A stretch of 64,000 bases of DNA, from IMG/VR virus record IMGVR_UViG_3300016659_000217. One strand, written 5' to 3'. The translations under genes were made by a program, and so were the position numbers. A model generated the notes under the pieces. The model saw only the letters and a list, made by a program, of their open reading frames with translations. It did no database searches and had not been told where the DNA came from. Positions 1 through 64,000 of the stretch are shown piece after piece. The stretch's first letter is position 1. Each line of letters starts with the position of its first letter. The stretch comes from an uncultured virus (IMG/VR IMGVR_UViG_3300016659_000217). Taxonomy: Duplodnaviria; Heunggongvirae; Uroviricota; Caudoviricetes.

Positions 1-582
1 ATGCGTATTTATGGATATTTCAGGGAAAATCCAAATAGATTAAAAAACTTACAGGATAGAATAAATTTAAATAAATTCGGTTATTCAATCCCATCAAATC
101 GTTTGATTATCGAGAACGTGACAGTAGAAACCTCTGTTATTTATAGAGATAAATTTATGGCTCTTATTAACCTAACATTAGAAGAAGGAGACTTACTCAT
201 AGTCAAAAGCTTTGACTGTTTGGGAAAGGATTTTAAAGAAATATACAATAGCGTTCATAGGATCTATCAAAAAAATATAAATCTCATCTGTTTAGATTAT
301 TCTAAATCAGTAATAGAAGGAAGTGCAAAAGAAAGTTTTATTCATTTTTTAAAACTATGTTTCGATTTTGAAAATAATTTCATATTTGAATCAAAAATCA
401 AACCTCTCAGCAAAAGTGTTAAAAAAGTTGGACGTCCTGAAAAATTAAATCTAAAACAACAAAAGGAAGTTAAAGATAAGTTTAAAAAAGGGTATAGCAT
501 TTACTCTATAGCAAAAGAGTACTCTGTCACTCGAACTGTTATAAATCGTATTTTAAAGAAGTCAGAAATAGAAGAAAATTAA
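1..582 (+). CDS. Serine recombinase/resolvase-family protein with C-terminal HTH; catalytic motifs degenerate
   Basis: MRIYGYFR.. start, LEEGDLLIVKSFDCLGKD (cf. GDxLxVxxLDRLGR), VGRPEKL + HTH (SIAKEYSVTRTVINRIL); the YxRVS serine is absent. Confidence 0.7.
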   Translation: MRIYGYFRENPNRLKNLQDRINLNKFGYSIPSNRLIIENVTVETSVIYRDKFMALINLTLEEGDLLIVKSFDCLGKDFKEIYNSVHRIYQKNINLICLDYSKSVIEGSAKESFIHFLKLCFDFENNFIFESKIKPLSKSVKKVGRPEKLNLKQQKEVKDKFKKGYSIYSIAKEYSVTRTVINRILKKSEIEEN

Positions 583-1002
583 CATAAATTTCAAATAACG
601 CCATTTAAAAACCTTATTTCTATATATTTTAAATATCAACAATCTCACTGATAAAATATATTTATTTAAACCATCAATTTTAAAATAAAATTATTCTAAT
701 CTTAATTAAATTCGTTGAATGGTTTTATCTTGATTCACTTCTTTAATTTTGGAAATACGTAGTAGTCCACCTACTCTCTTTATCTCCTAGATTTACCATT
801 GACACCTTCGACTGGTTAAAAAGAGCAATGTACTCATAAATAATGATCGAATAACTTTTTAAAGGTGAATTTGAGTATAACCCATTGCTCTTCTGATTTT
901 TAACTTTAAATTTTTTTTCCAGCATAATACTTGCATACTTTAATTATATTGCGTGTGTAAGAACTTTTTTCCATCAATTTGGATTTAATACTAAACTGTA
1001 AT

Positions 1003-1047
1003 TGGCAAATATGTTCAGACTCGAACTGGAGACCTCTACGATGTCAA
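1003..1047 (-). pseudogene. Degenerate 3' half of tRNA-Val(GAC); distal att site of prophage 1
   Basis: 1016-1048 is identical to 41571-41603 (CAGACTCGAACTGGAGACCTCTACGATGTCAAG); 1003-1015 aligns with 5 transitions; reverse complement reads anticodon loop TTGACAT, T-loop TTCGAG, ends CCA. Confidence 0.85.
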
Positions 1048-1286
1048 GATGAAGTCAAAACCCGACATAAGCCTTTAGAATATAACAATTTCATTGCTTA
1101 TTTTTGAGCGTATTTTAGTCACTTTCTTACCAAACTAGACCCAATAAAATCAATAATTTAGAGCATCATTTCTCTACAGCTTTTTTGGGCTTTTGCGTCA
1201 AATTACTCATAGGAATTTTGTCTTAAAATTTGGCTTATCGTCTTCGAGTATAAGATATATAAAACCGCCCTTTCAGGCGGTCATTT

Positions 1287-2087
1287 TCACTTCAATAAAT
1301 TGTACCTTTGGTGCGGAAAAGTCTTCAGCTCGAACATGTGTTGGTAGTCATACGCTGGCAGTTCTACATTGTACTTTTTGCATAGGTCCGATATGGCATA
1401 GGTCATATAGAACATATTGTCATGCAGCATGGACACCAGTAATGGATTTAGTTTTGCCAGTGTCGGGCTATGGGTATTCCACCATGCTTGGAAAAGTTTG
1501 GCTTGGCCACAGAGTATTTCTATAGATTGGTTTTCATCTATATGAATATCCCCTTTTGCTTTGATCTGCATGGTTTCAAGGTAGTCCACAGCGTCTTGGA
1601 AATGCATGGCCAAGAGTTCGCTATAACGTGGAATGCGAAAGTGCTTGTTATGTCTGGCCCAGAGTTCGGTGCGTTTCTTAGTACTGCCTTCACAGCGTCG
1701 GTCGACGATTTCTTTGAGTATGGCTTGTTGCTCTGCGTTAATTTTTACTCGAGTGTCGATTTGTTGCTGTAGAACTTCTTTTTCCAGTACGTCGAGTACC
1801 CATTTGCGGAATTCTTTGGCTACTGGGGTTCGGGCAAACATGGCTATGAGATGTGCCCCACGTAGTGAGAAAATACGCATACCCAAATTGGGTAACTGGG
1901 GATTTTCTATAACCTGTGTCATTTTTGATGTAAATTCATCAGCTTTACGATTATAAATTTTACTAACAGCATTTTCCTGCTTATACCCTAAAGCATGGGC
2001 AAGCTCAGTAGATGTAATCCAAACAACTTGTTCATCATTATGTTGTACTGGATGAAATTGTATTGCATTAAATGATAGACTGTTCAT
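1287..2087 (-). CDS. Phage antirepressor, Bro-N domain
   Basis: VWITSTELAHALGY...MRIFSLRGAHLIAMFARTPVAKEFRKWVLDVL; start placed at ATG 2087. Confidence 0.85.
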   Translation of the reverse strand: MNSLSFNAIQFHPVQHNDEQVVWITSTELAHALGYKQENAVSKIYNRKADEFTSKMTQVIENPQLPNLGMRIFSLRGAHLIAMFARTPVAKEFRKWVLDVLEKEVLQQQIDTRVKINAEQQAILKEIVDRRCEGSTKKRTELWARHNKHFRIPRYSELLAMHFQDAVDYLETMQIKAKGDIHIDENQSIEILCGQAKLFQAWWNTHSPTLAKLNPLLVSMLHDNMFYMTYAISDLCKKYNVELPAYDYQHMFELKTFPHQRYNLLK

Positions 2088-2173
2088 ATCAATTTTTTCT
2101 CGAAGAAGATTGGTAACTCGCCCCAAGATCCGCCAAGATTATTTGGGGCGTTTTTATTTAAAATAATATCCAC

Positions 2174-2200
2174 TGGACATATTGCAAATATATATGTCCA
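2174..2200. promoter_or_regulatory. Inverted repeat TGGACATAT-N9-ATATGTCCA; probable operator between divergent ant and arc genes
   Basis: Perfect 9-bp inverted repeat in the divergent intergenic region. Confidence 0.5.
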
Positions 2201-2238
2201 CTTGATACCATGTCAACAGGATTTTTCAGGACAATGTC

Positions 2239-2718
2239 ATGGGTAAACATTTAGGCGTTGCTTACAATTTACGCTTACCACAAGAATTAAAAGATAAAAT
2301 TGCAGAGTCAGCTAAAGAGCTGAATCGCTCTATGAATGCGGATATTGTGGCTCGGCTAGAAGAAAGCTTTTTGAGAAATGAGAGTTCCGCACCTGCCCGT
2401 TCTGATGTAAAAATCATTCATTTAAAGAATGGTAAAAAGCGTGTTATTTTTGGAAAGCTTTTAAATAACCTTAACTTAGACTACACACAAGAACTCGATC
2501 AACTTCGTGACGATATTCATCTTGCTCTTGAGGTATTGAGTGGTTCTTCTTTTTGGAATTCATTAAAGTTTTTAGGTAAAGATGTTTTAGTCTACAAAGG
2601 CGATAATCACATAGATGTTGTAGATAATGGTGAAGGTAGTCTTGGATGGTTAACCGTAGAAGATCATATCACTGATGAATATATGGAAAATCTTCATAAA
2701 AAAAATAACGAAAAGTAA
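2239..2718 (+). CDS. Arc-family ribbon-helix-helix DNA-binding protein
   Basis: YNLRLPQELKDKIAESAKELNRSMNADIVARLEESF. Confidence 0.85.
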   Translation: MGKHLGVAYNLRLPQELKDKIAESAKELNRSMNADIVARLEESFLRNESSAPARSDVKIIHLKNGKKRVIFGKLLNNLNLDYTQELDQLRDDIHLALEVLSGSSFWNSLKFLGKDVLVYKGDNHIDVVDNGEGSLGWLTVEDHITDEYMENLHKKNNEK

Positions 2719-2811
2719 GTCACCGCTTACTTTCTAATGTCGCTTCCTAACTCTCTATTCTTGGAAGTGAGAGTTTTAGGGATTAAATAGTTAGTATATT
2801 TTATATATTAA

Positions 2812-3537
2812 ATGATTCATTATTGGGGAAATTGTATGAACTATATTCAATTAATAGTTGGGATCATTATTGGTGCTATTGTCGTATACTTCACAGCTTT
2901 TCTAAAAGAAAAAGCAAAACTTAACGCATCAGAAAAAGAAAAGCAAAAAATTATATTAGACTTTCAAAAGCTACTAGAAAAAGAAAAAAGCGAGCATCTG
3001 AAACAACTGGAGAAAGAGAAGAAAGCACATCAATTAGACATTGAAAAAAGAAAACATCAATATGAAAGTAAAAAGGAGCAATATTATAGTTTTATGCAAG
3101 AGTTAGATAATTTTCAGGCTTGTAGCCTTAAGATTATACACGAAGAACTTAGTACAGTAATGATGCTTTACTTTGAAAGTTTGGAAGGATTGAACCAACT
3201 ATCCTCCAAAGACTTAACAATCCAATACAATCATAATGCCGCTAATATAGCTAATAAAATTAGAACTCAAAAAGCTAAACTTTACTCTCAGCTTAATGGT
3301 TTGAAATTATCTAGCAATAATAAAATTACAAAACATTTAGAGGAGCTTATTAAAGAAGTCAATAGTTCAGAACAATTATTTATGAAATGTGCTGAATATA
3401 TTGAAAGCAGTCGTTTCCAACTAGACCAAAACCTACCAGAACACATATTGCATCAAACAAATAGTAATGAAAGTAACATTCATAATATTAAAAATAATCT
3501 AATCCTCGCCATGAGAACAGATTTAGATAACATTTAA
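2812..3537 (+). CDS. Hypothetical protein, N-terminal TM helix + coiled coil (start may be 2836)
   Basis: IQLIVGIIIGAIVVYFTAF followed by a K/E-rich helical region; AT-rich. Confidence 0.6.
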   Translation: MIHYWGNCMNYIQLIVGIIIGAIVVYFTAFLKEKAKLNASEKEKQKIILDFQKLLEKEKSEHLKQLEKEKKAHQLDIEKRKHQYESKKEQYYSFMQELDNFQACSLKIIHEELSTVMMLYFESLEGLNQLSSKDLTIQYNHNAANIANKIRTQKAKLYSQLNGLKLSSNNKITKHLEELIKEVNSSEQLFMKCAEYIESSRFQLDQNLPEHILHQTNSNESNIHNIKNNLILAMRTDLDNI

Positions 3538-3540
3538 ATA

Positions 3541-3563
3541 AAAAGCCCCTTTCGGGGCATTTT
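3541..3563. terminator. Probable bidirectional intrinsic terminator
   Basis: AAAAGCCCC-TTTC-GGGGCATTTT between convergent genes. Confidence 0.6.
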
Positions 3564-3564
3564 A

Positions 3565-4065
3565 TTAACTTAATATTTTATTGAAGGCATAAATTATTAA
3601 TTTAGAATAACGATGGTGCTCATATGCCTCTTCAATTGTAGTTTGAGGAACTTTTGAGTGTGCATATGAATGACGCCATTGAAGTAAAGATGTATACTTA
3701 TCATTGGGATGTACTCCTCCTAATCTTTTTTGAATACGCGTTAACTCCTTTTTAAAATCTTGTTCTTTTGAGCTCGAGAAAAGTTTAAGATAATTACATA
3801 GATCATTTTTTGAGATCTTGCTATTTAACTTTTTATAATTTTCCTCAATATAATATGAAAAATCAATATGAATTGAGTCTGCATATTCAATCATAATTTT
3901 TTTCACAACATTTTCATAAATCGCACATATTGCAACTAATAATAGACCCGATAGCTCTCCTCTTAAATCAATATTTGCAGTATTAGAAATAGGAGCTATT
4001 CGATTTAAATCTCTTACAAGATTATCAATATGGTCCAGTGCTTCTTTAAGTTCCGAACGATCCAT
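3565..4065 (-). CDS. HEPN-domain protein (putative RNase effector)
   Basis: Rx4H motif WRHSYAH near the C-terminus; helical; directly downstream of the DUF262 gene. Confidence 0.75.
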   Translation of the reverse strand: MDRSELKEALDHIDNLVRDLNRIAPISNTANIDLRGELSGLLLVAICAIYENVVKKIMIEYADSIHIDFSYYIEENYKKLNSKISKNDLCNYLKLFSSSKEQDFKKELTRIQKRLGGVHPNDKYTSLLQWRHSYAHSKVPQTTIEEAYEHHRYSKLIIYAFNKILS

Positions 4066-4071
4066 GTAAGC

Positions 4072-5196
4072 TTATCCAAAATATTTTTTTGCAATTTGAA
4101 TTCTTTGCTTCAACATTGCCGTATCAGCTGTTGGCCCAATTGAAGAAGAAATAAAGTGGGGATCTAAAATTAATCTGTTGTATTGTTCAGATATCACTTT
4201 TGGATCAATACTATCTTTCTCTAATAATGCAACAAATACAGCATCAAGCATTGCTGTATTAATTAAACCTTTAGGACGGAATGGTTTTTCAATATTTTTA
4301 GAGACTAATTCAACTACTTCAACAAATTTTTTCTTAAATTTTAATGATTTTTCACAATCAAAATCTCTATTTTGATACATTGTTTTATTTAAAAAAGAAA
4401 TCATAGGTTTTTCATAAGAATCCCAATTCTTATATAGACCATATAATCGAAGAATAAGTTCAACATCCCTCTGATTTTTATGTGAAAACTTAAAACCAAG
4501 AATATTTAACCAGTTTGGATTATTATTTAAATCTTGAAGTTCTTTTACAATTTTACCTCGATATACTGCATTTCTAATTTCTTGAGGCTTCAACTGCGTA
4601 CCACCAGTATTAAGTCTCTGGAAAATATGGAATACACAATCATTACTATTATTTGGTGATAACTGTCTTATATTAATTGCTCTTAATGTAGCATTTTTTA
4701 ATTTTCGTTGATCTTTTTTATCCAAATCTTCAAATGTCTTACCATTATAATTTTGTGTATCAGACAACCCCTTGAGCCTAAATATTTTTTTACGCCCTTG
4801 TGAATCTGCTTCACCAAAATATCCATCTAAGAAATATTTAATTGACATAATACGCTGCTGCCCATCAATTATTTCTAGGACTCCTTCATCGTTAACATAA
4901 AAAAATACTTGTGGTACAGGCAATCCTATTAAAAATGATTCTACCAATCTCGAAGCTTGTTCAATCCTCCATACATATTTTCTTTGATAAAATGGAACTA
5001 TTAAATCACCATCATCTATTTGTTGTGCTAATACACCTAAAGGGGGATCTGATGGAGTAACTGCTAAATCAAATTGAACATCTGGAATTTCATCTTCACA
5101 GTCTTCTTCTACTAACTGTTCATCAATAGCCTCTTCGGCTATAGTTTGAAGTTTTTCCTCAGGAATTTGATAGTCTTGGAATTGATCTTCAGTCAT
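4072..5196 (-). CDS. DUF262 (GmrSD N-terminal/ParB-like) domain protein
   Basis: PFYQRKYVW, IIDGQQR and FQRLNTGG motifs. Confidence 0.85.
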   Translation of the reverse strand: MTEDQFQDYQIPEEKLQTIAEEAIDEQLVEEDCEDEIPDVQFDLAVTPSDPPLGVLAQQIDDGDLIVPFYQRKYVWRIEQASRLVESFLIGLPVPQVFFYVNDEGVLEIIDGQQRIMSIKYFLDGYFGEADSQGRKKIFRLKGLSDTQNYNGKTFEDLDKKDQRKLKNATLRAINIRQLSPNNSNDCVFHIFQRLNTGGTQLKPQEIRNAVYRGKIVKELQDLNNNPNWLNILGFKFSHKNQRDVELILRLYGLYKNWDSYEKPMISFLNKTMYQNRDFDCEKSLKFKKKFVEVVELVSKNIEKPFRPKGLINTAMLDAVFVALLEKDSIDPKVISEQYNRLILDPHFISSSIGPTADTAMLKQRIQIAKKYFG

Positions 5197-5561
5197 GCTT
5201 ACCCTCTAAACTTTAAGTGAATAATGTTGTGGTTAATTATTACTATTAAATTACCTTCAGCTAAATTACACTTGCCATCCGATAAAAATAGCTGTTACCC
5301 ATTTAATCATAGATTATTTATGACAAAATTAATTGATACATAGATTTTAAACTCTTAAACATAAGAGATAATGTTTGTATCACTATTAAAATTTAATTTC
5401 ACTTTTTAGGATTAAATTCGTTATTTGTCAACCAAAAAATCAGGATAATTCAAATATTTATCAACTAAACTAATTTTTATACGACTTTCTAACTAGATTC
5501 ATTGAGCAAACAACTCGAGAGTTGTTAGACTTCGGCTATTGTTTTGACTTTAAAATAATTT

Positions 5562-5783
5562 ATGAAATTTTTACTTATTTTAGTTTTGGGTTTCACTTCC
5601 ATCCAAGTTTATGCAAAAAAATGTGCTGACTTTTCTACTCAACAGCAAGCACAGAAATGGTATGAACAACGTAAAAAATCAGGACAAACAGGCTGGAAAA
5701 GTTTAGACCGTGACGGCGATGGCCAAGCATGTGATTGCTTGCCGGGTGGAAATGGTAAGAAGTGTCCTAAGAAAAAAAAATAG
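5562..5783 (+). CDS. Excalibur calcium-binding domain secreted protein
   Basis: Signal peptide, CADFSTQQQAQ...LDRDGDGQACD. Confidence 0.8.
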   Translation: MKFLLILVLGFTSIQVYAKKCADFSTQQQAQKWYEQRKKSGQTGWKSLDRDGDGQACDCLPGGNGKKCPKKKK

Positions 5784-5899
5784 ATGGTTTTAAAAATACG
5801 ACCGCTTATATCGCTCGCAATTTAACCTATTAGGTTTAAATATAATCTAAAGTATTTAAGTGGTCATATTTTTTAAGTAAATTATTCACACCAAAAAAT

Positions 5900-6571
5900 A
5901 TGACTAATTTTGGATTCATGATAATGCAAATAAAACCACTTTTACTTATAGGACTTTTTGGCTTCCTTTCTGGATGCCAGGTTGTTACAAATGCAGATAA
6001 TAAAAAATCTGTATCTATGTTGCCATTACACATACCTGATGAAGTACGTTATTTAAACGTATCACCAAAAGCATCAATTGAAGAAAAGCGAGAAGCATAT
6101 ACCAATCAACTTGTCAGCTCTGCTGAACAATATGCAACTATAAAAACCATTCCATACGAATTTTTTCAAGGATCTGGTTCACTAAGTGCATACCCTTATA
6201 CCCTCTACAACTTTGATCAAAAACGTGTAAAGTTTATTGAAAACTCTATGCTCAGCCCTTCAACGACCATGACAAGATTTGATTATTCTCAATCAAAGTT
6301 AAAATTACCGGTCGGACAACATGACCTTGTTTTTGTGAGTGGTGTTGGAAGTCACAGCTATTTCACAGAGATTAAGAATATAACTTTAGAAGCAAATAAA
6401 GACTATGTAATTGGGGTAGACAGAATCCCAAATGGCAAAGCACAGGTTTTCATTGCTGAATATGAAATCGATTCAAAGTTCAAGGCTAATGAACCTGAAT
6501 CAATTATAGTGAAAAAACGAATCATTCAAGGTATTGAGCATGGGAATTTCAAACGTGTATCAGTTTATTAA
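5900..6571 (+). CDS. Putative lipoprotein
   Basis: Lipobox LSGC after a hydrophobic stretch. Confidence 0.65.
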   Translation: MTNFGFMIMQIKPLLLIGLFGFLSGCQVVTNADNKKSVSMLPLHIPDEVRYLNVSPKASIEEKREAYTNQLVSSAEQYATIKTIPYEFFQGSGSLSAYPYTLYNFDQKRVKFIENSMLSPSTTMTRFDYSQSKLKLPVGQHDLVFVSGVGSHSYFTEIKNITLEANKDYVIGVDRIPNGKAQVFIAEYEIDSKFKANEPESIIVKKRIIQGIEHGNFKRVSVY

Positions 6572-7025
6572 GTTTGGAAGCACTTTGGGGCTGTTGGTTT
6601 CTGTTTTAGCATTACAAGGTTGCGCCCGTATGATGCTACCCACCTCAGACGCTGAATTAGTAACGAAATCAATTAATGGTGGTGGTTCAATAGAAGTTCC
6701 TTTGGATTATGTACAATCGTATGCAAATTTAAAGCAGGCATACGTCAAGTGTATGGAATACCGAACTTTGAATGATTACTTAAAAGTTGATGCTAATTTG
6801 GATCGTGAAAACAGTATCGGGACCTTTTACGGCAGACCACCGTATGGGACTTATATCTTTAAGACAACCATTACGCCTATTGATTCAAATACATCGAAGC
6901 TTACCCTCTATACAATTCGAGGTAGCCTATTAACGGACAATGCAAATCAAAATGTATTAAATAAACGTTTAGAGCAAGATAAAATCCGTGCTCTAGGTAA
7001 AGATGCTAAATGCAATAAAGACTAG
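6534..7025 (+). CDS. Putative lipoprotein
   Basis: Lipobox LQGC; overlaps the upstream lipoprotein gene. Confidence 0.65.
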   Translation: MSMGISNVYQFIKFGSTLGLLVSVLALQGCARMMLPTSDAELVTKSINGGGSIEVPLDYVQSYANLKQAYVKCMEYRTLNDYLKVDANLDRENSIGTFYGRPPYGTYIFKTTITPIDSNTSKLTLYTIRGSLLTDNANQNVLNKRLEQDKIRALGKDAKCNKD

Positions 7026-7048
7026 TAATTTTAATCTGAAACTAAACA

Positions 7049-7074
7049 AGTAGAGCGCCTCACGGCGCTCTACT
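7049..7074. terminator. Intrinsic terminator hairpin
   Basis: AGTAGAGCGCC-TCAC-GGCGCTCTACT. Confidence 0.6.
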
Positions 7075-7176
7075 TATGCAAAATCCTGAACCATCTAGAT
7101 AATAATTATTTTTTAAAAACATAGCTAATCTGATATTATTAATAATGATTCTTAATAACACTTTATAAAATATAAT

Positions 7177-7482
7177 ATGACCGATTTATCAACAAACTTT
7201 AATGACACCCGCCTTATCAAATCTTGGTTTGGATTTATTCTAGGGTTGATCTGCGTGGGAATTAGCATGATAGCTTTATTTGAAGAAGTGAATTTAAAAG
7301 GCATCCTGAGAACTTTAGGCTTTCTATGCTTTTGGTATCCTTGGTGTCAGTTACCCGTTAAAAATTACCCACTATCAAAACTTTTCCGTAAGAAAACAGA
7401 AGGCGAAAAATTAAATAAACTGGCTAGCTACCTAACAATTATTGGTTTAGTTTTACTCATAAGCGCTGCAGTTTTATTTTAG
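7177..7482 (+). CDS. Small 3-TM membrane protein
   Basis: Three hydrophobic segments in 101 aa. Confidence 0.6.
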   Translation: MTDLSTNFNDTRLIKSWFGFILGLICVGISMIALFEEVNLKGILRTLGFLCFWYPWCQLPVKNYPLSKLFRKKTEGEKLNKLASYLTIIGLVLLISAAVLF

Positions 7483-7579
7483 TGAATTAGTTTAACTCGT
7501 TTGTAATCTACCTTTCTTTCAGCTCTAGATGAGTTAGAGATACTTTTAATTTTATACAAAAATTTCTTTAGAATTAAAC

Positions 7580-7897
7580 ATGCCTAAACTTGAACACTAT
7601 TTTAAATATTTTTGCTTTGGACTTGCCGGATTAACGTTTTTCCTAACCTACAGCTCCCTTTTAACAAATAATGCCTCTCTGCCTGACTATTTAGGAAATA
7701 TTGGCCTAATTCTCATATGTATTGAGATGGGTGTTCTGATGACTTACGAGCAGCTCACAGCAAAGGTTACCTTAAAAAATTTCTTTACTAAAAGTAATTC
7801 CATCCAGCTTTCAGCTATTGGAATGTTTGCACACATCTTAGGGAAAATTGGCTTCGTTTTTTTAGTTGTCAGTTTTGTCATAGGTTTTTTTGAATGA
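7580..7897 (+). CDS. Small 3-TM membrane protein
   Basis: Same architecture as the upstream ORF. Confidence 0.6.
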   Translation: MPKLEHYFKYFCFGLAGLTFFLTYSSLLTNNASLPDYLGNIGLILICIEMGVLMTYEQLTAKVTLKNFFTKSNSIQLSAIGMFAHILGKIGFVFLVVSFVIGFFE

Positions 7898-8316
7898 AAG
7901 AAAAATTTAAATGGATCTTCTTTTATGGTGGTCTTGGTTGGGGCATATCTTTTACGCTCATTATGTCCCTTATCAGAGACATTCAAGATAAACCAGTGGC
8001 CTTCGGTTCATATCTACTATTCCTGACAATCTGTATCTTCGGAGGAATGATTTTTGGAGCTATGATGTTCAAATATGAATCGAGCAAAAAACCTGAGATA
8101 CAGAATGTAAACTTAGAAAAAGTGTCTAAAGTTCTATTAGTTTGGGGTATTATTCTTAGTTTCTATGGACTTATTATCAAATTTGTATTAGTTCCTTTAG
8201 ACTATCAAAATACAACAGGTGCAAATATTTTAAAGTGGTTTATTTGGGGTGTCATTCTTTATCTAACCAATAAAATTTCTGAAGATAAAAAGAAGTCTAA
8301 TACTCAAATACAATAG
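7894..8316 (+). CDS. Small 4-TM membrane protein
   Basis: Hydrophobic segments; ATGA overlap with the upstream gene. Confidence 0.6.
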   Translation: MKEKFKWIFFYGGLGWGISFTLIMSLIRDIQDKPVAFGSYLLFLTICIFGGMIFGAMMFKYESSKKPEIQNVNLEKVSKVLLVWGIILSFYGLIIKFVLVPLDYQNTTGANILKWFIWGVILYLTNKISEDKKKSNTQIQ

Positions 8317-8323
8317 AGCATAT

Positions 8324-8350
8324 AAGAAAGCCCTTACATAGGGCTTTCTT
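8324..8350. terminator. Terminator hairpin, homologous to 9847-9871
   Basis: AAGAAAGCCCT-TACAT-AGGGCTTTCTT. Confidence 0.65.
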
Positions 8351-8359
8351 AATTCACAC

Positions 8360-8513
8360 ATTGCACAGATACAGTGACATAAACAAATGTAAATAGTTAC
8401 AGTGAAACCATGATAGTGCGCTGAACCCTATCATGGTTTCAAATAAGATATTGATGCTCAATGTAAAATTTCAATAATTTTGCAGAAGATGTATTATGTT
8501 GGTTTTAGGGAAA
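8360..8513 (+). repeat. 154-bp direct repeat, copy 1 (mini-lipoprotein gene 3' remnant + 13-bp hairpin + dif-like sites)
   Basis: Aligns over the same length with 8881-9034. Confidence 0.85.
8477..8504 (+). other. Degenerate pdif-like site, XerC/XerD orientation
   Basis: ATTTTGCAGAA-GATGTA-TTATGTTGGTT vs consensus ATTTCGTATAA-N6-TTATGTTAAAT. Confidence 0.55.
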
Positions 8514-8532
8514 CTAAAATAAAAGGGAAAAT

Positions 8533-8865
8533 ATGGACTCAGAGGAATTAGCGAAGCTACTCAAAAAAGGAATTATTAACGAAAACCTAGAAATCTATAA
8601 AGGATTGTTCACTGACTACTCACCATCAGAAATAAAAGATCCTTATTTTATTGATGCAATAAGTTTTTTTAATACTTTACCAGATGAACATAAGCGAATT
8701 TTTTTCTCAATATTACAACAAGTAATGATTGATTCAATTAGTAACGTATTAGGTGTCATTGATGGAAGCTCAAGTTTATCAGAGCACGATGGTGATTTTT
8801 CTTTGCTATATGAGGGTAAACCGCTTGAATATTTACAAGATTATTTTTTATCTCAATTTGAGTAA
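8533..8865 (+). CDS. Small acidic hypothetical protein, immunity-like
   Basis: 110 aa with RBS; DPYF...IDSISNVLGVIDG motif recalls proteins found downstream of polymorphic toxins (by memory, unverified). Confidence 0.55.
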   Translation: MDSEELAKLLKKGIINENLEIYKGLFTDYSPSEIKDPYFIDAISFFNTLPDEHKRIFFSILQQVMIDSISNVLGVIDGSSSLSEHDGDFSLLYEGKPLEYLQDYFLSQFE

Positions 8866-8880
8866 AAACATAACCTCTAT

Positions 8881-9034
8881 ACTGCACAGATACAGTGACA
8901 TGAACAAATGTAAATGATCACAAAGAAACCATGACAGCGCACTGAACCCTATCATGATTTCATATAAGATATTGATGCTCAATGTAAAATTTCAAGATTT
9001 TTGCAGAAGGTGTATTATATTGATTTTAGGGAAA
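8881..9034 (+). repeat. 154-bp direct repeat, copy 2
   Basis: Aligns with 8360-8513. Confidence 0.85.
8998..9025 (+). other. Degenerate pdif-like site, XerC/XerD orientation
   Basis: TTTTTGCAGAA-GGTGTA-TTATATTGATT; GGTGTA is a common pdif spacer. Confidence 0.55.
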
Positions 9035-9064
9035 TTTAAAAGTATAAGAACAAGGTGACAATAA

Positions 9065-9547
9065 GTGAAAATGTTCCTGTTAGTATTGGGTGTTGGGCTT
9101 GTAGCCCTTACAGCTAGTTATTTTTGGGATGAGAAAAAATCTGAGTTATATCCAAAAGAATTTGTTCTCGATTGGGGAAACAGAATGAAAAGTTCACCGA
9201 ATGGTGGACCTGGAAGAAATTGTTTCCCTACCAATTTTTCAACTTCTGAATACCCTGAATTAAAAGAAGAACTATTAGAAGCTAAAAAACTCAATATGTT
9301 TCATCCAGATCAATCAGGAAATGGACTTTTAAATGTTCCTCTAAAAAACTGTTTTAGTGAAGCAAAACTCGTTGAATTAAAGGTTGATAAGTCTGCGAAT
9401 ATGGCTTGGGCTGTATATCGTTGTGAGAAAGATGGAATGGGGCTAGAGGTTAAATTATCTAGCTATGATAAATGGTGTAGCTATACTACATATTTAACAA
9501 AATGGAATTTTCCTATAGGAAGATATACCCCTATTTCTATGCCCTAG
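9065..9547 (+). CDS. Exported/membrane-anchored hypothetical protein with 4 Cys
   Basis: GTG start, N-terminal hydrophobic signal. Confidence 0.6.
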   Translation: MKMFLLVLGVGLVALTASYFWDEKKSELYPKEFVLDWGNRMKSSPNGGPGRNCFPTNFSTSEYPELKEELLEAKKLNMFHPDQSGNGLLNVPLKNCFSEAKLVELKVDKSANMAWAVYRCEKDGMGLEVKLSSYDKWCSYTTYLTKWNFPIGRYTPISMP

Positions 9548-9567
9548 ACTTTTCACTTTAGTCGTAC

Positions 9568-9595
9568 ATTTAGCATAACGGCTGTTATACGAAAT
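9568..9595 (-). other. Near-consensus pdif site (XerD/XerC on + strand)
   Basis: ATTTAGCATAA-CGGCTG-TTATACGAAAT; 21 of 22 arm positions match ATTTAACATAA-N6-TTATACGAAAT. Confidence 0.9.
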
Positions 9596-9614
9596 AAAAA
9601 AGGAAGGAAAGGCA

Positions 9615-9785
9615 GTGGGAGATTTTTTAATATTTATTGGGTTAATCATCAGTATTGTAGGGACGTTTATTGGTCCTCATGTATTAAGTGAAAAAGTAAA
9701 TAATCATATGGATGCAAAGGCAGCAAGCTTCTTAGGAATGTTACCTGGTGTATTAGTTATGTTTGTTGGTTCTTTCTTTAAATAA
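9615..9785 (+). CDS. Unannotated 56-aa two-TM protein (MGDFLIFIGLIISIVGTFIGPH...VGSFFK)
   Basis: Strong RBS AAGGAAGGAAAGG, GTG start, open frame to TAA at 9783-9785. Confidence 0.6.
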   Translation: MGDFLIFIGLIISIVGTFIGPHVLSEKVNNHMDAKAASFLGMLPGVLVMFVGSFFK

Positions 9786-9823
9786 AAAACCCTATAGCTA
9801 TCAAGTATATCTTCAGAGTGAGT

Positions 9824-9850
9824 ACTTAACATAAATCTCTTATACGAAAA
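9824..9850 (-). other. pdif-like site with 5-bp spacer (XerD/XerC on + strand)
   Basis: ACTTAACATAA-ATCTC-TTATACGAAAA. Confidence 0.7.
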
Positions 9851-9871
9851 GCCCTCAATGAGGGCTTTCTT
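9847..9871. terminator. Terminator ending the late/lysis operon
   Basis: AAAAGCCCTC-AAT-GAGGGCTTTCTT. Confidence 0.7.
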
Positions 9872-9971
9872 AATTCACACACTGCACACATACAGTGACA
9901 TGAACATTTGTCGAAATCGAATGCGCTGTGCAGCCTGAAAGCAGGATGCACAGCATTAAAGCTTTGATCAT
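9870..9971 (-). CDS. Unannotated 33-aa lipoprotein MIKALMLCILLSGCTAHSISTNVHVTVCVQCVN, last gene of the lysis cassette
   Basis: ATGA overlap with the endolysin stop codon; lipobox LSGC; stop codon abuts the terminator. Confidence 0.75.
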   Translation of the reverse strand: MIKALMLCILLSGCTAHSISTNVHVTVCVQCVN

Positions 9972-10546
9972 GATAGAAACAAAGCCTTTTCTTTAGCACG
10001 ACGATTCACAAGCCCTTGCATGCGTTTACCACCCGCATTCACCCATACATCAAACTGATCAGCGGCACTACGAATATCATTGGCATTCAGCTTTTTTACC
10101 AAAGTTGATCCACTAAAAGCACTAGCCCCAATGTTATAGGCAAGTGAGACTAGGGCATCGAACTGATTTTGATTAAGCGGTCTCTTCACTGCACTATTTA
10201 CAGCAGCTTCAAACTTCTTTAAGTCATGGCCCATGTATGCCTTAGCCTGTGGTTCAGTGCAGGTATCACCATTCTTGACTTTAATACCGTTCGGATAAAC
10301 TGTGGTACCGAAACCAATCGTCCACACTCCCACCCCATCGTCATATGCAGTAAGCCGCTTTCCCTCAAAACTACAGATGAGATCTACACCAAAAGGACTA
10401 ACGGTCATCTGGTCGATCGCAATACCCAACATATCAGCCACTGATACATCTGTAGCTGTGGCAATCACTCGATTAGCAGCATCAACTTGTTTTTGAGTAA
10501 GTGTCCCACCGCTGATCTTTCTTATAAAATCAAATATCTGTTTCAT
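9968..10546 (-). CDS. Endolysin, GH24 phage lysozyme
   Basis: FEGKRLTAYDDGVGVWTIGFG catalytic E-D-T; NQNQFDALVSLAYNIG; GLVNRRAKE. Confidence 0.92.
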   Translation of the reverse strand: MKQIFDFIRKISGGTLTQKQVDAANRVIATATDVSVADMLGIAIDQMTVSPFGVDLICSFEGKRLTAYDDGVGVWTIGFGTTVYPNGIKVKNGDTCTEPQAKAYMGHDLKKFEAAVNSAVKRPLNQNQFDALVSLAYNIGASAFSGSTLVKKLNANDIRSAADQFDVWVNAGGKRMQGLVNRRAKEKALFLS

Positions 10547-10557
10547 TTTTCACTTAC

Positions 10558-10929
10558 TCACTTAAACATTGCTTTAAAAGCCGAACGAATTTCGAAAATT
10601 AACTCACCAATGGTTTTACCACGTAATAGCTGGATTGCTTGATACCAGATGCCAATTAACAACATTCCAAAAATCGCAAAGATTAGCATCACAAAACCCT
10701 GCGTCATATGCGAATAGACATGCCAACCATAATATTCAATGAATGCAGAGCCACCATAAAGACTAATGGCTACACTAAAAGTGAACTTCATAATCACACC
10801 CATAGTGATTTTAATTCGTCCTTCAGTGTCGATATCCCCCGATAACGTCAGAGCAAAGATTGCCCCAACCACTGCTGCAATAATTTTGAAAAGCCATGGT
10901 AGGCCCTTGATGCTTAATGGGTCATTCAT
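10558..10929 (-). CDS. Putative holin (3 TM)
   Basis: Three TM segments; immediately upstream of the endolysin. Confidence 0.7.
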   Translation of the reverse strand: MNDPLSIKGLPWLFKIIAAVVGAIFALTLSGDIDTEGRIKITMGVIMKFTFSVAISLYGGSAFIEYYGWHVYSHMTQGFVMLIFAIFGMLLIGIWYQAIQLLRGKTIGELIFEIRSAFKAMFK

Positions 10930-10994
10930 AGACCACTCCTAATTTCTGGCAATAAAAAAGCACCCTAGTTGGGTGCTATTGATGATTTGATAAC

Positions 10995-12188
10995 TCATAT
11001 TGATACTGCAACAACTGAATCAAATAGTTCAGTGGTCTCGCCTCCATCCCCTACGGCATAAACTATTGCTGGCAAATTACTCCAAACATTTAACGTAAAT
11101 GTTCCATCTGCAGCGCTAGAAATTGTTTTACCTAAAATCCGGCCACTACCCCGATCATTTGCAACTATTTTTCGTACAAGTGGATTTCCTAATCCATCTT
11201 TCACTGTTCCAGCAAACTTTCTTCGCGCTCCACCTGGAAATAAAAGTAAACCTAAATCGGCTGTGCTTGGATAATAGCCTGCAAAAGCATATGACCAAGA
11301 ATTCGAGGTTATATCAAAATATCTGTAATCTGTATCGGTCTGTACGACAAGGGTCCGATCATCCAACCAAGCTAAGCCACCACCAGGACAGGGAACAGGA
11401 GCCACTGCAGTAGTATTGAGCGCAAATGCCTCTCCACTGACATCCCAAATTCGAAGATAGGGTGTAGATGAAGTTGATTGCGCAAGCTTGGATCCAGTTG
11501 AATTCCATTTTGCCTTTTTTAAAGCTCCATTTAATGCAGCACCCAATAGAATGGCTGACCAATCTGCAGTTTTATACACATATTGATTAACTGAACTACC
11601 ACAACTGACTGCTATAAACCTTCCATCAGGTGAAGGCTCTAACCAATCTACACCACCATTTGGTACCGTACTTGGGGTGGCCAAACGATCCCCTGTAATA
11701 AGATCATATATTGCAATGAATGGTGAGACCTCAAGCCCCAGAACTAAGTACCGACCATCTTTGGTAAAACATACAGCATTCGCCTGTGCACCAACACCTG
11801 TCACAAAATCAGGAAGTTTTGCCATTGTTGAGCGTGTATATCGCGTGACAAAAGGTGCACTTATATGGGAAATGGCAATTACATTGCCATCTGGGCTGTA
11901 AGCAATATCTGTACAAGCAGAAGTTGGCAGGTTTCCAGGTTGAGGAAATTGAGACATATCAGAAAGTGCAAAACGCTTAATATATGGACTTACTTTTGAA
12001 CAAAATGCTATTTCAGTATGGTCTGGTGAAAAAGCACCCTCCTCCCATTTCCACGAGACTTCAGCTGCAGCAGATCCTAGTGAACTTGCAGCGGTGACAG
12101 CTTCACTCGGTTGACGAACTAGAATAGAAGGCGCTGATAAAAGGCCATGAATAATATCACCGGGTAATAGTTTTAATGGCATTTCCAA
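10995..12188 (-). CDS. Beta-propeller (WD40-like) tail protein with C-terminal carboxypeptidase-regulatory-like domain; probable receptor-binding protein
   Basis: Repeated FSPDH/YSPDG/FTKDG/PSPDG/WNSTG blades; C-terminal GTVKDGLGNP...DGTFTL; last tail gene. Confidence 0.65.
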   Translation of the reverse strand: MEMPLKLLPGDIIHGLLSAPSILVRQPSEAVTAASSLGSAAAEVSWKWEEGAFSPDHTEIAFCSKVSPYIKRFALSDMSQFPQPGNLPTSACTDIAYSPDGNVIAISHISAPFVTRYTRSTMAKLPDFVTGVGAQANAVCFTKDGRYLVLGLEVSPFIAIYDLITGDRLATPSTVPNGGVDWLEPSPDGRFIAVSCGSSVNQYVYKTADWSAILLGAALNGALKKAKWNSTGSKLAQSTSSTPYLRIWDVSGEAFALNTTAVAPVPCPGGGLAWLDDRTLVVQTDTDYRYFDITSNSWSYAFAGYYPSTADLGLLLFPGGARRKFAGTVKDGLGNPLVRKIVANDRGSGRILGKTISSAADGTFTLNVWSNLPAIVYAVGDGGETTELFDSVVAVSI

Positions 12189-12205
12189 ATTCCTATCAAT
12201 AATTT

Positions 12206-15043
12206 TTAAAATGTAAAATTGACTGCATCACCTAAAACTGGTGGTGTGGTTTTATCAATTACAAAGCGGAGGTCATCACCGAAATTAGCGAATACAAAAA
12301 ACTTGTGTTCAAATGGTTGAGCACAAACATAGTTATCTCTTTCTGCTTGAATGATGACAAAACCAAAATCAGATGATGATGGAAAACCTTGGGATGGCAC
12401 TGTGTATGCAGTAGCCTCAAGCCCACCTTGTTCATGTACCACTAGACCATTGTGATCTTTAATAATGACCCGATACGTAACTCCCAGTTCGACCGTAACT
12501 CCTTCATCAAACCAACCTAATAAACTCCCACCCGTTTGCTGAATTCGGTTTCTATGCACCCAAGTCAAGGTTAGGAACGCCAAACGCTTGGTAGAATAAT
12601 ATTCACCGTTAATTTTCACATTTGCCGGTGGATAAGGCCGTATTGCACGTGCTTTGATTTCAACTTGCTGCATATCAACATCATCAATCCCTAAAACACC
12701 ACTTGGAGTAGTAGTCAGCGCCTTCACGCCAATCACTTCACCTGTGACATATTCAGTAGAATCAACAGTGATAAAGCCATCCGCAAAATAGAGTAAACTG
12801 CCTGCGATATGCATTAGAGGTATGCTATCTAGTGCACCACGTTTTACAGTCAGCAATCCCGTTTCATTCTCATAGGATTGATACACCATGATTTCGTTAT
12901 TCACGATAATCTGTGTTCCGATAGTAACCATGTCAATATCACCTGCATTCTTTACAATAAATGCAGTATCTGTTTGCAAAATGTCTTGGTCTAACTCAGC
13001 TGTTTCACTGTACTGAATCGTTCCAACCCGCTCAATATCATTGCCAGTCCCTGTGTACATCAATGCATTTAATGAATTATTTTGTGGACGTTTCGCCATT
13101 ACAGCGACATAGCCTGTATCTGGATTAAGTGCTAATTCGTCATCTACTGCCTTTTGTCCATTTAATTGCACTGCCTCTAGATAAGACAGCTCTATAGCCT
13201 TAAATAAAGCAGGCTGTGGAGGTTTAGGTGTGGTATCGACTGGCGTATCAATCACAATGTTCGAAGAAAGATTGCTTGAATAAGGCACGATTTCTACAAA
13301 ATCAATGGATACTTCTGTCCCTGTACCCAAGTTGATTTTCATGATCCGAACCAAAATGGTACCACTCCAACGTCTTGGCCATTCAAGCTTTAATACATCA
13401 TATCGATTCCACTTTCGAGCTTCATAAAATCCCGTACTAAAAGTTCCTTGCCAAACAGGAGTAGATATTTGTTTCAACTTCCATTGGCTCACAACTGCAG
13501 CATTACGCTGTACCATGAAGTATGGAAACTTAGCCTCTTCTGGGTTTTCATGACCGTTTAAATTGCGAATAGATGCATTTTCCGATATGGAAAAAGATGA
13601 ATTTTTAATTGATTCACGGTTGTAATAACTCACGTTCAACTTATTAATCAGCTCATCTGCAGATGTTGCTCCATCCAGCTGCATACTTTTAATTTTGTTG
13701 AAAGGCAGTGTGTGAACTTCATTCTCTGCAAACCAATCATCACGAAATAGAACCATCTCATATAAGCCAGTTTGACGATTCATTCGGACACCTGCTTCAA
13801 TGTGTCCGCACAATTCATTGATTGCCTCAAGGCATGATTTCTCTGTTACAGACCAAGATATTCCCAGTTTTTCGGTATAAAGCACATCTGCGGCTTTTTT
13901 GAAGTTAACATCGTTGATATCGGACTCAGGCTTATTCATAGCCGTATCATCTGTGAGAATTTCACGGATTTTATGGATAGGATTTATGTCAAAATAGCTG
14001 ACCGCAATTTTTGAAATGACATATAAAATAGCATCGGTGATCTGAGTAGAATCCCCCTGTACGATGGGGATTTCATGCTCCATATTATGAAAAGATGCAA
14101 GACTACCAATGGTTCCAACACCTACACCCGCAATTTTTACAATATTACTCACTGATGCAATGTTTTGCTGAGCTGCACCTACTTCACTCATTGCGCCATC
14201 AGATACGATAACCACTAAATCACTTGTGACAGGATTTGTCAGATAAGCAGGTACATCTGCAAATGCATGTACTGCGTTGGTTGAGCCACTCGCATTTAAT
14301 GCACTAATTGCCCTTGTTAAAATAATAAGGCACTCATTTTTGTTGACGGCATAAAAACTTTCATGGCTACTTGAGAAGATCGTAATCATCATTTGACTAA
14401 TTGCAACCACACCAGATTCAATCGAAGAAGCCAAATTCTCAAGCGCTACTTTTAATGCATTTAGTTTAGACCCACTCATCGATCCTGAGTTATCGAGTAT
14501 GAGTGCAAATCTATTAACTCCTCCTTGCACTCCTTTGATTGTGCCTGCAAAAATTGCAGCCTTGCTGTCATACCACTGCGGTTGCCCATCATTACGCACA
14601 TGGACGCGTTGTGGCCAAAGCAACATTTCTTTCATGTAGCCTGAGTTGCCATGATAAAACGAGTTGTTATAGTGCTTAGGCGAACCCTGTGTAAATTGAC
14701 CGATCCCTCCGCTTGTTGCCGGCTTTTTTCCAAGCCCACGAAATAACAAATAAGACTGAAATGGATAGCCTGAAACTTTTGGAAAATCTTTTTCATACGT
14801 GGCATTAGGCAACTGATCTGCACTACCCGTATGGATATCAATAAACCCAGCAACACCGCCCTCTTTATCCCCGTATAGATTTGGACTTTCTACACGCAGA
14901 AAGGTTTCCATATTATCTGGCTTAAAGATCCAACCACGGTTATCAAAGTTAATCCCAATCAATTTTTCAATGGGATTACCAATAAACGTGGTAAGTTTGG
15001 CGAAGTATCTTTGACCAATTGTTTGCTTACTGCTTCCGCCCAT
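12206..15043 (-). CDS. Central tail tip protein with inserted vWA domain
   Basis: MGGSSKQTIG start, INPIHKIREILTD, RPYPPANVKING; MIDAS motif DNSGS...T...SDG. Confidence 0.75.
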   Translation of the reverse strand: MGGSSKQTIGQRYFAKLTTFIGNPIEKLIGINFDNRGWIFKPDNMETFLRVESPNLYGDKEGGVAGFIDIHTGSADQLPNATYEKDFPKVSGYPFQSYLLFRGLGKKPATSGGIGQFTQGSPKHYNNSFYHGNSGYMKEMLLWPQRVHVRNDGQPQWYDSKAAIFAGTIKGVQGGVNRFALILDNSGSMSGSKLNALKVALENLASSIESGVVAISQMMITIFSSSHESFYAVNKNECLIILTRAISALNASGSTNAVHAFADVPAYLTNPVTSDLVVIVSDGAMSEVGAAQQNIASVSNIVKIAGVGVGTIGSLASFHNMEHEIPIVQGDSTQITDAILYVISKIAVSYFDINPIHKIREILTDDTAMNKPESDINDVNFKKAADVLYTEKLGISWSVTEKSCLEAINELCGHIEAGVRMNRQTGLYEMVLFRDDWFAENEVHTLPFNKIKSMQLDGATSADELINKLNVSYYNRESIKNSSFSISENASIRNLNGHENPEEAKFPYFMVQRNAAVVSQWKLKQISTPVWQGTFSTGFYEARKWNRYDVLKLEWPRRWSGTILVRIMKINLGTGTEVSIDFVEIVPYSSNLSSNIVIDTPVDTTPKPPQPALFKAIELSYLEAVQLNGQKAVDDELALNPDTGYVAVMAKRPQNNSLNALMYTGTGNDIERVGTIQYSETAELDQDILQTDTAFIVKNAGDIDMVTIGTQIIVNNEIMVYQSYENETGLLTVKRGALDSIPLMHIAGSLLYFADGFITVDSTEYVTGEVIGVKALTTTPSGVLGIDDVDMQQVEIKARAIRPYPPANVKINGEYYSTKRLAFLTLTWVHRNRIQQTGGSLLGWFDEGVTVELGVTYRVIIKDHNGLVVHEQGGLEATAYTVPSQGFPSSSDFGFVIIQAERDNYVCAQPFEHKFFVFANFGDDLRFVIDKTTPPVLGDAVNFTF

Positions 15044-15218
15044 TTTTCACATACTCCACAACTTGCTGCGCCATGGCATCATGTGCTTGTTCAACAATTT
15101 CGATATCGATGCCATTTTCAAGAAAGGTTGACCAGTCCCAACCTTGAGATAAAAAAAATGCCCGCGATCCGCGAGCACACATTCCTGCTTTACGTATATC
15201 GGACATGTAAATTCTCAC
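15027..15218 (-). CDS. Small tail assembly protein
   Basis: Position in the tail-tip operon; GMCARGSRAFF...DWSTFLENGI. Confidence 0.6.
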   Translation of the reverse strand: MRIYMSDIRKAGMCARGSRAFFLSQGWDWSTFLENGIDIEIVEQAHDAMAQQVVEYVKNGRKQ

Positions 15219-15460
15219 TTGCCACCTTTCTGTTTAATATCCGTTGTTGCATGCCCCCAAATATGGGTGATGTTTCCATACATATGCGGACTACCTGCTA
15301 TATCTGAAAAGGACACACCTTCATCAGCAATCGTTCCATCAAGCTGATTAGCCGTTTGTTGGTTTTTCTTTTGGGCTTTGCGCATGGCGTAATAGCTGTA
15401 AGCGGCTGTGACGACCATCAGCGCAAGCATGGCGTAAATCACCCAGGGTGCAATTACCAT
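15215..15460 (-). CDS. Small tail assembly protein
   Basis: Position; hydrophobic N-terminus, ADEG...IAG motif. Confidence 0.6.
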   Translation of the reverse strand: MVIAPWVIYAMLALMVVTAAYSYYAMRKAQKKNQQTANQLDGTIADEGVSFSDIAGSPHMYGNITHIWGHATTDIKQKGGK

Positions 15461-15472
15461 TCGATACCTCGC

Positions 15473-16390
15473 TTATTTAATCAATTGGGTAAAAATTGGG
15501 TTGCTGTTCGGGATGAATTGATGCCCAGCATAACGCACCCAATTGTTAAACTTTTCATCACACATTTTTTTAGATTGATCGCAACCCGGTACAACAGGGA
15601 AAACATCACCCACCGCTAGACCGACATGTTGGCGGTATAGCGTGAAGCTATTCGCGCTGCTGGTCGTAATTAAGGTATGTACACTACCTTTCAGCATCAA
15701 CCCCAAATTCAGCCATTGATCCGGATAACTCTTGGTTTCCATGATCGGGGATCCATTTTCAAAAGTGGGGTTGCCCTGTTCATCTAAAACAGGATTTCCC
15801 TCTTCATCTAATACTGGGACCTGCTCAAACATTGGATTGCCTTCTGCATCTAAAACCTGAGTGGGCACCACATCGTATGAAACCTTTAAGCCATCGATCG
15901 CAGTCACTTCAACCTCAAATGACCAATCTTCAAACTTGAGCCCACACCAGCGGTCATAGATTGAGTTTGGGCACGAATACTGAAACTTACGTGTCAAAAT
16001 ATTACGATTTAGGTAAGATTCTCCCGTTTCACATACCAGCGTCAATGTGTCTGCATCTTCATCATACTTTGGCTGCGTCACACGGCCTTTATGCAGGACC
16101 AGTGTTTCGCCCTGGTAAAGTTCAAGTATGGTAATCGTCACACCACCATAGAAGATCTTGCCTGCAAAGATGGCGGCCAAATCTTCACCCTCAGCATTGA
16201 ATAAATGCATTTGTGGGAACGTTACTTCGGTATCGCATTTATCAATACTTTCATCTTCAATGGCTGTACGCTGTAGGCCACGGATCGGCAGATACTCGAT
16301 CCCTGCATGAGTGATTGCTTTACGCTGATCCGTAAAATACCAAGCACGTGCACCATGCTTGAGTTGATATAACTCAGCTCTGTTTCTCAT
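15473..16390 (-). CDS. Tail hub protein (DUF2163/BR0599-like)
   Basis: CPNSIYDRWC...PGCDQSKKMCDEKFNN..YAG.FIP Cys pattern. Confidence 0.75.
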   Translation of the reverse strand: MRNRAELYQLKHGARAWYFTDQRKAITHAGIEYLPIRGLQRTAIEDESIDKCDTEVTFPQMHLFNAEGEDLAAIFAGKIFYGGVTITILELYQGETLVLHKGRVTQPKYDEDADTLTLVCETGESYLNRNILTRKFQYSCPNSIYDRWCGLKFEDWSFEVEVTAIDGLKVSYDVVPTQVLDAEGNPMFEQVPVLDEEGNPVLDEQGNPTFENGSPIMETKSYPDQWLNLGLMLKGSVHTLITTSSANSFTLYRQHVGLAVGDVFPVVPGCDQSKKMCDEKFNNWVRYAGHQFIPNSNPIFTQLIK

Positions 16391-17598
16391 GATGATAGTT
16401 CCACAATGGGCACCGTAACTTGTGTAATCTGTGCACCTAAAAACTGAAATTCGATTTGATCTGCATCAAAACGGTGTAGACCCAAATAGCAAATGGTTTG
16501 GATGTCGTTGCGGTGTGCATTGATTGCAGGTGATACCGTTAAAGAGCCACCCGTTTTGGCCGTAATTTCATGCGCGGTCCACATTCCGTTTTTACGCTTT
16601 ACCGCAATATGCTTACGATCAGCCTCAAGCAAGTACTTGGTGTTGGTACTCAGTGAGGTGGTGATATTTGCCGTGTTTAAGATATTGAGATGCTTCTCAT
16701 ACAAAGGCATCCAAAAGGCTTGATAACGCCCCATGCGCCGAAATAAAAATCGGCGGTATTCGCTATATTGATCCCATCCCTTTAAAACTGCTTTAAACGG
16801 TTTTAGGTAGCGTGGTTTCTTCCAGTGCGTGAATTGTTGAAACCCACCCACATCAGCATCCACAATGTTTTGGTGTTGCATCAGCGTCATTTCTAAAGCG
16901 CTGCCATCCAAAAGCAATGGTTTGAAATAGATATCCTCGCCCTGGTACTGCGCAGGGATATCACCACTATGCTCGGGTGAATCCTCTGCAATCACGCGAA
17001 AAACCACACTTGAATTTGACCAAAAGCCGCCAGTATTGATGCTGGCATCCCCATCAATAATGCAGATCCGCAGTGGCAGGATTGAAGCATTTGATACAGT
17101 GACATTCTGGGCTAATCGAAACCCGTCCTGATATTCAGTTTCTAAGGCTTGAAGAATCTCATCTGTTTCAGGATCTCGGATTTCTTCCTGAGTAATGATG
17201 TATCGACCGACTGCAGTAATCTCAACAACCTGAAAGCCTGCTGCTGATTCAATTAAAGCAAAGCCGACTCTGAGGTCGGCTATATGGGCTGCTGTAGACA
17301 GTGGGATGTAATCACTCTCATCAAGATCAGGAATTGACTGTCTGAACTGGGGCAATGGAATACCCCATAGATTACGCAAGTTGGCATAGAGCATATGGAA
17401 GATGTCGCTCATCGCTTTCTGCATATTCACGTAATTGAAACTGAGGACCTGCCTTGGTGCATCCCGCTGGATGTAACGATCCTCACTACTGTCATAAGCC
17501 TCATGAACTTCAGTTTTAAACTCCAATCGCTCAGTTGAATTCAATAGAGGGCAATTTGTTAATACATGCACCTCACCATATTGGGTTTGTATGTTCAT
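16387..17598 (-). CDS. Distal tail protein (putative)
   Basis: Directly downstream of the tape measure gene; GRYQAFWMP motif. Confidence 0.6.
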   Translation of the reverse strand: MNIQTQYGEVHVLTNCPLLNSTERLEFKTEVHEAYDSSEDRYIQRDAPRQVLSFNYVNMQKAMSDIFHMLYANLRNLWGIPLPQFRQSIPDLDESDYIPLSTAAHIADLRVGFALIESAAGFQVVEITAVGRYIITQEEIRDPETDEILQALETEYQDGFRLAQNVTVSNASILPLRICIIDGDASINTGGFWSNSSVVFRVIAEDSPEHSGDIPAQYQGEDIYFKPLLLDGSALEMTLMQHQNIVDADVGGFQQFTHWKKPRYLKPFKAVLKGWDQYSEYRRFLFRRMGRYQAFWMPLYEKHLNILNTANITTSLSTNTKYLLEADRKHIAVKRKNGMWTAHEITAKTGGSLTVSPAINAHRNDIQTICYLGLHRFDADQIEFQFLGAQITQVTVPIVELSS

Positions 17599-17644
17599 TT
17601 TGTCCTCAAATTGCAGGTATAAAAAACCGACCTATTAAGGCCGG

Positions 17645-20164
17645 TTATTTCTTCGCATATCCAGTTCGTTTCATATGATAAAGGAAAGCCTTTTCCCCAT
17701 CAGCGCTATAGAGCATATCTTTAGCTTCACTCTCATCTTTGACCATGATTACCCTAAGGCTATTTTCGATAAGCTGAGATTGTTGATGATTTGGCTTATT
17801 AGCAAGATAATTAGTTAAATCCTTGTTCTGCTGAGGGTTTAACACTCGCTCACCACCATCCAATAACCATGTGCCTTCTTTTGGAATGTTATCAATACCA
17901 TTATGAGCCATACCATCAATTCCAATAGATGAAATTGTTGCAATTGCTGGCATTAATGCACCCATTACAGCTGTACCACCTGCAAACTTTTGAGGCAAAG
18001 TCATTGCACTCGGGTCTGCAAAAGCCTGCGTATATGCAGTCCATGCGGCAACCAGTGACGAAGCAATAGAAAATGCTTGTTGACCAGCAAATGCTATACG
18101 ATATGCCGTTGATTGCTCCCCAGCGTTGTTTTTAACTGACTGAGTTAATTGTGCAAAAGTAGTCTGCCCACTTGAAAAAATACCTTGCCACATATCTAAC
18201 TGTTGAAGCATTTGGCTTTGGGCCAAATCTTTAACACTTTGATCATACTGAAGATCAATTGCATACAACCCATCACGGTATTCTTTATGGGCATCTAAAA
18301 GTGCTTGATAGCGATCATCATCTGTCGAGTAAGCATCACTCGTCATAATGTCTCGCTCAACATTCACACGATCGTTCTTCAAAGCTACTTGAGCCTTTGA
18401 ACGATTACTCTCCAAAGCCCACTGAGAATATTCTTGCGGAGTCATCGTAGATTTCGCAAAAATATCATCAGCGCCACCAGAAAGACCTATGATTGAATCT
18501 TCTAAGGTTTGGCGCATTTCAAGTGCATGCCACTGAGTTTTTCTCAGCTCAATCGCATGTTGTTCATCTAGTACTTTCAGCTTTAACTCTTTAAGTTCGT
18601 TATTATATTTGCCCGATTCACTAATCATAATGCGCTGTGTTTCAAACGCATATTTCAGCTTTTCCTCTTCAGACCACTTAAAGGTATTAATTTCCTCAGT
18701 AATCTGACGAAGGTACATTTCTTCAGCAAATTCATAACGGCTTTTGGCTTTAGCGATATATGAAGCCTCTTCAGCACCAAAGTTTGCTTTCCCAATTTCC
18801 GTCACCTGACGTTTATAGTCTTCGGCAAACTTTGCGAAATCATCCAAATATTCATATGCAATGGAATTTCGCGCCTGTGCCTGCTGTTCTTTTAAGGCCT
18901 TAGTTGCAGCATTTGTTGCATTAGCAGCTTGGTTTTGTTTTTTAATCCACTCATCTGAACCTTTAATCACACCAGCTTGGCCACTTTGGTTTTTCGCCAT
19001 GGCAGCTGTAGCTTCATTCACAGTATTAGTAAATAAAGTTGTGATTGAAGTGCCTATATCATCCATAACTTTAGCATTGTCCGCTGCTGCCATAGATACA
19101 CCACTATTTGGAGCTCTTGCTACTGTTGCGCCAGTGATTAAGGTTTTTGCGAGCCTAAGACCAGGTAATTTATCCGCCCAAGTACCACCTTCAGCAGCTA
19201 AATCCACATTTTTTTTAGCATTAAGTGCATCGAAAGAAAGGCCTGCAATTGCATTGGAGAGTAGCTTTATAACCGCATAAACCCCCATACCTGTTGCCGC
19301 TACTCCCTTAAAGACGCCTCCTAAAGTCTCACCTGCATCAGACATTAAATCCGTCTCAGTTGTCGCATCAGACATAGCATCACCAACAGATACAAGTGCT
19401 GGCATCAACCCTTGGATGAACTGATTTTTTGCCCCTTGTACCTGCATATCTAAAAGCTTTAACTGAACTTTAAATTCAGACGCTTTTTGGATCGCAGATT
19501 CATCCATGATTAAGCCATAACGTTCTGCGGCATCTGCCCAGAACTTAAACCCTTCACCACCATTTTTAAGTAATGGAATCAGGTTAGTGGTATCTGAAGC
19601 CATGCTTTCCAAATAGAAAGACATTTGCTGTTGTGAAACGCCTGCCTCCTCAAGCTTATCGACATAAAGCTGTAGTGCTTGTGGACCTGATAAGTTCTGC
19701 ATCTCAAGTGCGAGTTTTCGTGCACCCTCAGCACTACCTTCCGTTTGAATAGCGATTTGTTCAAAGAAGTCGACGGCACCACCCGAACCGATGGTAATAA
19801 ACTCTCCGAGCTTTTCATTAAAGTCTTTTAATTGGTCTGCCAATTTATCTGGGTTAATATCTACCGATTGAGCCGCTGCAGACATTGCCTGAAATTCTTG
19901 CGTTGTTGCATTAGAAATGGCTGCAAATGTTTTTAGTTCTTGCGCTGCGTCTGCATAGGTTTTTGCCATAGCAAATACTGCAGCACCTGCTGCCGTCGCA
20001 CCAGATACTGCTATAGCTCCATACGCAAGCACGTCCTTTTGCATACTAGTAAAGCTAGTCTTGACTTGTTTTTCACTTTCCTTAATTGGTCCTACAAAGT
20101 TGCCAATTTTGGTGACTAGATCTAGTGTTAATGTTCCAAGCTTGGCACTCATATAAAACCTCAA
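17645..20164 (-). CDS. Tail tape measure protein
   Basis: LGTLTLDLVTK start, Ala-rich helical, C-terminal GMAHNGIDNIPKEGTWLLDGGERV. Confidence 0.9.
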   Translation of the reverse strand: MRFYMSAKLGTLTLDLVTKIGNFVGPIKESEKQVKTSFTSMQKDVLAYGAIAVSGATAAGAAVFAMAKTYADAAQELKTFAAISNATTQEFQAMSAAAQSVDINPDKLADQLKDFNEKLGEFITIGSGGAVDFFEQIAIQTEGSAEGARKLALEMQNLSGPQALQLYVDKLEEAGVSQQQMSFYLESMASDTTNLIPLLKNGGEGFKFWADAAERYGLIMDESAIQKASEFKVQLKLLDMQVQGAKNQFIQGLMPALVSVGDAMSDATTETDLMSDAGETLGGVFKGVAATGMGVYAVIKLLSNAIAGLSFDALNAKKNVDLAAEGGTWADKLPGLRLAKTLITGATVARAPNSGVSMAAADNAKVMDDIGTSITTLFTNTVNEATAAMAKNQSGQAGVIKGSDEWIKKQNQAANATNAATKALKEQQAQARNSIAYEYLDDFAKFAEDYKRQVTEIGKANFGAEEASYIAKAKSRYEFAEEMYLRQITEEINTFKWSEEEKLKYAFETQRIMISESGKYNNELKELKLKVLDEQHAIELRKTQWHALEMRQTLEDSIIGLSGGADDIFAKSTMTPQEYSQWALESNRSKAQVALKNDRVNVERDIMTSDAYSTDDDRYQALLDAHKEYRDGLYAIDLQYDQSVKDLAQSQMLQQLDMWQGIFSSGQTTFAQLTQSVKNNAGEQSTAYRIAFAGQQAFSIASSLVAAWTAYTQAFADPSAMTLPQKFAGGTAVMGALMPAIATISSIGIDGMAHNGIDNIPKEGTWLLDGGERVLNPQQNKDLTNYLANKPNHQQSQLIENSLRVIMVKDESEAKDMLYSADGEKAFLYHMKRTGYAKK

Positions 20165-20232
20165 GGCATAAAAAAGCCTCCTCTTCGTAGGTGGCTATAA
20201 TCAACTAATAGTTTGAAGCGTACTGAATTTAT

Positions 20233-20547
20233 CTAACCAGATTTTCTTTTAATCGCTTTCAAACGTTCTTCTTCAAAAGTTGTCACTGGAGCATCTTCAT
20301 GTGGCATATAGGTCAGAGCAGAGACTGATTCAGGATCTTTCACTTTAAACATTGTGTGATGGGCCATTAAATTACCGAAGCCCTGCTCAATTCTTCGCCC
20401 TATGAAGAGTGATCCTCTTTTTTCTCTATACGCTCTCCAGATTGCAAACTCGCGCGGACTGATCGTTTTTTTTGCTTTTTCAATGGTTCTTCCACCAATA
20501 CCGTTGAGGACAAGTTCGCACCAGAACTCTTCTTCTTCCAGATCCAC
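20233..20547 (-). CDS. Tail assembly chaperone T part (expressed as G-T by -1 frameshift)
   Basis: Overlaps G in the -1 frame just after the GGGAAAG site. Confidence 0.75.
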   Translation of the reverse strand: MDLEEEEFWCELVLNGIGGRTIEKAKKTISPREFAIWRAYREKRGSLFIGRRIEQGFGNLMAHHTMFKVKDPESVSALTYMPHEDAPVTTFEEERLKAIKRKSG

Positions 20548-20894
20548 TCCTTTCCCGAGAAATCATTAACCTCATCGGCTACGCGATACATCACATCCAC
20601 AATTTCAGATGAAACTTCACCTGTGCTTTGAACCGTTGGGAAAAATGGCTCATCAACCGAAGTATAAATTGCTTTAAAAATAATGGCCTTAGTAATTTGA
20701 TCAATCGTTGCCGTCTTCCGATCTTCCAAATCCCATGCATCAACAGCGGTAATTGTTTCATCATGCGACAAGCGCTTTACAAGAATTTCACCTTCAAATT
20801 CGGCCCCTTTCGAATCACGAAACTTAATTGTCTTTTCGGCAAAAGCACCTGTTCCAACAGCAGCCTTTGCCGCATTTAAGGTAAGTTTAGCCAT
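20400..20894 (-). CDS. Tail assembly chaperone G
   Basis: Between the tail tube and tape measure genes. Confidence 0.75.
   Translation of the reverse strand: MAKLTLNAAKAAVGTGAFAEKTIKFRDSKGAEFEGEILVKRLSHDETITAVDAWDLEDRKTATIDQITKAIIFKAIYTSVDEPFFPTVQSTGEVSSEIVDVMYRVADEVNDFSGKEWIWKKKSSGANLSSTVLVEEPLKKQKKRSVRASLQSGERIEKKEDHSS
20550..20556 (-). other. -1 ribosomal frameshift heptamer GGGAAAG
   Basis: TCG GGA AAG in G frame; the -1 frame continues G-V-D-L-E-E-E-E-F-W; same heptamer as lambda G-T. Confidence 0.8.
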
Positions 20895-21376
20895 TATGGA
20901 TTCACCTTAAACTGATCAATCACTTCTGATTGGCGTTTCATTGGAATGGTGTGATTAACCATGGCATCTAGTGCAAACACTGGAGAACCTTTTCTTAAAA
21001 TAGCTTCAAAGCTAGACCATGTACGTGTTTCTGGTAGCTCAATATCACTGCCTGTTAATGTTGGTTCTGCAATTCCATCAGACCAACCAACATACACTTC
21101 AACTTTTTCTTTATTCGCTGCAAGTTGCAGTAATGTCATATGCGATTGATTTTTAGGATCAGTATCGATTTGCACTGAACCTTCGCCAGGAGTAACAAGT
21201 CCATACTCAGAAGTCGCAGTACTTGTTTCTTCTAAGCATGTTGTATTAATTTCAGCTGCACTGTCGTCTCCTAATGCCAATGCTTTAATACAACCCATCT
21301 TTGTTAATGTGGGCACAGCACCGTGGACAATCCATACAGCGGTCCCATTAGATAAAACACCTTTTTTTGTTGCCAT
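20894..21376 (-). CDS. Major tail tube protein
   Basis: EINTTCLEE...GLVTPGE motif; position. Confidence 0.8.
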   Translation of the reverse strand: MATKKGVLSNGTAVWIVHGAVPTLTKMGCIKALALGDDSAAEINTTCLEETSTATSEYGLVTPGEGSVQIDTDPKNQSHMTLLQLAANKEKVEVYVGWSDGIAEPTLTGSDIELPETRTWSSFEAILRKGSPVFALDAMVNHTIPMKRQSEVIDQFKVNP

Positions 21377-21448
21377 GAGTTACTTCTCCTCAAATTTTAA
21401 GCATAAAAAAACACCTCTAAAGGTGCTCAGTAAAAAATACACTGTGTA

Positions 21449-21802
21449 TTAACGATCAAGCCACCAACTCCCTGAGAACCCACGAGCAAAGAGCTTTGTA
21501 TTTAACTCATAGTGTCCGATACGTTGTTCGATCAAGCTGTGTTCTTGCAGCACATTACATACAGCTGTTCGAATATCTAAAGCTGTCTTTTGGTTTGGGC
21601 TATAGACCATCACCTGATACAAAACATTATCTTGATTCGTGATGTTATCCAGTGAGGTATTTGGGGTGCCCGATAAGTCAGACCAAACCAAATACGGCGT
21701 AGGTGTCTTTTCAGGTGCCACATCTTCATAAATGTGTGCACCCAACATTCCGAATACTTGAGCATCAGCCTTCAAGATTCGGTAGATAGGTAATTGCTTC
21801 AT
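21449..21802 (-). CDS. Tail terminator (DUF3168-like)
   Basis: APEKTPTPYLVW...YQVMVYS. Confidence 0.75.
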   Translation of the reverse strand: MKQLPIYRILKADAQVFGMLGAHIYEDVAPEKTPTPYLVWSDLSGTPNTSLDNITNQDNVLYQVMVYSPNQKTALDIRTAVCNVLQEHSLIEQRIGHYELNTKLFARGFSGSWWLDR

Positions 21803-22317
21803 TCGATTTTTCCCTTTTGGATTGCGGATTCAATCGACTTCATAAACGCCTTGTTAAATTCAGCTGTTACTGCATCAATGTTCTGAGCTAATGCCGGTCT
21901 TAAAAATGGAACTGGTGGTGATGATGATGTACCAAACTCAATAAAGCGCCAGTAAAAAGTGTCGCCGCCCGGGTTCTTACTGCTTCCGTCGGTGGTGTAT
22001 TTCTTACCAGCGCGCCCCTTACGAAAATTGTCCTTAGTATTGGCATAGTTTTTCGCCCCACCAAGCACACCAACTCGCATACGAACGGTGTTTATGTCGT
22101 GGCTTTTGCCATTACGAATTACAAGGTTTTCTTGAATGCTTTCCCGCGTATCTGGATCATCAATACTTGAAGCTCCAACCTTGGCAGCAAATAGCACTAG
22201 TTGCATGGCTTTACGTGCAGCGGATCGAGCACGGCGGTTAACGGCTTTGCCATCTGTCAACGTTTGGAGTTTCTTAGAAAGTTCATCCATGCCCTCAATC
22301 TTAAATTCGACAGACAT
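21799..22317 (-). CDS. HK97 gp10-family tail completion protein
   Basis: FYWRFIEFGTS...PFLRPAL; start placed at ATG 22317. Confidence 0.85.
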   Translation of the reverse strand: MSVEFKIEGMDELSKKLQTLTDGKAVNRRARSAARKAMQLVLFAAKVGASSIDDPDTRESIQENLVIRNGKSHDINTVRMRVGVLGGAKNYANTKDNFRKGRAGKKYTTDGSSKNPGGDTFYWRFIEFGTSSSPPVPFLRPALAQNIDAVTAEFNKAFMKSIESAIQKGKIE

Positions 22318-22327
22318 AAGCGCTTCC

Positions 22328-22663
22328 TTATTTCTGTACACCATGACTGAGCATCAAAGTGCAGTAAATTTTGCCATTCTCAGCATCGGGTAAAGGCTCA
22401 CCAGTGATGCTATAAATTTTCCCATCGTATACAACACGCATAGTTGTATCGATATCTGATCGTTTACGGATCTTACAACGCGCGACAATTTCAGAATTAT
22501 TAGCCTGAGCAACCAACGTGTCTTTGACTGAAAGCCATGTGACCTTCGCCCAAAGCGTTGCATGTGTGGTCCATACTGGATCTAGGATGTTGCCATCGTC
22601 ATCACGTGGCGAAGTTTCCTTTTCGATGCTGATGCGGTGGCAGAGTTCGGGGGCTAAATCCAT
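22328..22663 (-). CDS. Head closure / head-tail adaptor
   Basis: LCHRISI...WAKV...MRVVYDGKIYSI. Confidence 0.8.
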   Translation of the reverse strand: MDLAPELCHRISIEKETSPRDDDGNILDPVWTTHATLWAKVTWLSVKDTLVAQANNSEIVARCKIRKRSDIDTTMRVVYDGKIYSITGEPLPDAENGKIYCTLMLSHGVQK

Positions 22664-22665
22664 GT

Positions 22666-22953
22666 CTATACCCCCATTTCCCTAAACTTTTGCAATAAAT
22701 CCCAATATGCCTTTGGTTTCCCATCTGCACTGCGGCTATATCGGTATTGAACAAAGATAAGACGAGCGGAATCCAAAGCTGTATTATCAACAAGATCAGA
22801 CTCATTCACCCGATCAGTTTCTGTTGCAATAATCTTACGATCGAGATCATTTTGAATAACAACCTCAGCCTCATCAATCCATTGGATTAAAAGGTCATCT
22901 TCTACATCATCATCGATACGACAATGTAATTTAGCTTTCGGAAGGTCGATCAT
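22666..22953 (-). CDS. Head-tail connector (gp6-like)
   Basis: AKLHCRIDDDVEDDLL. Confidence 0.8.
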   Translation of the reverse strand: MIDLPKAKLHCRIDDDVEDDLLIQWIDEAEVVIQNDLDRKIIATETDRVNESDLVDNTALDSARLIFVQYRYSRSADGKPKAYWDLLQKFREMGV

Positions 22954-23134
22954 TTTGATTTACCTTTTTGGTTGGAGTTTTTGGTGCGGGTTTTGGTTTA
23001 TCACCCTCTCCTAACTCAACTAAAATACCCTTGGCAACAAGATGCTTTACATCAACCGGATTAGCTTCCCGTTGCTCCCCAGTAAGGTAAAACTTATCAC
23101 CTAGATGCTCGCGCATTACTTTATATGTAGTCAA
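22931..23134 (-). CDS. Small hypothetical protein after capsid
   Basis: Position typical of HK97-like head operons. Confidence 0.6.
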   Translation of the reverse strand: MTTYKVMREHLGDKFYLTGEQREANPVDVKHLVAKGILVELGEGDKPKPAPKTPTKKVNQNDRPSES

Positions 23135-23181
23135 TTTTCATCTCCATGAATTAGGGGCTATTAGCCCCTAATTTGCATTTA

Positions 23182-24378
23182 TTAAGGTCCAGCAGGAACG
23201 ATATCACCGTAGATAAATGCTTCTGGACGGTAGACAGCAAGTGCTAAGCGCTCTTCGGCAAGAATCGTGACTAAGTTTTTAACAAAGTCATCTTCGTTTT
23301 CTGTAGCAACTTCCACACGCGAAAGCCAACGGTCAAAAATTTGAGCACCCATTGAGAATGCGCCAGTAAGAAACTTATTGACCGTAATTGCCTGAGTCTC
23401 AACTACTGGCAACTTCCATAGTGTTGGGTTGAGCGCACCTTGAGGATTACCAATGATGTATTGGCCTGATGTGTCCTTCAGGGTTTCAATCGCTGCCCAG
23501 TCAATTGGGTTTAAAACATGCCCACTTGCAGGATATTCAGCAAGTACTGCTTGCAACATTGCAAAGCGTAGAGTGTCAATTTTACTTTCTGCTGTTGTAG
23601 TAACACCTGTAGGCCGAACATATGGTGTTGCTTGCGGGATAATGCCCAGTAAGTTTTGACCCGTACCATCACCATTAAGGATTTGCTGTTCTTCTTTGAA
23701 TGCCAAACCGTAACGAAGACGACCATCAATATAAGACTGCAACTGTGAAGAATCGTCCAGAATTTGGCGAGAAGCCTTCATAAAGTGGGCAATCACTTTG
23801 GCTGTTGTTGATTTAAGATCAAACTTAATATCAGATTGAGCCTTTTTAGCACCTTCTGCTACAACATCAGCATTATTGGTAAACCCAGTTTCTTGGACGA
23901 ATTCAAGAGCATTACCATCCATACGACCCGGCATAAGCAAATCACGAATTGTAAGCTTACGATCAGGTGGTGCAATAATTCCCGGAATACGTGTAGCTTG
24001 CACTAAGTCACCAGCAGATCCGGCCGCATCAGTGGTTGCTGATGTAATGGTTGCTTTAATTTCTAAGTTTGCTTTACCACGCTGTCCTGCTTCACCTTGC
24101 AAAGATTTAAACTGCTCAGATTCCACAAATTGGCGTCCAAGTGATTTATGCTCCTCACCACCTTCTTGTGGTCGACGAGCCATTTTCTGCTCTAACTCAT
24201 CAATACGGGCTTTTGTTTCATTCAGCTTAGTAATTGCTTCATCGGCAGCTTGCTTTGCACCTTCAGCAATTTTGTCACCATGTTCACGCTTACCTTTGAA
24301 GTCTTCGGCGATTCCTTTTACTTCATCAACTTGTTTTTTAAACTCTTGAGCGAGTTGTTCTAAATTTTGATCAGGCAT
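23182..24378 (-). CDS. Major capsid protein, HK97 fold
   Basis: N-terminal coiled-coil delta domain; EEQQILNGDGTG; FVKNLVTILAEERLAL..RPEAF. Confidence 0.95.
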   Translation of the reverse strand: MPDQNLEQLAQEFKKQVDEVKGIAEDFKGKREHGDKIAEGAKQAADEAITKLNETKARIDELEQKMARRPQEGGEEHKSLGRQFVESEQFKSLQGEAGQRGKANLEIKATITSATTDAAGSAGDLVQATRIPGIIAPPDRKLTIRDLLMPGRMDGNALEFVQETGFTNNADVVAEGAKKAQSDIKFDLKSTTAKVIAHFMKASRQILDDSSQLQSYIDGRLRYGLAFKEEQQILNGDGTGQNLLGIIPQATPYVRPTGVTTTAESKIDTLRFAMLQAVLAEYPASGHVLNPIDWAAIETLKDTSGQYIIGNPQGALNPTLWKLPVVETQAITVNKFLTGAFSMGAQIFDRWLSRVEVATENEDDFVKNLVTILAEERLALAVYRPEAFIYGDIVPAGP

Positions 24379-25030
24379 TGCTGACTCCTTTTAAAATATT
24401 TAAGGCATTTGAAACTGATTTCGCTTCTTTGATTTGTTCCTCTGACTCGCTCAGAAGAGAGCGCAACCCTTTGCTAGCGATGGCAGTAGATTGCGATTTT
24501 GAAAATCCTGACTCTCTCAGGAATTTTTCAAATTCTGGTAAGGTCGGTAACTCACCGTCTTCTAATTTGTTTTTTACAGAAGTAATAAGACTTCGATCAT
24601 TTGCGGGTTGTGTGACAATCGAAATTTCACCAATATCCACTTCGATTAACTCTCGAACCCCATTTCCTTGCTGATTTGCCTTCTTTGTTGAATAACCAAT
24701 ACTTAAGCCATCAATAGCGCCAGCTTTCAAAAGCGCATATGTCGATTTGGCTCTTGGAACATCATCAATAAGCAATTTCCCTTCAACAAATAATCCTTTC
24801 TCATCTTCATAAATTTGTGTGTAAACACCGATTGGCTCACTGTCGTTGTGATTCCATAGGACTGGCGGCATCTTATTTTTTGACTGCCATTTTTCGAGTG
24901 ACGCTTTAAATGCACCTGGTAAAATCACATCGTTGTACCAGTCAACATTTCCGAAAACTGCACCATACCCCGAAAAAAAACCGTCCTCTTGGACGGCTTT
25001 AAGCTCAAAATTAAAACTTTTTCTAGTCAT
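24371..25030 (-). CDS. HK97-family prohead protease
   Basis: FSGYGAVFGNVD, VLWNH, GLSIGY, EISIVTQPAN; start placed at ATG 25030. Confidence 0.92.
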   Translation of the reverse strand: MTRKSFNFELKAVQEDGFFSGYGAVFGNVDWYNDVILPGAFKASLEKWQSKNKMPPVLWNHNDSEPIGVYTQIYEDEKGLFVEGKLLIDDVPRAKSTYALLKAGAIDGLSIGYSTKKANQQGNGVRELIEVDIGEISIVTQPANDRSLITSVKNKLEDGELPTLPEFEKFLRESGFSKSQSTAIASKGLRSLLSESEEQIKEAKSVSNALNILKGVSNA

Positions 25031-26258
25031 TAGGTTTCCCCTGTTCTTGTCCCAAAGGCACCATTTGCATTTGCACCATGAGTTTATCGGCTGATGGATC
25101 GTCCGCCTTTGGCATATCCTCAAGCTCACGGACTTCATTACGGGTATATAGACCGTTTTGAGTCATCTTCACGTAAAATTCCGCCCTTGCTGTATTGTTA
25201 GCTCGCAACAAACCGTCAACCGCGAATTTAGGACGAAATTGATATTTTTCATGTGGTAGCAAAAGTTTTCGCGCAATGGTTTGTTCGTAACGTACTAACT
25301 GAGGATTCAGCGAATAGGTCAAAAACCCCTGATTTGTCTGTTCTAAACTAGATGCCCATGAACTTGCTTTGTTGGTATGGCCAATCAATTGCGGCGGTAC
25401 GCCAAAAGCTCTACAAATTTCCTCAATACCAAAGTAACGTGACTCTAAAAGCTGTGCGTCTACTGGGTTAATTCTGATGTTGCTGGCAGAAGATAGTTTC
25501 ATACCTGCCTCAAGAATCATGTATTTCCCTGAATTTTCAGGCTTACTAAATTCTGACAAGTGGTTACGCATGCTTGTGCGCTGTTCTTTTGTCAGTGTTT
25601 GTTCACCAGTTTCAAGGAAACCGCCAACCTTTAAGCCATTCTTGAACCAATCTTGTGCTTGATTGTTCGCATCAAACTGCATACCAATTGTTTGTGCAAA
25701 AAATTGGATTGCAGATAGCCCAACATAACCATCTAAAGTGAAGCCTTTAAAATGTAGAATTTCATCATCGTTATAGATTTTGACTTTCCCATTTTCAGTG
25801 TAATGGTATTCAAAACTTCCATCTTTTGAGCGTTTTTTCACCATTTCGCTTGGAAACAGTGGCTCTAAAGATATAACGCTTCGGTTATTGCGACGAGCAA
25901 TATAACTATAAGCATTACCCCATAAATCTAAACACGCCGACTGGATCTGCCAATATTCACTTGCACACATATCCGCATTGGGTGAATCGTGCAAAATTCT
26001 ATACAGATCATGATCTTTAGCGATCTTCTTATTTGAATCGTATAAGTGTAAAGGCAGTGTAGAAATAGTTTCAGCGCGTAATTTCACACAAGCCCAAACT
26101 GCTGAAAGTTTTAGCGCTGTTTCAGGACTAACAACCGCACCACCTGAAGACATATAACTGTCAAAAGGATGTGAAGTATCACCTTTTCTAAGTTGGGTTC
26201 TTCCAGTCAATCGTGACCAGAAACGGGACCAAAAACCCGTATCTTGTAAATCGCTCAT
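25023..26258 (-). CDS. Portal protein, HK97 family
   Basis: SAVWACVKLRAETISTLPL; EEICRAFGVPP; TRNEVRELEDM. Confidence 0.95.
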   Translation of the reverse strand: MSDLQDTGFWSRFWSRLTGRTQLRKGDTSHPFDSYMSSGGAVVSPETALKLSAVWACVKLRAETISTLPLHLYDSNKKIAKDHDLYRILHDSPNADMCASEYWQIQSACLDLWGNAYSYIARRNNRSVISLEPLFPSEMVKKRSKDGSFEYHYTENGKVKIYNDDEILHFKGFTLDGYVGLSAIQFFAQTIGMQFDANNQAQDWFKNGLKVGGFLETGEQTLTKEQRTSMRNHLSEFSKPENSGKYMILEAGMKLSSASNIRINPVDAQLLESRYFGIEEICRAFGVPPQLIGHTNKASSWASSLEQTNQGFLTYSLNPQLVRYEQTIARKLLLPHEKYQFRPKFAVDGLLRANNTARAEFYVKMTQNGLYTRNEVRELEDMPKADDPSADKLMVQMQMVPLGQEQGKPND

Positions 26259-27946
26259 GCTATCACGACGTCCTCTAAATACCCGTCAATATCAAGATCC
26301 TTAACTTCAGGGTTCAAACTCATTAATGCCACGGCATTAAACATGGCAATAACTGGATCAATTTTTCCTACACCTGAATCCTGCTTGGTAATCCGCATAC
26401 CATTACCAATCATCACGACCCGAGCATTACCTACACACCAAGTCATCAGCTGCTGACCTGCATGCCAAAGGTTGCCCTCTGCTAACTTGCGCTCGGATGT
26501 CATGATATAGCCCATCAACTTATGCCCTTGCGGGACTGCGACAAGTATTTCTTCTGGGATTCCAGCGCCAGTTAAACCATCAATGAGACCTCCAAGACCT
26601 TGTGGATCCAGCCCAATTTTGTCGAGCTTGCCACTGTCATAAATTTGCTTTGCAATTAACGCCAACTGGTCAATGTCTTCACCCACTTTATCGACAACTA
26701 CAAGGCTTCCTTCTTTCTCAAAGTCTTTATATTTAGGGATATTCTCTTTACGACGTTCCAAGGCAATTTTATTCGCCCAAGCTCGATTCCAAAGCCACCA
26801 AATACGTGGATCTTTCTTTAACCGTCCTAAGGCAGCGAACCCAAGTAAGTCATCTAAGCCACCGCCATCAATACCTAAGGTAATCACTTCTGAATGCTCT
26901 ATTAATTGTTCAAGCTTGATTTCTTTAGACTGGTCTAACCAATACTCAGCACCTGCCCAACGGTTTGCTCGCAAGTTCATGCCTATTTCAATGTTTAGAT
27001 GCTTGGCCAAGAAGTCTCTAAGCGACTCTTCACCTGCATCTTTAACTTTATTGAACTCTGAAATCAGGTATTCAAGGTCAACTGATGCACCTAAATTTGG
27101 GTTTGTGATGTAAAAATTTTCAGGCTTAAGATGTTCTCCAGCCTCTATCAGATGCTTAGGGAACTCATAAATGAGTGGTAAAAAGGCTTTATCCTCTTTG
27201 ATTCCATCCCTTACATCACGTGCGTAATCCAATAATTGCTTGAATACACCACAAGGCACTTCGTCTGACATGGTAGAAAGGTAAATCACGCACCCTTCGG
27301 GACGCGATGCCAAGCCGCCTTTCGCTTCACGGAACATTGATTCAGCGTTGGCACGTTTACCAAATAACCAAACTTCATCAATCAAAATGATTGAGGCTTT
27401 CTTGCCGGCTGCTGCATTTGATTCAGCTGCAATAACTTTGAGCGTTGCACCAGTACCTAAATGAGTAACAGTTTTCGTATGCTCAGAAATATTAATCATT
27501 GAACTGAGTTCTTCATCTGCTTTGATGAAGTCTCGAATCGGGTTAAAGCTGTTGTCTGCGACCTCCTTGGTTGGTGCAAGGATTATCAACTCTGCTGAAA
27601 GTCGATCATTTAACAAAAGCAATGTCAGCATGATTCCTGCAGCGATCGTAGACTTAGTATTTTTCTTAGAAATCAGAAGAAAAAACTCACGAATCAAACG
27701 ACGCTTAGTTTCAGGGTTATATGCCCCTGCAATTGCTCTTACAAATTCAATCACCCACTCCAAGGTGACATCGCCCATCTTCGGACTATCCATCACATCA
27801 ACAAGAATGAGTTCCTTAAAAATTCGCTCTGCAACATCTGCAACTTTGGGAAACAGTGGTGCACATGGCATGAGCGATTGCTTTTTGACAATACGCTCCT
27901 CCCAGTCTGGGCAAGCGGTTGTCCATTCTGGGAGCATTGCAGTCAT
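26255..27946 (-). CDS. terL: Terminase large subunit
   Basis: Walker A-like ISKKNTKST, Walker B ILIDE, nuclease GIDGGGLDDL, KIDPVIA. Confidence 0.93.
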   Translation of the reverse strand: MTAMLPEWTTACPDWEERIVKKQSLMPCAPLFPKVADVAERIFKELILVDVMDSPKMGDVTLEWVIEFVRAIAGAYNPETKRRLIREFFLLISKKNTKSTIAAGIMLTLLLLNDRLSAELIILAPTKEVADNSFNPIRDFIKADEELSSMINISEHTKTVTHLGTGATLKVIAAESNAAAGKKASIILIDEVWLFGKRANAESMFREAKGGLASRPEGCVIYLSTMSDEVPCGVFKQLLDYARDVRDGIKEDKAFLPLIYEFPKHLIEAGEHLKPENFYITNPNLGASVDLEYLISEFNKVKDAGEESLRDFLAKHLNIEIGMNLRANRWAGAEYWLDQSKEIKLEQLIEHSEVITLGIDGGGLDDLLGFAALGRLKKDPRIWWLWNRAWANKIALERRKENIPKYKDFEKEGSLVVVDKVGEDIDQLALIAKQIYDSGKLDKIGLDPQGLGGLIDGLTGAGIPEEILVAVPQGHKLMGYIMTSERKLAEGNLWHAGQQLMTWCVGNARVVMIGNGMRITKQDSGVGKIDPVIAMFNAVALMSLNPEVKDLDIDGYLEDVVIA

Positions 27947-27949
27947 GTT

Positions 27950-28429
27950 TTAACTCGGTAATTGATTATTCAAGGTGCCAAACTTTCCACTTTGGGCTGC
28001 TTTCTTAGCTTCTTCCGCTTTAGTTTCTTTCTTACCTTTGTCAGCAACCTTGCCATGTACATAAGGTAATGCAGCCTTAGCAGCATTCACTCGCATGAAC
28101 ATGTCATCGCTTTTATTCATCACATCTAAAAGAAACTGTAACGGATCATCCTTGGCGTAATTTTCATCATCCAAAGGATTGTCATTTTCCCCACTATCCA
28201 CGGAGTTAACTTTTTGTTTTTTTGAAGTTAACTTTTGGGTCGTAGGAGTTAACTTTTTAACTGATTTAAATTGATCAATATAGGCAATAACTTCAGGAAT
28301 TTTTGCAAGTTTAGAACCTTGCTGCATTGCAGATTTTTCACTATATCCTGCTGATATTGCTGCATCTTTATTGCTTAAGCCATCCACAACAGCTTGAGCA
28401 AAAGCTTTCATTTTTGCTGTTAAAGCCAT
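27950..28429 (-). CDS. terS: Terminase small subunit
   Basis: DAAISAGYSEKSA HTH; directly upstream of terL. Confidence 0.85.
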   Translation of the reverse strand: MALTAKMKAFAQAVVDGLSNKDAAISAGYSEKSAMQQGSKLAKIPEVIAYIDQFKSVKKLTPTTQKLTSKKQKVNSVDSGENDNPLDDENYAKDDPLQFLLDVMNKSDDMFMRVNAAKAALPYVHGKVADKGKKETKAEEAKKAAQSGKFGTLNNQLPS

Positions 28430-28489
28430 CGCAAATCCTTAACTCTAAAAGTTAACTTTTAGCTAAAAAGAGAAATTTTTTTATACGTG

Positions 28490-28550
28490 AGATGGGGGGT
28501 GGTGTCCGAGGCAAATAGGTATGGAAGTGACGACCTCCCCCCTACCCACT
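28490..28550. other. Probable cos region
   Basis: G-run/C-run segment between HNH and terS, the usual position in HK97-like cos phages. Confidence 0.4.
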
Positions 28551-28560
28551 ACACTTTCAT

Positions 28561-28851
28561 TCACAGTCTGCTCTCTTTTAAACTTTTGTCTTTATGACAC
28601 GGCGGGCACAACGATTGCAGGTTCGATTCATCATCGGTGCCACCCTGTGCAACGTTAACAATATGGTCCAGTTCTAGTTGTGTAGTAACACGGCGGCAGT
28701 GCTGGCATGTCCAGTTATCCCGTAGATGGATCTTTTCTTTGAGTCTGCGCCATGGTCTACCACCACGTCCTGTTCCCCAGTTCTTTGGTGGTCTTGGCTG
28801 CTTAGGTGTGATGGCATCAAACCTGCTCTGCAATCGTTGTAACTTTGGCAT
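28561..28851 (-). CDS. HNH endonuclease (terminase-associated)
   Basis: RDNWTCQHC...LDHI...NLQSLCPPCH. Confidence 0.9.
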   Translation of the reverse strand: MPKLQRLQSRFDAITPKQPRPPKNWGTGRGGRPWRRLKEKIHLRDNWTCQHCRRVTTQLELDHIVNVAQGGTDDESNLQSLCPPCHKDKSLKESRL

Positions 28852-28853
28852 GG

Positions 28854-29030
28854 TTAATCATCCATATATCTAGGACTGTCTGACTCTTCCTGCTCCTCGA
28901 GCATTAACAACAATTCGTTATTCAGGTTCGTTTGTACTTGCAGCTGACTGATCAACTGATTGTTCTGCTTTACTACCTCAGTGAGTAAGGTGAGCAATTG
29001 CTTTGATGATGGGTTCTTTTGACTGCTCAT
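28854..29030 (-). CDS. Unannotated 58-aa coiled-coil protein (MSSQKNPSSKQLL...RYMDD)
   Basis: Open frame with AAGG RBS, ending 2 nt before the HNH start. Confidence 0.55.
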   Translation of the reverse strand: MSSQKNPSSKQLLTLLTEVVKQNNQLISQLQVQTNLNNELLLMLEEQEESDSPRYMDD

Positions 29031-29122
29031 ACATTACCTTTAGCTACTGTCGACGTTGATCATATGAGTTACAAAGCATGTCTTTTCTCCACACATTAAA
29101 AAACCACCCGAAGGTGGTTTGT

Positions 29123-29215
29123 TCAAAACAACATTGACATCTGACCAAACTCATAAATGATTAATGTAAGGACAAAAGCCGAAACCGAGATTACAAGCAC
29201 ATCTTGCGAAGCCAT
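29123..29215 (-). CDS. Unannotated 30-aa hydrophobic peptide MASQDVLVISVSAFVLTLIIYEFGQMSMLF
   Basis: RBS AAGGGAG; terminator AAACCACC-TTCG-GGTGGTTTTT immediately downstream. Confidence 0.5.
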   Translation of the reverse strand: MASQDVLVISVSAFVLTLIIYEFGQMSMLF

Positions 29216-29433
29216 ACTTATCTCCCTTTATTGTTCTTTTTCTATACTCTCACAACTAGAAATATTTTCAACACTAAAAGAATACATTTCTCACAATTTA
29301 CAGGGATAGACATGTAAAGAATTATAATAGACAGCACACTCATAAAATTGATTTATAGTCATATTTTCAAATATGAAAATTTATATTCAGATACTCGGGA
29401 AACTCAATTATCGCCATTAAAAAATAGTCGAGA

Positions 29434-29682
29434 TCATTTAAGAGCGTTATAGTAATTACGCCAATCTTTTTTTAATTTAATTAACTGTCGTTGAGTGAGT
29501 TTCCCTAGACCATACAATATATAAATTGTTTGACCTTCGAAGATCGAATGCTGAAGACTAAAAGTTCCTTTTTTGGATTCAAATGTATGATCAGGAGCAT
29601 AACAATTTGGAAATGAAGTTTGCGTGAATTTAAATTTGTTAAATTCATCTAACTCAGCAGTAAATGAGATTAACTTTTGCAT
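29434..29682 (-). CDS. Hypothetical protein
   Basis: 82-aa ORF with GGAG RBS. Confidence 0.5.
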   Translation of the reverse strand: MQKLISFTAELDEFNKFKFTQTSFPNCYAPDHTFESKKGTFSLQHSIFEGQTIYILYGLGKLTQRQLIKLKKDWRNYYNALK

Positions 29683-30043
29683 AAACTGTACTCCACAGAT
29701 ATTTTTTATAACTTTTAGCGAAGTTAAATCCGATTCATCTAAAAAGACTTTGAAATTTATTATAGAAAGAGAATCATTAAATTCCCTTTTGACCTCTACA
29801 TTATTTCAATACTATTAATTTTCAGTTAGCATAATCTTCTAGTCATTAGGACTTCATGTTGTCCAACGCCGTTCCAGAAAAACGATTCTAGTCTTATGTG
29901 GATGAGAAAAAACCGTATAAAAGTTAATTAAAATATCTATTTAGTAAATATTGTAATTCATGGTTACACAAAAAGTTATATGCTTATCAAAACTAAATCT
30001 TTATGTGTTCCATTCCTTAGAAATAAAATTCACCTGATCAATG

Positions 30044-30163
30044 TCAAGTTCTTTTAATTCCTTTTAAGCACTCTCGACAGACTAAGATTTCATCACCATC
30101 AATCGTATAATCGATTTCAGGCGTGCCGTGAAAACCAATTAAACATCTCAATAATTTGATCAT
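30044..30163 (-). CDS. Unannotated 39-aa C-H-C-C microprotein MIKLLRCLIGFHGTPEIDYTIDGDEILVCRECLKGIKRT
   Basis: Paralogous to 30804-30920. Confidence 0.6.
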   Translation of the reverse strand: MIKLLRCLIGFHGTPEIDYTIDGDEILVCRECLKGIKRT

Positions 30164-30340
30164 GACTTTTCTCTATTAAAAAAAAACCTCCTTAGCATAG
30201 GAGGTTGACTACAGCTTATAGTCCAGATGTGTAGTATATAGACAATTACACAAATTCAATTTGCGGAATATTACATTAAATTACTATATTTTGTGTTTTT
30301 CATCACAAAATACAAAGAGAAATAGTCTTAATAATTAAAA

Positions 30341-30568
30341 TTAAAGTCCTTTCAGTTCAGCTCTAAATTTAGTCCGACCCTTTTCATTAACTATCGTAAT
30401 TTCAACATTGGAATCTTTGAAATGGCCTTTAATATATTCCAAAGCTCCAACCTCCAAATATCTTGTTTGTACTTCAAAGTTAAATGGGTTACTGACTTCA
30501 AAAATACCTACCTTTATTTGTTGCTCTAAATATATAGCCTTAACACACATAGGTGTTGATACTCCCAT
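30341..30568 (-). CDS. Hypothetical protein
   Basis: 75-aa ORF with GAGG RBS. Confidence 0.5.
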   Translation of the reverse strand: MGVSTPMCVKAIYLEQQIKVGIFEVSNPFNFEVQTRYLEVGALEYIKGHFKDSNVEITIVNEKGRTKFRAELKGL

Positions 30569-30803
30569 AAGTTAAGCCTCACGTTAATGGTCAGACCAAC
30601 TTTAACATATGAGAATTTTTAATTCATGCACACCTTAAATACTAATTCTTAATCAAAGGTGGCTATTTATTTAGCTAAATGGATTAATTGAACATTATTT
30701 AGGCACCAATACTATTACGAATAAAGTTAATCCACCATTAAAAACCCCGCCAATAATGCTTATTGAGCGGGGTTTCATTTGTCATAAGACGTTCATCATC
30801 TAT

Positions 30804-30920
30804 TTACTTAATATCTTTTACTTTAAGGCAATTTCGGCAAACCTCTAACTCACCATCTTTACAATGATGAATTTCCACTACGCCATGTAGTCCGAATAAG
30901 CATTTCAATAATTGAAACAT
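30804..30920 (-). CDS. Unannotated 38-aa C-H-C-C microprotein MFQLLKCLFGLHGVVEIHHCKDGELEVCRNCLKVKDIK
   Basis: Paralogous to 30044-30163. Confidence 0.6.
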   Translation of the reverse strand: MFQLLKCLFGLHGVVEIHHCKDGELEVCRNCLKVKDIK

Positions 30921-31436
30921 TCAATATCACTCTCAGTTAATATCCATGTGCATCGAATATTTAGGGAAAAAAAACCTGCACCTTGGGGAAGGTGCAGGCA
31001 GAAAACTGATATTAACTATTCATGGAGAAGCTAATACCGAGCATTCTAGTCGGATTTATGTGAATTGTCTTGTAACTATTGGTAACACTATGTAAGTTTA
31101 GATTAATACAAAATTTAAAATCCCACATTGTTTATTTCTAAGCATACCAATAGTTAAATTAATATCTTTAGAATATATTCAACCGTAAATTCTGAATCAT
31201 ATTGGTCTTTATAATTTTAAATAACTCTCCAAACATACGCTGATATTCTTCAGCTATATCAATGGCTTACTCTATCCTTTATGTCACATGGGTAACAATG
31301 AGTAAAAGTCTTTCATTTTCATTTATTGAGCATTAAAAAAGCCCATCAAATGATGAGCTTAATTTTCTTAAATGACGTTTAAGTACAAAATTCGTCAAGT
31401 TATCACGAATATGCCATATCCTGTGTACACACGCAA

Positions 31437-31913
31437 TTACTTTTGAAGTAAATCTGATTTTAAATTTGGATATCTACCTGTTATAAATGCTAAAGCACAT
31501 TTCATATCTTGGCGTATTTGAATAGTTGATGTTTCATACATCTCAGCAACTTCACGCAATTTCTTATTCTCTACACAAATCTGCCAAACAGCATCCATCC
31601 ATTCTTGCAATGGTTCACTATCAATTTGACGGATATCCAAGACAATGCGCTGAAATGCACGTGCTTCATTATCTGTGATTTGACACACCACACCTTTTCT
31701 TAAGCGTTGCTCTCGAAAGCCTTCATCACTCATATATTTAGCAATAAGCTCTTCACGCTGATGTTGAGTGAGCTTACGTGTTGGTAGTGATTTATACACC
31801 AACTTCTTTGTCTCAGTATCGCCATTCATCCACGCACCAAATTGACGAAACCAGTCCTCAGTACTGAACTTACTCCAATCCATCGCTTGCATAATCGTTA
31901 CTGCTGCACTCAT
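31437..31913 (-). CDS. Late-gene antiterminator Q-like protein
   Basis: Last gene of the early operon; EDWFRQFGAW...ITDNEAR, C-terminal HTH; start placed at ATG 31913. Confidence 0.65.
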   Translation of the reverse strand: MSAAVTIMQAMDWSKFSTEDWFRQFGAWMNGDTETKKLVYKSLPTRKLTQHQREELIAKYMSDEGFREQRLRKGVVCQITDNEARAFQRIVLDIRQIDSEPLQEWMDAVWQICVENKKLREVAEMYETSTIQIRQDMKCALAFITGRYPNLKSDLLQK

Positions 31914-31923
31914 CCTCTTTCCC

Positions 31924-32355
31924 TCAAAACTTCGCAATTCGCTGAAACACCAACATGGCTGCATCGCGTGCATGTTCATTGGTACGGCCTTTCCAACCTG
32001 TCATACGGAAAAAGTCGGTGGCTTTCTTTTTAGTGGCATTGGCTGCGGGATGAATCATCTTGTAGAGATAGCCTTGTTCCTTACACCAGTCTTCCCATAT
32101 TTGGGCATCACGTTTGACCGATCCAACACCCTGAGCCTTTTCACGGCCACCCGTAAACCAAGTTCGTTGTCGAGCATCTTCAATATACAAACAGACGTTT
32201 TGCGCACCCCATGTTTGTACTGAGTCTTTCACTTTGCTCATGGCTTGAGTGATTGATAAACTCTCGACCTGTTCTAACTCTCCACCCTTGCCACGGTCTG
32301 CTGCAACAGCAAAACCTGTCTTCACCCCTGTATCAATTCCAATCATGATTTTCAT
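31924..32355 (-). CDS. RuvC-fold Holliday junction resolvase-like protein
   Basis: IGIDTGVKTGFA...YIED...EHARDA; start placed at ATG 32355. Confidence 0.7.
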   Translation of the reverse strand: MKIMIGIDTGVKTGFAVAADRGKGGELEQVESLSITQAMSKVKDSVQTWGAQNVCLYIEDARQRTWFTGGREKAQGVGSVKRDAQIWEDWCKEQGYLYKMIHPAANATKKKATDFFRMTGWKGRTNEHARDAAMLVFQRIAKF

Positions 32356-32519
32356 GCGTACATCGTCCCCAATTCGTTTTTGTTGTTCATAAATATTGCG
32401 TTGACTCCACCGACATATCCGCACCATCCAAAGCGTTCTTTCCAGTAATACCAACGTCCGTTGATGCATTTCCAAAATGTTCCATCGGTTTCGATGTGTG
32501 TTGCGCCGTGTGGAATCAT
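32352..32519 (-). CDS. Small phage protein (MIPHGATH...)
   Basis: ATGA overlaps on both sides. Confidence 0.55.
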   Translation of the reverse strand: MIPHGATHIETDGTFWKCINGRWYYWKERFGWCGYVGGVNAIFMNNKNELGTMYA

Positions 32520-33439
32520 GCTGCCCCCTGCAAACTGCCTGTGAAGCCAACTTGCTTGAGGTATGGTTCCCATTTCTTCGCTTGAGCTGGGTTCATGAGT
32601 TTGATGGCAATGCGTGATGCCAGTTGCTCGTAGGAATCACCCGGTGCGCTTTGCTTGCTCGCAAACTCTGGGTGATGCGCAAGTTTCTGTGCAAATGCCG
32701 AAATTTGTTTTTCAGTGAGCTGCTTCGGTTCTGCTGCAGGTGTTTTGCCGTATCCCATTTTGGTTTCTTGGGAATATTTGGTTCGGTATGCATGCAGCAA
32801 CCAATCGGCGAAGTAGAAATTCAGAAGTTCATCGCAAATGGTTTTGTCTTGGTTGTAAATCTCAAAGGCGCGTTTTTCTCGTTCCACCCATTTCGCTGTC
32901 ATGAGGGTTTCTGGTTCGATGCTGTCATCGGCCAAAGTAATTTCTTCACGAAGTTTTTTTGAGCAAAGCCAGTCTTTTTTATTTTTAGATTCTATTGGAA
33001 GATTCCTTGGGAGATTCTGTGTCCCAATTTCGGTACTGGTCTCGGTACCGTTTTTGGGACTGGTACTTGTTCCGTTTTCGGTACTAGTACCAATATTGGA
33101 ACCTGTACCTAAATTGGAACTAGTCCCGTTTTTACCACTAGTCCCCTTTTTGGTACTGGTTGGATGATCTTCTCGACCGACCACGCCCAGCAGTTGGTAG
33201 ACTTTTACGCCGTTACCAACGATCTTCCCTGTATATTTAATCAGGGCCTTATTCTCTAGGTCATCTAAAACTTTGATGATGGTTTTGCGGTTCATCTTGG
33301 TGTCTTTGACCATACGCATAATGCTTGGGTAGCATTTGTGGTCTTCCCCTGCGCGGTCTGCCAGTGAAAGCAATATGAGACGTTGTGTAGAACTGTCTAC
33401 TTCCGCTCTCCAAGCCCAAATCGTTGCATCTAAACTCAT
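32516..33439 (-). CDS. Phage replication initiator (HTH) with internal origin
   Basis: LILLSLADRA...CYPSI...MNRKTIIKVLDDLE; internal repeats; start placed at ATG 33439. Confidence 0.8.
   Translation of the reverse strand: MSLDATIWAWRAEVDSSTQRLILLSLADRAGEDHKCYPSIMRMVKDTKMNRKTIIKVLDDLENKALIKYTGKIVGNGVKVYQLLGVVGREDHPTSTKKGTSGKNGTSSNLGTGSNIGTSTENGTSTSPKNGTETSTEIGTQNLPRNLPIESKNKKDWLCSKKLREEITLADDSIEPETLMTAKWVEREKRAFEIYNQDKTICDELLNFYFADWLLHAYRTKYSQETKMGYGKTPAAEPKQLTEKQISAFAQKLAHHPEFASKQSAPGDSYEQLASRIAIKLMNPAQAKKWEPYLKQVGFTGSLQGAA
33020..33160 (-). repeat. 18-bp iterons (ACYAGT.CC.AAA..GG-type); phage origin of replication
   Basis: Encode TSTKKG-TSGKNG-TSSNLG-TGSNIG-TSTENG...TSPKNG...TSTEIG. Confidence 0.7.
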
Positions 33440-33450
33440 ATGGGTTACCT

Positions 33451-33900
33451 CTATTTGTCGTCTACGCACTGGTGTATTTGTGCATCCAGTTCGGCCAGTA
33501 TTTCGTGTAGTCGGTGAATGACCTTAGACATGTCTATGGCTTCTCCGCGTGTGATGCGTCCGTCTGCCATCATTTCTTTAAATAGCGTGTAGACGTTTCC
33601 GCCTTTCATCCCAAAGCTCAGTACTAAGTCTGTGAGTGCTGTATCTCTGCATTCGGGTATGTCAGGCAGGTTGATTGCGACTTTGCCGTGTTGGGCATTG
33701 AGGCTTTGCAGTATTCGGTAGTCGTTGGTCAGCGCCATCAGCTTGGATGCTTCTACTAGCGTCAAGTGATGGGTGTCTGTATTTGGATTGACTTTGCTAT
33801 TGAGCACGGCAGGACTTTTGATGCCCATACGGGGTGCGAGTGCGTTTGCTCCACCTTTGTAGTCGTGCACCGTGTGATAAGCAGCATCTAATATGTTCAT
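33451..33900 (-). CDS. CII-like regulatory protein
   Basis: LNSKVNPNTDTHHLTL; DGRITRGE; downstream of cro. Confidence 0.75.
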   Translation of the reverse strand: MNILDAAYHTVHDYKGGANALAPRMGIKSPAVLNSKVNPNTDTHHLTLVEASKLMALTNDYRILQSLNAQHGKVAINLPDIPECRDTALTDLVLSFGMKGGNVYTLFKEMMADGRITRGEAIDMSKVIHRLHEILAELDAQIHQCVDDK

Positions 33901-33924
33901 AACGGCTTCCTTTGAACGTGTTTA

Positions 33925-34170
33925 TTAGATGGGCGCTTTATTACTATTTTTAGTAGAACGAACAAATGCCCAATTGATGTCAGGTCTTAACTGCTCTGCT
34001 TTAACTTCTTTTTGAGTTATTTCTTCAATAGACAAGCATCTTTCTTCAGGAATTTTATCGAAATTCCATTTACTTAAAGCCCACGGCGTAATTCCTAAAC
34101 CACGGGCTAATGCAGCTTTACTACCCGCTATTTTTATTGCTTTTTCGAAAGCATCCTTTGGAGATAACAT
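33925..34170 (-). CDS. cro: Cro/YdaS-like repressor
   Basis: GSKAALARGLGITPWALSKW...EQLRPDINW. Confidence 0.85.
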   Translation of the reverse strand: MLSPKDAFEKAIKIAGSKAALARGLGITPWALSKWNFDKIPEERCLSIEEITQKEVKAEQLRPDINWAFVRSTKNSNKAPI

Positions 34171-34186
34171 AATGCAACCATCAACA

Positions 34187-34268
34187 CTACTAAAAGTAGA
34201 AGATAATATACTACCTAAAATAGAATTGGTGCAACTAAAAATACGAGGTAAACTTCTACCATTGGTAG
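34187..34268. promoter_or_regulatory. OR-like operators CTAC-N5-GTAG
   Basis: 34187-34199 and 34256-34268 perfect, 34211-34223 one mismatch, between divergent cro and cI. Confidence 0.7.
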
Positions 34269-34288
34269 AAAATGGAAAGAAACCAAAA

Positions 34289-34951
34289 TTGCAAACAGCT
34301 AAATATCAAGAATTTGCATCTAGGCTTAAAGGTCTTATGGATAAAGACGGCTCCCCTATTAAAACTGTAAATCAGTTGAAAGATGCCATCGAAGTCACTT
34401 ATGAAATGGCTCGTAGATATACGCTAGGTATTGCAAAGCCACGCGAAGAAAAAATGCAAATCTTGGCTGAAAAATTTGATGTCGATATTAGTTATTTAGA
34501 TCACGGAACTGGATCTGAGCCAAACGTGTCTACACCTTTTCCTATTGCGGGGCGTTTAGTTCCTGTCATTTCATGGGTACAAGCGGGTGCTTGGACTACT
34601 GTTGAAGCTGTGCCGGCGGGTACACAGTTTGAAGAGTGGTTACCACCTAATCCTAAATGTGGAAAACATGGTTATGGCTTGGAAGTAGTTGGTGAATCCA
34701 TGCTTCCTGACTTCCGCCCTGGCGACAAAATTTATGTAAATCCTGACTTTCAAACAAATGATTTAAAAACAGGTGATTTGGTTATCGTTGCTTGCGATGG
34801 TGAAACAGAAGCGACCTTCAAGAAATTGATAGTAGAAAGCAACGGTATGTATTTAGAACCCTTAAACCCAAAATGGCTAGGAAAAATCATGGAGCTTCGA
34901 GAAGGATGCAAATTGGTTGGAAAAGTTGTTGGGTTATATAGGGATGTATAA
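34289..34951 (+). CDS. cI: CI repressor, HTH + S24 peptidase
   Basis: VPVISWVQAG cleavage site, GESM Ser, ATFKKL Lys; start placed at TTG 34289 after GGAAAG. Confidence 0.9.
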   Translation: MQTAKYQEFASRLKGLMDKDGSPIKTVNQLKDAIEVTYEMARRYTLGIAKPREEKMQILAEKFDVDISYLDHGTGSEPNVSTPFPIAGRLVPVISWVQAGAWTTVEAVPAGTQFEEWLPPNPKCGKHGYGLEVVGESMLPDFRPGDKIYVNPDFQTNDLKTGDLVIVACDGETEATFKKLIVESNGMYLEPLNPKWLGKIMELREGCKLVGKVVGLYRDV

Positions 34952-34966
34952 GTTTCTACAGAATTA

Positions 34967-36160
34967 TTGGTTTATAAAATGTCTAATGAAGAATTAAATT
35001 TAACAAAGCTAGTTGATACTTTAGAAGATGAAAAAACTGGTGCTCATGCTCGTAAAGGCTTTGCATACCAAGATTGGTGGGCCGCTCATAAGTCATTTGA
35101 ACTACTGAGTAAGACTAATAGTAAGGATTTTGCTATTGGTGTTGAAATTAAAGAAGATGTCATTGTGATTGATTCATTAGAAAACCCATCTCAATTTGAA
35201 TTTTATCAAATTAAAAAAAAGGAACCCAGTAATTGGTCTATTGCAGGTTTATTAAAGGCTGAAAAAAAAGTATCAGCACCTGAGAAATCTACTCTTTCAA
35301 AGCTTTACTCGCGATATATTGATTTCAAAACTGATGCAACAAATTTATATTTTGTATCTAATGCTCAATTGCAAATAGAAGTGCAAGATAAAAATGGAAA
35401 GAAAAAGTTTTTTTTACATAATTCTAATTTTGCTTCAGATGTCGATATAACAAACCTTTCAAAAATTGAGAAAAAAATTAAAACAGAATTAAAGTTAGAA
35501 AATAATGAACCTATTAAATTTGACCGTTTAAACTTTCAAAGATCAGATATCAGTGCTTTATCTCCTGACATGTCTGTTATTGGAGCAGTCACAGGCTTAA
35601 ATGAGGAAAATAGGTTTCCTTTTAGATTAAATAATATTTCTTCTACATGTAGATTATTAGCCTCAAAATTCCAAAACTTAGGAATGAATACAGATTTTGC
35701 AAGCAATATTTCACAACTTCAAAAAAGATGTTTAACCAAAATAGAATTATTAGAATTTTTAAAAACTCTTAATGAAAATTTTCACTCTCCAGAAGACTAT
35801 TTAAAAGAAGGCATAAAACAATTACAATCTGAAAGTTATCCTTTTCCTAGATTAGAACTACTAAAAGATGAATCTAAACAGTTATTAGTCCATATTACAG
35901 ATAGAACAAAATTAGAAATTCAAAATTTATTCAACCAAGCAAATTTACTGTATATCACTAATAAAAATTTATATTACAATCTAAATTCACTTACTGAAAT
36001 GATAAATGCTTTTTCTCAAGACTTAACTTCAGTCAAGAATGATATAAACTTCGATATAAACTATCTAAAATGTATCACCTTACTCTTCATTATGTCTAAA
36101 GGAGAAATATACAATGAAAGATATTTCAACATACCAACTACTCAGACTGATTCGAAATAA
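34967..36160 (+). CDS. lmuA: Lamassu LmuA-like effector, DUF4297/Cap4-type nuclease
   Basis: GAHARKGFAYQ...EDV...FYQIKKK...WSI PD-(D/E)xK-type motif. Confidence 0.75.
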   Translation: MVYKMSNEELNLTKLVDTLEDEKTGAHARKGFAYQDWWAAHKSFELLSKTNSKDFAIGVEIKEDVIVIDSLENPSQFEFYQIKKKEPSNWSIAGLLKAEKKVSAPEKSTLSKLYSRYIDFKTDATNLYFVSNAQLQIEVQDKNGKKKFFLHNSNFASDVDITNLSKIEKKIKTELKLENNEPIKFDRLNFQRSDISALSPDMSVIGAVTGLNEENRFPFRLNNISSTCRLLASKFQNLGMNTDFASNISQLQKRCLTKIELLEFLKTLNENFHSPEDYLKEGIKQLQSESYPFPRLELLKDESKQLLVHITDRTKLEIQNLFNQANLLYITNKNLYYNLNSLTEMINAFSQDLTSVKNDINFDINYLKCITLLFIMSKGEIYNERYFNIPTTQTDSK

Positions 36161-36174
36161 ACGTAAAGGCTTAA

Positions 36175-37875
36175 ATGATGAAAAAGAAAGTCACTTTTTT
36201 AGAACTCAACTTACTATCAAAGAAAGAACAGAAAGCTCTTCAAGTGAATCTAGATTATCAAAAAATAATTCTATACGGGAAAAATAATACAGGAAAGTCG
36301 GTAATAATCCGCCACATATTTTGGTGTATGGGCTTAAACCCTGTTAATACATTTTCAGATAAATGGGATCACAATATTACGGGGATGCTTAAAGTAAATT
36401 TCGATAGAACTGAATATTGTTTTTACAGAAATAAGGATGATAGATATTTATTTCAAGGTAAAAATTTACTATATAGCTCTAATAAAAATAGTGAATGGAA
36501 TTCAATATTAAGTATTTTTTTTGATTACCCATTAAAGTTACAACTAAAACAAAATTTGGTTGAAAGTCATGTTGGTTTAGAAAGTTTGTTAGTTCCATAT
36601 TTTATAGAACAAGATACAGGCTGGGGGCTTAATTGGAGTGGTCCTTTTACTAGTTTACTACGATTTAAAGATTTTTATAAAGAAACATTATCAAACTTTA
36701 CAGGTTATAATTCTATTGAATCTATTTCTATCAAGCAACAAATAGGATCATTAAAATCAGACCTCACAAAACTAAGCTCAGAACTTAAAATATATGAAGA
36801 ATCATTTAACAAAATAAAAATAGAAACTACATATATTCAACCTCGAATAGATAAAAACCAATTTCGAAAGGAAATAAAACAATCAAGCAATGAGCTAAAG
36901 TCATTAATTATAAAGCAAAAAAATCTTAAAAACAGCTTATCAGATTTAATTCAGAAAAAATTTAAACTTAAATCAATTTTAAAATCAAGTATAAGATCTT
37001 TTAATGAAATTGCTCTTGATATTAACTTTTTAGAAGAAAATATTGAAATTGAATGTCCTACTTGTGGAACATTGCACAAGAAAACATTGGAAGCATCAGC
37101 ATCATTAGAGTTTGACTACACTAGTCTAGACAACAATATTCAACAATTGAAATCTGAAATATTAGAAATAAACAGAAAAATTATCCCTCTTAATTCAAGT
37201 TTAGCTGCTATTGAAAATGAAATAGACAATTTCAATAGAACTTTACAAACTTCTAAAAACAATGTTTCCTTTCAAGATATTATTGATATAGAAGCAAATA
37301 AAAAAATCTCAAAGTCATTCGAAAAAAATACGAAAAGAACAAATACAGATATTAAAGTTTTGCAAAATAAAATTGATTTAGCAGAAAAACAAGTAAAAGG
37401 CTTAGAATCAAAAGAAGTTAAGAAAGAAATTAAAGAACTTTTTGCAACTAAATTGAAATATAACTTCAATCAATTAAATATTCCATTCAATGGCAAAATA
37501 AGTCAGATACATACTAGACCTAATATAGGTGGTGGCAGCTCAAATCCACGCGCTATTCTAGCTCTTCACATGTCATACCTCGAACTAAGTTTAAATAAGA
37601 CTAAGCTACCATTATTCCCTTTTGTTATTGATACACCACAACAGAATGGACAGGATATGAACAATTTATCAAATACATTCAGCCACTTAGAAGATATTAA
37701 CTTTACACAACTTATTGTTGGTTCCGAGATACTCCCAAGTCAAACAAATTTAAAAAATTATAAAATTTTAGAATTCGAGAATGAGTATTCTGTACTAAGT
37801 GCAGAAGAATATTCTGATGTTTCAAAATTACTCAATCAATTTGATGTGATTCTGAACAAACATTTAGAGGCTTAA
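36175..37875 (+). CDS. lmuB: Lamassu LmuB-like SMC/Rad50 ABC ATPase
   Basis: Walker A GKNNTGKS, coiled coils with central CPTC zinc hook, GGGSS signature, Walker B FVIDTP. Confidence 0.8.
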   Translation: MMKKKVTFLELNLLSKKEQKALQVNLDYQKIILYGKNNTGKSVIIRHIFWCMGLNPVNTFSDKWDHNITGMLKVNFDRTEYCFYRNKDDRYLFQGKNLLYSSNKNSEWNSILSIFFDYPLKLQLKQNLVESHVGLESLLVPYFIEQDTGWGLNWSGPFTSLLRFKDFYKETLSNFTGYNSIESISIKQQIGSLKSDLTKLSSELKIYEESFNKIKIETTYIQPRIDKNQFRKEIKQSSNELKSLIIKQKNLKNSLSDLIQKKFKLKSILKSSIRSFNEIALDINFLEENIEIECPTCGTLHKKTLEASASLEFDYTSLDNNIQQLKSEILEINRKIIPLNSSLAAIENEIDNFNRTLQTSKNNVSFQDIIDIEANKKISKSFEKNTKRTNTDIKVLQNKIDLAEKQVKGLESKEVKKEIKELFATKLKYNFNQLNIPFNGKISQIHTRPNIGGGSSNPRAILALHMSYLELSLNKTKLPLFPFVIDTPQQNGQDMNNLSNTFSHLEDINFTQLIVGSEILPSQTNLKNYKILEFENEYSVLSAEEYSDVSKLLNQFDVILNKHLEA

Positions 37876-37910
37876 ATCTACTGTTTAGTATAATTTAGAA
37901 ACAGAAATAG

Positions 37911-37965
37911 CTACTTTATGTTGTAAAAAAACAACTATTGACATTATTTCTACTTAAAGTAGTAT
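37911..37965 (+). promoter_or_regulatory. OL-like operators and PL-like promoter
   Basis: CTACTTTATGTTG 37911-37923, CTACTTAAAGTAG 37950-37962; TTGACA 37938-37943 with TAGTAT ~37960. Confidence 0.7.
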
Positions 37966-38039
37966 TTATCTCACTATATATAAAAAAGCACCCCTGCCTT
38001 CGAACTCATGGGTGCTTTGCAACTAAATGCGAGATAAGT

Positions 38040-38225
38040 ATGAAACAAAAGCCTATATCTAGTCAAACGACACCTATCCTTTTCCAACACCCTACTACAG
38101 TAGAACTACGCCCTGCAGTGCGCTCAATCATTTGGGCGAACCTACGTGACTTTGCCCTTTTCCTTAGCCTCGCTTTCATATGCTGGTTAGTCATTACTGC
38201 AATTTTAATGTTAGTTGGAGGGTAA
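38040..38225 (+). CDS. Small early protein with C-terminal TM helix
   Basis: ATG 38040 after GAGA; hydrophobic C-terminus. Confidence 0.55.
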   Translation: MKQKPISSQTTPILFQHPTTVELRPAVRSIIWANLRDFALFLSLAFICWLVITAILMLVGG

Positions 38226-38730
38226 GGTTTTGAAAGCTAAAGTCCTAGACCCTTGTTGCGGTTCCCGCATGATGTACTTTGACCGTCAAAACTCCAATGT
38301 TGTTTTTGGCGATATACGTGCCGAGTCTCATATTCTATGTGATGGTAGAACACTAGAAGTATCACCAGATATAAAAATGGATTTCCGTGAAATGCCTTTT
38401 ACTGATGGCCAATTTAATCTAGTTGTATTTGACCCACCACATTTAATTAAGGCAGGTTCATTAAGTTGGTTGGCTTTGAAGTATGGAAAACTCCATGAAA
38501 ATTGGCGTGACGACTTAAGAAAAGGTTTTGAGGAATGCTTTCGTGTATTAGCGACTGGTGGAGTTCTTATTTTTAAGTGGAATGAAACACAAATTAAAGT
38601 AGGTGAGATTTTAAAACTAACCGATCAAAAGCCAATATTTGGTCATATCAGTGGTAAACGTGCAAATACACACTGGTTTACTTTCATGAAGCTGGAAAAC
38701 TTAAAGGAGGAAACTCCAAATGGCCGCTAA
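38215..38730 (+). CDS. SAM-dependent methyltransferase (amino-MTase-like)
   Basis: VLDPCCGSRM motif I; FDPPH catalytic motif. Confidence 0.8.
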   Translation: MEGKVLKAKVLDPCCGSRMMYFDRQNSNVVFGDIRAESHILCDGRTLEVSPDIKMDFREMPFTDGQFNLVVFDPPHLIKAGSLSWLALKYGKLHENWRDDLRKGFEECFRVLATGGVLIFKWNETQIKVGEILKLTDQKPIFGHISGKRANTHWFTFMKLENLKEETPNGR

Positions 38731-38986
38731 TATCCAACGCCTCAAGCTTAGCGTATTTGCTGAACGCTATTGGCAAGACGAAGAATCCCGCCCATGCCGC
38801 GACACACTGGTCAGCCATATCAAACGTGGTTGGCTCAGTGGTAAAAAAATTGGTAAACAATGGTATGTCGAATGTACCAGTTGGGGTGCGCCGTTGTTCT
38901 ATACAGATGAAGTGCCTAAGGTGGAACTAAAGTCTCCACCTAAAACGGGTAACTCCATTGCAGACCGAATTTTAGCGGAGATTTAA
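38720..38986 (+). CDS. Excisionase-like protein
   Basis: Small winged-helix-like ORF (GKKIGKQWYV) directly upstream of the integrase. Confidence 0.7.
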   Translation: MAANIQRLKLSVFAERYWQDEESRPCRDTLVSHIKRGWLSGKKIGKQWYVECTSWGAPLFYTDEVPKVELKSPPKTGNSIADRILAEI

Positions 38987-38987
38987 T

Positions 38988-40130
38988 ATGGCTCCTCGAG
39001 GTCGCAAGTCGGGGAACTTGGACTTACCTCCCCATGTCGAAGTCGACAAAAAGCCCAATGGCACCATGTACTTCCGCTACCTCCTACCAAACGGACAACG
39101 TAAGTCACTGGGTAAAGACCGTAACGAAGCCATTAAGGCAGCTCAGGCACTTAACACCGTGCTTGAGCGTAACCCAGACATTGTGTCTAAAATTCTATCT
39201 TCAGTAGAAAAAGCACATAAGCAAAGTCATATTCCAAACTTTGGCCAAGCATTGGATGAATATGAAAAGCTGCACTTACCCAAGAAGAAACTTGCTAAAA
39301 ACACCTTGGTGAATGTCACGGCGAACATTGGTAAATATCAGGATATGTGGGGGCAGTTCTATTGCACTGACATTACCCTACTCATGATTTCTGAATACCT
39401 GAAACAGCAGACCGACTTTCAGGCAGAAAAGCACCGTTCACAGCTTATCGACATTTGGAAATACTTTGTGGCCAACGGCTGGGCACCTGAAAATATTGCA
39501 GAGAAAACCTTAAAGCCGATACGACCAGAAAAAGTCAGAACGCGACATTCCAACGAATCTCTGGAAATTGTAAAAGCTGTTTGTCCGCCTTGGTTAAAAC
39601 TGGCGATTGATCTGGCATTGCATTCTATTCAACGGCGTGCCGATCTGGTGGTGATGGAGCGTTCAAGCATTAACATCAAAGACAACACCATGACCGTACT
39701 GCAGCATAAGTCGCTGAATTACGACAAGCCTGTGTTTATTGAAGTGGATATGCATCCTGAGCTACGGGAAGTCGTATTGCAGTGTATAGAGCATTCTATG
39801 CGACTACGTTGCCCTTACCTGATTGCAACGCGACCAGACCGTATTAACGAGCAAATCCGTAATGCGAAACTGCATCCTTTTGCTGTAACGGAGGATCACA
39901 TTACTAAGCAGTTTAAAAAGTATCGGGACCTGTCTGGTGCGTATGATCATTTAGAACTAAACCAAAGACCATCGCTGCATGACTTACGTGCCTTAGGTAT
40001 TTATAACATCACGCAGAAGTATGGAAAGAAGTACGCGCAGGCACTGGCTGGCCATGCGACTGTGAAGATGACAGATCACTATTTAGAGGGTCACGAAGCA
40101 CCTAAACCAGAGCGGATTAGCTATCGTTAG
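38988..40130 (+). CDS. int: Tyrosine integrase with N-terminal arm-binding domain
   Basis: QRRADL (R), LHDLR (HxxR), LAGH, DHYL (Y). Confidence 0.92.
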   Translation: MAPRGRKSGNLDLPPHVEVDKKPNGTMYFRYLLPNGQRKSLGKDRNEAIKAAQALNTVLERNPDIVSKILSSVEKAHKQSHIPNFGQALDEYEKLHLPKKKLAKNTLVNVTANIGKYQDMWGQFYCTDITLLMISEYLKQQTDFQAEKHRSQLIDIWKYFVANGWAPENIAEKTLKPIRPEKVRTRHSNESLEIVKAVCPPWLKLAIDLALHSIQRRADLVVMERSSINIKDNTMTVLQHKSLNYDKPVFIEVDMHPELREVVLQCIEHSMRLRCPYLIATRPDRINEQIRNAKLHPFAVTEDHITKQFKKYRDLSGAYDHLELNQRPSLHDLRALGIYNITQKYGKKYAQALAGHATVKMTDHYLEGHEAPKPERISYR

Positions 40131-40178
40131 GCATACCAATTAAGCTGATGCTTTCATTACATGGATCATCAGCTTTTG

Positions 40179-40206
40179 ATTTCATATAATCGCCAGTATG
40201 TTAAAT
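40179..40206 (+). other. pdif-like site XerC/XerD
   Basis: ATTTCATATAA-TCGCCA-GTATGTTAAAT; 20 of 22 arm matches. Confidence 0.85.
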
Positions 40207-40222
40207 AGGCTCAAAAATCTTC

Positions 40223-40651
40223 TTAAATACCAATAACTGTAATTCCATCTTTTTGATTTTCATTATCTTTTAAAAAATTAATTATTTCACTGATCATATT
40301 TAAGACTTTAGGTTTAAAAATTAAAAAATTTTCCTCAAAAAACTTTGTTTCCTCTCTGAAGATAAGTTTCAATTTTTTGTCAGATTTATTACTTTTAGCT
40401 ATAAAACTATGAAAATAGTATAAATCTTTAACAATATCTCCAATGATTTCAGAACCAATATAGGTATTTCCCCAATGAAAATATTCCACCTTATTCCTAT
40501 TAAAAAAGTGTTCAACCAACGAAAATGCAACTTCATTAATTACTATCGAATTTAGACAACTTCCATTTTTATTTAGATCACTAGGAATAATTTGAATATT
40601 TAAAGATCCAATTAAACCTGAAACGGATTTAACATTGAAATCAATTTCCAT
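40223..40651 (-). CDS. Hypothetical protein, single-gene dif-module cargo
   Basis: AT-rich 142-aa ORF between inverted dif-like sites. Confidence 0.6.
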   Translation of the reverse strand: MEIDFNVKSVSGLIGSLNIQIIPSDLNKNGSCLNSIVINEVAFSLVEHFFNRNKVEYFHWGNTYIGSEIIGDIVKDLYYFHSFIAKSNKSDKKLKLIFREETKFFEENFLIFKPKVLNMISEIINFLKDNENQKDGITVIGI

Positions 40652-40675
40652 ATTAATTACCTTTTATATTTTTAA

Positions 40676-40703
40676 AATTAACATAATACACCTTATAATA
40701 AGT
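40676..40703 (-). other. pdif-like site XerD/XerC
   Basis: AATTAACATAA-TACACC-TTATAATAAGT. Confidence 0.75.
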
Positions 40704-40749
40704 CAAAAATTATAGATGTAAGTAACTATTTTTACTATATTTTTTTAAA

Positions 40750-40776
40750 ATTTCGTATAACGCCATTATGCTAAAT
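40750..40776 (+). other. pdif-like site XerC/XerD with 5-bp spacer
   Basis: ATTTCGTATAA-CGCCA-TTATGCTAAAT; the neighbouring gene's stop codon lies in the XerD arm. Confidence 0.8.
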
Positions 40777-41260
40777 GGGGCTTCAAAAGCCACTCATGGA
40801 TGACATTAGTTTGATGTTGTATTGCATCAATTAAATGAGGTGAATTTTCGATTGTCCATGTTTCATCGCACCAGTCACAAGCATCATAGAGGCCACCTAT
40901 CCATTCTGGATAGTAAGCTAAGTTATTTTTAAGTCCTCTTGGAGCATCAAGGAACCCACACTCTAAATTACTAAAAATTCTACATAGTTTAAGAGGGCTT
41001 AAATTACCATTCTTATAGTCAGCTAAAACACCTAGAAAGAATGTCGCTGCCAATATTTCAGCTTCTAAACAATTGGATGAAAATTCAGAATCTTTGGTCT
41101 GTATTACATTTAGTAATAGCGATTCATAATTAGGATATAACTCTAGTAACTCAATTGGAATGTTTTCATTTTTCTCAACATATTCAATTAATTTTTTTAT
41201 CCTTTCCGAGTAAGAATATTCTCCATAATAAAGCTCTACGTATAATTTTTTTAATGTCAT
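40766..41260 (-). CDS. Hypothetical acidic protein, single-gene dif-module cargo
   Basis: 164 aa; GLYDACDWCDE motif; bracketed by dif-like sites. Confidence 0.6.
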   Translation of the reverse strand: MTLKKLYVELYYGEYSYSERIKKLIEYVEKNENIPIELLELYPNYESLLLNVIQTKDSEFSSNCLEAEILAATFFLGVLADYKNGNLSPLKLCRIFSNLECGFLDAPRGLKNNLAYYPEWIGGLYDACDWCDETWTIENSPHLIDAIQHQTNVIHEWLLKPHLA

Positions 41261-41293
41261 TGATTAATCCAGATGATTCATTATTTTCTCTAA

Positions 41294-41321
41294 AACTAAC
41301 ACAATACACCTTAAATGTTAC
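41294..41321 (-). other. Degenerate pdif-like site XerD/XerC
   Basis: AACTAACACAA-TACACC-TTAAATGTTAC; same spacer as the 40676 site. Confidence 0.55.
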
Positions 41322-41470
41322 ACGGCTTTGTTTAGTCTCATTTAACCCGAAAACAGAAAAAATGTCCCGATGAAATAAGAATAGCTGTCCAAGTAGTTAT
41401 TGATTTAGCTACCGTTAGTCATCGTTTGTAAGTTTAAATGGGCGAGTTTTCCACATTGGGGAATTACGCC

Positions 41471-41503
41471 ATTCCCCGAAAATACCCCGAATATTCCCCG
41501 AAA
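41471..41503 (+). repeat. Three tandem 11-bp repeats ATWCCCCGAAW; probable integrase arm-type sites of prophage 1
   Basis: ATTCCCCGAAA-ATACCCCGAAT-ATTCCCCGAAA, ~55 bp from the att core. Confidence 0.65.
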
Positions 41504-41507
41504 ACAA

Positions 41508-41532
41508 AAAGCCCACTTTTGAAGTGGGCTTT
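41508..41532 (-). terminator. Phage-supplied terminator downstream of the tRNA 3' end
   Basis: AAAGCCCACTT-TTG-AAGTGGGCTTT with adjacent A-run. Confidence 0.7.
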
Positions 41533-41557
41533 AATGTGTTGAAATATCAACGAATTT

Positions 41558-41602
41558 TGGTAGGTATATCCAGACTCGAACTGGAGACCTCTACGATGTC
41601 AA
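41558..41602 (-). pseudogene. 3' half of tRNA-Val(GAC); att junction between prophages 1 and 2
   Basis: Reverse complement TTGACATCGTAGAGGTCTCCAGTTCGAGTCTGGATATACCTACCA; no 5' half or D-arm upstream. Confidence 0.9.
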
Positions 41603-41632
41603 GGGGGTAAACATTTATTATATATCAAATAC

Positions 41633-41704
41633 TTATACACAATTGACACAATGTTTGACACACTAAATTTTTCTCTTTGATTTTACTATATTTTCTGACA
41701 CAAC
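41633..41704 (+). repeat. TGACACA repeats; probable arm-type sites of the prophage 2 integrase
   Basis: TTGACACA 41643 and 41655, CTGACACA ~41695, ATACACA ~41634. Confidence 0.55.
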
Positions 41705-41758
41705 CATCTTAAAGCTATACGTCTGCTACGTACAGGTCTATTAAGTTATTTGCCCATT

Positions 41759-42181
41759 TTATTCAGCATGCCACCATCTCAGAAACACACCATTTTCATC
41801 ATAAATTTTATGAGCTAGAGAGTAAGGGCAAAATAACAAGAAATACCAACCCAAGAAGCCGTTTTCATCATCCATTTTGTCCATCTCTACTTTTCCTACC
41901 CACACTTTTTTTAGTAAGGAAAGTTGTTCACTAGGTGTGCCACTCAAATGCTGACCGTCTTTTGATTGATCTTCATGATTTAGATTATAAAACAAACATT
42001 GATCTCCACTTTCCAAAAGGACTTCTAATGCTTTAAAGAAAGCAGTATCTGATTCATATTCCATTTCTAAGTCAGGATAAAAAGCTTGTACTTCTGCATC
42101 ACAAGAAAACCATAGATCTCGTAATCCCATGTTCTCATGCCATTCCTGAAATACTTTTAATGTTGCATATATTTGATTCAT
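41759..42181 (-). CDS. DUF596-like orphan immunity protein
   Basis: FFKALEVLLESG...LSGTPSEQLSLLKKVW...CP pattern. Confidence 0.55.
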   Translation of the reverse strand: MNQIYATLKVFQEWHENMGLRDLWFSCDAEVQAFYPDLEMEYESDTAFFKALEVLLESGDQCLFYNLNHEDQSKDGQHLSGTPSEQLSLLKKVWVGKVEMDKMDDENGFLGWYFLLFCPYSLAHKIYDENGVFLRWWHAE

Positions 42182-42250
42182 TTTGATTTTTATATATCTT
42201 TAACTTCAGAGTTATTTAATAATTATAGTATCGACAATGGAGTTGAATAC

Positions 42251-42649
42251 TCATAGTTCGAATACTACTGTTTCTTTATTTACACCCTGTAAATAATCAA
42301 TCCATTTAGAAATAATTTTCTCAAATAAATCTAGATCAATTTGATCCTCATAGGAATCACAAAATGCACGTTTGCATTTAATAGAGTGATTTTCAATAAT
42401 TGCTTTAACCCCATTGCAAAGAGTAAGCTCAAATCTATCGACTAACTTCACTGATTTATAGAACCTTATTAAATCTAAGTACCTATAAGCATCCGCTGGA
42501 GTGCTTATTAATATTATAAAGTAAGCAGCTTCAGTCCAATATTTGACTTCACTATTTTCTAGAGTTTTTGACAATATGACAGCATGAAAATCAATAATTT
42601 CAAAACCTTCATCTTCTTGCGACTGATTTATAAAAAACTTAACTTTCAT
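42251..42649 (-). CDS. Hypothetical protein, CdiI/immunity-like
   Basis: Small acidic protein; C-terminal IDLDLFEKIISKWIDYL. Confidence 0.45.
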   Translation of the reverse strand: MKVKFFINQSQEDEGFEIIDFHAVILSKTLENSEVKYWTEAAYFIILISTPADAYRYLDLIRFYKSVKLVDRFELTLCNGVKAIIENHSIKCKRAFCDSYEDQIDLDLFEKIISKWIDYLQGVNKETVVFEL

Positions 42650-42734
42650 TCACTAATCAACTTAAAAAATTCTTAGATTACATCAACTATCTAATTTTTA
42701 TTGAATAATTTTAATAAATATATTCCACATAGTT

Positions 42735-42780
42735 AACCATAAGATAAAAGCCCTCAAAAGAGGGCTTTTATCTTATGGTT
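42735..42780. terminator. Perfect 21-bp-stem hairpin
   Basis: AACCATAAGATAAAAGCCCTC-AAAA-GAGGGCTTTTATCTTATGGTT. Confidence 0.75.
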
Positions 42781-42790
42781 TTAAAATTTC

Positions 42791-43204
42791 TTAGTTCTCT
42801 ACACCAACATTCAGCTTATAGTTCACAACTTTATTTTGACGTGCAGTATTACGCATTTGATAAATTTGAATTAAATAATTACCAGTTTCAGGAAGTACAA
42901 TTTCCCCTGTTGTGCCCTCAGTAGCTCCTATTACTAATGCCTCAGCAGTACCGGGTCTATCACCAGGCGCATAGATATTAATTTGAGCTAAGTTTCTGTT
43001 ACTTGTTAATTTATAAGTTAAGGTCTGACCTGCTTGTGCGCGTAAGCTGTACTGAGCATCATTTGACCCTTTAAAAGTGCCTGAAATTGTTGTACCCACT
43101 GAACCTTTAGCGAATTGAATAGGCTTCACAGGGGCTGCATATGTAGCCGCCGCAGTTAATGACATAGTTATAACCATTGAGCACGCTAGAATAATTTTTT
43201 TCAT
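42791..43204 (-). CDS. PliG-like periplasmic g-type lysozyme inhibitor
   Basis: Signal peptide; IQFAKG...AQAGQ...LPETGNYLIQIYQMRNTARQNKVVNY resembles PliG LPASGKYELRVLQTRNDARKNKTKKY. Confidence 0.65.
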   Translation of the reverse strand: MKKIILACSMVITMSLTAAATYAAPVKPIQFAKGSVGTTISGTFKGSNDAQYSLRAQAGQTLTYKLTSNRNLAQINIYAPGDRPGTAEALVIGATEGTTGEIVLPETGNYLIQIYQMRNTARQNKVVNYKLNVGVEN

Positions 43205-43368
43205 ATCAAATAAACCTTTAAGATAAATGTGAATTCTTCTGAATTGACCCGATTTAATGCTAGACCTCCTTATTGGTCTAATCTATCGCTTTTCTGTATT
43301 TTTTCTTTTTTCGTAAATTTAATATATTTTATTTTTATAAAAAGATGAATTAAAGATAGGTCTGATAT

Positions 43369-44019
43369 ATGTGCGCAAACTTTGAAGCGATCAGAAAGAA
43401 TCGTGCATTCCTTCTAGATCTCCCTGAGCCTGACCAATTGGAGTTCCCAGAAGACATATTTCCTAACTATCCCTCCCCTTTGATCTTTTCCAATGACGGC
43501 AAGATTGAATGGAGATCGGTTAATTTTGGTATGATTCCCAAATGGGCAAAGGAAAAGAGTTTCGGTAAATACACATACAATGCCCGGACTGAAACGGTCG
43601 CTGAGAAACCAAGTTTTAGAGAGGCTTGGCATAAGTCTCAATTTGGTTTAATCCCTGTCGAAACCATCTTTGAACCTAAATACATAGATGGAAAATCGCA
43701 CTGGTATGGGATTGCACGTGAGGATGGTATGCCTTTTACCGTGGCAGCCATATACGAGAATGCAGTAATCGATGGAGAGCAAATCCGATCGATGAGTATG
43801 CTCACCATCAATGCTGACCAACACCCCTTCATGAAGCAATTCCATAAGCCTAATGATGAGAAGCGCTCGATCATCGTAATCCCTGACGAATATCGCGAAG
43901 AATGGCTGAATTGCAACTTTAAAGAGGCTCATGAGTTCTTCTTTGAAATGCAAGATGAGTTCATCACCTTCCCTAAATCCCGCTTATCCGAAAATGGTAC
44001 TCAACCTAATTTAATTTGA
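43369..44019 (+). CDS. SOS response-associated peptidase (SRAP/YedK/HMCES)
   Basis: N-terminal MC, YNARTETVAEKPSFR, FH..EKR. Confidence 0.9.
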   Translation: MCANFEAIRKNRAFLLDLPEPDQLEFPEDIFPNYPSPLIFSNDGKIEWRSVNFGMIPKWAKEKSFGKYTYNARTETVAEKPSFREAWHKSQFGLIPVETIFEPKYIDGKSHWYGIAREDGMPFTVAAIYENAVIDGEQIRSMSMLTINADQHPFMKQFHKPNDEKRSIIVIPDEYREEWLNCNFKEAHEFFFEMQDEFITFPKSRLSENGTQPNLI

Positions 44020-44126
44020 AGGCCCATTGATTATCCACAGCTTTTAAATTTGAAATTTAATTTGCCACCGACTATCCTAAAAAAAGAGTTCAGTTCCAAA
44101 CACGCCTCGTAGCGTAGGAGTCAAAC

Positions 44127-44762
44127 ATGTCAAAGAAACTACCGATCTATTTCTCGGATGACGTCTGGTCATTCCTTCAAACACTTATGGGCCCAGATGG
44201 TGCCCCAAGTCCGACAGTCAATGCTGTATTTGAAAAAATACAAAAAGAGCATGAGCTGGGTTCTAAGTTTGATCTTAAAGAAATTTCAATCAAAACGCGT
44301 CTCGAAATTCCTTCTGCATTGGAACGGTTTTCTGCTGGTCCTGCTTTTGGTACCAAAGACCATATCGATAAGTCGATCGACTTAAATGACTTCCTCATCT
44401 TCAATCCAATATCCACGTTCATGGGACGGGTTGATAGTGAGTCTATGCTTTACGCTGGCTTTGAAATTGATGACCCGTTCTTGGTCGATAAGAGCATTAC
44501 AGCACAGCATAGAGATATCGTTTTAGCCCTCATCGATGAGCGTGAAATAACACTTAAGCGGTTAATGATGACCGCTAAGATGTCAAAACAAGAAATCAAA
44601 GAAATGTTTGGGGATGAAGACTATGAACTTCCCCCTATTTGGCTAAGAGCTGAAAACCCAGCTTACGAGCATATTATTCCTAAAGACAGCCAGTCTATCT
44701 CTATCCAAGGGGTTGTTACCTTCAACCTAAAACAATTTTATAGACGCTCTACCAGCAAATAA
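44127..44762 (+). CDS. umuD: UmuD-like S24 peptidase with N-terminal extension
   Basis: SAG cleavage site, SESM Ser, TLKRL Lys; upstream of umuC. Confidence 0.8.
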   Translation: MSKKLPIYFSDDVWSFLQTLMGPDGAPSPTVNAVFEKIQKEHELGSKFDLKEISIKTRLEIPSALERFSAGPAFGTKDHIDKSIDLNDFLIFNPISTFMGRVDSESMLYAGFEIDDPFLVDKSITAQHRDIVLALIDEREITLKRLMMTAKMSKQEIKEMFGDEDYELPPIWLRAENPAYEHIIPKDSQSISIQGVVTFNLKQFYRRSTSK

Positions 44763-44774
44763 GAAGTATAAAAA

Positions 44775-46070
44775 ATGAAAGCTGAAAATCGTATATTCGC
44801 GTTAGTCGACGTGAATAACTGCTACGTCAGTTGTGAGCGTATTTTTAATCCGTCCCTCAATAATCGTCCAGTCATTGTTCTCTCGAGTAATGATGGTTGT
44901 GCCGTTGCACGCTCCCAAGAAGCCAAAGACATTGGTATTAAAATGGGTGTGCCGGTATTCCAAATTCAAGACATCATCAAGAAGCATGACGTGCAGGTGT
45001 TCTCAAGCAACTTTGCCTTATATGGGGCCATGTCACGTCGTTTTATGACTTTACTGGGGATGTATGTTGCACCAGGAGAGCAAGAGATTTATTCAGTCGA
45101 TGAATGCTTCTTGGATCTCACCAGTTATGAGCATTTATTTGATTTAACCGACTATGCCCAAGACATTCGTAAGACTGCTTGGCAGTGGCTCACTTTACCC
45201 TGCTGTGTGGGTATTGGCCGCTCAAAGACCGAAGCAAAAATTGCCAATCATTTAGCTAAGAAGAACAAGTTTTTTAATGGGGTATGCAATCTGGTTGATA
45301 TGGACCCATGTTCTACTGAAGCTATGCTTGCACAAATCGATGTTGGTGAGGTTTGGGGTGTTGGTCGTCAGAATTCTAAAAAGCTCAATGTGATGAATAT
45401 CCGTACCGTTTTGGATTTGGTTCAGGCGCATCCTGCGGAAATTAAAAAGCAGTTCAGTATTGTCATGGAAAAGACGGTACGTGAACTAAATGGGATCTCA
45501 TGCATCGATCTAGAGAGTGATGCCCCAGCTAAAAAGCAAATTATCAGTAGTCAATCTTATGGCCAACCGATTTACGACATTGAAAACATCAAATCCTCAG
45601 TGCGCTTATATATTCAAAGAGCCGTCTCAAGGCTTCGTGATGATATGTCTTTATGCAAGATGATTGGGGTTTTTATTCAGACTGGTCGCTTTGATAAGGC
45701 TGAGAAATACACACCTTACGTCATTATGCAGTTGCCGGAGCATACCGATGATGTTTTAGAGATTACCCGTATAGCGATGCAGGCCATTGATGACATCTTT
45801 AAACCCGGCTTTAAGTATAAAAAGGCAGGCATCATCCTGATGGAGATTATACCCAAAACTAAATTCTCCCCTGACCTATTTACCGATTATTCGCTACAGA
45901 TTAAGCGAGCCAAGCTCTCCGACGCCTTAGATCACATCACTCACAAGTATGGCAAGAACACTTTGTCATTGGGCTTGTGCGGACGCAAAGATGAGCACTG
46001 GCAAATGAATCAAGAACGCAAATCCCCGAACTATTTAACAGAATGGAATGAACTCTTTAGAGTGAGATAA
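44775..46070 (+). CDS. umuC: Y-family DNA polymerase V catalytic subunit
   Basis: LVDVNNCYVSCE, SSNDGC, YSVDECF, C-terminal SPNYLT. Confidence 0.93.
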   Translation: MKAENRIFALVDVNNCYVSCERIFNPSLNNRPVIVLSSNDGCAVARSQEAKDIGIKMGVPVFQIQDIIKKHDVQVFSSNFALYGAMSRRFMTLLGMYVAPGEQEIYSVDECFLDLTSYEHLFDLTDYAQDIRKTAWQWLTLPCCVGIGRSKTEAKIANHLAKKNKFFNGVCNLVDMDPCSTEAMLAQIDVGEVWGVGRQNSKKLNVMNIRTVLDLVQAHPAEIKKQFSIVMEKTVRELNGISCIDLESDAPAKKQIISSQSYGQPIYDIENIKSSVRLYIQRAVSRLRDDMSLCKMIGVFIQTGRFDKAEKYTPYVIMQLPEHTDDVLEITRIAMQAIDDIFKPGFKYKKAGIILMEIIPKTKFSPDLFTDYSLQIKRAKLSDALDHITHKYGKNTLSLGLCGRKDEHWQMNQERKSPNYLTEWNELFRVR

Positions 46071-46074
46071 GACT

Positions 46075-46293
46075 ATGCATATTTATAAACTTTCAAATGA
46101 ACAATTGGCACAGATTCTAATCCCTAAGCGTTTTGTGCCACCGACACCTGATGAATTTAAAGACAAGAATATGGTCTACGTCTTTGACAGTGATGATAAG
46201 TTTGAGCTGACTTATGATGAACTGGTGGAAATTATTGGCAAAGCTAGACAGGCTGGACCGAGAATGATTCCAGTATTGGGAACGGTAAATTAA
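46075..46293 (+). CDS. Hypothetical protein
   Basis: 72 aa, 4 nt downstream of umuC. Confidence 0.55.
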   Translation: MHIYKLSNEQLAQILIPKRFVPPTPDEFKDKNMVYVFDSDDKFELTYDELVEIIGKARQAGPRMIPVLGTVN

Positions 46294-46348
46294 ATCCATC
46301 AGCTTAATGCAGTTTTAGAGAAATTGAATAATTAACAAAGGTCAAAAA

Positions 46349-46567
46349 ATGAGAGATGAATTAAAAGAGATTTTTATTCGCAGGTGTAACGAAAAAATTG
46401 AGAAGAAGGGAGATAACGTAGGACTGTCCTTTTATGCTTTCTTCAAGAATAAAAATGATAACCCAGAACTATTGATGGAGGCTGCTCAATGGTGGATCTT
46501 GGAGCACAAGCTAGATCACTTCGAGAAAGCAGTTAAGGTTAGGCAACTTGTTTTAAGTGAAAATTAA
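46349..46567 (+). CDS. Conserved small protein (DUF6500-like)
   Basis: KKGDNVGLSFYAFF.NKNDNPELLMEAA.WWI..HKLDHFEKA. Confidence 0.6.
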   Translation: MRDELKEIFIRRCNEKIEKKGDNVGLSFYAFFKNKNDNPELLMEAAQWWILEHKLDHFEKAVKVRQLVLSEN

Positions 46568-46653
46568 ATTATTGATACTAAATGAATATATTAACTAAAT
46601 CATATAACATTTATTAATGTTAATTTTAAATAAGCTATATGCAGTGAGGAATA

Positions 46654-47616
46654 ATGCAAAATAAAATTTTCTATTCTTGGCAATCTGATAGTCCATCAAA
46701 TACAAATAGGAACTTGATAAATACGGCTTTAGAAAAAGCAATTGAGCTTTTAAAGAAAGACGAAAGTACAACCATCAATCCTGTTATAGATAGAGATACA
46801 CTAGGGCTTTCTGGATCTCCAGATATTACTCATTCTATTTTTTCGAAAATTGATAATTCTTTTGCTTTTGTATGTGATGTTTCTATAATCGACTCCACGT
46901 CAGTTCGCCCCACACCGAATCCTAATGTATTGGTAGAGCTTGGTTATGCTATAAAAACTTTAGGCTGGAGTAGGATTATTATGGTTATGAATACTCAATA
47001 TGGGGAACCCGACAAACTACCTTTTGATCTTAGATCAAAGCGCGTCTTAACTTATAAAATTTCAACTCATGAGGAAGAAAAAGCACCAATCAGAAATAGT
47101 CTTTCAAAAACATTTGAAACAGCCCTAAAAATGATTTTTGACAATCACGATTTGAGCTCGTCTACTGAACCCACATTAATAGGCTCAGAGTTAACAAACT
47201 TTCGTGAATCTGATTTACAGTTATTTAGACAGTTTTGTGAGACTCTCCCATCCAAAGGAAGTATTAGCTTTATAGATGAACAAAATATGGCTGGCTTTTC
47301 ATGGCCTAGCTCAGCTATAAGCCAGTTACATGACTTTTATCATAGTTGGGGTGATGCTGAACATGAATTTATTGATCCCGAGCTAGAATCTATTAGATCC
47401 AAATTGTATGAACTAATAGGTAATTATCTTGGTCAAATTGCAATTAATACTTTCCCTGCTAACAATCCAGAAAGGCAAACCGTGCCTCCAGAATGGGAGT
47501 ATGAGAACCCGAAACATTTCTTTGAAGTTGTTAAGCAACTACATGAAACTGCTGGTCAAATAGTAAAAACTCATCAGGAACTCATAAGACTTGGCCGCCG
47601 AAAAATGGCTCCCTAA
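46654..47616 (+). CDS. TIR-like / nucleotide-binding domain protein, candidate defence effector
   Basis: IFYSWQSD...SPDI...KID...CDVS...PNPNVLVELGYA...LPFD. Confidence 0.65.
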   Translation: MQNKIFYSWQSDSPSNTNRNLINTALEKAIELLKKDESTTINPVIDRDTLGLSGSPDITHSIFSKIDNSFAFVCDVSIIDSTSVRPTPNPNVLVELGYAIKTLGWSRIIMVMNTQYGEPDKLPFDLRSKRVLTYKISTHEEEKAPIRNSLSKTFETALKMIFDNHDLSSSTEPTLIGSELTNFRESDLQLFRQFCETLPSKGSISFIDEQNMAGFSWPSSAISQLHDFYHSWGDAEHEFIDPELESIRSKLYELIGNYLGQIAINTFPANNPERQTVPPEWEYENPKHFFEVVKQLHETAGQIVKTHQELIRLGRRKMAP

Positions 47617-47715
47617 GCAATTCCCCTACTTTATGTTACGATAATATACGCTACAATTATTTTAAAAATGCCCTCGCTTTGGGGGCTGTTACTATTATGA
47701 TTTCAACAATAGATA

Positions 47716-48540
47716 CTATGTTTCTTGTACCACTTTAATTTGGTGGGTGCTGCTGTAAACGAGTTCATGTCCGTGAAAATCAATTTCATAAATATTATAG
47801 CTTTTGAATATTTCAGTAAAACCATTTAGCTCTAAAAAACTAACAATATCTTGATAATTAATTTCTCTTTGCATGTTTGTTTTTATTACAGTAAAACCAA
47901 AATCCCAATCATGCGTGATATATCCAGTTGCATGAATAAAAGAGGTCTTTAATTCATTGTTAATTTTATACACTAAAATATATTTGAAATCTTCAGCATG
48001 CACTACGTCATTAAATGACATTGTATTCTTCATTATTCTACGATAACTTCCACCTAGGCCTTTTTTAATTTCAGATTTGCACCTAATCATTCCATCAGCA
48101 GATTCTATATAAATTTCAGATTCAAGATAGTCTGGAGTATATTTATGAGGACCAATATATAGCGATGAATATGGTTCTGTTTCTATAGAAATTGTCTCAT
48201 AAGGCTTTAAAATTAGTGGTGGCTTGCATTGATGAAGATTAAGCAAAATTTCTTTATCAAAGATGGCATAGATTGAGTAAATACACACAGGTTTATCTTT
48301 TTTATTTATTAAAATTATATTATTGATGCGAGTTGCAGAAAGCCTATTTGAGACAACTTCAAATTTCACCTTGACAGAATTTCCGACTTTTCTACTATAA
48401 AAAAAAACTGCAAAACAAGCTGATACTAAAAATATAAGTGGTCTGAATATTGAATCAATAATCGAAAACAGAGAATTTAAATATTCCATTAACTTAGTTG
48501 CATCAAAAATAAAAAATATAACATTTTTTTTTGAGTTCAT
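47716..48540 (-). CDS. Hypothetical membrane-anchored protein
   Basis: AT-rich; N-terminal TM LIFLVSACFAVFFY. Confidence 0.55.
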   Translation of the reverse strand: MNSKKNVIFFIFDATKLMEYLNSLFSIIDSIFRPLIFLVSACFAVFFYSRKVGNSVKVKFEVVSNRLSATRINNIILINKKDKPVCIYSIYAIFDKEILLNLHQCKPPLILKPYETISIETEPYSSLYIGPHKYTPDYLESEIYIESADGMIRCKSEIKKGLGGSYRRIMKNTMSFNDVVHAEDFKYILVYKINNELKTSFIHATGYITHDWDFGFTVIKTNMQREINYQDIVSFLELNGFTEIFKSYNIYEIDFHGHELVYSSTHQIKVVQET

Positions 48541-48607
48541 ACCATTGTAAATAAATTTATCTATTTCACTTAGGCAGCTTAAGCCTCAGTTAAAACAGTT
48601 ATCTCAA

Positions 48608-48688
48608 TTAACATACTGCACACACAGTGACATGAACCTTCGTCGAAATTGAACGGGCTGTGCAGCCTGAAAGCAGGATGCACAGCAT
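48608..48688 (-). pseudogene. Decayed homologue of the 33-aa lysis lipoprotein (MLCILLSGCTARSISTKVHVTVCAVC)
   Basis: High DNA identity with 9876-9956; lacks the MIKAL N-region; 2-nt deletion shifts the C-terminus. Confidence 0.65.
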
Positions 48689-48694
48689 AATATT

Positions 48695-49204
48695 TTATTC
48701 AGGCCATACCTCACTCAATCGTTCGACATCAATTGCGTGTCCATCTGCTTTTTCTGCCACACTTCGATATTCCGCTGTGCAAGCTTCGAGTAATTCACCG
48801 TTGGTAATGGTGTACTCAATGATGGTTTGACGGGGAGCTGAGGACAGACGCTTGTTTGCTTCGTTGAGTTGCTTTGACAACCCATTAGCAGCCAAGTCAG
48901 CACTACGAGCGGCAGCATTCGCATCTTGTATTTTTTTAATCGCATTTTGTTCTACCTTTATATATTTATCCGACCAAGCCTTTTCAGTAATGGCCTTCTG
49001 TTCTTTGGCTTTTGTGATTGCATCTTGATAAGGCTTCACAGCCTTTTCCACTTCTTGCTGTACCTTAGTTTTACAATCGGCCTTAGCTTTGTTTAAATCA
49101 CCTGCAAGTGAATTGGATTGCCATGTTTGAAAGAATCCATAGATCAAAAGCACAATGATTAATGTCCAGCGCTTGTTATTCCAAATCCATAAAAGTAAAG
49201 GCAT
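48695..49204 (-). CDS. i-spanin (Rz-like)
   Basis: N-terminal TM + coiled coil; downstream of the endolysin. Confidence 0.75.
   Translation of the reverse strand: MPLLLWIWNNKRWTLIIVLLIYGFFQTWQSNSLAGDLNKAKADCKTKVQQEVEKAVKPYQDAITKAKEQKAITEKAWSDKYIKVEQNAIKKIQDANAAARSADLAANGLSKQLNEANKRLSSAPRQTIIEYTITNGELLEACTAEYRSVAEKADGHAIDVERLSEVWPE
48715..48924 (-). CDS. o-spanin (Rz1-like) lipoprotein embedded in the i-spanin gene
   Basis: MRMLPLVVLTWLLMGC lipobox, Pro-rich CPQLPVKPSLSTPLP, alternate frame. Confidence 0.75.
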   Translation of the reverse strand: MRMLPLVVLTWLLMGCQSNSTKQTSVCPQLPVKPSLSTPLPTVNYSKLAQRNIEVWQKKQMDTQLMSND

Positions 49205-49500
49205 TAGAATTCCTCCACGTCTGGCAGGTCAACTGTTTGCCCAGCTAATCCATGATGGCAGTCAGATAAGAACTGAATTTTTCCATCCGTGACAAATGAA
49301 TGGCATTGACTAGGGTGTCCTTGATTCACCATTAAGCTTGGGCTAAATGTTGGTTTCTCTAAATCACCATTGAAATCCCAACGAATTTTGTGTTTCGGAT
49401 CAACATGGAATGGATGCAAGGTTTTACAACCAGGGCATTCAATAAAATAAATACCGTTAGACTCAAGAAGCACATTGCTAACTTTTTTAAATTCATTCAT
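49204..49500 (-). CDS. DUF6527-like small Cys/His protein
   Basis: CPGCKTLH...WDFNGDLEKPTFSPSL...CHSFVTDGKIQFLSDCHH. Confidence 0.7.
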   Translation of the reverse strand: MNEFKKVSNVLLESNGIYFIECPGCKTLHPFHVDPKHKIRWDFNGDLEKPTFSPSLMVNQGHPSQCHSFVTDGKIQFLSDCHHGLAGQTVDLPDVEEF

Positions 49501-50016
49501 CTACTGTGCTCCCATACATTTCGAATGGCGCTCAACCTGCCGAGTCCAAACGCCATAACAGTTATTGGATCGTACTGAGCAATCGCGTTTTGCCACGTAC
49601 TTCCACTTGAGTAATGCATCACAAGCCTGCTTATACTTCCCTGCTTTTAGATTCCGCAGCATGGAGGATTGATTCCAATTGGCTTGACCAAAGTTATAGG
49701 TGAAGTCGAGATATACGTCATACTCGACTTGAGATAACTTCACGCCCTGAAGTGACTTACGAAATGGAATTTCATCTTTGGCCACATGTGCTTTAGCCCA
49801 TTCCAATGCGGTTTTACGTGAAATTGGAGGATCGGTCATTTTAATCTTGGTGCCATCAGGCTTGGTTGTTGATCCGATACCTTGAGTCACAACACCACCC
49901 GTATCTTTGTAGGGAACCGGCACATTTCCCTCTTTATTTTCTAAATTCCAAAAAAAAGCAGCCGAAGCTGCTAATCCCATTGCCAAGTATTTCGTTTTAT
50001 TCGACATTGCATTCAC
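49501..50016 (-). CDS. SAR-type endolysin, GH24
   Basis: N-terminal Ala/Gly-rich SAR segment; EG...YKDTGGVVTQGIG. Confidence 0.85.
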   Translation of the reverse strand: MNAMSNKTKYLAMGLAASAAFFWNLENKEGNVPVPYKDTGGVVTQGIGSTTKPDGTKIKMTDPPISRKTALEWAKAHVAKDEIPFRKSLQGVKLSQVEYDVYLDFTYNFGQANWNQSSMLRNLKAGKYKQACDALLKWKYVAKRDCSVRSNNCYGVWTRQVERHSKCMGAQ

Positions 50017-50278
50017 CCTTCGCTTTACTCAACGCAATTTGATGTAGTTGCTCGGCACGTTTATTTTCTTGGCGCTTGTAATACCAATTAATCAAGAAGC
50101 TCATAAAGCTCACTAATAGGCCTGCAATCGCCACCAGCAAGCCAATTGCTGTAATTGGATCTAAACCCAGTAACTTCCCCGACAAGCCAGCAATTGATCC
50201 CCCCACTGCTGTTTTGGTTGAAATAGATGTAACTGCAGCACTCGCTTCGGCAATTGCTTGCCCTGTTGTTTCAGACAT
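49997..50278 (-). CDS. Holin/pinholin
   Basis: TM segments, INWYYKRQE tail; overlaps the endolysin; start placed at ATG 50278. Confidence 0.75.
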   Translation of the reverse strand: MSETTGQAIAEASAAVTSISTKTAVGGSIAGLSGKLLGLDPITAIGLLVAIAGLLVSFMSFLINWYYKRQENKRAEQLHQIALSKAKGECNVE

Positions 50279-50340
50279 TTCGCCCCCTAATTTTTGGCAA
50301 TAAAAAAGCACCCTTTTGGGTGCCATTCACTTTTCTAAAC

Positions 50341-50571
50341 TTAAACTTCGATTTGAATCACTTCACCCAATGGTGCGAGTCGTTTGATCTCACCATCAGA
50401 TACGAATACGGTTGCTCCTAAGTTATAGCGTGTTGAACTGGTGACCAGATTTAAACCTGACCCACCCACTACCAACACTTTGTAATTGGGGTGGTCCACA
50501 CTGGTAATGGTTCCTACAAACTCTGCAGCTGTAGGAAGCAAATCAATTAAACGCTGTAAGGCATTACTCAC
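50341..50571 (-). CDS. Small tail-tip protein
   Basis: End of the tail operon. Confidence 0.55.
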   Translation of the reverse strand: MSNALQRLIDLLPTAAEFVGTITSVDHPNYKVLVVGGSGLNLVTSSTRYNLGATVFVSDGEIKRLAPLGEVIQIEV

Positions 50572-52459
50572 GATTCACACGCTCCACTTTCACAGTTTGA
50601 TTGACGATCGCATGACTGAACGAGACGCTGACACTATCTACAATGCCCCACCATTCTGCATTAAAGGCCAGTACTTCTCCTGGTACACACTCACCCACCT
50701 CAGGCGAGATCGGCATGCTGTAGGTGTATGTTTCGACCATTCCTGCTTTGGCAAGTTTGGCTTTACCATAAGCCCCCATGCTGACATGGTTAAATAGCGG
50801 GTTATTTTCAGGCTGGAGTAAGGTATCGGCACTGGTTCCAGTGCGTTTCACTTGAGCGACCAATGCTTTACGATCATTGGTCAGCGTAATGCCATTGTAA
50901 TCAGGATAGATCTGATAATCTGTCGACTGACTCACCACCGCGGACTCAGGCAATAAGCGATCATATTCAGCGATTGACAGCACATCCCAGAAGGTCTTTT
51001 TATAAAGCGGCTTAATCGTCAGCGTATTGCTACCCTTTTCGCTATAAATAAACCCACCACCGCTTTCAACCACCATTTTGATGGCATCAATCGGTGCTAA
51101 ATTGGAATAGCTCAAACATTCACGCTCAACGACCCAACCCAAAGCATCGATCAACTGCCAATTGAGTGTTGTATCGCTAAATACGCGATCCAGTTCCGCT
51201 TGGCACAACTGGACTGAGGTTCGATCGTTCTCTTGTAAGAATGAGCGTAAAGGCGCTGTCGGTGCCGCAAGCAGTGCGGTTTGACTTCGACCAATCAAGG
51301 TATAAGTGTCTTGGGCAAATTTACGAGAGCGTCGTCGGTTTTCCAGCAACATTTGATGTTCGGTACCATTCACGATAATTTTTAAAATCACAGGTTGACC
51401 ATTGATCGGTTCCAGTTTGCCAATCTGGGATGCCGGTACGGTCAAACTATAGGACCAACACCAGCAGCTGCGATCAGTACTGTAATTCCCATCATAAACT
51501 TCAATCTCTTCGCCATTGTCGAGGCGCGTCACAGATAAACTATTCAATATGTACCACCAATTGCGATTTGGTATGCCAGGTATGCAATCATCTGCACCGA
51601 AGTTGAGTTCAACATTGTGTGCATCTACTTCATGACATAGGCATATGAAATTAAGATTGCCCGTACCTTCATACTGAGGAATCTCAGGCTCTGGCCATGG
51701 TTCAATCGGATGCTTGCGATAATGGATGGATTTGGCCTTATCCCAAGGGATCTCATCTTGTGTGACCAGCTCTAGCCCTTTGTCCCAATCAAAGCTAAAA
51801 CGTTTTTCAAAGACATGTGCGACCTGATGTGAAAACGAGATGTTGCGGCGTTTACGGATCATCTCCTGATGAGTCAATTCACGGTTCAATCGAAGCTTGA
51901 TCGATTCATTGAAATACAAATCGCGTGCAATCCGAATCTTGAAGTTTTCTTGCCAACGCACGCCTTGGTTGCGACTGAGCTTCACACCCTGGTCAAACGC
52001 CGCATGGATGGATTCAGATAAAGTCCTTCCACGCTGAAAGCCAATGTCATTGCCATGGTTGATCACCAACCCACGATCGTAAAAAAAGGTGTCATTTGAC
52101 ACCCTTAAAACTGGTTTAAACCACGGTATTTCAGTGTTTATTAATCGATGTGCTGCCTCCTTAAAAACATACTGAAATCCTTTAGATACACCCAGAAGAT
52201 GATTCATATCAAATGAACCCAAGATTCGCGGATTTAGTCGGCAACTGATTGGAATCCTTGCAAGGCCATGATTATCAACTGGGCGTACGCTGCTACCACT
52301 AGCTCTAAACTTAAAGGCGGTTTTAACTTTAATCCGAGCAATCGAAAATGCAGTCTCACCGCCAAAATTTAAAGCTACGTTATGGCTATCAACTGATCCA
52401 AGCTCGTCTTTAAAATTTAACTCTACATTGTGTGCATCAGGTGGTGTGTAGTTCGACAT
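50564..52459 (-). CDS. Tail structural protein with three DAHNVELNF-type repeats
   Basis: YTPPDAHNVELNF, SVDSHNVALNF, EVDAHNVELNF. Confidence 0.65.
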   Translation of the reverse strand: MSNYTPPDAHNVELNFKDELGSVDSHNVALNFGGETAFSIARIKVKTAFKFRASGSSVRPVDNHGLARIPISCRLNPRILGSFDMNHLLGVSKGFQYVFKEAAHRLINTEIPWFKPVLRVSNDTFFYDRGLVINHGNDIGFQRGRTLSESIHAAFDQGVKLSRNQGVRWQENFKIRIARDLYFNESIKLRLNRELTHQEMIRKRRNISFSHQVAHVFEKRFSFDWDKGLELVTQDEIPWDKAKSIHYRKHPIEPWPEPEIPQYEGTGNLNFICLCHEVDAHNVELNFGADDCIPGIPNRNWWYILNSLSVTRLDNGEEIEVYDGNYSTDRSCWCWSYSLTVPASQIGKLEPINGQPVILKIIVNGTEHQMLLENRRRSRKFAQDTYTLIGRSQTALLAAPTAPLRSFLQENDRTSVQLCQAELDRVFSDTTLNWQLIDALGWVVERECLSYSNLAPIDAIKMVVESGGGFIYSEKGSNTLTIKPLYKKTFWDVLSIAEYDRLLPESAVVSQSTDYQIYPDYNGITLTNDRKALVAQVKRTGTSADTLLQPENNPLFNHVSMGAYGKAKLAKAGMVETYTYSMPISPEVGECVPGEVLAFNAEWWGIVDSVSVSFSHAIVNQTVKVERVNRE

Positions 52460-52468
52460 TGACCACCT

Positions 52469-52858
52469 CTACTCAGGCTCAATAAATATCGCATCCAATT
52501 GATGGGTAGCCCCCAAAACAATCTCATAATTATCTAGCTCGATCTCCACCCCCATGTCCAAGTCAATTACCGCTTGACCTGCTGCATTGTATAAGCGCGC
52601 CCAGATTGCAGTGGCGGTTTTAATCGCCATTGCCGTATTGCTTGGATGGAGCTCAATTGAATTTTCATTTACTTGTTTTACACAAGGTTTAGGTAAAGTC
52701 AAAGTAACCAGTCGTGAAGATGGATCGGCAACCACCTCTTCAGAAGCAGGCCGTACACCATCAAAATACACCATGGTTGCTTGTCCCTCACCTTGATCTA
52801 AGTTTGCTGCCATCGCCTGAAGCATGGCCATTTTTACAACGTGTGATGGTACTGTCAT
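52469..52858 (-). CDS. Phage structural protein
   Basis: Position; ATAIWARLYNAAG motif. Confidence 0.55.
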   Translation of the reverse strand: MTVPSHVVKMAMLQAMAANLDQGEGQATMVYFDGVRPASEEVVADPSSRLVTLTLPKPCVKQVNENSIELHPSNTAMAIKTATAIWARLYNAAGQAVIDLDMGVEIELDNYEIVLGATHQLDAIFIEPE

Positions 52859-53127
52859 TTTGGCACCACATTATCTTGAATGACTGCGTTATATTGGCTT
52901 TGACTATCTAGAGCTACAATATAGACACGCGACGACCCATTTAGACTAAATTCATAATGTCCACTCACATCGCTTTCAGTGGTGGCCAACAATTGGTTAT
53001 TTACCCGAGAATACAAGCAAACCTTTTGAAAACCAGTAACTATTCCCTTTCTTAAAGTTCTACCTTTAATGGTCCTAGAGAGGTTTGTTTGATTAGATGT
53101 GATGTGAATGTTTGTACCAATAAGCAT
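52855..53127 (-). CDS. Carboxypeptidase-regulatory-like domain tail protein
   Basis: VCLYSR..QLLATTESDVSGHYEF...YNAVIQDNVVP. Confidence 0.6.
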   Translation of the reverse strand: MLIGTNIHITSNQTNLSRTIKGRTLRKGIVTGFQKVCLYSRVNNQLLATTESDVSGHYEFSLNGSSRVYIVALDSQSQYNAVIQDNVVPK

Positions 53128-54375
53128 CTATCTCTCCTTGAGGCAAACCAAATAAGCTGCTTGACCGCCCTCTTGGTTGTTGGACCTCACACAAACCGCT
53201 GAGTCTTGCCACTGCATTTGACTTCCCATTTGTGCAAGCGAGCGAATAAAAGGTAAACGAAATACAGGCAAATTCTGGGATACAGCAAACATATCAAAGC
53301 CGATGTATTTGCCCAAGGTAGAAAACCCTTCTAATACATCAGCTCTTCCTGAATATTGTTGCTCACTAATTCCATTCATAGCTGTTTGGCTAATATTCAC
53401 ATATGGCATCTCATATTTTTGGAGTTGCTGATAATTCGCTGCACCATACTTATCAAAAAATATAAATGAATTCGCTCTATGATCTGAACGCGCTCCACTA
53501 ATTGGGTCATGAATTTGGTGTGAAACCACAGTGCTAATTGTTGCATTAACACTTGAAACCAATAATGCATAATTATCAGTATCGTTAGTAAGGTTTTGAA
53601 CTTTGCCAAAGCCGTAAATAAAGTACAGGTTTTCTTGCATATTGGTTCGGTTTAAAATAACAAAAAAAGTCGCATCCCCAACCACAAGCCACTCTCTAAT
53701 GCCATTTTGAGGCGGTGTGCTTTCAATAAAATTATTGTTATTTCCATTTCGCTGTGTAGCGTGATACCACTTAAACCAACCATGGAAATTATTATTAAAA
53801 CCATGGTTTCTATTTGGGTTTTGAGCGTCATAAGGCATCTGGATACCATCAAAGGTATCAATCCCTGACATCGCATCACATACGGTAATCTTTGCAAACT
53901 TTGCCCCTGTTTCTGGAGCACCACTTGAGCAGCTATCATCAACCCTTAAGTACATTGGGTCTAACCCATTGTTCGCTTGATAAACTGCTTTTTGTACGCC
54001 ACTGTATGTCTTTTTCCAACCCAATGGTGGGAGAGAACAAGTAATCTGTCCCGTTGTTGTTAATGTGGCTGCCGTTGATAAGCGGTAAGTTAAAGTGTTT
54101 GCATTTGGAATGGAGAGAATCCGAAATTCTCCGTTTAGCTCGGTAGTATTTGCCCCTGTAATTTTGATGACTTGATTCTGCTTATAGGTATGTGCTGTTG
54201 CAAAAGCAACTGTAACAAGCCCTTCATTGCAGGCCAGTGTGCTTACTGGTTGTGCACTAAAGCCTGTTACCAAACAAGCGTCAAGCACATCAATTAAACA
54301 TCCCCAAGTATTTTCAAGTTGTGGTGCACCTGTATTCTCATTCGAGAAAAACTTTACCTCTGTGCTTTCTGTCAT
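53128..54375 (-). CDS. Tail fibre / receptor-binding protein
   Basis: GAPQL..WGCLIDVLDACLVTGF N-terminus typical of phage fibres. Confidence 0.6.
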   Translation of the reverse strand: MTESTEVKFFSNENTGAPQLENTWGCLIDVLDACLVTGFSAQPVSTLACNEGLVTVAFATAHTYKQNQVIKITGANTTELNGEFRILSIPNANTLTYRLSTAATLTTTGQITCSLPPLGWKKTYSGVQKAVYQANNGLDPMYLRVDDSCSSGAPETGAKFAKITVCDAMSGIDTFDGIQMPYDAQNPNRNHGFNNNFHGWFKWYHATQRNGNNNNFIESTPPQNGIREWLVVGDATFFVILNRTNMQENLYFIYGFGKVQNLTNDTDNYALLVSSVNATISTVVSHQIHDPISGARSDHRANSFIFFDKYGAANYQQLQKYEMPYVNISQTAMNGISEQQYSGRADVLEGFSTLGKYIGFDMFAVSQNLPVFRLPFIRSLAQMGSQMQWQDSAVCVRSNNQEGGQAAYLVCLKER

Positions 54376-54426
54376 TTTGATTACCCATAAAAAAGACCGC
54401 CGAAGCGGTCATATTTGAATTAAAGA

Positions 54427-57400
54427 TTAAGCAACCCGGTCAATGTCACCACGTAGCATGATTTGGAATGAGTCAGACAATACTGTTGGTTCGGACTGCT
54501 TCACTGTGCGAATTACCCAGATCGGATGATTGGCTGCAATGGTGTTAAAACGCAGTACGTTGCCACTTGCCCATCCATTGCCCCAACCTTCCTTTTTGAT
54601 AGTAAAGTAAGGCGCATTGGTGACGGGGTTGATTGGGGAGCAGTCTTCAGTCGTGACCCCTGTAGCAATCTGGCCAGAAGTTTCACCAATAATTCGGAAA
54701 GAGGTATTGCCTGTAAAGACTAATGCCCAACGCTCCTGAATATTGCCTTTATTGGTAACGGCAATCGGATACAGGGTGTCGTTGTAATTAGCTGAAATGG
54801 CAGCACCCACCGCCTCATCCTTCCAAATGCTATCCCACGTCGACTGTACAAACTTACGGGTGTAACGTGCCTGCATATCATCAATCACCAGTGCTGAACC
54901 AACGATGGTGTGAGCTGGATCATAGTTATGTGTCAGCGGCTTAGTGAAAGTCACTTGGCCATTAATTTTGACATCACGCACTAAACCCATATCTTGATAG
55001 CGATACTTGGCTGTCAGTGGTCCTGTCAGATTACCCAAGGCAAAATCACCGTTTAAAGTCACTTTGCCGTAGTCATAGTCCACTGTGTACAAATCAAATG
55101 GAATTTTAATGCCGTCGGCATCTTCAAGTTCACACCAGGAGATCCGTGCATCATTCAATGGATAGGTTTGGCCAGCAATATAATCGGGTAATTCCTGCGA
55201 CTTACTTGCACTCACAATCCCAATTTCACCCGATCGGAATATTGGAACTCGACCATCAATCGGCAAACGTACTGCAGATAAACCCAGAAGTTCAGCATCA
55301 ATCGGGATATAACTATAACCCACTGCGCTGTATTTGATGGTTTCAGGCAAGACCATAATCGGCTTGTGAATCCACTGCTTGCCATCCTTGGTGTATTCCA
55401 GCTCTGCTACATACCAATCCTGCGCCATAACTTCAGCACGGTTAGCAGAAGTCACTTCAATCTTTTGTCGAAAAACAAACTGGCCATAGCCTTGGTCAAA
55501 GTTAAAGAAGCCATCGCATTCGGCTGTATCAATGGTCCCCGAGCCATCAGGCGTGATATTCAACACACCACCTTCCACCTTTGTTGCTGACAAGGTTAAA
55601 GACTGAGCCCGGATCGGGATCATCGGTGCACGGTATGACACTTGGTTAGTCTGCACGCTTTCCAGTTGCGTCACCAAGGTCTCTAAGCTTGGATTATTTG
55701 CCCCACCTACATCCCATGAAGATAGCTCTACGGCTCCATTCCCATAATGGATCTGACCTGCTACCGTTCCCGCACCCGTGGTCACTGATGGATTACGGTA
55801 AAGCGATCCGAGTTTATCGACATAGGTTGAACTGGCTAAGGTAAAGCGAACCGAACCTGCAAGAATCTGCTCAGCAAAGCCTTCAGTTAAATCCGTTTTT
55901 AGCACAGAACCAATCACTGTATCCGACCAGGATTGAGCCGCAGAACTATCTCGATAAGAGACACTCACCGTCACCACAGTTGCTACTTCATTCAGGCTTA
56001 GGGTATGCGTCTCACTGGTATTTTCATACTTAATGGTCATCCCTAACATGCCTGCAGCAATCGCCTCTTGATCGGTATTATATTTGCCATAAAACGGCTG
56101 CATAATCTTCTCGCGTTCGATCGCTTCAAGTGTGGTGCTTGGGGTGATATTCATGGTCCGAGACGCATAGTTGATCGTGCCTTGTTGCTGACCTGCACCA
56201 TTGATTAAACGCCCTGTGGTGGCATCAATCGGCATATCACGCAGCTCAACTTCACCTGAATAATTCATATACTTGACGGGTACCCGGACTTTCACAGACT
56301 TAGGAATGAGTGCCGCAGAACCATTGTCCAATTCAATCGAAATAGTGCCGCTGGTCGGTACCGCAGTCACTTGAATTGAAGACTTAGATCCTTTCTGGCC
56401 TGATACATTGAATGTGGTACCGCCATTGGGTAATAAGGTCGGCATCAGCTTGGCGATACCATCCGCATAGTCAATGTTGCCTGTGGCATCACCTGAAAAT
56501 TGCCCTTGGCCATTGTCGGTTGCTGTCTTAGTGACCCCATTCAATAACCAGTCGATCGTCAGGGTACCTGCCACAATCGAGTCATTCACTGGGATCTCAA
56601 TATAGGCTTTATTAATCGTTAATCCTGAACGCTCCTGAGCCGTGATCATGTTGCTCCATGTCAGAAGGATTGCACTGCCGACATCGGCGAGTTCACCCGT
56701 GGTAAGTGCCATGGTACCTGTATCGTAATCAATACTGCCTGAACCAAATGATGAATCAGCACCGCGTAATTGGCCTGCACCATTGTCTCGAAGCGTGTAG
56801 ACCTGATTCTGCACCAAGTATGAGACCTGCAAACTACCCGGTGATGGCAACGGGACCAGGTTGCGGATCCAGTTAAAACCGATGTTCTCCTGATTGACAT
56901 AGATCAGTTCAGATTCAACAGGTGCTGTCACCGCAGCTGCAGGCATAAAATTAATCGTGAGGTTGGTAGTTCCCGTCCCCGCGCTTGCATTCCAAGCAAT
57001 CGAACCGTTTTGATAGTTAATGGTACCAATCGATGTGCCAGCGGCATTTTTCAGTTCACCACCGACGTCAGTAATCGCTGCACCAAATAATGTGAACTCC
57101 ACCGATTTCGGCATGACAGATGAACCAAGATATAGACTAGACACAGTATTAATGGTGACATTGTTAAAAGTCTTGGACAGCACCCCATTTTTAGCTTTCA
57201 CCAAGGCCACAGAGTCACCTGCAGCATTGATATTTACCATGGGGGTTTCAGTCTGCGCTGAGGGAACCAACTGGGTATAAACATCCTCTGCAACCACCGA
57301 ATAATCACCGACTTGTGCAGCTTCTTTGAGATTGGCACTGGAATAATACTTGCCTGTATCCGCCACAATGGTGTCACGGATGATGGTGGTACTCTTTTCA

Positions 57401-58038
57401 CCGCTATACCATTGCTTTGCAGACAAGCCGACAAAATCGGCTTTCAATGCATCACTGAGGCCATAAGTGGCAATCTTATATTCCACTTGCTTTTGGTCAA
57501 CAACCATAAATGCTGTGCGTGTAGATACCTCAGTGATCCGCAGGTATTGCTCAATCTCTAAGGCTTTACCCTCATTTGAGATCAATACAATCGACTTACC
57601 GATCGATGACTCTGCTTCCTGAGGAAACATAGCCACTTGTAGAGACTTCATGCCTTTCCAATGCGTATCCAACGGTGTGCCGGCAATTTGTGCACCTTTG
57701 GCATTATAGTTTTCAATGCGGTTCTGCGCTTCTTTACGTTCATCCGTCCAACTATCGGTACTGAATAACACGGCGGAGACATTGGGATCTTGCGCATTTT
57801 GAGAGATAAATACCGTCGCACCCATTAAGACATCGGTATCGGCTGTATCGACTGCAGCATAAATCTTTTGGATAGAAGTACGGCCCGTAGTGCGGTCCAT
57901 CTCGGAAATATCATTAAACAGGTTATTACTTTGACCGTCGATAATTTCACGGCCTGAGTATTTACCCCCACCATCTTCAGCATCTGTACGAATGCGTTCT
58001 GACTCAAGGAGCTTTAAATTATGAGTTTCAATTGGCAT
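54427..58038 (-). CDS. Large tail tip/virion structural protein (1203 aa)
   Basis: DGGG...NNLFNDISEMDRTTG; repeated GxIxYxxG motifs. Confidence 0.7.
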   Translation of the reverse strand: MPIETHNLKLLESERIRTDAEDGGGKYSGREIIDGQSNNLFNDISEMDRTTGRTSIQKIYAAVDTADTDVLMGATVFISQNAQDPNVSAVLFSTDSWTDERKEAQNRIENYNAKGAQIAGTPLDTHWKGMKSLQVAMFPQEAESSIGKSIVLISNEGKALEIEQYLRITEVSTRTAFMVVDQKQVEYKIATYGLSDALKADFVGLSAKQWYSGEKSTTIIRDTIVADTGKYYSSANLKEAAQVGDYSVVAEDVYTQLVPSAQTETPMVNINAAGDSVALVKAKNGVLSKTFNNVTINTVSSLYLGSSVMPKSVEFTLFGAAITDVGGELKNAAGTSIGTINYQNGSIAWNASAGTGTTNLTINFMPAAAVTAPVESELIYVNQENIGFNWIRNLVPLPSPGSLQVSYLVQNQVYTLRDNGAGQLRGADSSFGSGSIDYDTGTMALTTGELADVGSAILLTWSNMITAQERSGLTINKAYIEIPVNDSIVAGTLTIDWLLNGVTKTATDNGQGQFSGDATGNIDYADGIAKLMPTLLPNGGTTFNVSGQKGSKSSIQVTAVPTSGTISIELDNGSAALIPKSVKVRVPVKYMNYSGEVELRDMPIDATTGRLINGAGQQQGTINYASRTMNITPSTTLEAIEREKIMQPFYGKYNTDQEAIAAGMLGMTIKYENTSETHTLSLNEVATVVTVSVSYRDSSAAQSWSDTVIGSVLKTDLTEGFAEQILAGSVRFTLASSTYVDKLGSLYRNPSVTTGAGTVAGQIHYGNGAVELSSWDVGGANNPSLETLVTQLESVQTNQVSYRAPMIPIRAQSLTLSATKVEGGVLNITPDGSGTIDTAECDGFFNFDQGYGQFVFRQKIEVTSANRAEVMAQDWYVAELEYTKDGKQWIHKPIMVLPETIKYSAVGYSYIPIDAELLGLSAVRLPIDGRVPIFRSGEIGIVSASKSQELPDYIAGQTYPLNDARISWCELEDADGIKIPFDLYTVDYDYGKVTLNGDFALGNLTGPLTAKYRYQDMGLVRDVKINGQVTFTKPLTHNYDPAHTIVGSALVIDDMQARYTRKFVQSTWDSIWKDEAVGAAISANYNDTLYPIAVTNKGNIQERWALVFTGNTSFRIIGETSGQIATGVTTEDCSPINPVTNAPYFTIKKEGWGNGWASGNVLRFNTIAANHPIWVIRTVKQSEPTVLSDSFQIMLRGDIDRVA

Positions 58039-58441
58039 CGCTTACCTCAATGAATCGCATGGTGACGTTAAAATAAGTATCAAGTGATGTTGCTGGAGTG
58101 CCTTTAACTGTAGAGCTTTCCAGCGCACCGTCTTTATGATTCCAAATCACATTGAACTCACGCTGGTCATGTGGCCACTCAAACTGAAGCGTGAATTGCT
58201 CCTGCAGGTTCTGCCATAAACGAAGCGTATTCAGGTCGCTCAGTTTGATCCAACCTTTAGTTTTATTGGCTGGCTGCAATGTGATGGGTCGACCTGAAAG
58301 TTTTTTGCCTTCTTGAATAATCAAAGCACCACTAATGGCGTACTCCTGGTTCTGCTCAATCTCAGACCAGTTTTCATCAGACCAAAAAAAACCATCCTCA
58401 AGTTGGATGGTTTCTCCTGTGGTTTTACGAATTAACTTCAT
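58028..58441 (-). CDS. Distal tail-like protein
   Basis: Directly downstream of the tape measure gene; GALIIQEG...GRPITL. Confidence 0.6.
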   Translation of the reverse strand: MKLIRKTTGETIQLEDGFFWSDENWSEIEQNQEYAISGALIIQEGKKLSGRPITLQPANKTKGWIKLSDLNTLRLWQNLQEQFTLQFEWPHDQREFNVIWNHKDGALESSTVKGTPATSLDTYFNVTMRFIEVSDAN

Positions 58442-61400
58442 TACATACTCCGTTTAAGCATTTCAAATTCACGAAGCATCTCTTCAACACTATCTACTGC
58501 TTCAGGCGTACCTTGTAGCTCTGCCGCTTTACCACCAGATTGCAATTCAAGCACTTTCTTCTCAGTCGGTTGCATGTTTTCAATTCCTTGTATATCGAAT
58601 GAAGTCGCAATAAGTGGGGCATCAGGCATTGATGGAATTTGCTGAGTTGAATCCCCACCATTCGACAGTAATGAAGCATTACCATCACCTGAGCCACGTG
58701 CTTGTGATTTCACATTCATTGCATCAGTACGCGCTTTCATCTTGGCTTTGAAATCATCCCAATGATCATTGGTAGCGTTTTGCTCAGGACTGATCCCAGG
58801 TTGCTCAGGTGAAGTCGCTTGGCTGACTTGGCTTACAGTACGCTGAGTCTCGATTGCTGCTTGCTGGATCTCACCCAGTTTAGTAACGGTGGCTTTGCCA
58901 GTAGAATCAACCTGAACATCAAGATCAAGCATATAGGCTTGTGTTGTAATCGCGCTATCAGCAATACCTTTATTGGCTGCAATGGCTTTTTCAGCATATT
59001 GCTTGAAAGCTTCTTGCTGCTGATGAAGTGTAGCTTGTCCGCTATTCTTCATTTCAGTAAAGGCTTGCTTGTACTGCTCAGCAACACCTTTAAGTTGCTC
59101 AGGGGTTTTCATGCCAAAAAGTGAAAAGGCTTCAGCAGTGGAGTTGATTCCAGATCGAGCCTCATCAGCTTTATTTTTGACATCAATTAACTGCTGACCA
59201 GCTTGTTGCAACAACCCGTCAGCCACTTTACTTCCAAGTACTCCGCGCAAGCCTTCAATCTTAAGTTTTAGAGCATCTAATTCTTGCTGATTGGTAGCTG
59301 TATTGATTGCATTTGAAATGCTCGCATCTAAAGCGCGACCAACATCCACGCCTTTATTCTTCAGCTCATCGATATTATTAGCAACAATACTTACATCACT
59401 AGATGCTTTCTCAAATGCCTTGGTGGATTTACCTTGTAGTTCCTCATAGCTCAAGCCAGTACGACGGATCGCTTCATCGAGCACGGCACCCTGAACCATT
59501 GCTGCGCCCTGTACGGAATTTGCATACTGAACATGCAAAGCGCTAGCTTCAGCCTGAAGCTTTTCAATACCAGCCCGCTGTTTTTCGACTTGAGCGTCCC
59601 AGTCTTTTTGGTTCATGTCTGAATTGGCTTTTTTCCAGTTATCCAATTCAAGTTGCTTGGCTTTAATCTTGGTGTTAATTGCTTCAAGTTGCTTTTCAAT
59701 ATTGACTGGAATTGCTGCCAAACGACCTTGAAACTTAACCAAGTCCTCGTCAGACAGAATGCCAGTTAGGGCTTTTCTAATATCCTCTGTAGCAGCCTTT
59801 CCTTGAGTCTGGAGTGCTAGTAAAGCAGTAAGTCCATCATTAATTCCTGTGGTGGTACTGAAATTGAAAGATTTTGCTATTTGCCCCAAAACATCTGAAA
59901 CCTTAGCACCTTCCTTGACAAGTTTTTCAAATTCCACAACTGTTGCTTTAGATGCCTCATTAAGACCAAGGGAGGCATTTTTAAGCATTTCAGTACGTTC
60001 AGCATTTTTTGCTTTTGCAGCCGCAACCTCTTCCTGCTTCTTACGTGAGGCTTCTTCTGCTGCAATAAATTCCTTTTCTTGATCTGCTAAAGACTTAGTG
60101 CCAGTGCTTCTTGATACAGCCCAGTCAATAAAGTCAGAACCTTGTTTTAGAAGCCATTCATCTGTTTTCTTAAGCCCGTCAACAATTAAATCACTTGCTA
60201 AAATAACACCAGCAGCTGCTGCTCCGTACGCACCAAAGCGAGAAAGAACCCCTGCAAGACTCCCCTTCAAACCATTTGCAGCAGTCGATACCCTACCAAT
60301 AACCCCAGATGCTGCTACATTTGCAGTATTGCTTGCATTTGTAGCGGCTGTGAGTTGGTTTTTCGCAACAATTGCTACCTGAGTTGCTCTGGTATTCACC
60401 AACTGCGCTTGGGTGTTTGTAACGATGGATGCAGTTTCAGTAGCAATTGCGGCTTGTGCAATTTTTACCGCATTTGCTTTTTCTAGAAAACTTGCTGCAA
60501 TACCAAGCGCTTTATAAGCTACGTAAGCCTGAGCCACCATTGTAAGAGTTGAAACCAAAACCTCGAGGTTTTCAGCTACAAATTTGATTGCTTCAGCAAC
60601 TTTTGTACTAGCCCCGGTGGCTGCATCTGCCTCCCCGATATATAAAGTCCAAGCTGTTTTTAGATTTTCAATCGACTGCCCAATGGTGATGGGCATTTTT
60701 GAAAATTCTTCATTCAGTGCTTTTGATTGACTTTCTAACGCCTTAACAATAACACTTGATGTGAGCTGACCCGTGTTAGCCATTTCACGCAGCTTACCAA
60801 TATTTACACCCAAACCATCTGCAAGAGCTCTGGCCAAACGTGGTGCTTGCTCCATAACACTGTTGAATTCTTCGCCACGAAGAACGCCTGACTGTAAAGC
60901 TTGGTTAAATTGATAAATTGCTGCTTCGTTTGAAGCCGCTAAACCACCACCTACAATTAATGACTTGTTAACTAAGTCGGTTAAATTTAATGCCCGCTCT
61001 TGTGAATATCCAAGCTGATCAGTTGCAGTTTTTACTCGGGTAAATAATTCCGCTGTCGCCGTAAGATTGGATCTTGTTTCAATCGCAATCTTTTTAACAC
61101 CCTCAAAAGCTTGAGTAAAATTCCCGCTTTTCGATGTAACAAGCCCAATTCTTGCTTCTAAAACCTTAAACTCGTCCGCGGTTCGAGCAATTTCAGTCGC
61201 AGACACACCCAAACCCAATGCAGCCATTGCGCTTGTTAGCGCATTATAGCCAGTTTTTAAACCCTGAATTTCACCACTTGCTTGCTTGGCAAAAGCCTCA
61301 TTTTTCTGAAGTTCTGCATTCGTTTTACCAAGCACTGTATCTAGATTGGCTACTTCTGGAGTAATTAGACTTAGTTCGGATTTAAAAGCACCAAAAGCTA

Positions 61401-61974
61401 AATCAGCCTGTTGAACCTCTTTCTCTAAAGCATCAATTTGTTGCTGTGCTTTAACAATATTTTCTGGCGCGGCATTAGTTTTTGAGAATTCTTCAAGTTT
61501 AGTTTTTGCAGTAGCAAGGTTTGCTTTAAGAAGATTTAGCGATCGCACAGAGTCGACACCAAACTTCTCAAAACTATTTGAAGTACCTACAACACTTGTA
61601 CCAGTGCTCTTAATAATTTCGGTTGTTTCATTGAGTGATTTAATTAAAGTTGCTGCGCGTTCACTGGCATTTTTAGGAATGATGTTACCAATTTCTGAAC
61701 CGGTGTTTTTGGCGGTATTTGCTACATCTTGTAGCTCACTACCAAGTTTGCCCAACTCACCTTTTACTTGTTCAGCTTTTTTTGGCAAGTCTGTTGGTAT
61801 GATTTTGCCAATCTCTTTTGCGGTTTCAGCGCTTGTTTGCTTTAATCGTTCGGCTTCACTTTCAATGGTTTCAAATAGTTTTTTACTAACATCTTTGGAT
61901 TGTTTAGCAGCAGCCACAAGGCCTTTACTATCGCCATCCATAATTAATTTGAATGTTAAATTTTTACCAGACAT
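58441..61974 (-). CDS. Tail tape measure protein
   Basis: QFNQALQSGVLRGEEFNSVMEQAP tape-measure domain; start placed at ATG 61974. Confidence 0.9.
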   Translation of the reverse strand: MSGKNLTFKLIMDGDSKGLVAAAKQSKDVSKKLFETIESEAERLKQTSAETAKEIGKIIPTDLPKKAEQVKGELGKLGSELQDVANTAKNTGSEIGNIIPKNASERAATLIKSLNETTEIIKSTGTSVVGTSNSFEKFGVDSVRSLNLLKANLATAKTKLEEFSKTNAAPENIVKAQQQIDALEKEVQQADLAFGAFKSELSLITPEVANLDTVLGKTNAELQKNEAFAKQASGEIQGLKTGYNALTSAMAALGLGVSATEIARTADEFKVLEARIGLVTSKSGNFTQAFEGVKKIAIETRSNLTATAELFTRVKTATDQLGYSQERALNLTDLVNKSLIVGGGLAASNEAAIYQFNQALQSGVLRGEEFNSVMEQAPRLARALADGLGVNIGKLREMANTGQLTSSVIVKALESQSKALNEEFSKMPITIGQSIENLKTAWTLYIGEADAATGASTKVAEAIKFVAENLEVLVSTLTMVAQAYVAYKALGIAASFLEKANAVKIAQAAIATETASIVTNTQAQLVNTRATQVAIVAKNQLTAATNASNTANVAASGVIGRVSTAANGLKGSLAGVLSRFGAYGAAAAGVILASDLIVDGLKKTDEWLLKQGSDFIDWAVSRSTGTKSLADQEKEFIAAEEASRKKQEEVAAAKAKNAERTEMLKNASLGLNEASKATVVEFEKLVKEGAKVSDVLGQIAKSFNFSTTTGINDGLTALLALQTQGKAATEDIRKALTGILSDEDLVKFQGRLAAIPVNIEKQLEAINTKIKAKQLELDNWKKANSDMNQKDWDAQVEKQRAGIEKLQAEASALHVQYANSVQGAAMVQGAVLDEAIRRTGLSYEELQGKSTKAFEKASSDVSIVANNIDELKNKGVDVGRALDASISNAINTATNQQELDALKLKIEGLRGVLGSKVADGLLQQAGQQLIDVKNKADEARSGINSTAEAFSLFGMKTPEQLKGVAEQYKQAFTEMKNSGQATLHQQQEAFKQYAEKAIAANKGIADSAITTQAYMLDLDVQVDSTGKATVTKLGEIQQAAIETQRTVSQVSQATSPEQPGISPEQNATNDHWDDFKAKMKARTDAMNVKSQARGSGDGNASLLSNGGDSTQQIPSMPDAPLIATSFDIQGIENMQPTEKKVLELQSGGKAAELQGTPEAVDSVEEMLREFEMLKRSM

Positions 61975-62066
61975 GGCGACCTCAATTTTTGGGCGTAAAA
62001 AAACCACCAATTGGTGGTCAAATTTAGACATTTAGAAAGCACCGTAAGGTGCTTTTAACTTACATT

Positions 62067-62603
62067 TTATGATGGCTTACAATAATCAAGGAGAAAGATT
62101 GCATTATCCATTGAGGATGACGCGACTCTTGAGTTTATATCCGATTCCTCTTTGTTGTCCTTCATAAACTCCAAAAAACCATCAATTGTGTATTCATAAG
62201 AGTTGAGGAGACTGCTTCTCATTATGTCCTCACAATCTGTCTTGGGTTGTCGCGCATCTAGATCTCTTTTTAGTTTTTGTAGCTCTTGAACAGGATCTGA
62301 TAGGCTGATTCTAGCTGTAGCTTCGGCAACTTTTAAGGTGTCCGCCCACTTTCCACTTAAATTTTTGTAAAATAAAATATCTTCACTGCTCATTTTTGGT
62401 GATTCAATTAACTTGATAGCGATTGAATCCCTTAGGTCTGGCATGCGCTTCTGTAGCTCAGCAACCTTGACCGTTTTATTCTGCTGCTCCGTGTAAGCTT
62501 GACCGCTTGCTGCAACTCTTGCAGCATCGTCCTTGTTGCTTTTGTGCATAAAATAAAAAAGACCAACAATAACAACAATAACCCCAATTAATCCGTATTT
62601 CAT
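62067..62603 (-). CDS. Membrane-anchored hypothetical protein (moron)
   Basis: N-terminal TM. Confidence 0.55.
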   Translation of the reverse strand: MKYGLIGVIVVIVGLFYFMHKSNKDDAARVAASGQAYTEQQNKTVKVAELQKRMPDLRDSIAIKLIESPKMSSEDILFYKNLSGKWADTLKVAEATARISLSDPVQELQKLKRDLDARQPKTDCEDIMRSSLLNSYEYTIDGFLEFMKDNKEESDINSRVASSSMDNAIFLLDYCKPS

Positions 62604-62612
62604 TTCTAACCC

Positions 62613-62897
62613 TCAACGACGTTCCCAAGTAATTTTTGATACACGCCCTTCACGAACGGTTACGGTATAAATCTCGTTCCCAACTTCATAAATGTAATCT
62701 GTCACTGAGATCGTAGTATTGTTGCCAGTATCAACTGTATAAGATTGTTGGTGAATAGGCTTTCCTGCTTTAATTACCAATGAGCCAACAGAATCGCCAA
62801 CTTGAACAATATCACCGCCTACACGGAAACTGCGAGTTTCAGCAGCCATGACCGAAAATGATGTTACTAATAACAAGCCAGCCAGTAATTTTTTCAT
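62613..62897 (-). CDS. Secreted DUF2845-like protein (moron)
   Basis: Signal peptide; SFRVGGDIVQVGDS..LVIKAGKP. Confidence 0.6.
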   Translation of the reverse strand: MKKLLAGLLLVTSFSVMAAETRSFRVGGDIVQVGDSVGSLVIKAGKPIHQQSYTVDTGNNTTISVTDYIYEVGNEIYTVTVREGRVSKITWERR

Positions 62898-62964
62898 TAT
62901 TTATCCAAGTTTATAAAGCATTTGGAGATAATAACGTGCTCAAATTCACATCACAATGTGAAAA

Positions 62965-63531
62965 TTACTGTTCTTTCTCAAGACTCTTAATGAAATCATT
63001 GAACTTTTTATTAATGGCATTCTGCGCCCTGGTCGCGATCGCTAAATTACGCATCTTTATACGCTCGGCTTTTTGAGCAGCTTTGAGGTAGTGTCGGAAT
63101 GAACCGTAGCTCATTTGCATGATGCTTTCATGTGAGTGGCCATTCGATGCTAACAACTGAAAAACATCAAACCAACTGCTCTTTTTACGCGGATCAATAT
63201 CATCCCGGTGTTTAAGTTTTGGCTCAGTAAAGAATGCGTCATTCACGTTGATCGCAGCATCCAATAACAAGACATTGAGTTTGCCCTCTTTCTTGAATAG
63301 ATCGATGACTTGTTCAGTGCTGTATTTCAAACAATGGGCTATCAATTGGGTTGATTCAAATGGATGAGCATCAAAGATCTTTTGTGCGGGTTCATCTGGA
63401 TGATTATTCAAAAAGTCTTTAATGACCTGCGCCGCACCCGACCACTCATCAAAGTTATGCATCCGCAGCTGGTGCACCGATAGCTCACCAACTTTGATAG
63501 GTCGATTTGAGGCAATAAAAATATCATTCAT
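62965..63531 (-). CDS. Tail assembly chaperone (putative)
   Basis: Between the tail tube and tape measure genes. Confidence 0.55.
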   Translation of the reverse strand: MNDIFIASNRPIKVGELSVHQLRMHNFDEWSGAAQVIKDFLNNHPDEPAQKIFDAHPFESTQLIAHCLKYSTEQVIDLFKKEGKLNVLLLDAAINVNDAFFTEPKLKHRDDIDPRKKSSWFDVFQLLASNGHSHESIMQMSYGSFRHYLKAAQKAERIKMRNLAIATRAQNAINKKFNDFIKSLEKEQ

Positions 63532-63602
63532 GATGAAATCTCAAAAAGTACAGGCACAAAAAAAGATGCCTAATGCATCCTATTTAAGTGCCTGTACTGG
63601 GT

Positions 63603-64000
63603 TTATGCAGCTTTAGGGATTTGGGTGTAATAGCCGTATAAGCCAAGTGCACCATCTTTATCTTTGGTTAGATCACCAAGGGCATCACCACTAATTTCGT
63701 ATGAACCAAACTCTTCATGAATTAGGCCAAAGCTCGAATCAGGTGTCTTCACTGTACGGTGCAAGGCTAAGAACACTTTGTCTTTGCTGATCTTATCAAT
63801 GCCCTCAAAGAACAATGCATATTCAGCACCGAAATCAGATGCAATCGTAGTATGGGTCACGGCGCCAGTCGTGTATCCAATAACAACCTTTGGCAAATCA
63901 TCAAGAAACTCGATAGTGCCATAAACCGCATCTAGCTTATATTTCGTTGATTCAATAGGAACGGGTGTTGATGATCCATCAGTCACTGTTGGTACAGTTA
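63603..64000 (-). CDS. Major tail tube protein, C-terminal part (runs off the window)
   Basis: FFEGID...LHR...GLIHEEFGSYEISGDAL. Confidence 0.6.
   Translation of the reverse strand, partial: TVPTVTDGSSTPVPIESTKYKLDAVYGTIEFLDDLPKVVIGYTTGAVTHTTIASDFGAEYALFFEGIDKISKDKVFLALHRTVKTPDSSFGLIHEEFGSYEISGDALGDLTKDKDGALGLYGYYTQIPKAA

Follow-up and report, generated by a model that had tools for sequence, protein, structure and literature searches.

In Acinetobacter, several resistance and adaptive genes travel chiefly in dif modules, which are treated as a plasmid feature; Blackwell and Hall reportedly described such modules in 2017 on Rep_3/OrfX plasmids. Phages of the IMEX type (CTXphi and similar filamentous phages) carry dif-like sites that are recognised by host XerCD, and their whole genome integrates at chromosomal dif. 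In integron and Bacteroidales rAID arrays, single promoter-proximal accessory genes lie between recombination sites, beside a tyrosine recombinase gene. Rep_3/OrfX plasmids have been called the 'natural' dif-module location (Ambrose, Xiao and Hall 2026, PMC13141974, in the sections available), and the introduction of that paper states that XerC and XerD of A. baumannii bind pdif sites and that pdif recombination in vivo depends on XerC. Chromosomal dif sites and 'dif module islands' have also been reported (Mindlin et al. 2019, PMC6449649; Wang et al. 2026, PMC12907356); in the available portion of the second text the words 'phage', 'prophage' and 'integrase' have 0 occurrences. Moreover, PMC6449649 in its available part cites a case from Proteus in which a dif module had inserted into a prophage at a XerC/XerD site. 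Given these descriptions on plasmids, on chromosomes and in one prophage, the locus treated here does not qualify as an undescribed system, for which a first-pass annotation of the same DNA had named it the best candidate.

We analysed a stretch of 64,000 nucleotides from an uncultured virus (IMG/VR IMGVR_UViG_3300016659_000217), hereafter the window, whose phage backbone carries a genuine dif-module array. Judged by its sequence, the interval 40135-41404 is likely to be an array of the Acinetobacter plasmid type, seated in a lambdoid temperate phage of tRNA-Val between int and the attP arm region, in which cassettes would be exchanged by Xer recombination. From left to right it consists of S1, a D module (142 aa), S2, a 46-bp mini C module, S3, a second D module (164 aa), S4 and a non-coding remnant (Table 1). 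The first-pass annotation had all site and gene coordinates right. It was also correct that the sites alternate strictly in orientation, that they bracket two AT-rich genes (30% G+C for the stretch with both, versus 41-45% in the phage body), that the stop codon of the 164-aa gene lies inside a XerD arm, and that the whole lies inside a prophage between int and att.

Table 1. Positions of the features of the int-att interval and of its prophage (window coordinates; mismatches as XerC arm + XerD arm)
Feature	Position	Strand	Remarks
Second att copy	1002..1048	.	Far end of the ~40.5-kb prophage
Second cassette array	8327..9911	.	Same prophage, behind lysis genes
Phage integrase (int), 380 aa	38988..40130	+	Lambda type with arm-binding domain; Pfam PF00589 + PF09003
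18-bp direct repeat, left copy	40117..40134	+	TTAGCTAYCGTTAGKCAT; covers last int codons and stop; copies 16/18 identical
Inverted repeat	40142..40177	+	AAGCTGATG...CATCAGCTT then T residues, 3' of int; read from sequence
S1, pdif-type site, C/D	40179..40206	+	ATTTCATATAA-TCGCCA-GTATGTTAAAT; mismatches 1+1; entry point of array
Cargo gene 1 (P0001), 142 aa	40223..40651	-	In D module with XerD arms inside
S2, pdif-type site, D/C on plus strand	40676..40703	-	Minus-strand reading ACTTATTATAA-GGTGTA-TTATGTTAATT; mismatches 3+1
Mini C module, 46 bp	40704..40749	.	Between S2 and S3
S3, pdif-type site, C/D, 27 bp	40750..40776	+	ATTTCGTATAA-CGCCA-TTATGCTAAAT; mismatches 0+1; 5-bp spacer
Cargo gene 2 (P0002), 164 aa	40766..41260	-	All-helical; in D module
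S4, decayed or half site, D/C on plus strand	41294..41321	-	XerD arm TTGTGTTAGTT and spacer GGTGTA (plus strand TACACC) kept; XerC arm unrecognisable
Non-coding piece, 95 bp	41314..41409	.	Shared with plasmids; between S4 and right repeat
18-bp direct repeat, right copy	41405..41422	+	Plasmid homology stops there
Two copies of ATTCCCCGAAAA	41471..41504	+	Putative arm-type Int binding sites of attP
att copy beside int	41557..41603	.	3' part of tRNA-Val(GAC); 33-nt exact core common with 1002-1048

Mismatches were counted against the arms ATTTCGTATAA and TTATGTTAAAT named in the first-pass annotation. Over its 22 arm positions S1 has 2 mismatches and S2 has 4; each has a 6-bp spacer and conforms to the 28-bp 11-6-11 definition. 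All four sites had been described as such; the arms of S3 stand but its 5-bp spacer means that it is not 11-6-11, and S4 has no XerC arm and scores at background, its 5+3 mismatches being of a kind found 16 times in the interval versus 13.45 expected. The short spacer of S3 recurs in the equivalent site of plasmid pZS-2, and there was no indel at S3 in the metagenome contigs covering it. S2 aligns with a site on pZS-2 too, and its XerD arm and spacer (AATTAACATAA TACACC on the plus strand) are identical, in every letter, to the D/C site of the msr(E)-mph(E) module as printed in Table 3 of PMC12907356. The XerD arm and spacer of S4 are 21/23 identical to those of S2, and its position aligns with good sites at two other loci (L003 and L004); we regard it as a putative half site, recognisable through homology alone.

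Allowing up to 4 mismatches and a spacer length of 5 or 6, we counted 6 sites in the window; 30 AT-rich Markov sequences, each 64 kb long, averaged 0.23 and never exceeded 2. Between 40131 and 41556 there were 3 sites versus 0.01 expected, with at least one site in 3/300 simulations, and for a stricter site pattern 0 were expected (100 shuffles). S1-S3, each with no more than 4 mismatches in 22 arm positions, are on these counts real pdif-type sites, far above chance. The site counts, together with the homology to plasmid and published sites, bear out the assignment to dif modules of the Acinetobacter kind. The order C/D, D/C, C/D, D/C gives a D module, a 46-bp C module and a D module, with the backbone counted as a C module; each module is flanked by sites in opposite orientation, with C modules alternating with D modules.

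The surrounding prophage encodes capsid, portal, terminase, tail, lysis, cI/cro and int functions (Pfam), whilst 0/85 window ORFs matched a Rep family in the same search. The backbone gene adjoining the array is int. In a related phage (L019) the int-side junction equivalent to 41557-41603 restores an intact tRNA-Val, which rules out a prophage to the right of 41603, a placement derived from the orientation of the tRNA fragment. Moreover, metagenome contig X5 runs from 41603 into window position 1049 onward. This is an attP-type junction or a tandem copy, and therefore the array lies inside the phage genome. The ATTCCCCGAAAA copies are kept in three relatives (L019, L024 and L029), with CCCCCAAAATA repeats instead in L022, and are probably arm-type Int binding sites of attP. 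The inverted repeat behind int is kept in the relatives with S1 and was not called by a terminator scan. An Rfam search gave nothing near gathering score, promoter-like sites were not above shuffles (6 vs 8.9), and a blastn search of 50,697 phage records with the interval gave 0 matches.

The architecture of the array equals that of a plasmid array. On pZS-2 a C/D site, a D module, a D/C site (GGTGTA), a mini C module of 46 or 26 bp and a C/D site follow one another, and this array holds the 46-bp mini C piece of the window as well as a 26-bp piece. The S2-S3 stretch is 75-82% identical to Acinetobacter plasmids, and the junction recurs on roughly 108 of them. The 95-bp piece behind S4 has 84-85% identity to 10 Acinetobacter plasmids, 7/10 of them conjugative; it lies ~300 bp upstream of a recombinase gene in CP033533.1 and is also present in L024. 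By this homology the remnant is plasmid-derived. The site junction and the 95-bp piece are all that plasmids share with the window array, and tblastn of P0001 and P0002 against 72,556 plasmids gave 0 matches, so that the plasmid leg of the exchange route proposed in the first-pass annotation, and with it a plasmid-to-phage flow of these cassettes, is not upheld.

Relatives of the window's int, at 71-100% identity, were found in 14 viral contigs. One of these 14 loci is the window itself (L018, identical and thus not independent) and four end at or before the int stop, which leaves 9 informative loci. An S1-type site with the spacer TCGCCA is present in 5/5 of those whose int is 95-100% identical (L019, L021, L024, L025 and L029). 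Right behind it each of the five carries a different cassette, making six different first cassettes when the window is included. The homology of L019, L021 and L025 to the window ends at 40204-40206, inside S1. In L022 and L027 (int 86% and 74%) int runs straight into the arm region without a site, representing the empty state, and the int-att intervals of L030 and L031 hold no site. The interval is therefore variable amongst relatives, not invariant, and the comparative data fit the loading and shuffling of cassettes at the sites, so that phages seem to take part in dif-cassette exchange. Distal sites are absent or decayed in L019 and L029; taken with the 5-bp spacer of S3 and the missing XerC arm of S4, this suggests that parts of the arrays are probably no longer recombinogenic.

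Metagenome contigs gave a compatible picture of the empty form, with contig X7 (side 38) joining 40124 to 41423. The word depth of the backbone and the S2 junction (~13-1960 per bin, four runs) was above that of the cassette bodies (5-42) in every run, and spiked at the mini C module. Joints at 40206>40669/40673, 40697>41314/41324 and 40697>41399/41403 would fit variants with other or fewer cassettes; with sides of 21-29 letters at 92% they were not counted as evidence. Most metagenome joints have sides of <30 letters at 92% likeness and may stem from other organisms or repeats.

Both cassettes of the window occur elsewhere. Cassette 2 (window 40741/40751-41309) has 88.1% and 89.6% DNA identity to L003 and L004, where both copies are flanked by good sites. 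Cassette 1 (window 40186-40696) is 91.6% identical to a module in another prophage (L051), where the module immediately follows the holin and lysozyme genes; this homology ends at 40186, inside S1. The cassette also has an 89.9% match in L052, in an array between core genes. The modules are discrete: copies of both are bounded by pdif-type sites, and homology breakpoints lie inside S1-S4 in the comparisons with all four loci. Both cassettes are also found in chromosomal arrays (L004 and L052).

The same prophage has a second cassette array behind its lysis genes. It contains two strong pdif-type sites, at 9568-9595 (0+1 mismatches) and 9824-9850 (1+1, 5-bp spacer), and weaker ones at 8477-8504, 8957-8983 and 8998-9025, and is bracketed by a 64-nt repeat (8327-8390 / 9848-9911). 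Its stretch 9570-9824 is 94% identical to L004 8858-9111. Among the viral-contig matches listed, L146, L182/L238 and L205 have paired sites beside lysis or cargo regions. Sites are uncommon in related phages, being present in 4/73 loci with at least 300 bp behind a related lysozyme gene. The site-pattern scan of viral contigs returned at least 110 stretches; many of these are short contigs, which may represent filamentous phages or be plasmid-like.

The reading frame of cargo gene 2 runs into the recombination site. Its stop codon (40766-40768) is the first triplet of the S3 XerD arm, and its last codons, HLA*, are the XerD arm ATTTAGCATAA; close protein homologs of P0002 likewise end in HLA* or HLT*, the XerD arm read as codons. 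Homologs of P0001 are found in 15/247 genomes of the genus. A profile search of the P0002 family gave 117 representatives. Nine homologs of the cassette 2 product, at 51-58% identity, sit in core-gene contexts with no flanking sites. Four remote homologs have mixed contexts, comprising a small HNH gene, an Mrr-like gene and a tyrosine recombinase. The AF2 model of P0001 is poor (pLDDT 45.2). That of P0002 (pLDDT 86.9) is a helical bundle for which Foldseek returned no match in the PDB at E <= 0.001; its best VIA-align wide score, Z 8.8 to ClyA, is within the range generic for helical bundles.

The first-pass annotation had spoken of immunity-like cargo and of an analogy with rAID. We consider it rather unlikely that the cassettes carry orphan immunity genes against interbacterial toxins and that the array is a functional analogue of rAID. 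Such a role would suit proteins that are small and standalone, one of them a helical bundle, and the neighbouring modules encode an Imm26-domain protein in L003 (PF15428, E = 5.6e-15) and a secreted-looking Sel1-repeat protein in L004; weak language-model leads for P0001 also include a cluster (score 0.93) with Imm70 in 23% of its members. However, P0001 and P0002 have no meaningful match in Pfam (E up to 10), NCBIfam or PADLOC, and a Pfam match was seen in 0/93 scanned members of the P0002 family. Distant P0002 homologs have a tautomerase gene on one side and mfd on the other, no toxin gene adjoins them, and the cargo of other relatives points to phage defence, as with the DUF4062 / HEC-01B-like gene of L021. 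The immunity claim and the analogy built upon it thus find no support for the two cargo genes of the window.

As for mechanism, we infer that XerC/XerD catalyse recombination at the phage sites. In the circular phage genome the whole backbone would take the role of the Rep_3 backbone C module of plasmids. Host XerC/XerD would join a phage site to a site with a like spacer on another replicon, giving a cointegrate, and resolution at a further site, one belonging to the other spacer class, would leave a new D module and a mini C module in the phage. S1 and S3 are direct repeats with like spacers, as are S2 and S4, and recombination within either pair would remove a cassette. The cargo genes would be expressed as morons.

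Swapping of cassettes might instead be the work of ordinary RecA-dependent homologous recombination, with the conserved junctions (the sites, a shared leader TTAGAGAAAAT and the mini C module) acting as short portable homologies and the Xer sites as inherited passengers. Consistent with this, ~50 nt around the class-B site and the leader are kept between unrelated cassettes, the S2-S3 junction behaves as a high-copy repeat in the metagenome contigs, and arrays still differ although some sites have decayed. Yet the breakpoints of both cassettes, left and right, lie within the 28-bp sites, each spacer class stays with one gene end (nnGCCA-like with the 3′ end, GGTGTA-like with the 5′ end), and the pdif recombination of plasmids by XerC/D is documented in the available part of PMC13141974. 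On balance we find the RecA explanation improbable.

Alternatively, a plasmid or chromosomal fragment with pdif sites may have been captured once, leaving an inert moron region into which the phage loads no cassettes. Alignment with the empty relative L022 shows that the 1288 bp between the copies of the 18-bp repeat are an insertion. This repeat, which includes the int stop and brackets the whole block, is unexplained by Xer recombination, and therefore the block itself arrived some other way. The plasmid-derived remnant at the block end and the decay of S4 and of the distal sites in L019 and L029 would also suit a single capture. Nevertheless, the presence of six different first cassettes next to one and the same S1 among phages with 95-100% identical int, and the second array at another moron position of the same phage, with one module 94% identical to L004, make this account very improbable. 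Lastly, we give virtually no credence to chance AT-rich look-alikes: S4 alone scores at background, but for S1-S3 this reading is refuted by the site counts (3 observed vs 0.01 expected, or 0 expected under the stricter pattern with 100 shuffles) and by homology to plasmid and published sites.

We return to the reading of a dif-module array that exchanges cassettes through Xer recombination. We tentatively hypothesise, with slightly less than even confidence, that temperate Acinetobacter phages are a third natural dif-module backbone. On this view the circular phage genome would act as a C module, and D modules would be inserted, lost and exchanged by host XerCD at two moron hot spots, one at int-attP and the other downstream of the lysis genes. 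If so, lysogeny and virions would carry dif modules between chromosomes, other prophages and, via shared site classes, plasmids, and the conserved pair of a D module plus a mini C module would be the transfer unit. Variable pdif-bounded cassettes in near-identical phage backbones, and cassettes common to chromosomal arrays and another prophage, widen the plasmid-centred picture of dif modules and jointly would add phages to the module-exchanging replicons. The six allelic states at one site offer a natural system for testing Xer-dependent cassette movement, and the locus as a whole provides a mechanistic handle on the acquisition of some phage morons.

Compared with the dif modules of Acinetobacter plasmids, as set out in the available sections of PMC13141974, the array has sites of the same family (with identical arms and spacers), alternating C/D and D/C sites and D and C modules, two spacer classes, and discrete modules that recur in other contexts. 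It differs in that its backbone is a ~40-kb temperate phage at tRNA-Val and not a Rep_3 plasmid, in cargo that is absent from the plasmid collection, and in one 5-bp spacer and one lost XerC arm. With the chromosomal dif module islands it shares the occurrence of module arrays outside plasmids, and both window cassettes are found in such arrays; those of PMC6449649 and PMC12907356, as far as their available portions go, are not placed in phage genomes, whereas here the array occupies a defined moron position and is variable amongst related phages. The Proteus case resembles it in being a dif module within a prophage, but, going by its citation in PMC6449649, consists of one resistance module in a different genus, in contrast to a variable multi-cassette locus across a phage lineage.

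Like the IMEX, this phage genome carries dif-like sites. Unlike them, it has its own integrase and uses tRNA-Val with a 33-nt core repeat, and the Xer-type sites bound internal cassettes. Integron and rAID arrays are similar in having accessory genes separated by recombination sites with a tyrosine recombinase gene adjoining, though the att of the adjoining integrase is here unrelated to the cassette sites; unlike integrons, moreover, the sites are dif-like and presumably not attC, and the adjoining recombinase is of the lambda type with the arm-binding domain PF09003. Finally, the cassettes resemble phage morons in being AT-rich accessory genes at int-att and behind lysis genes, on the strand opposite to their neighbours, and differ from ordinary morons in that their boundaries are defined recombination sites common to plasmids and chromosomal arrays.

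Two tandem prophages occupy tRNA-Val(GAC) in the window. The 3′ part of this tRNA recurs as a 47-nt repeat (1002-1048 and 41557-41603; exact core of 33 nt), and the 64-kb window has no intact tRNA; in the related viral contig L019 the junction on the int side is an intact tRNA-Val. The repeats enclose cargo genes, lysis, tail, head, terminase, Q, cII, cro, cI, a Lamassu pair and the integrase, and this gene order places the array of pdif-type sites between int and the attP arm region. Moreover, one metagenome contig runs from 41603 into the sequence beginning at window position 1049. This is an attP-type or tandem junction and therefore the array is inside the phage genome. No strong pdif-type site was found in the second prophage (41604-64000).

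Several other genes were recorded alongside. The Lamassu-type defence pair (34967-37875), flanked by the cI repressor gene on one side and the int region on the other, consists of an LmuA-like protein with a Cap4 nuclease domain (PADLOC E = 2.4e-43) and an LmuB-like protein (E = 5.6e-98). A HEPN RiboL-PSP protein and its neighbour with a GmrSD N-terminal domain (3565-5196), encoded in the AT-rich cargo stretch close to the left att, are a probable defence pair. Just outside the left att copy lies the C-terminal part of a serine recombinase (1-582; resolvase and HTH_7; 26% G+C).

Coordinates of the arrays, sites and flanking features (C/D and D/C, order of the XerC and XerD arms on the plus strand; mismatches against the XerC/XerD arms quoted in the first-pass annotation for S1-S4)
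Feature	Coordinates	Strand or orientation	Details
Lambda-type integrase (int)	38988-40130		
S1	40179-40206	C/D	1+1 mismatches
Cargo gene 1	40223-40651	minus	142 aa (P0001)
S2	40676-40703	D/C, read on minus strand	3+1 mismatches
S3	40750-40776		0+1 mismatches; 27 bp long, 5-bp spacer
Cargo gene 2	40766-41260	minus	164 aa (P0002)
S4	41294-41321		5+3 mismatches; XerC arm missing
Second array, same prophage	8327-9911		behind lysis genes; 64-nt repeat on both ends (8327-8390 / 9848-9911)
Strong pdif-type site	9568-9595		0+1 mismatches
Strong pdif-type site	9824-9850		1+1 mismatches, 5-bp spacer
Second prophage	41604 onward		runs off window; SRAP, UmuD, UmuC 43369-46070; lysis 49501-50326; tail genes

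The first-pass annotation had placed four dif-like sites here, and all four positions match the sequence. S1-S3 stand well above chance, whereas S4 scores as background. When up to 4 mismatches and a 5- or 6-bp spacer are allowed, the window contains 6 sites against a mean of 0.23 in 30 AT-rich Markov sequences of 64 kb, and the interval 40131-41556 contains 3 against 0.01 expected; matches of the quality of S4 number 16 in this interval against 13.45 expected. Judged from its sequence, S4 is a relic of a site: it is identical to the XerD arm and spacer of S2 at 21/23 positions and aligns with good sites 5′ of the homologous gene in two Acinetobacter genomes (L003 and L004), the likeness stopping exactly at the expected start of the XerC arm. 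The XerD arm and spacer of S2 (AATTAACATAA TACACC) are those of the D/C site of the msr(E)-mph(E) module printed in Table 3 of PMC12907356. As had been noted, a stop codon lies inside a XerD arm: the stop and last three codons of the 164-aa gene form the XerD arm of S3.

The architecture is plasmid-like. S1, the 142-aa gene and S2 form a first D module (XerD arms inward), the 46 bp from S2 to S3 a mini C module, and S3, the 164-aa gene and S4 a second D module; the DNA in which the two cargo genes lie is 30% G+C. Site layout alternates in the same way on A. lwoffii plasmid pZS-2, where the spacers are, in order, CAGCCA, GGTGTA, AGCTA (5 bp), TCCGTA, CAACCA and GGTGTA, and the mini C modules measure 46 and 26 bp. 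Spacers are of two classes: cargo genes have nnGCCA-like ones at the 3′ end and GGTGTA-like ones at the 5′ end, consistently across the window, its relatives and pZS-2; the same class pattern, with recombination between sites of like spacer, appears in the accessible text of PMC13141974. A blastn search of 40100-41420 against 72,556 plasmids returned 118 records, all from Acinetobacter, matching two short pieces only; among the 25 matches listed, 15 were to the S2-S3 junction and 10 to 41314-41409. Since the latter piece searched by itself found 10 plasmids, around 108 records match the S2-S3 junction. On plasmids, the piece 41314-41409 is located 5′ of a recombinase gene. Over 40665-40735 (S2 and mini C), summed contig word depth reaches 882 in run X3 and 1530 in X9, compared to 7-20 for the cassette bodies, and this stretch is thus a high-copy sequence in wastewater and plastic-associated metagenomes. 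A leader, TTAGAGAAAAT, recurs in unrelated cassettes immediately after the class-B XerD arm and 5′ of the start codon (alignment of window 41255-41345 and 40646-40735 with L003, L004, L051 and L052); it may serve D modules as a general expression signal.

Comparison of int-att intervals among related prophages had been set as a test beforehand, and the interval varies. Scanning viral contigs with the integrase gave 14 loci, 9 of them informative; L018 was left out as identical to the window across 8402 bp, as were L020, L023, L026 and L028, whose contigs stop at or before the int stop. An S1-type site (spacer TCGCCA) follows the same hairpin in all five of L019, L021, L024, L025 and L029 (int 95-100% identical), and in L019, L021 and L025 likeness to the window stops at 40204-40206, the final bases of S1. 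From S1 the cassette content is allelic, differing in each of the five: 178 aa; a DUF4062/HEC-01B-like gene extending past the contig end; 149 aa; 220 aa; and 174 + 97 aa. Distal sites are present in L024 and L029, the latter also with a 45-bp mini C module; none was found in L019. In L022 (int 86%) and L027 (int 74%) int leads straight to the arm region, and no site was found in L030 (int remnant) or L031.

Homology of the modules ends in the sites. For the two closest homologs of P0001 (89% and 84% protein identity), which are site-bounded, DNA homology of cassette 1 to the window stops inside S1 and S2. One (L051) immediately follows the holin and lysozyme genes in another prophage; the other (L052) sits between thiamine-phosphate synthase/aminotransferase genes and one for an oxidoreductase. 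Of 247 genomes of the genus, 15 have cassette 1 homologs; no strong site was found at 11 further loci with P0001 homologs of 31-62%, and one 5-mismatch site match adjoins one locus, L038. Cassette 2 (40741/40751-41309) matches A. amyesii (L003) at 88.1% and Acinetobacter sp. ANC 4204 (L004) at 89.6%, in both flanked by good sites within arrays of other modules (Imm26 in L003; a Sel1-repeat protein and a small membrane protein in L004). In close P0002 homologs the C-terminus is HLA* or HLT*, which is the translated XerD arm. Nine homologs at 51-58% identity are surrounded by core genes and have no flanking sites. Neither protein gave a tblastn match on plasmids.

The same prophage contains a second hot spot behind its lysis genes, where two strong sites point the same way. 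Degenerate sites 5′ of genes of 110 and 160 aa lie in a pair of 158-nt junction repeats (8362-8519 and 8883-9040), and the module for a 56-aa membrane protein (9570-9824) shares 94% identity with L004 8858-9111. Sites are uncommon in relatives: among 73 viral loci whose sequence extends 300 bp or more past a related lysozyme gene, 4 have one, and these lysozyme loci have 5 sites in 190 kb on the downstream side versus 0 in 303 kb upstream. Among the matches listed from a pattern search of viral contigs are more paired sites in relatives of the second prophage. In L146, L182, L238 and L205, related to that prophage, paired sites lie beside lysis or umuC-like regions, and L146 has a 1.4-kb module between two sites of identical spacer, GCTCTA.

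We infer that host XerC/XerD would join a phage site to a like-spacer site on another replicon, and that the cointegrate would be resolved at a site of the other spacer class, as in the model proposed for plasmids in the available text of PMC13141974. S1/S3 and S2/S4 are direct repeats of like spacer and so would delete cassettes. Metagenome contigs lend soft support to Xer cassette exchange: their summed depth is far higher for backbone and junction than for the cassette bodies, and the empty form (40124>41423) is present in one of them, where the side is 38 letters long. Other joints, with sides of <30 letters, were set aside. The 5-bp spacer of S3, the lack of a XerC arm in S4 and the relatives without distal sites speak against such exchange. 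Moreover, comparison with the empty relative L022 puts an 18-bp direct repeat (16/18 identical; 40117-40134 and 41405-41422), which takes in the int stop codon, at the two ends of the whole 1288-bp array block. This repeat is not accounted for by Xer recombination and points to a different first insertion event.

The P0002 model is a confident helical bundle (pLDDT 86.9) with no informative structural match, and none of the 93 members scanned from its family of 117 representatives matched Pfam; the P0001 model is poor. An immunity role for the cargo is suggested only by the neighbour modules (Imm26, Sel1) and weak language-model leads. Other relatives have defence-like cargo. In a Verrucomicrobiota MAG (L016, 8619-10213), a remote P0002 homolog is the first gene beside a divergent tyrosine recombinase (Phage_int_SAM_4 and Phage_integrase), a layout that looks integron-like.

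In the accessible open texts on pdif/dif modules and prophages, we found no variable dif-module locus in an Acinetobacter phage lineage, and the words phage, prophage and integrase are absent from the available text of the chromosomal-island paper (PMC12907356). The array had been put forward as an undescribed system, a claim that does not hold as far as the accessible texts go: Rep_3/OrfX plasmids are a well-documented setting of dif modules (PMC13141974), additional chromosomal dif sites and chromosomal module islands have been described (PMC6449649, PMC12907356), and an OXA-58 dif module at a XerC/XerD site of a Proteus prophage is cited as Girlich 2017 (PMC6449649).
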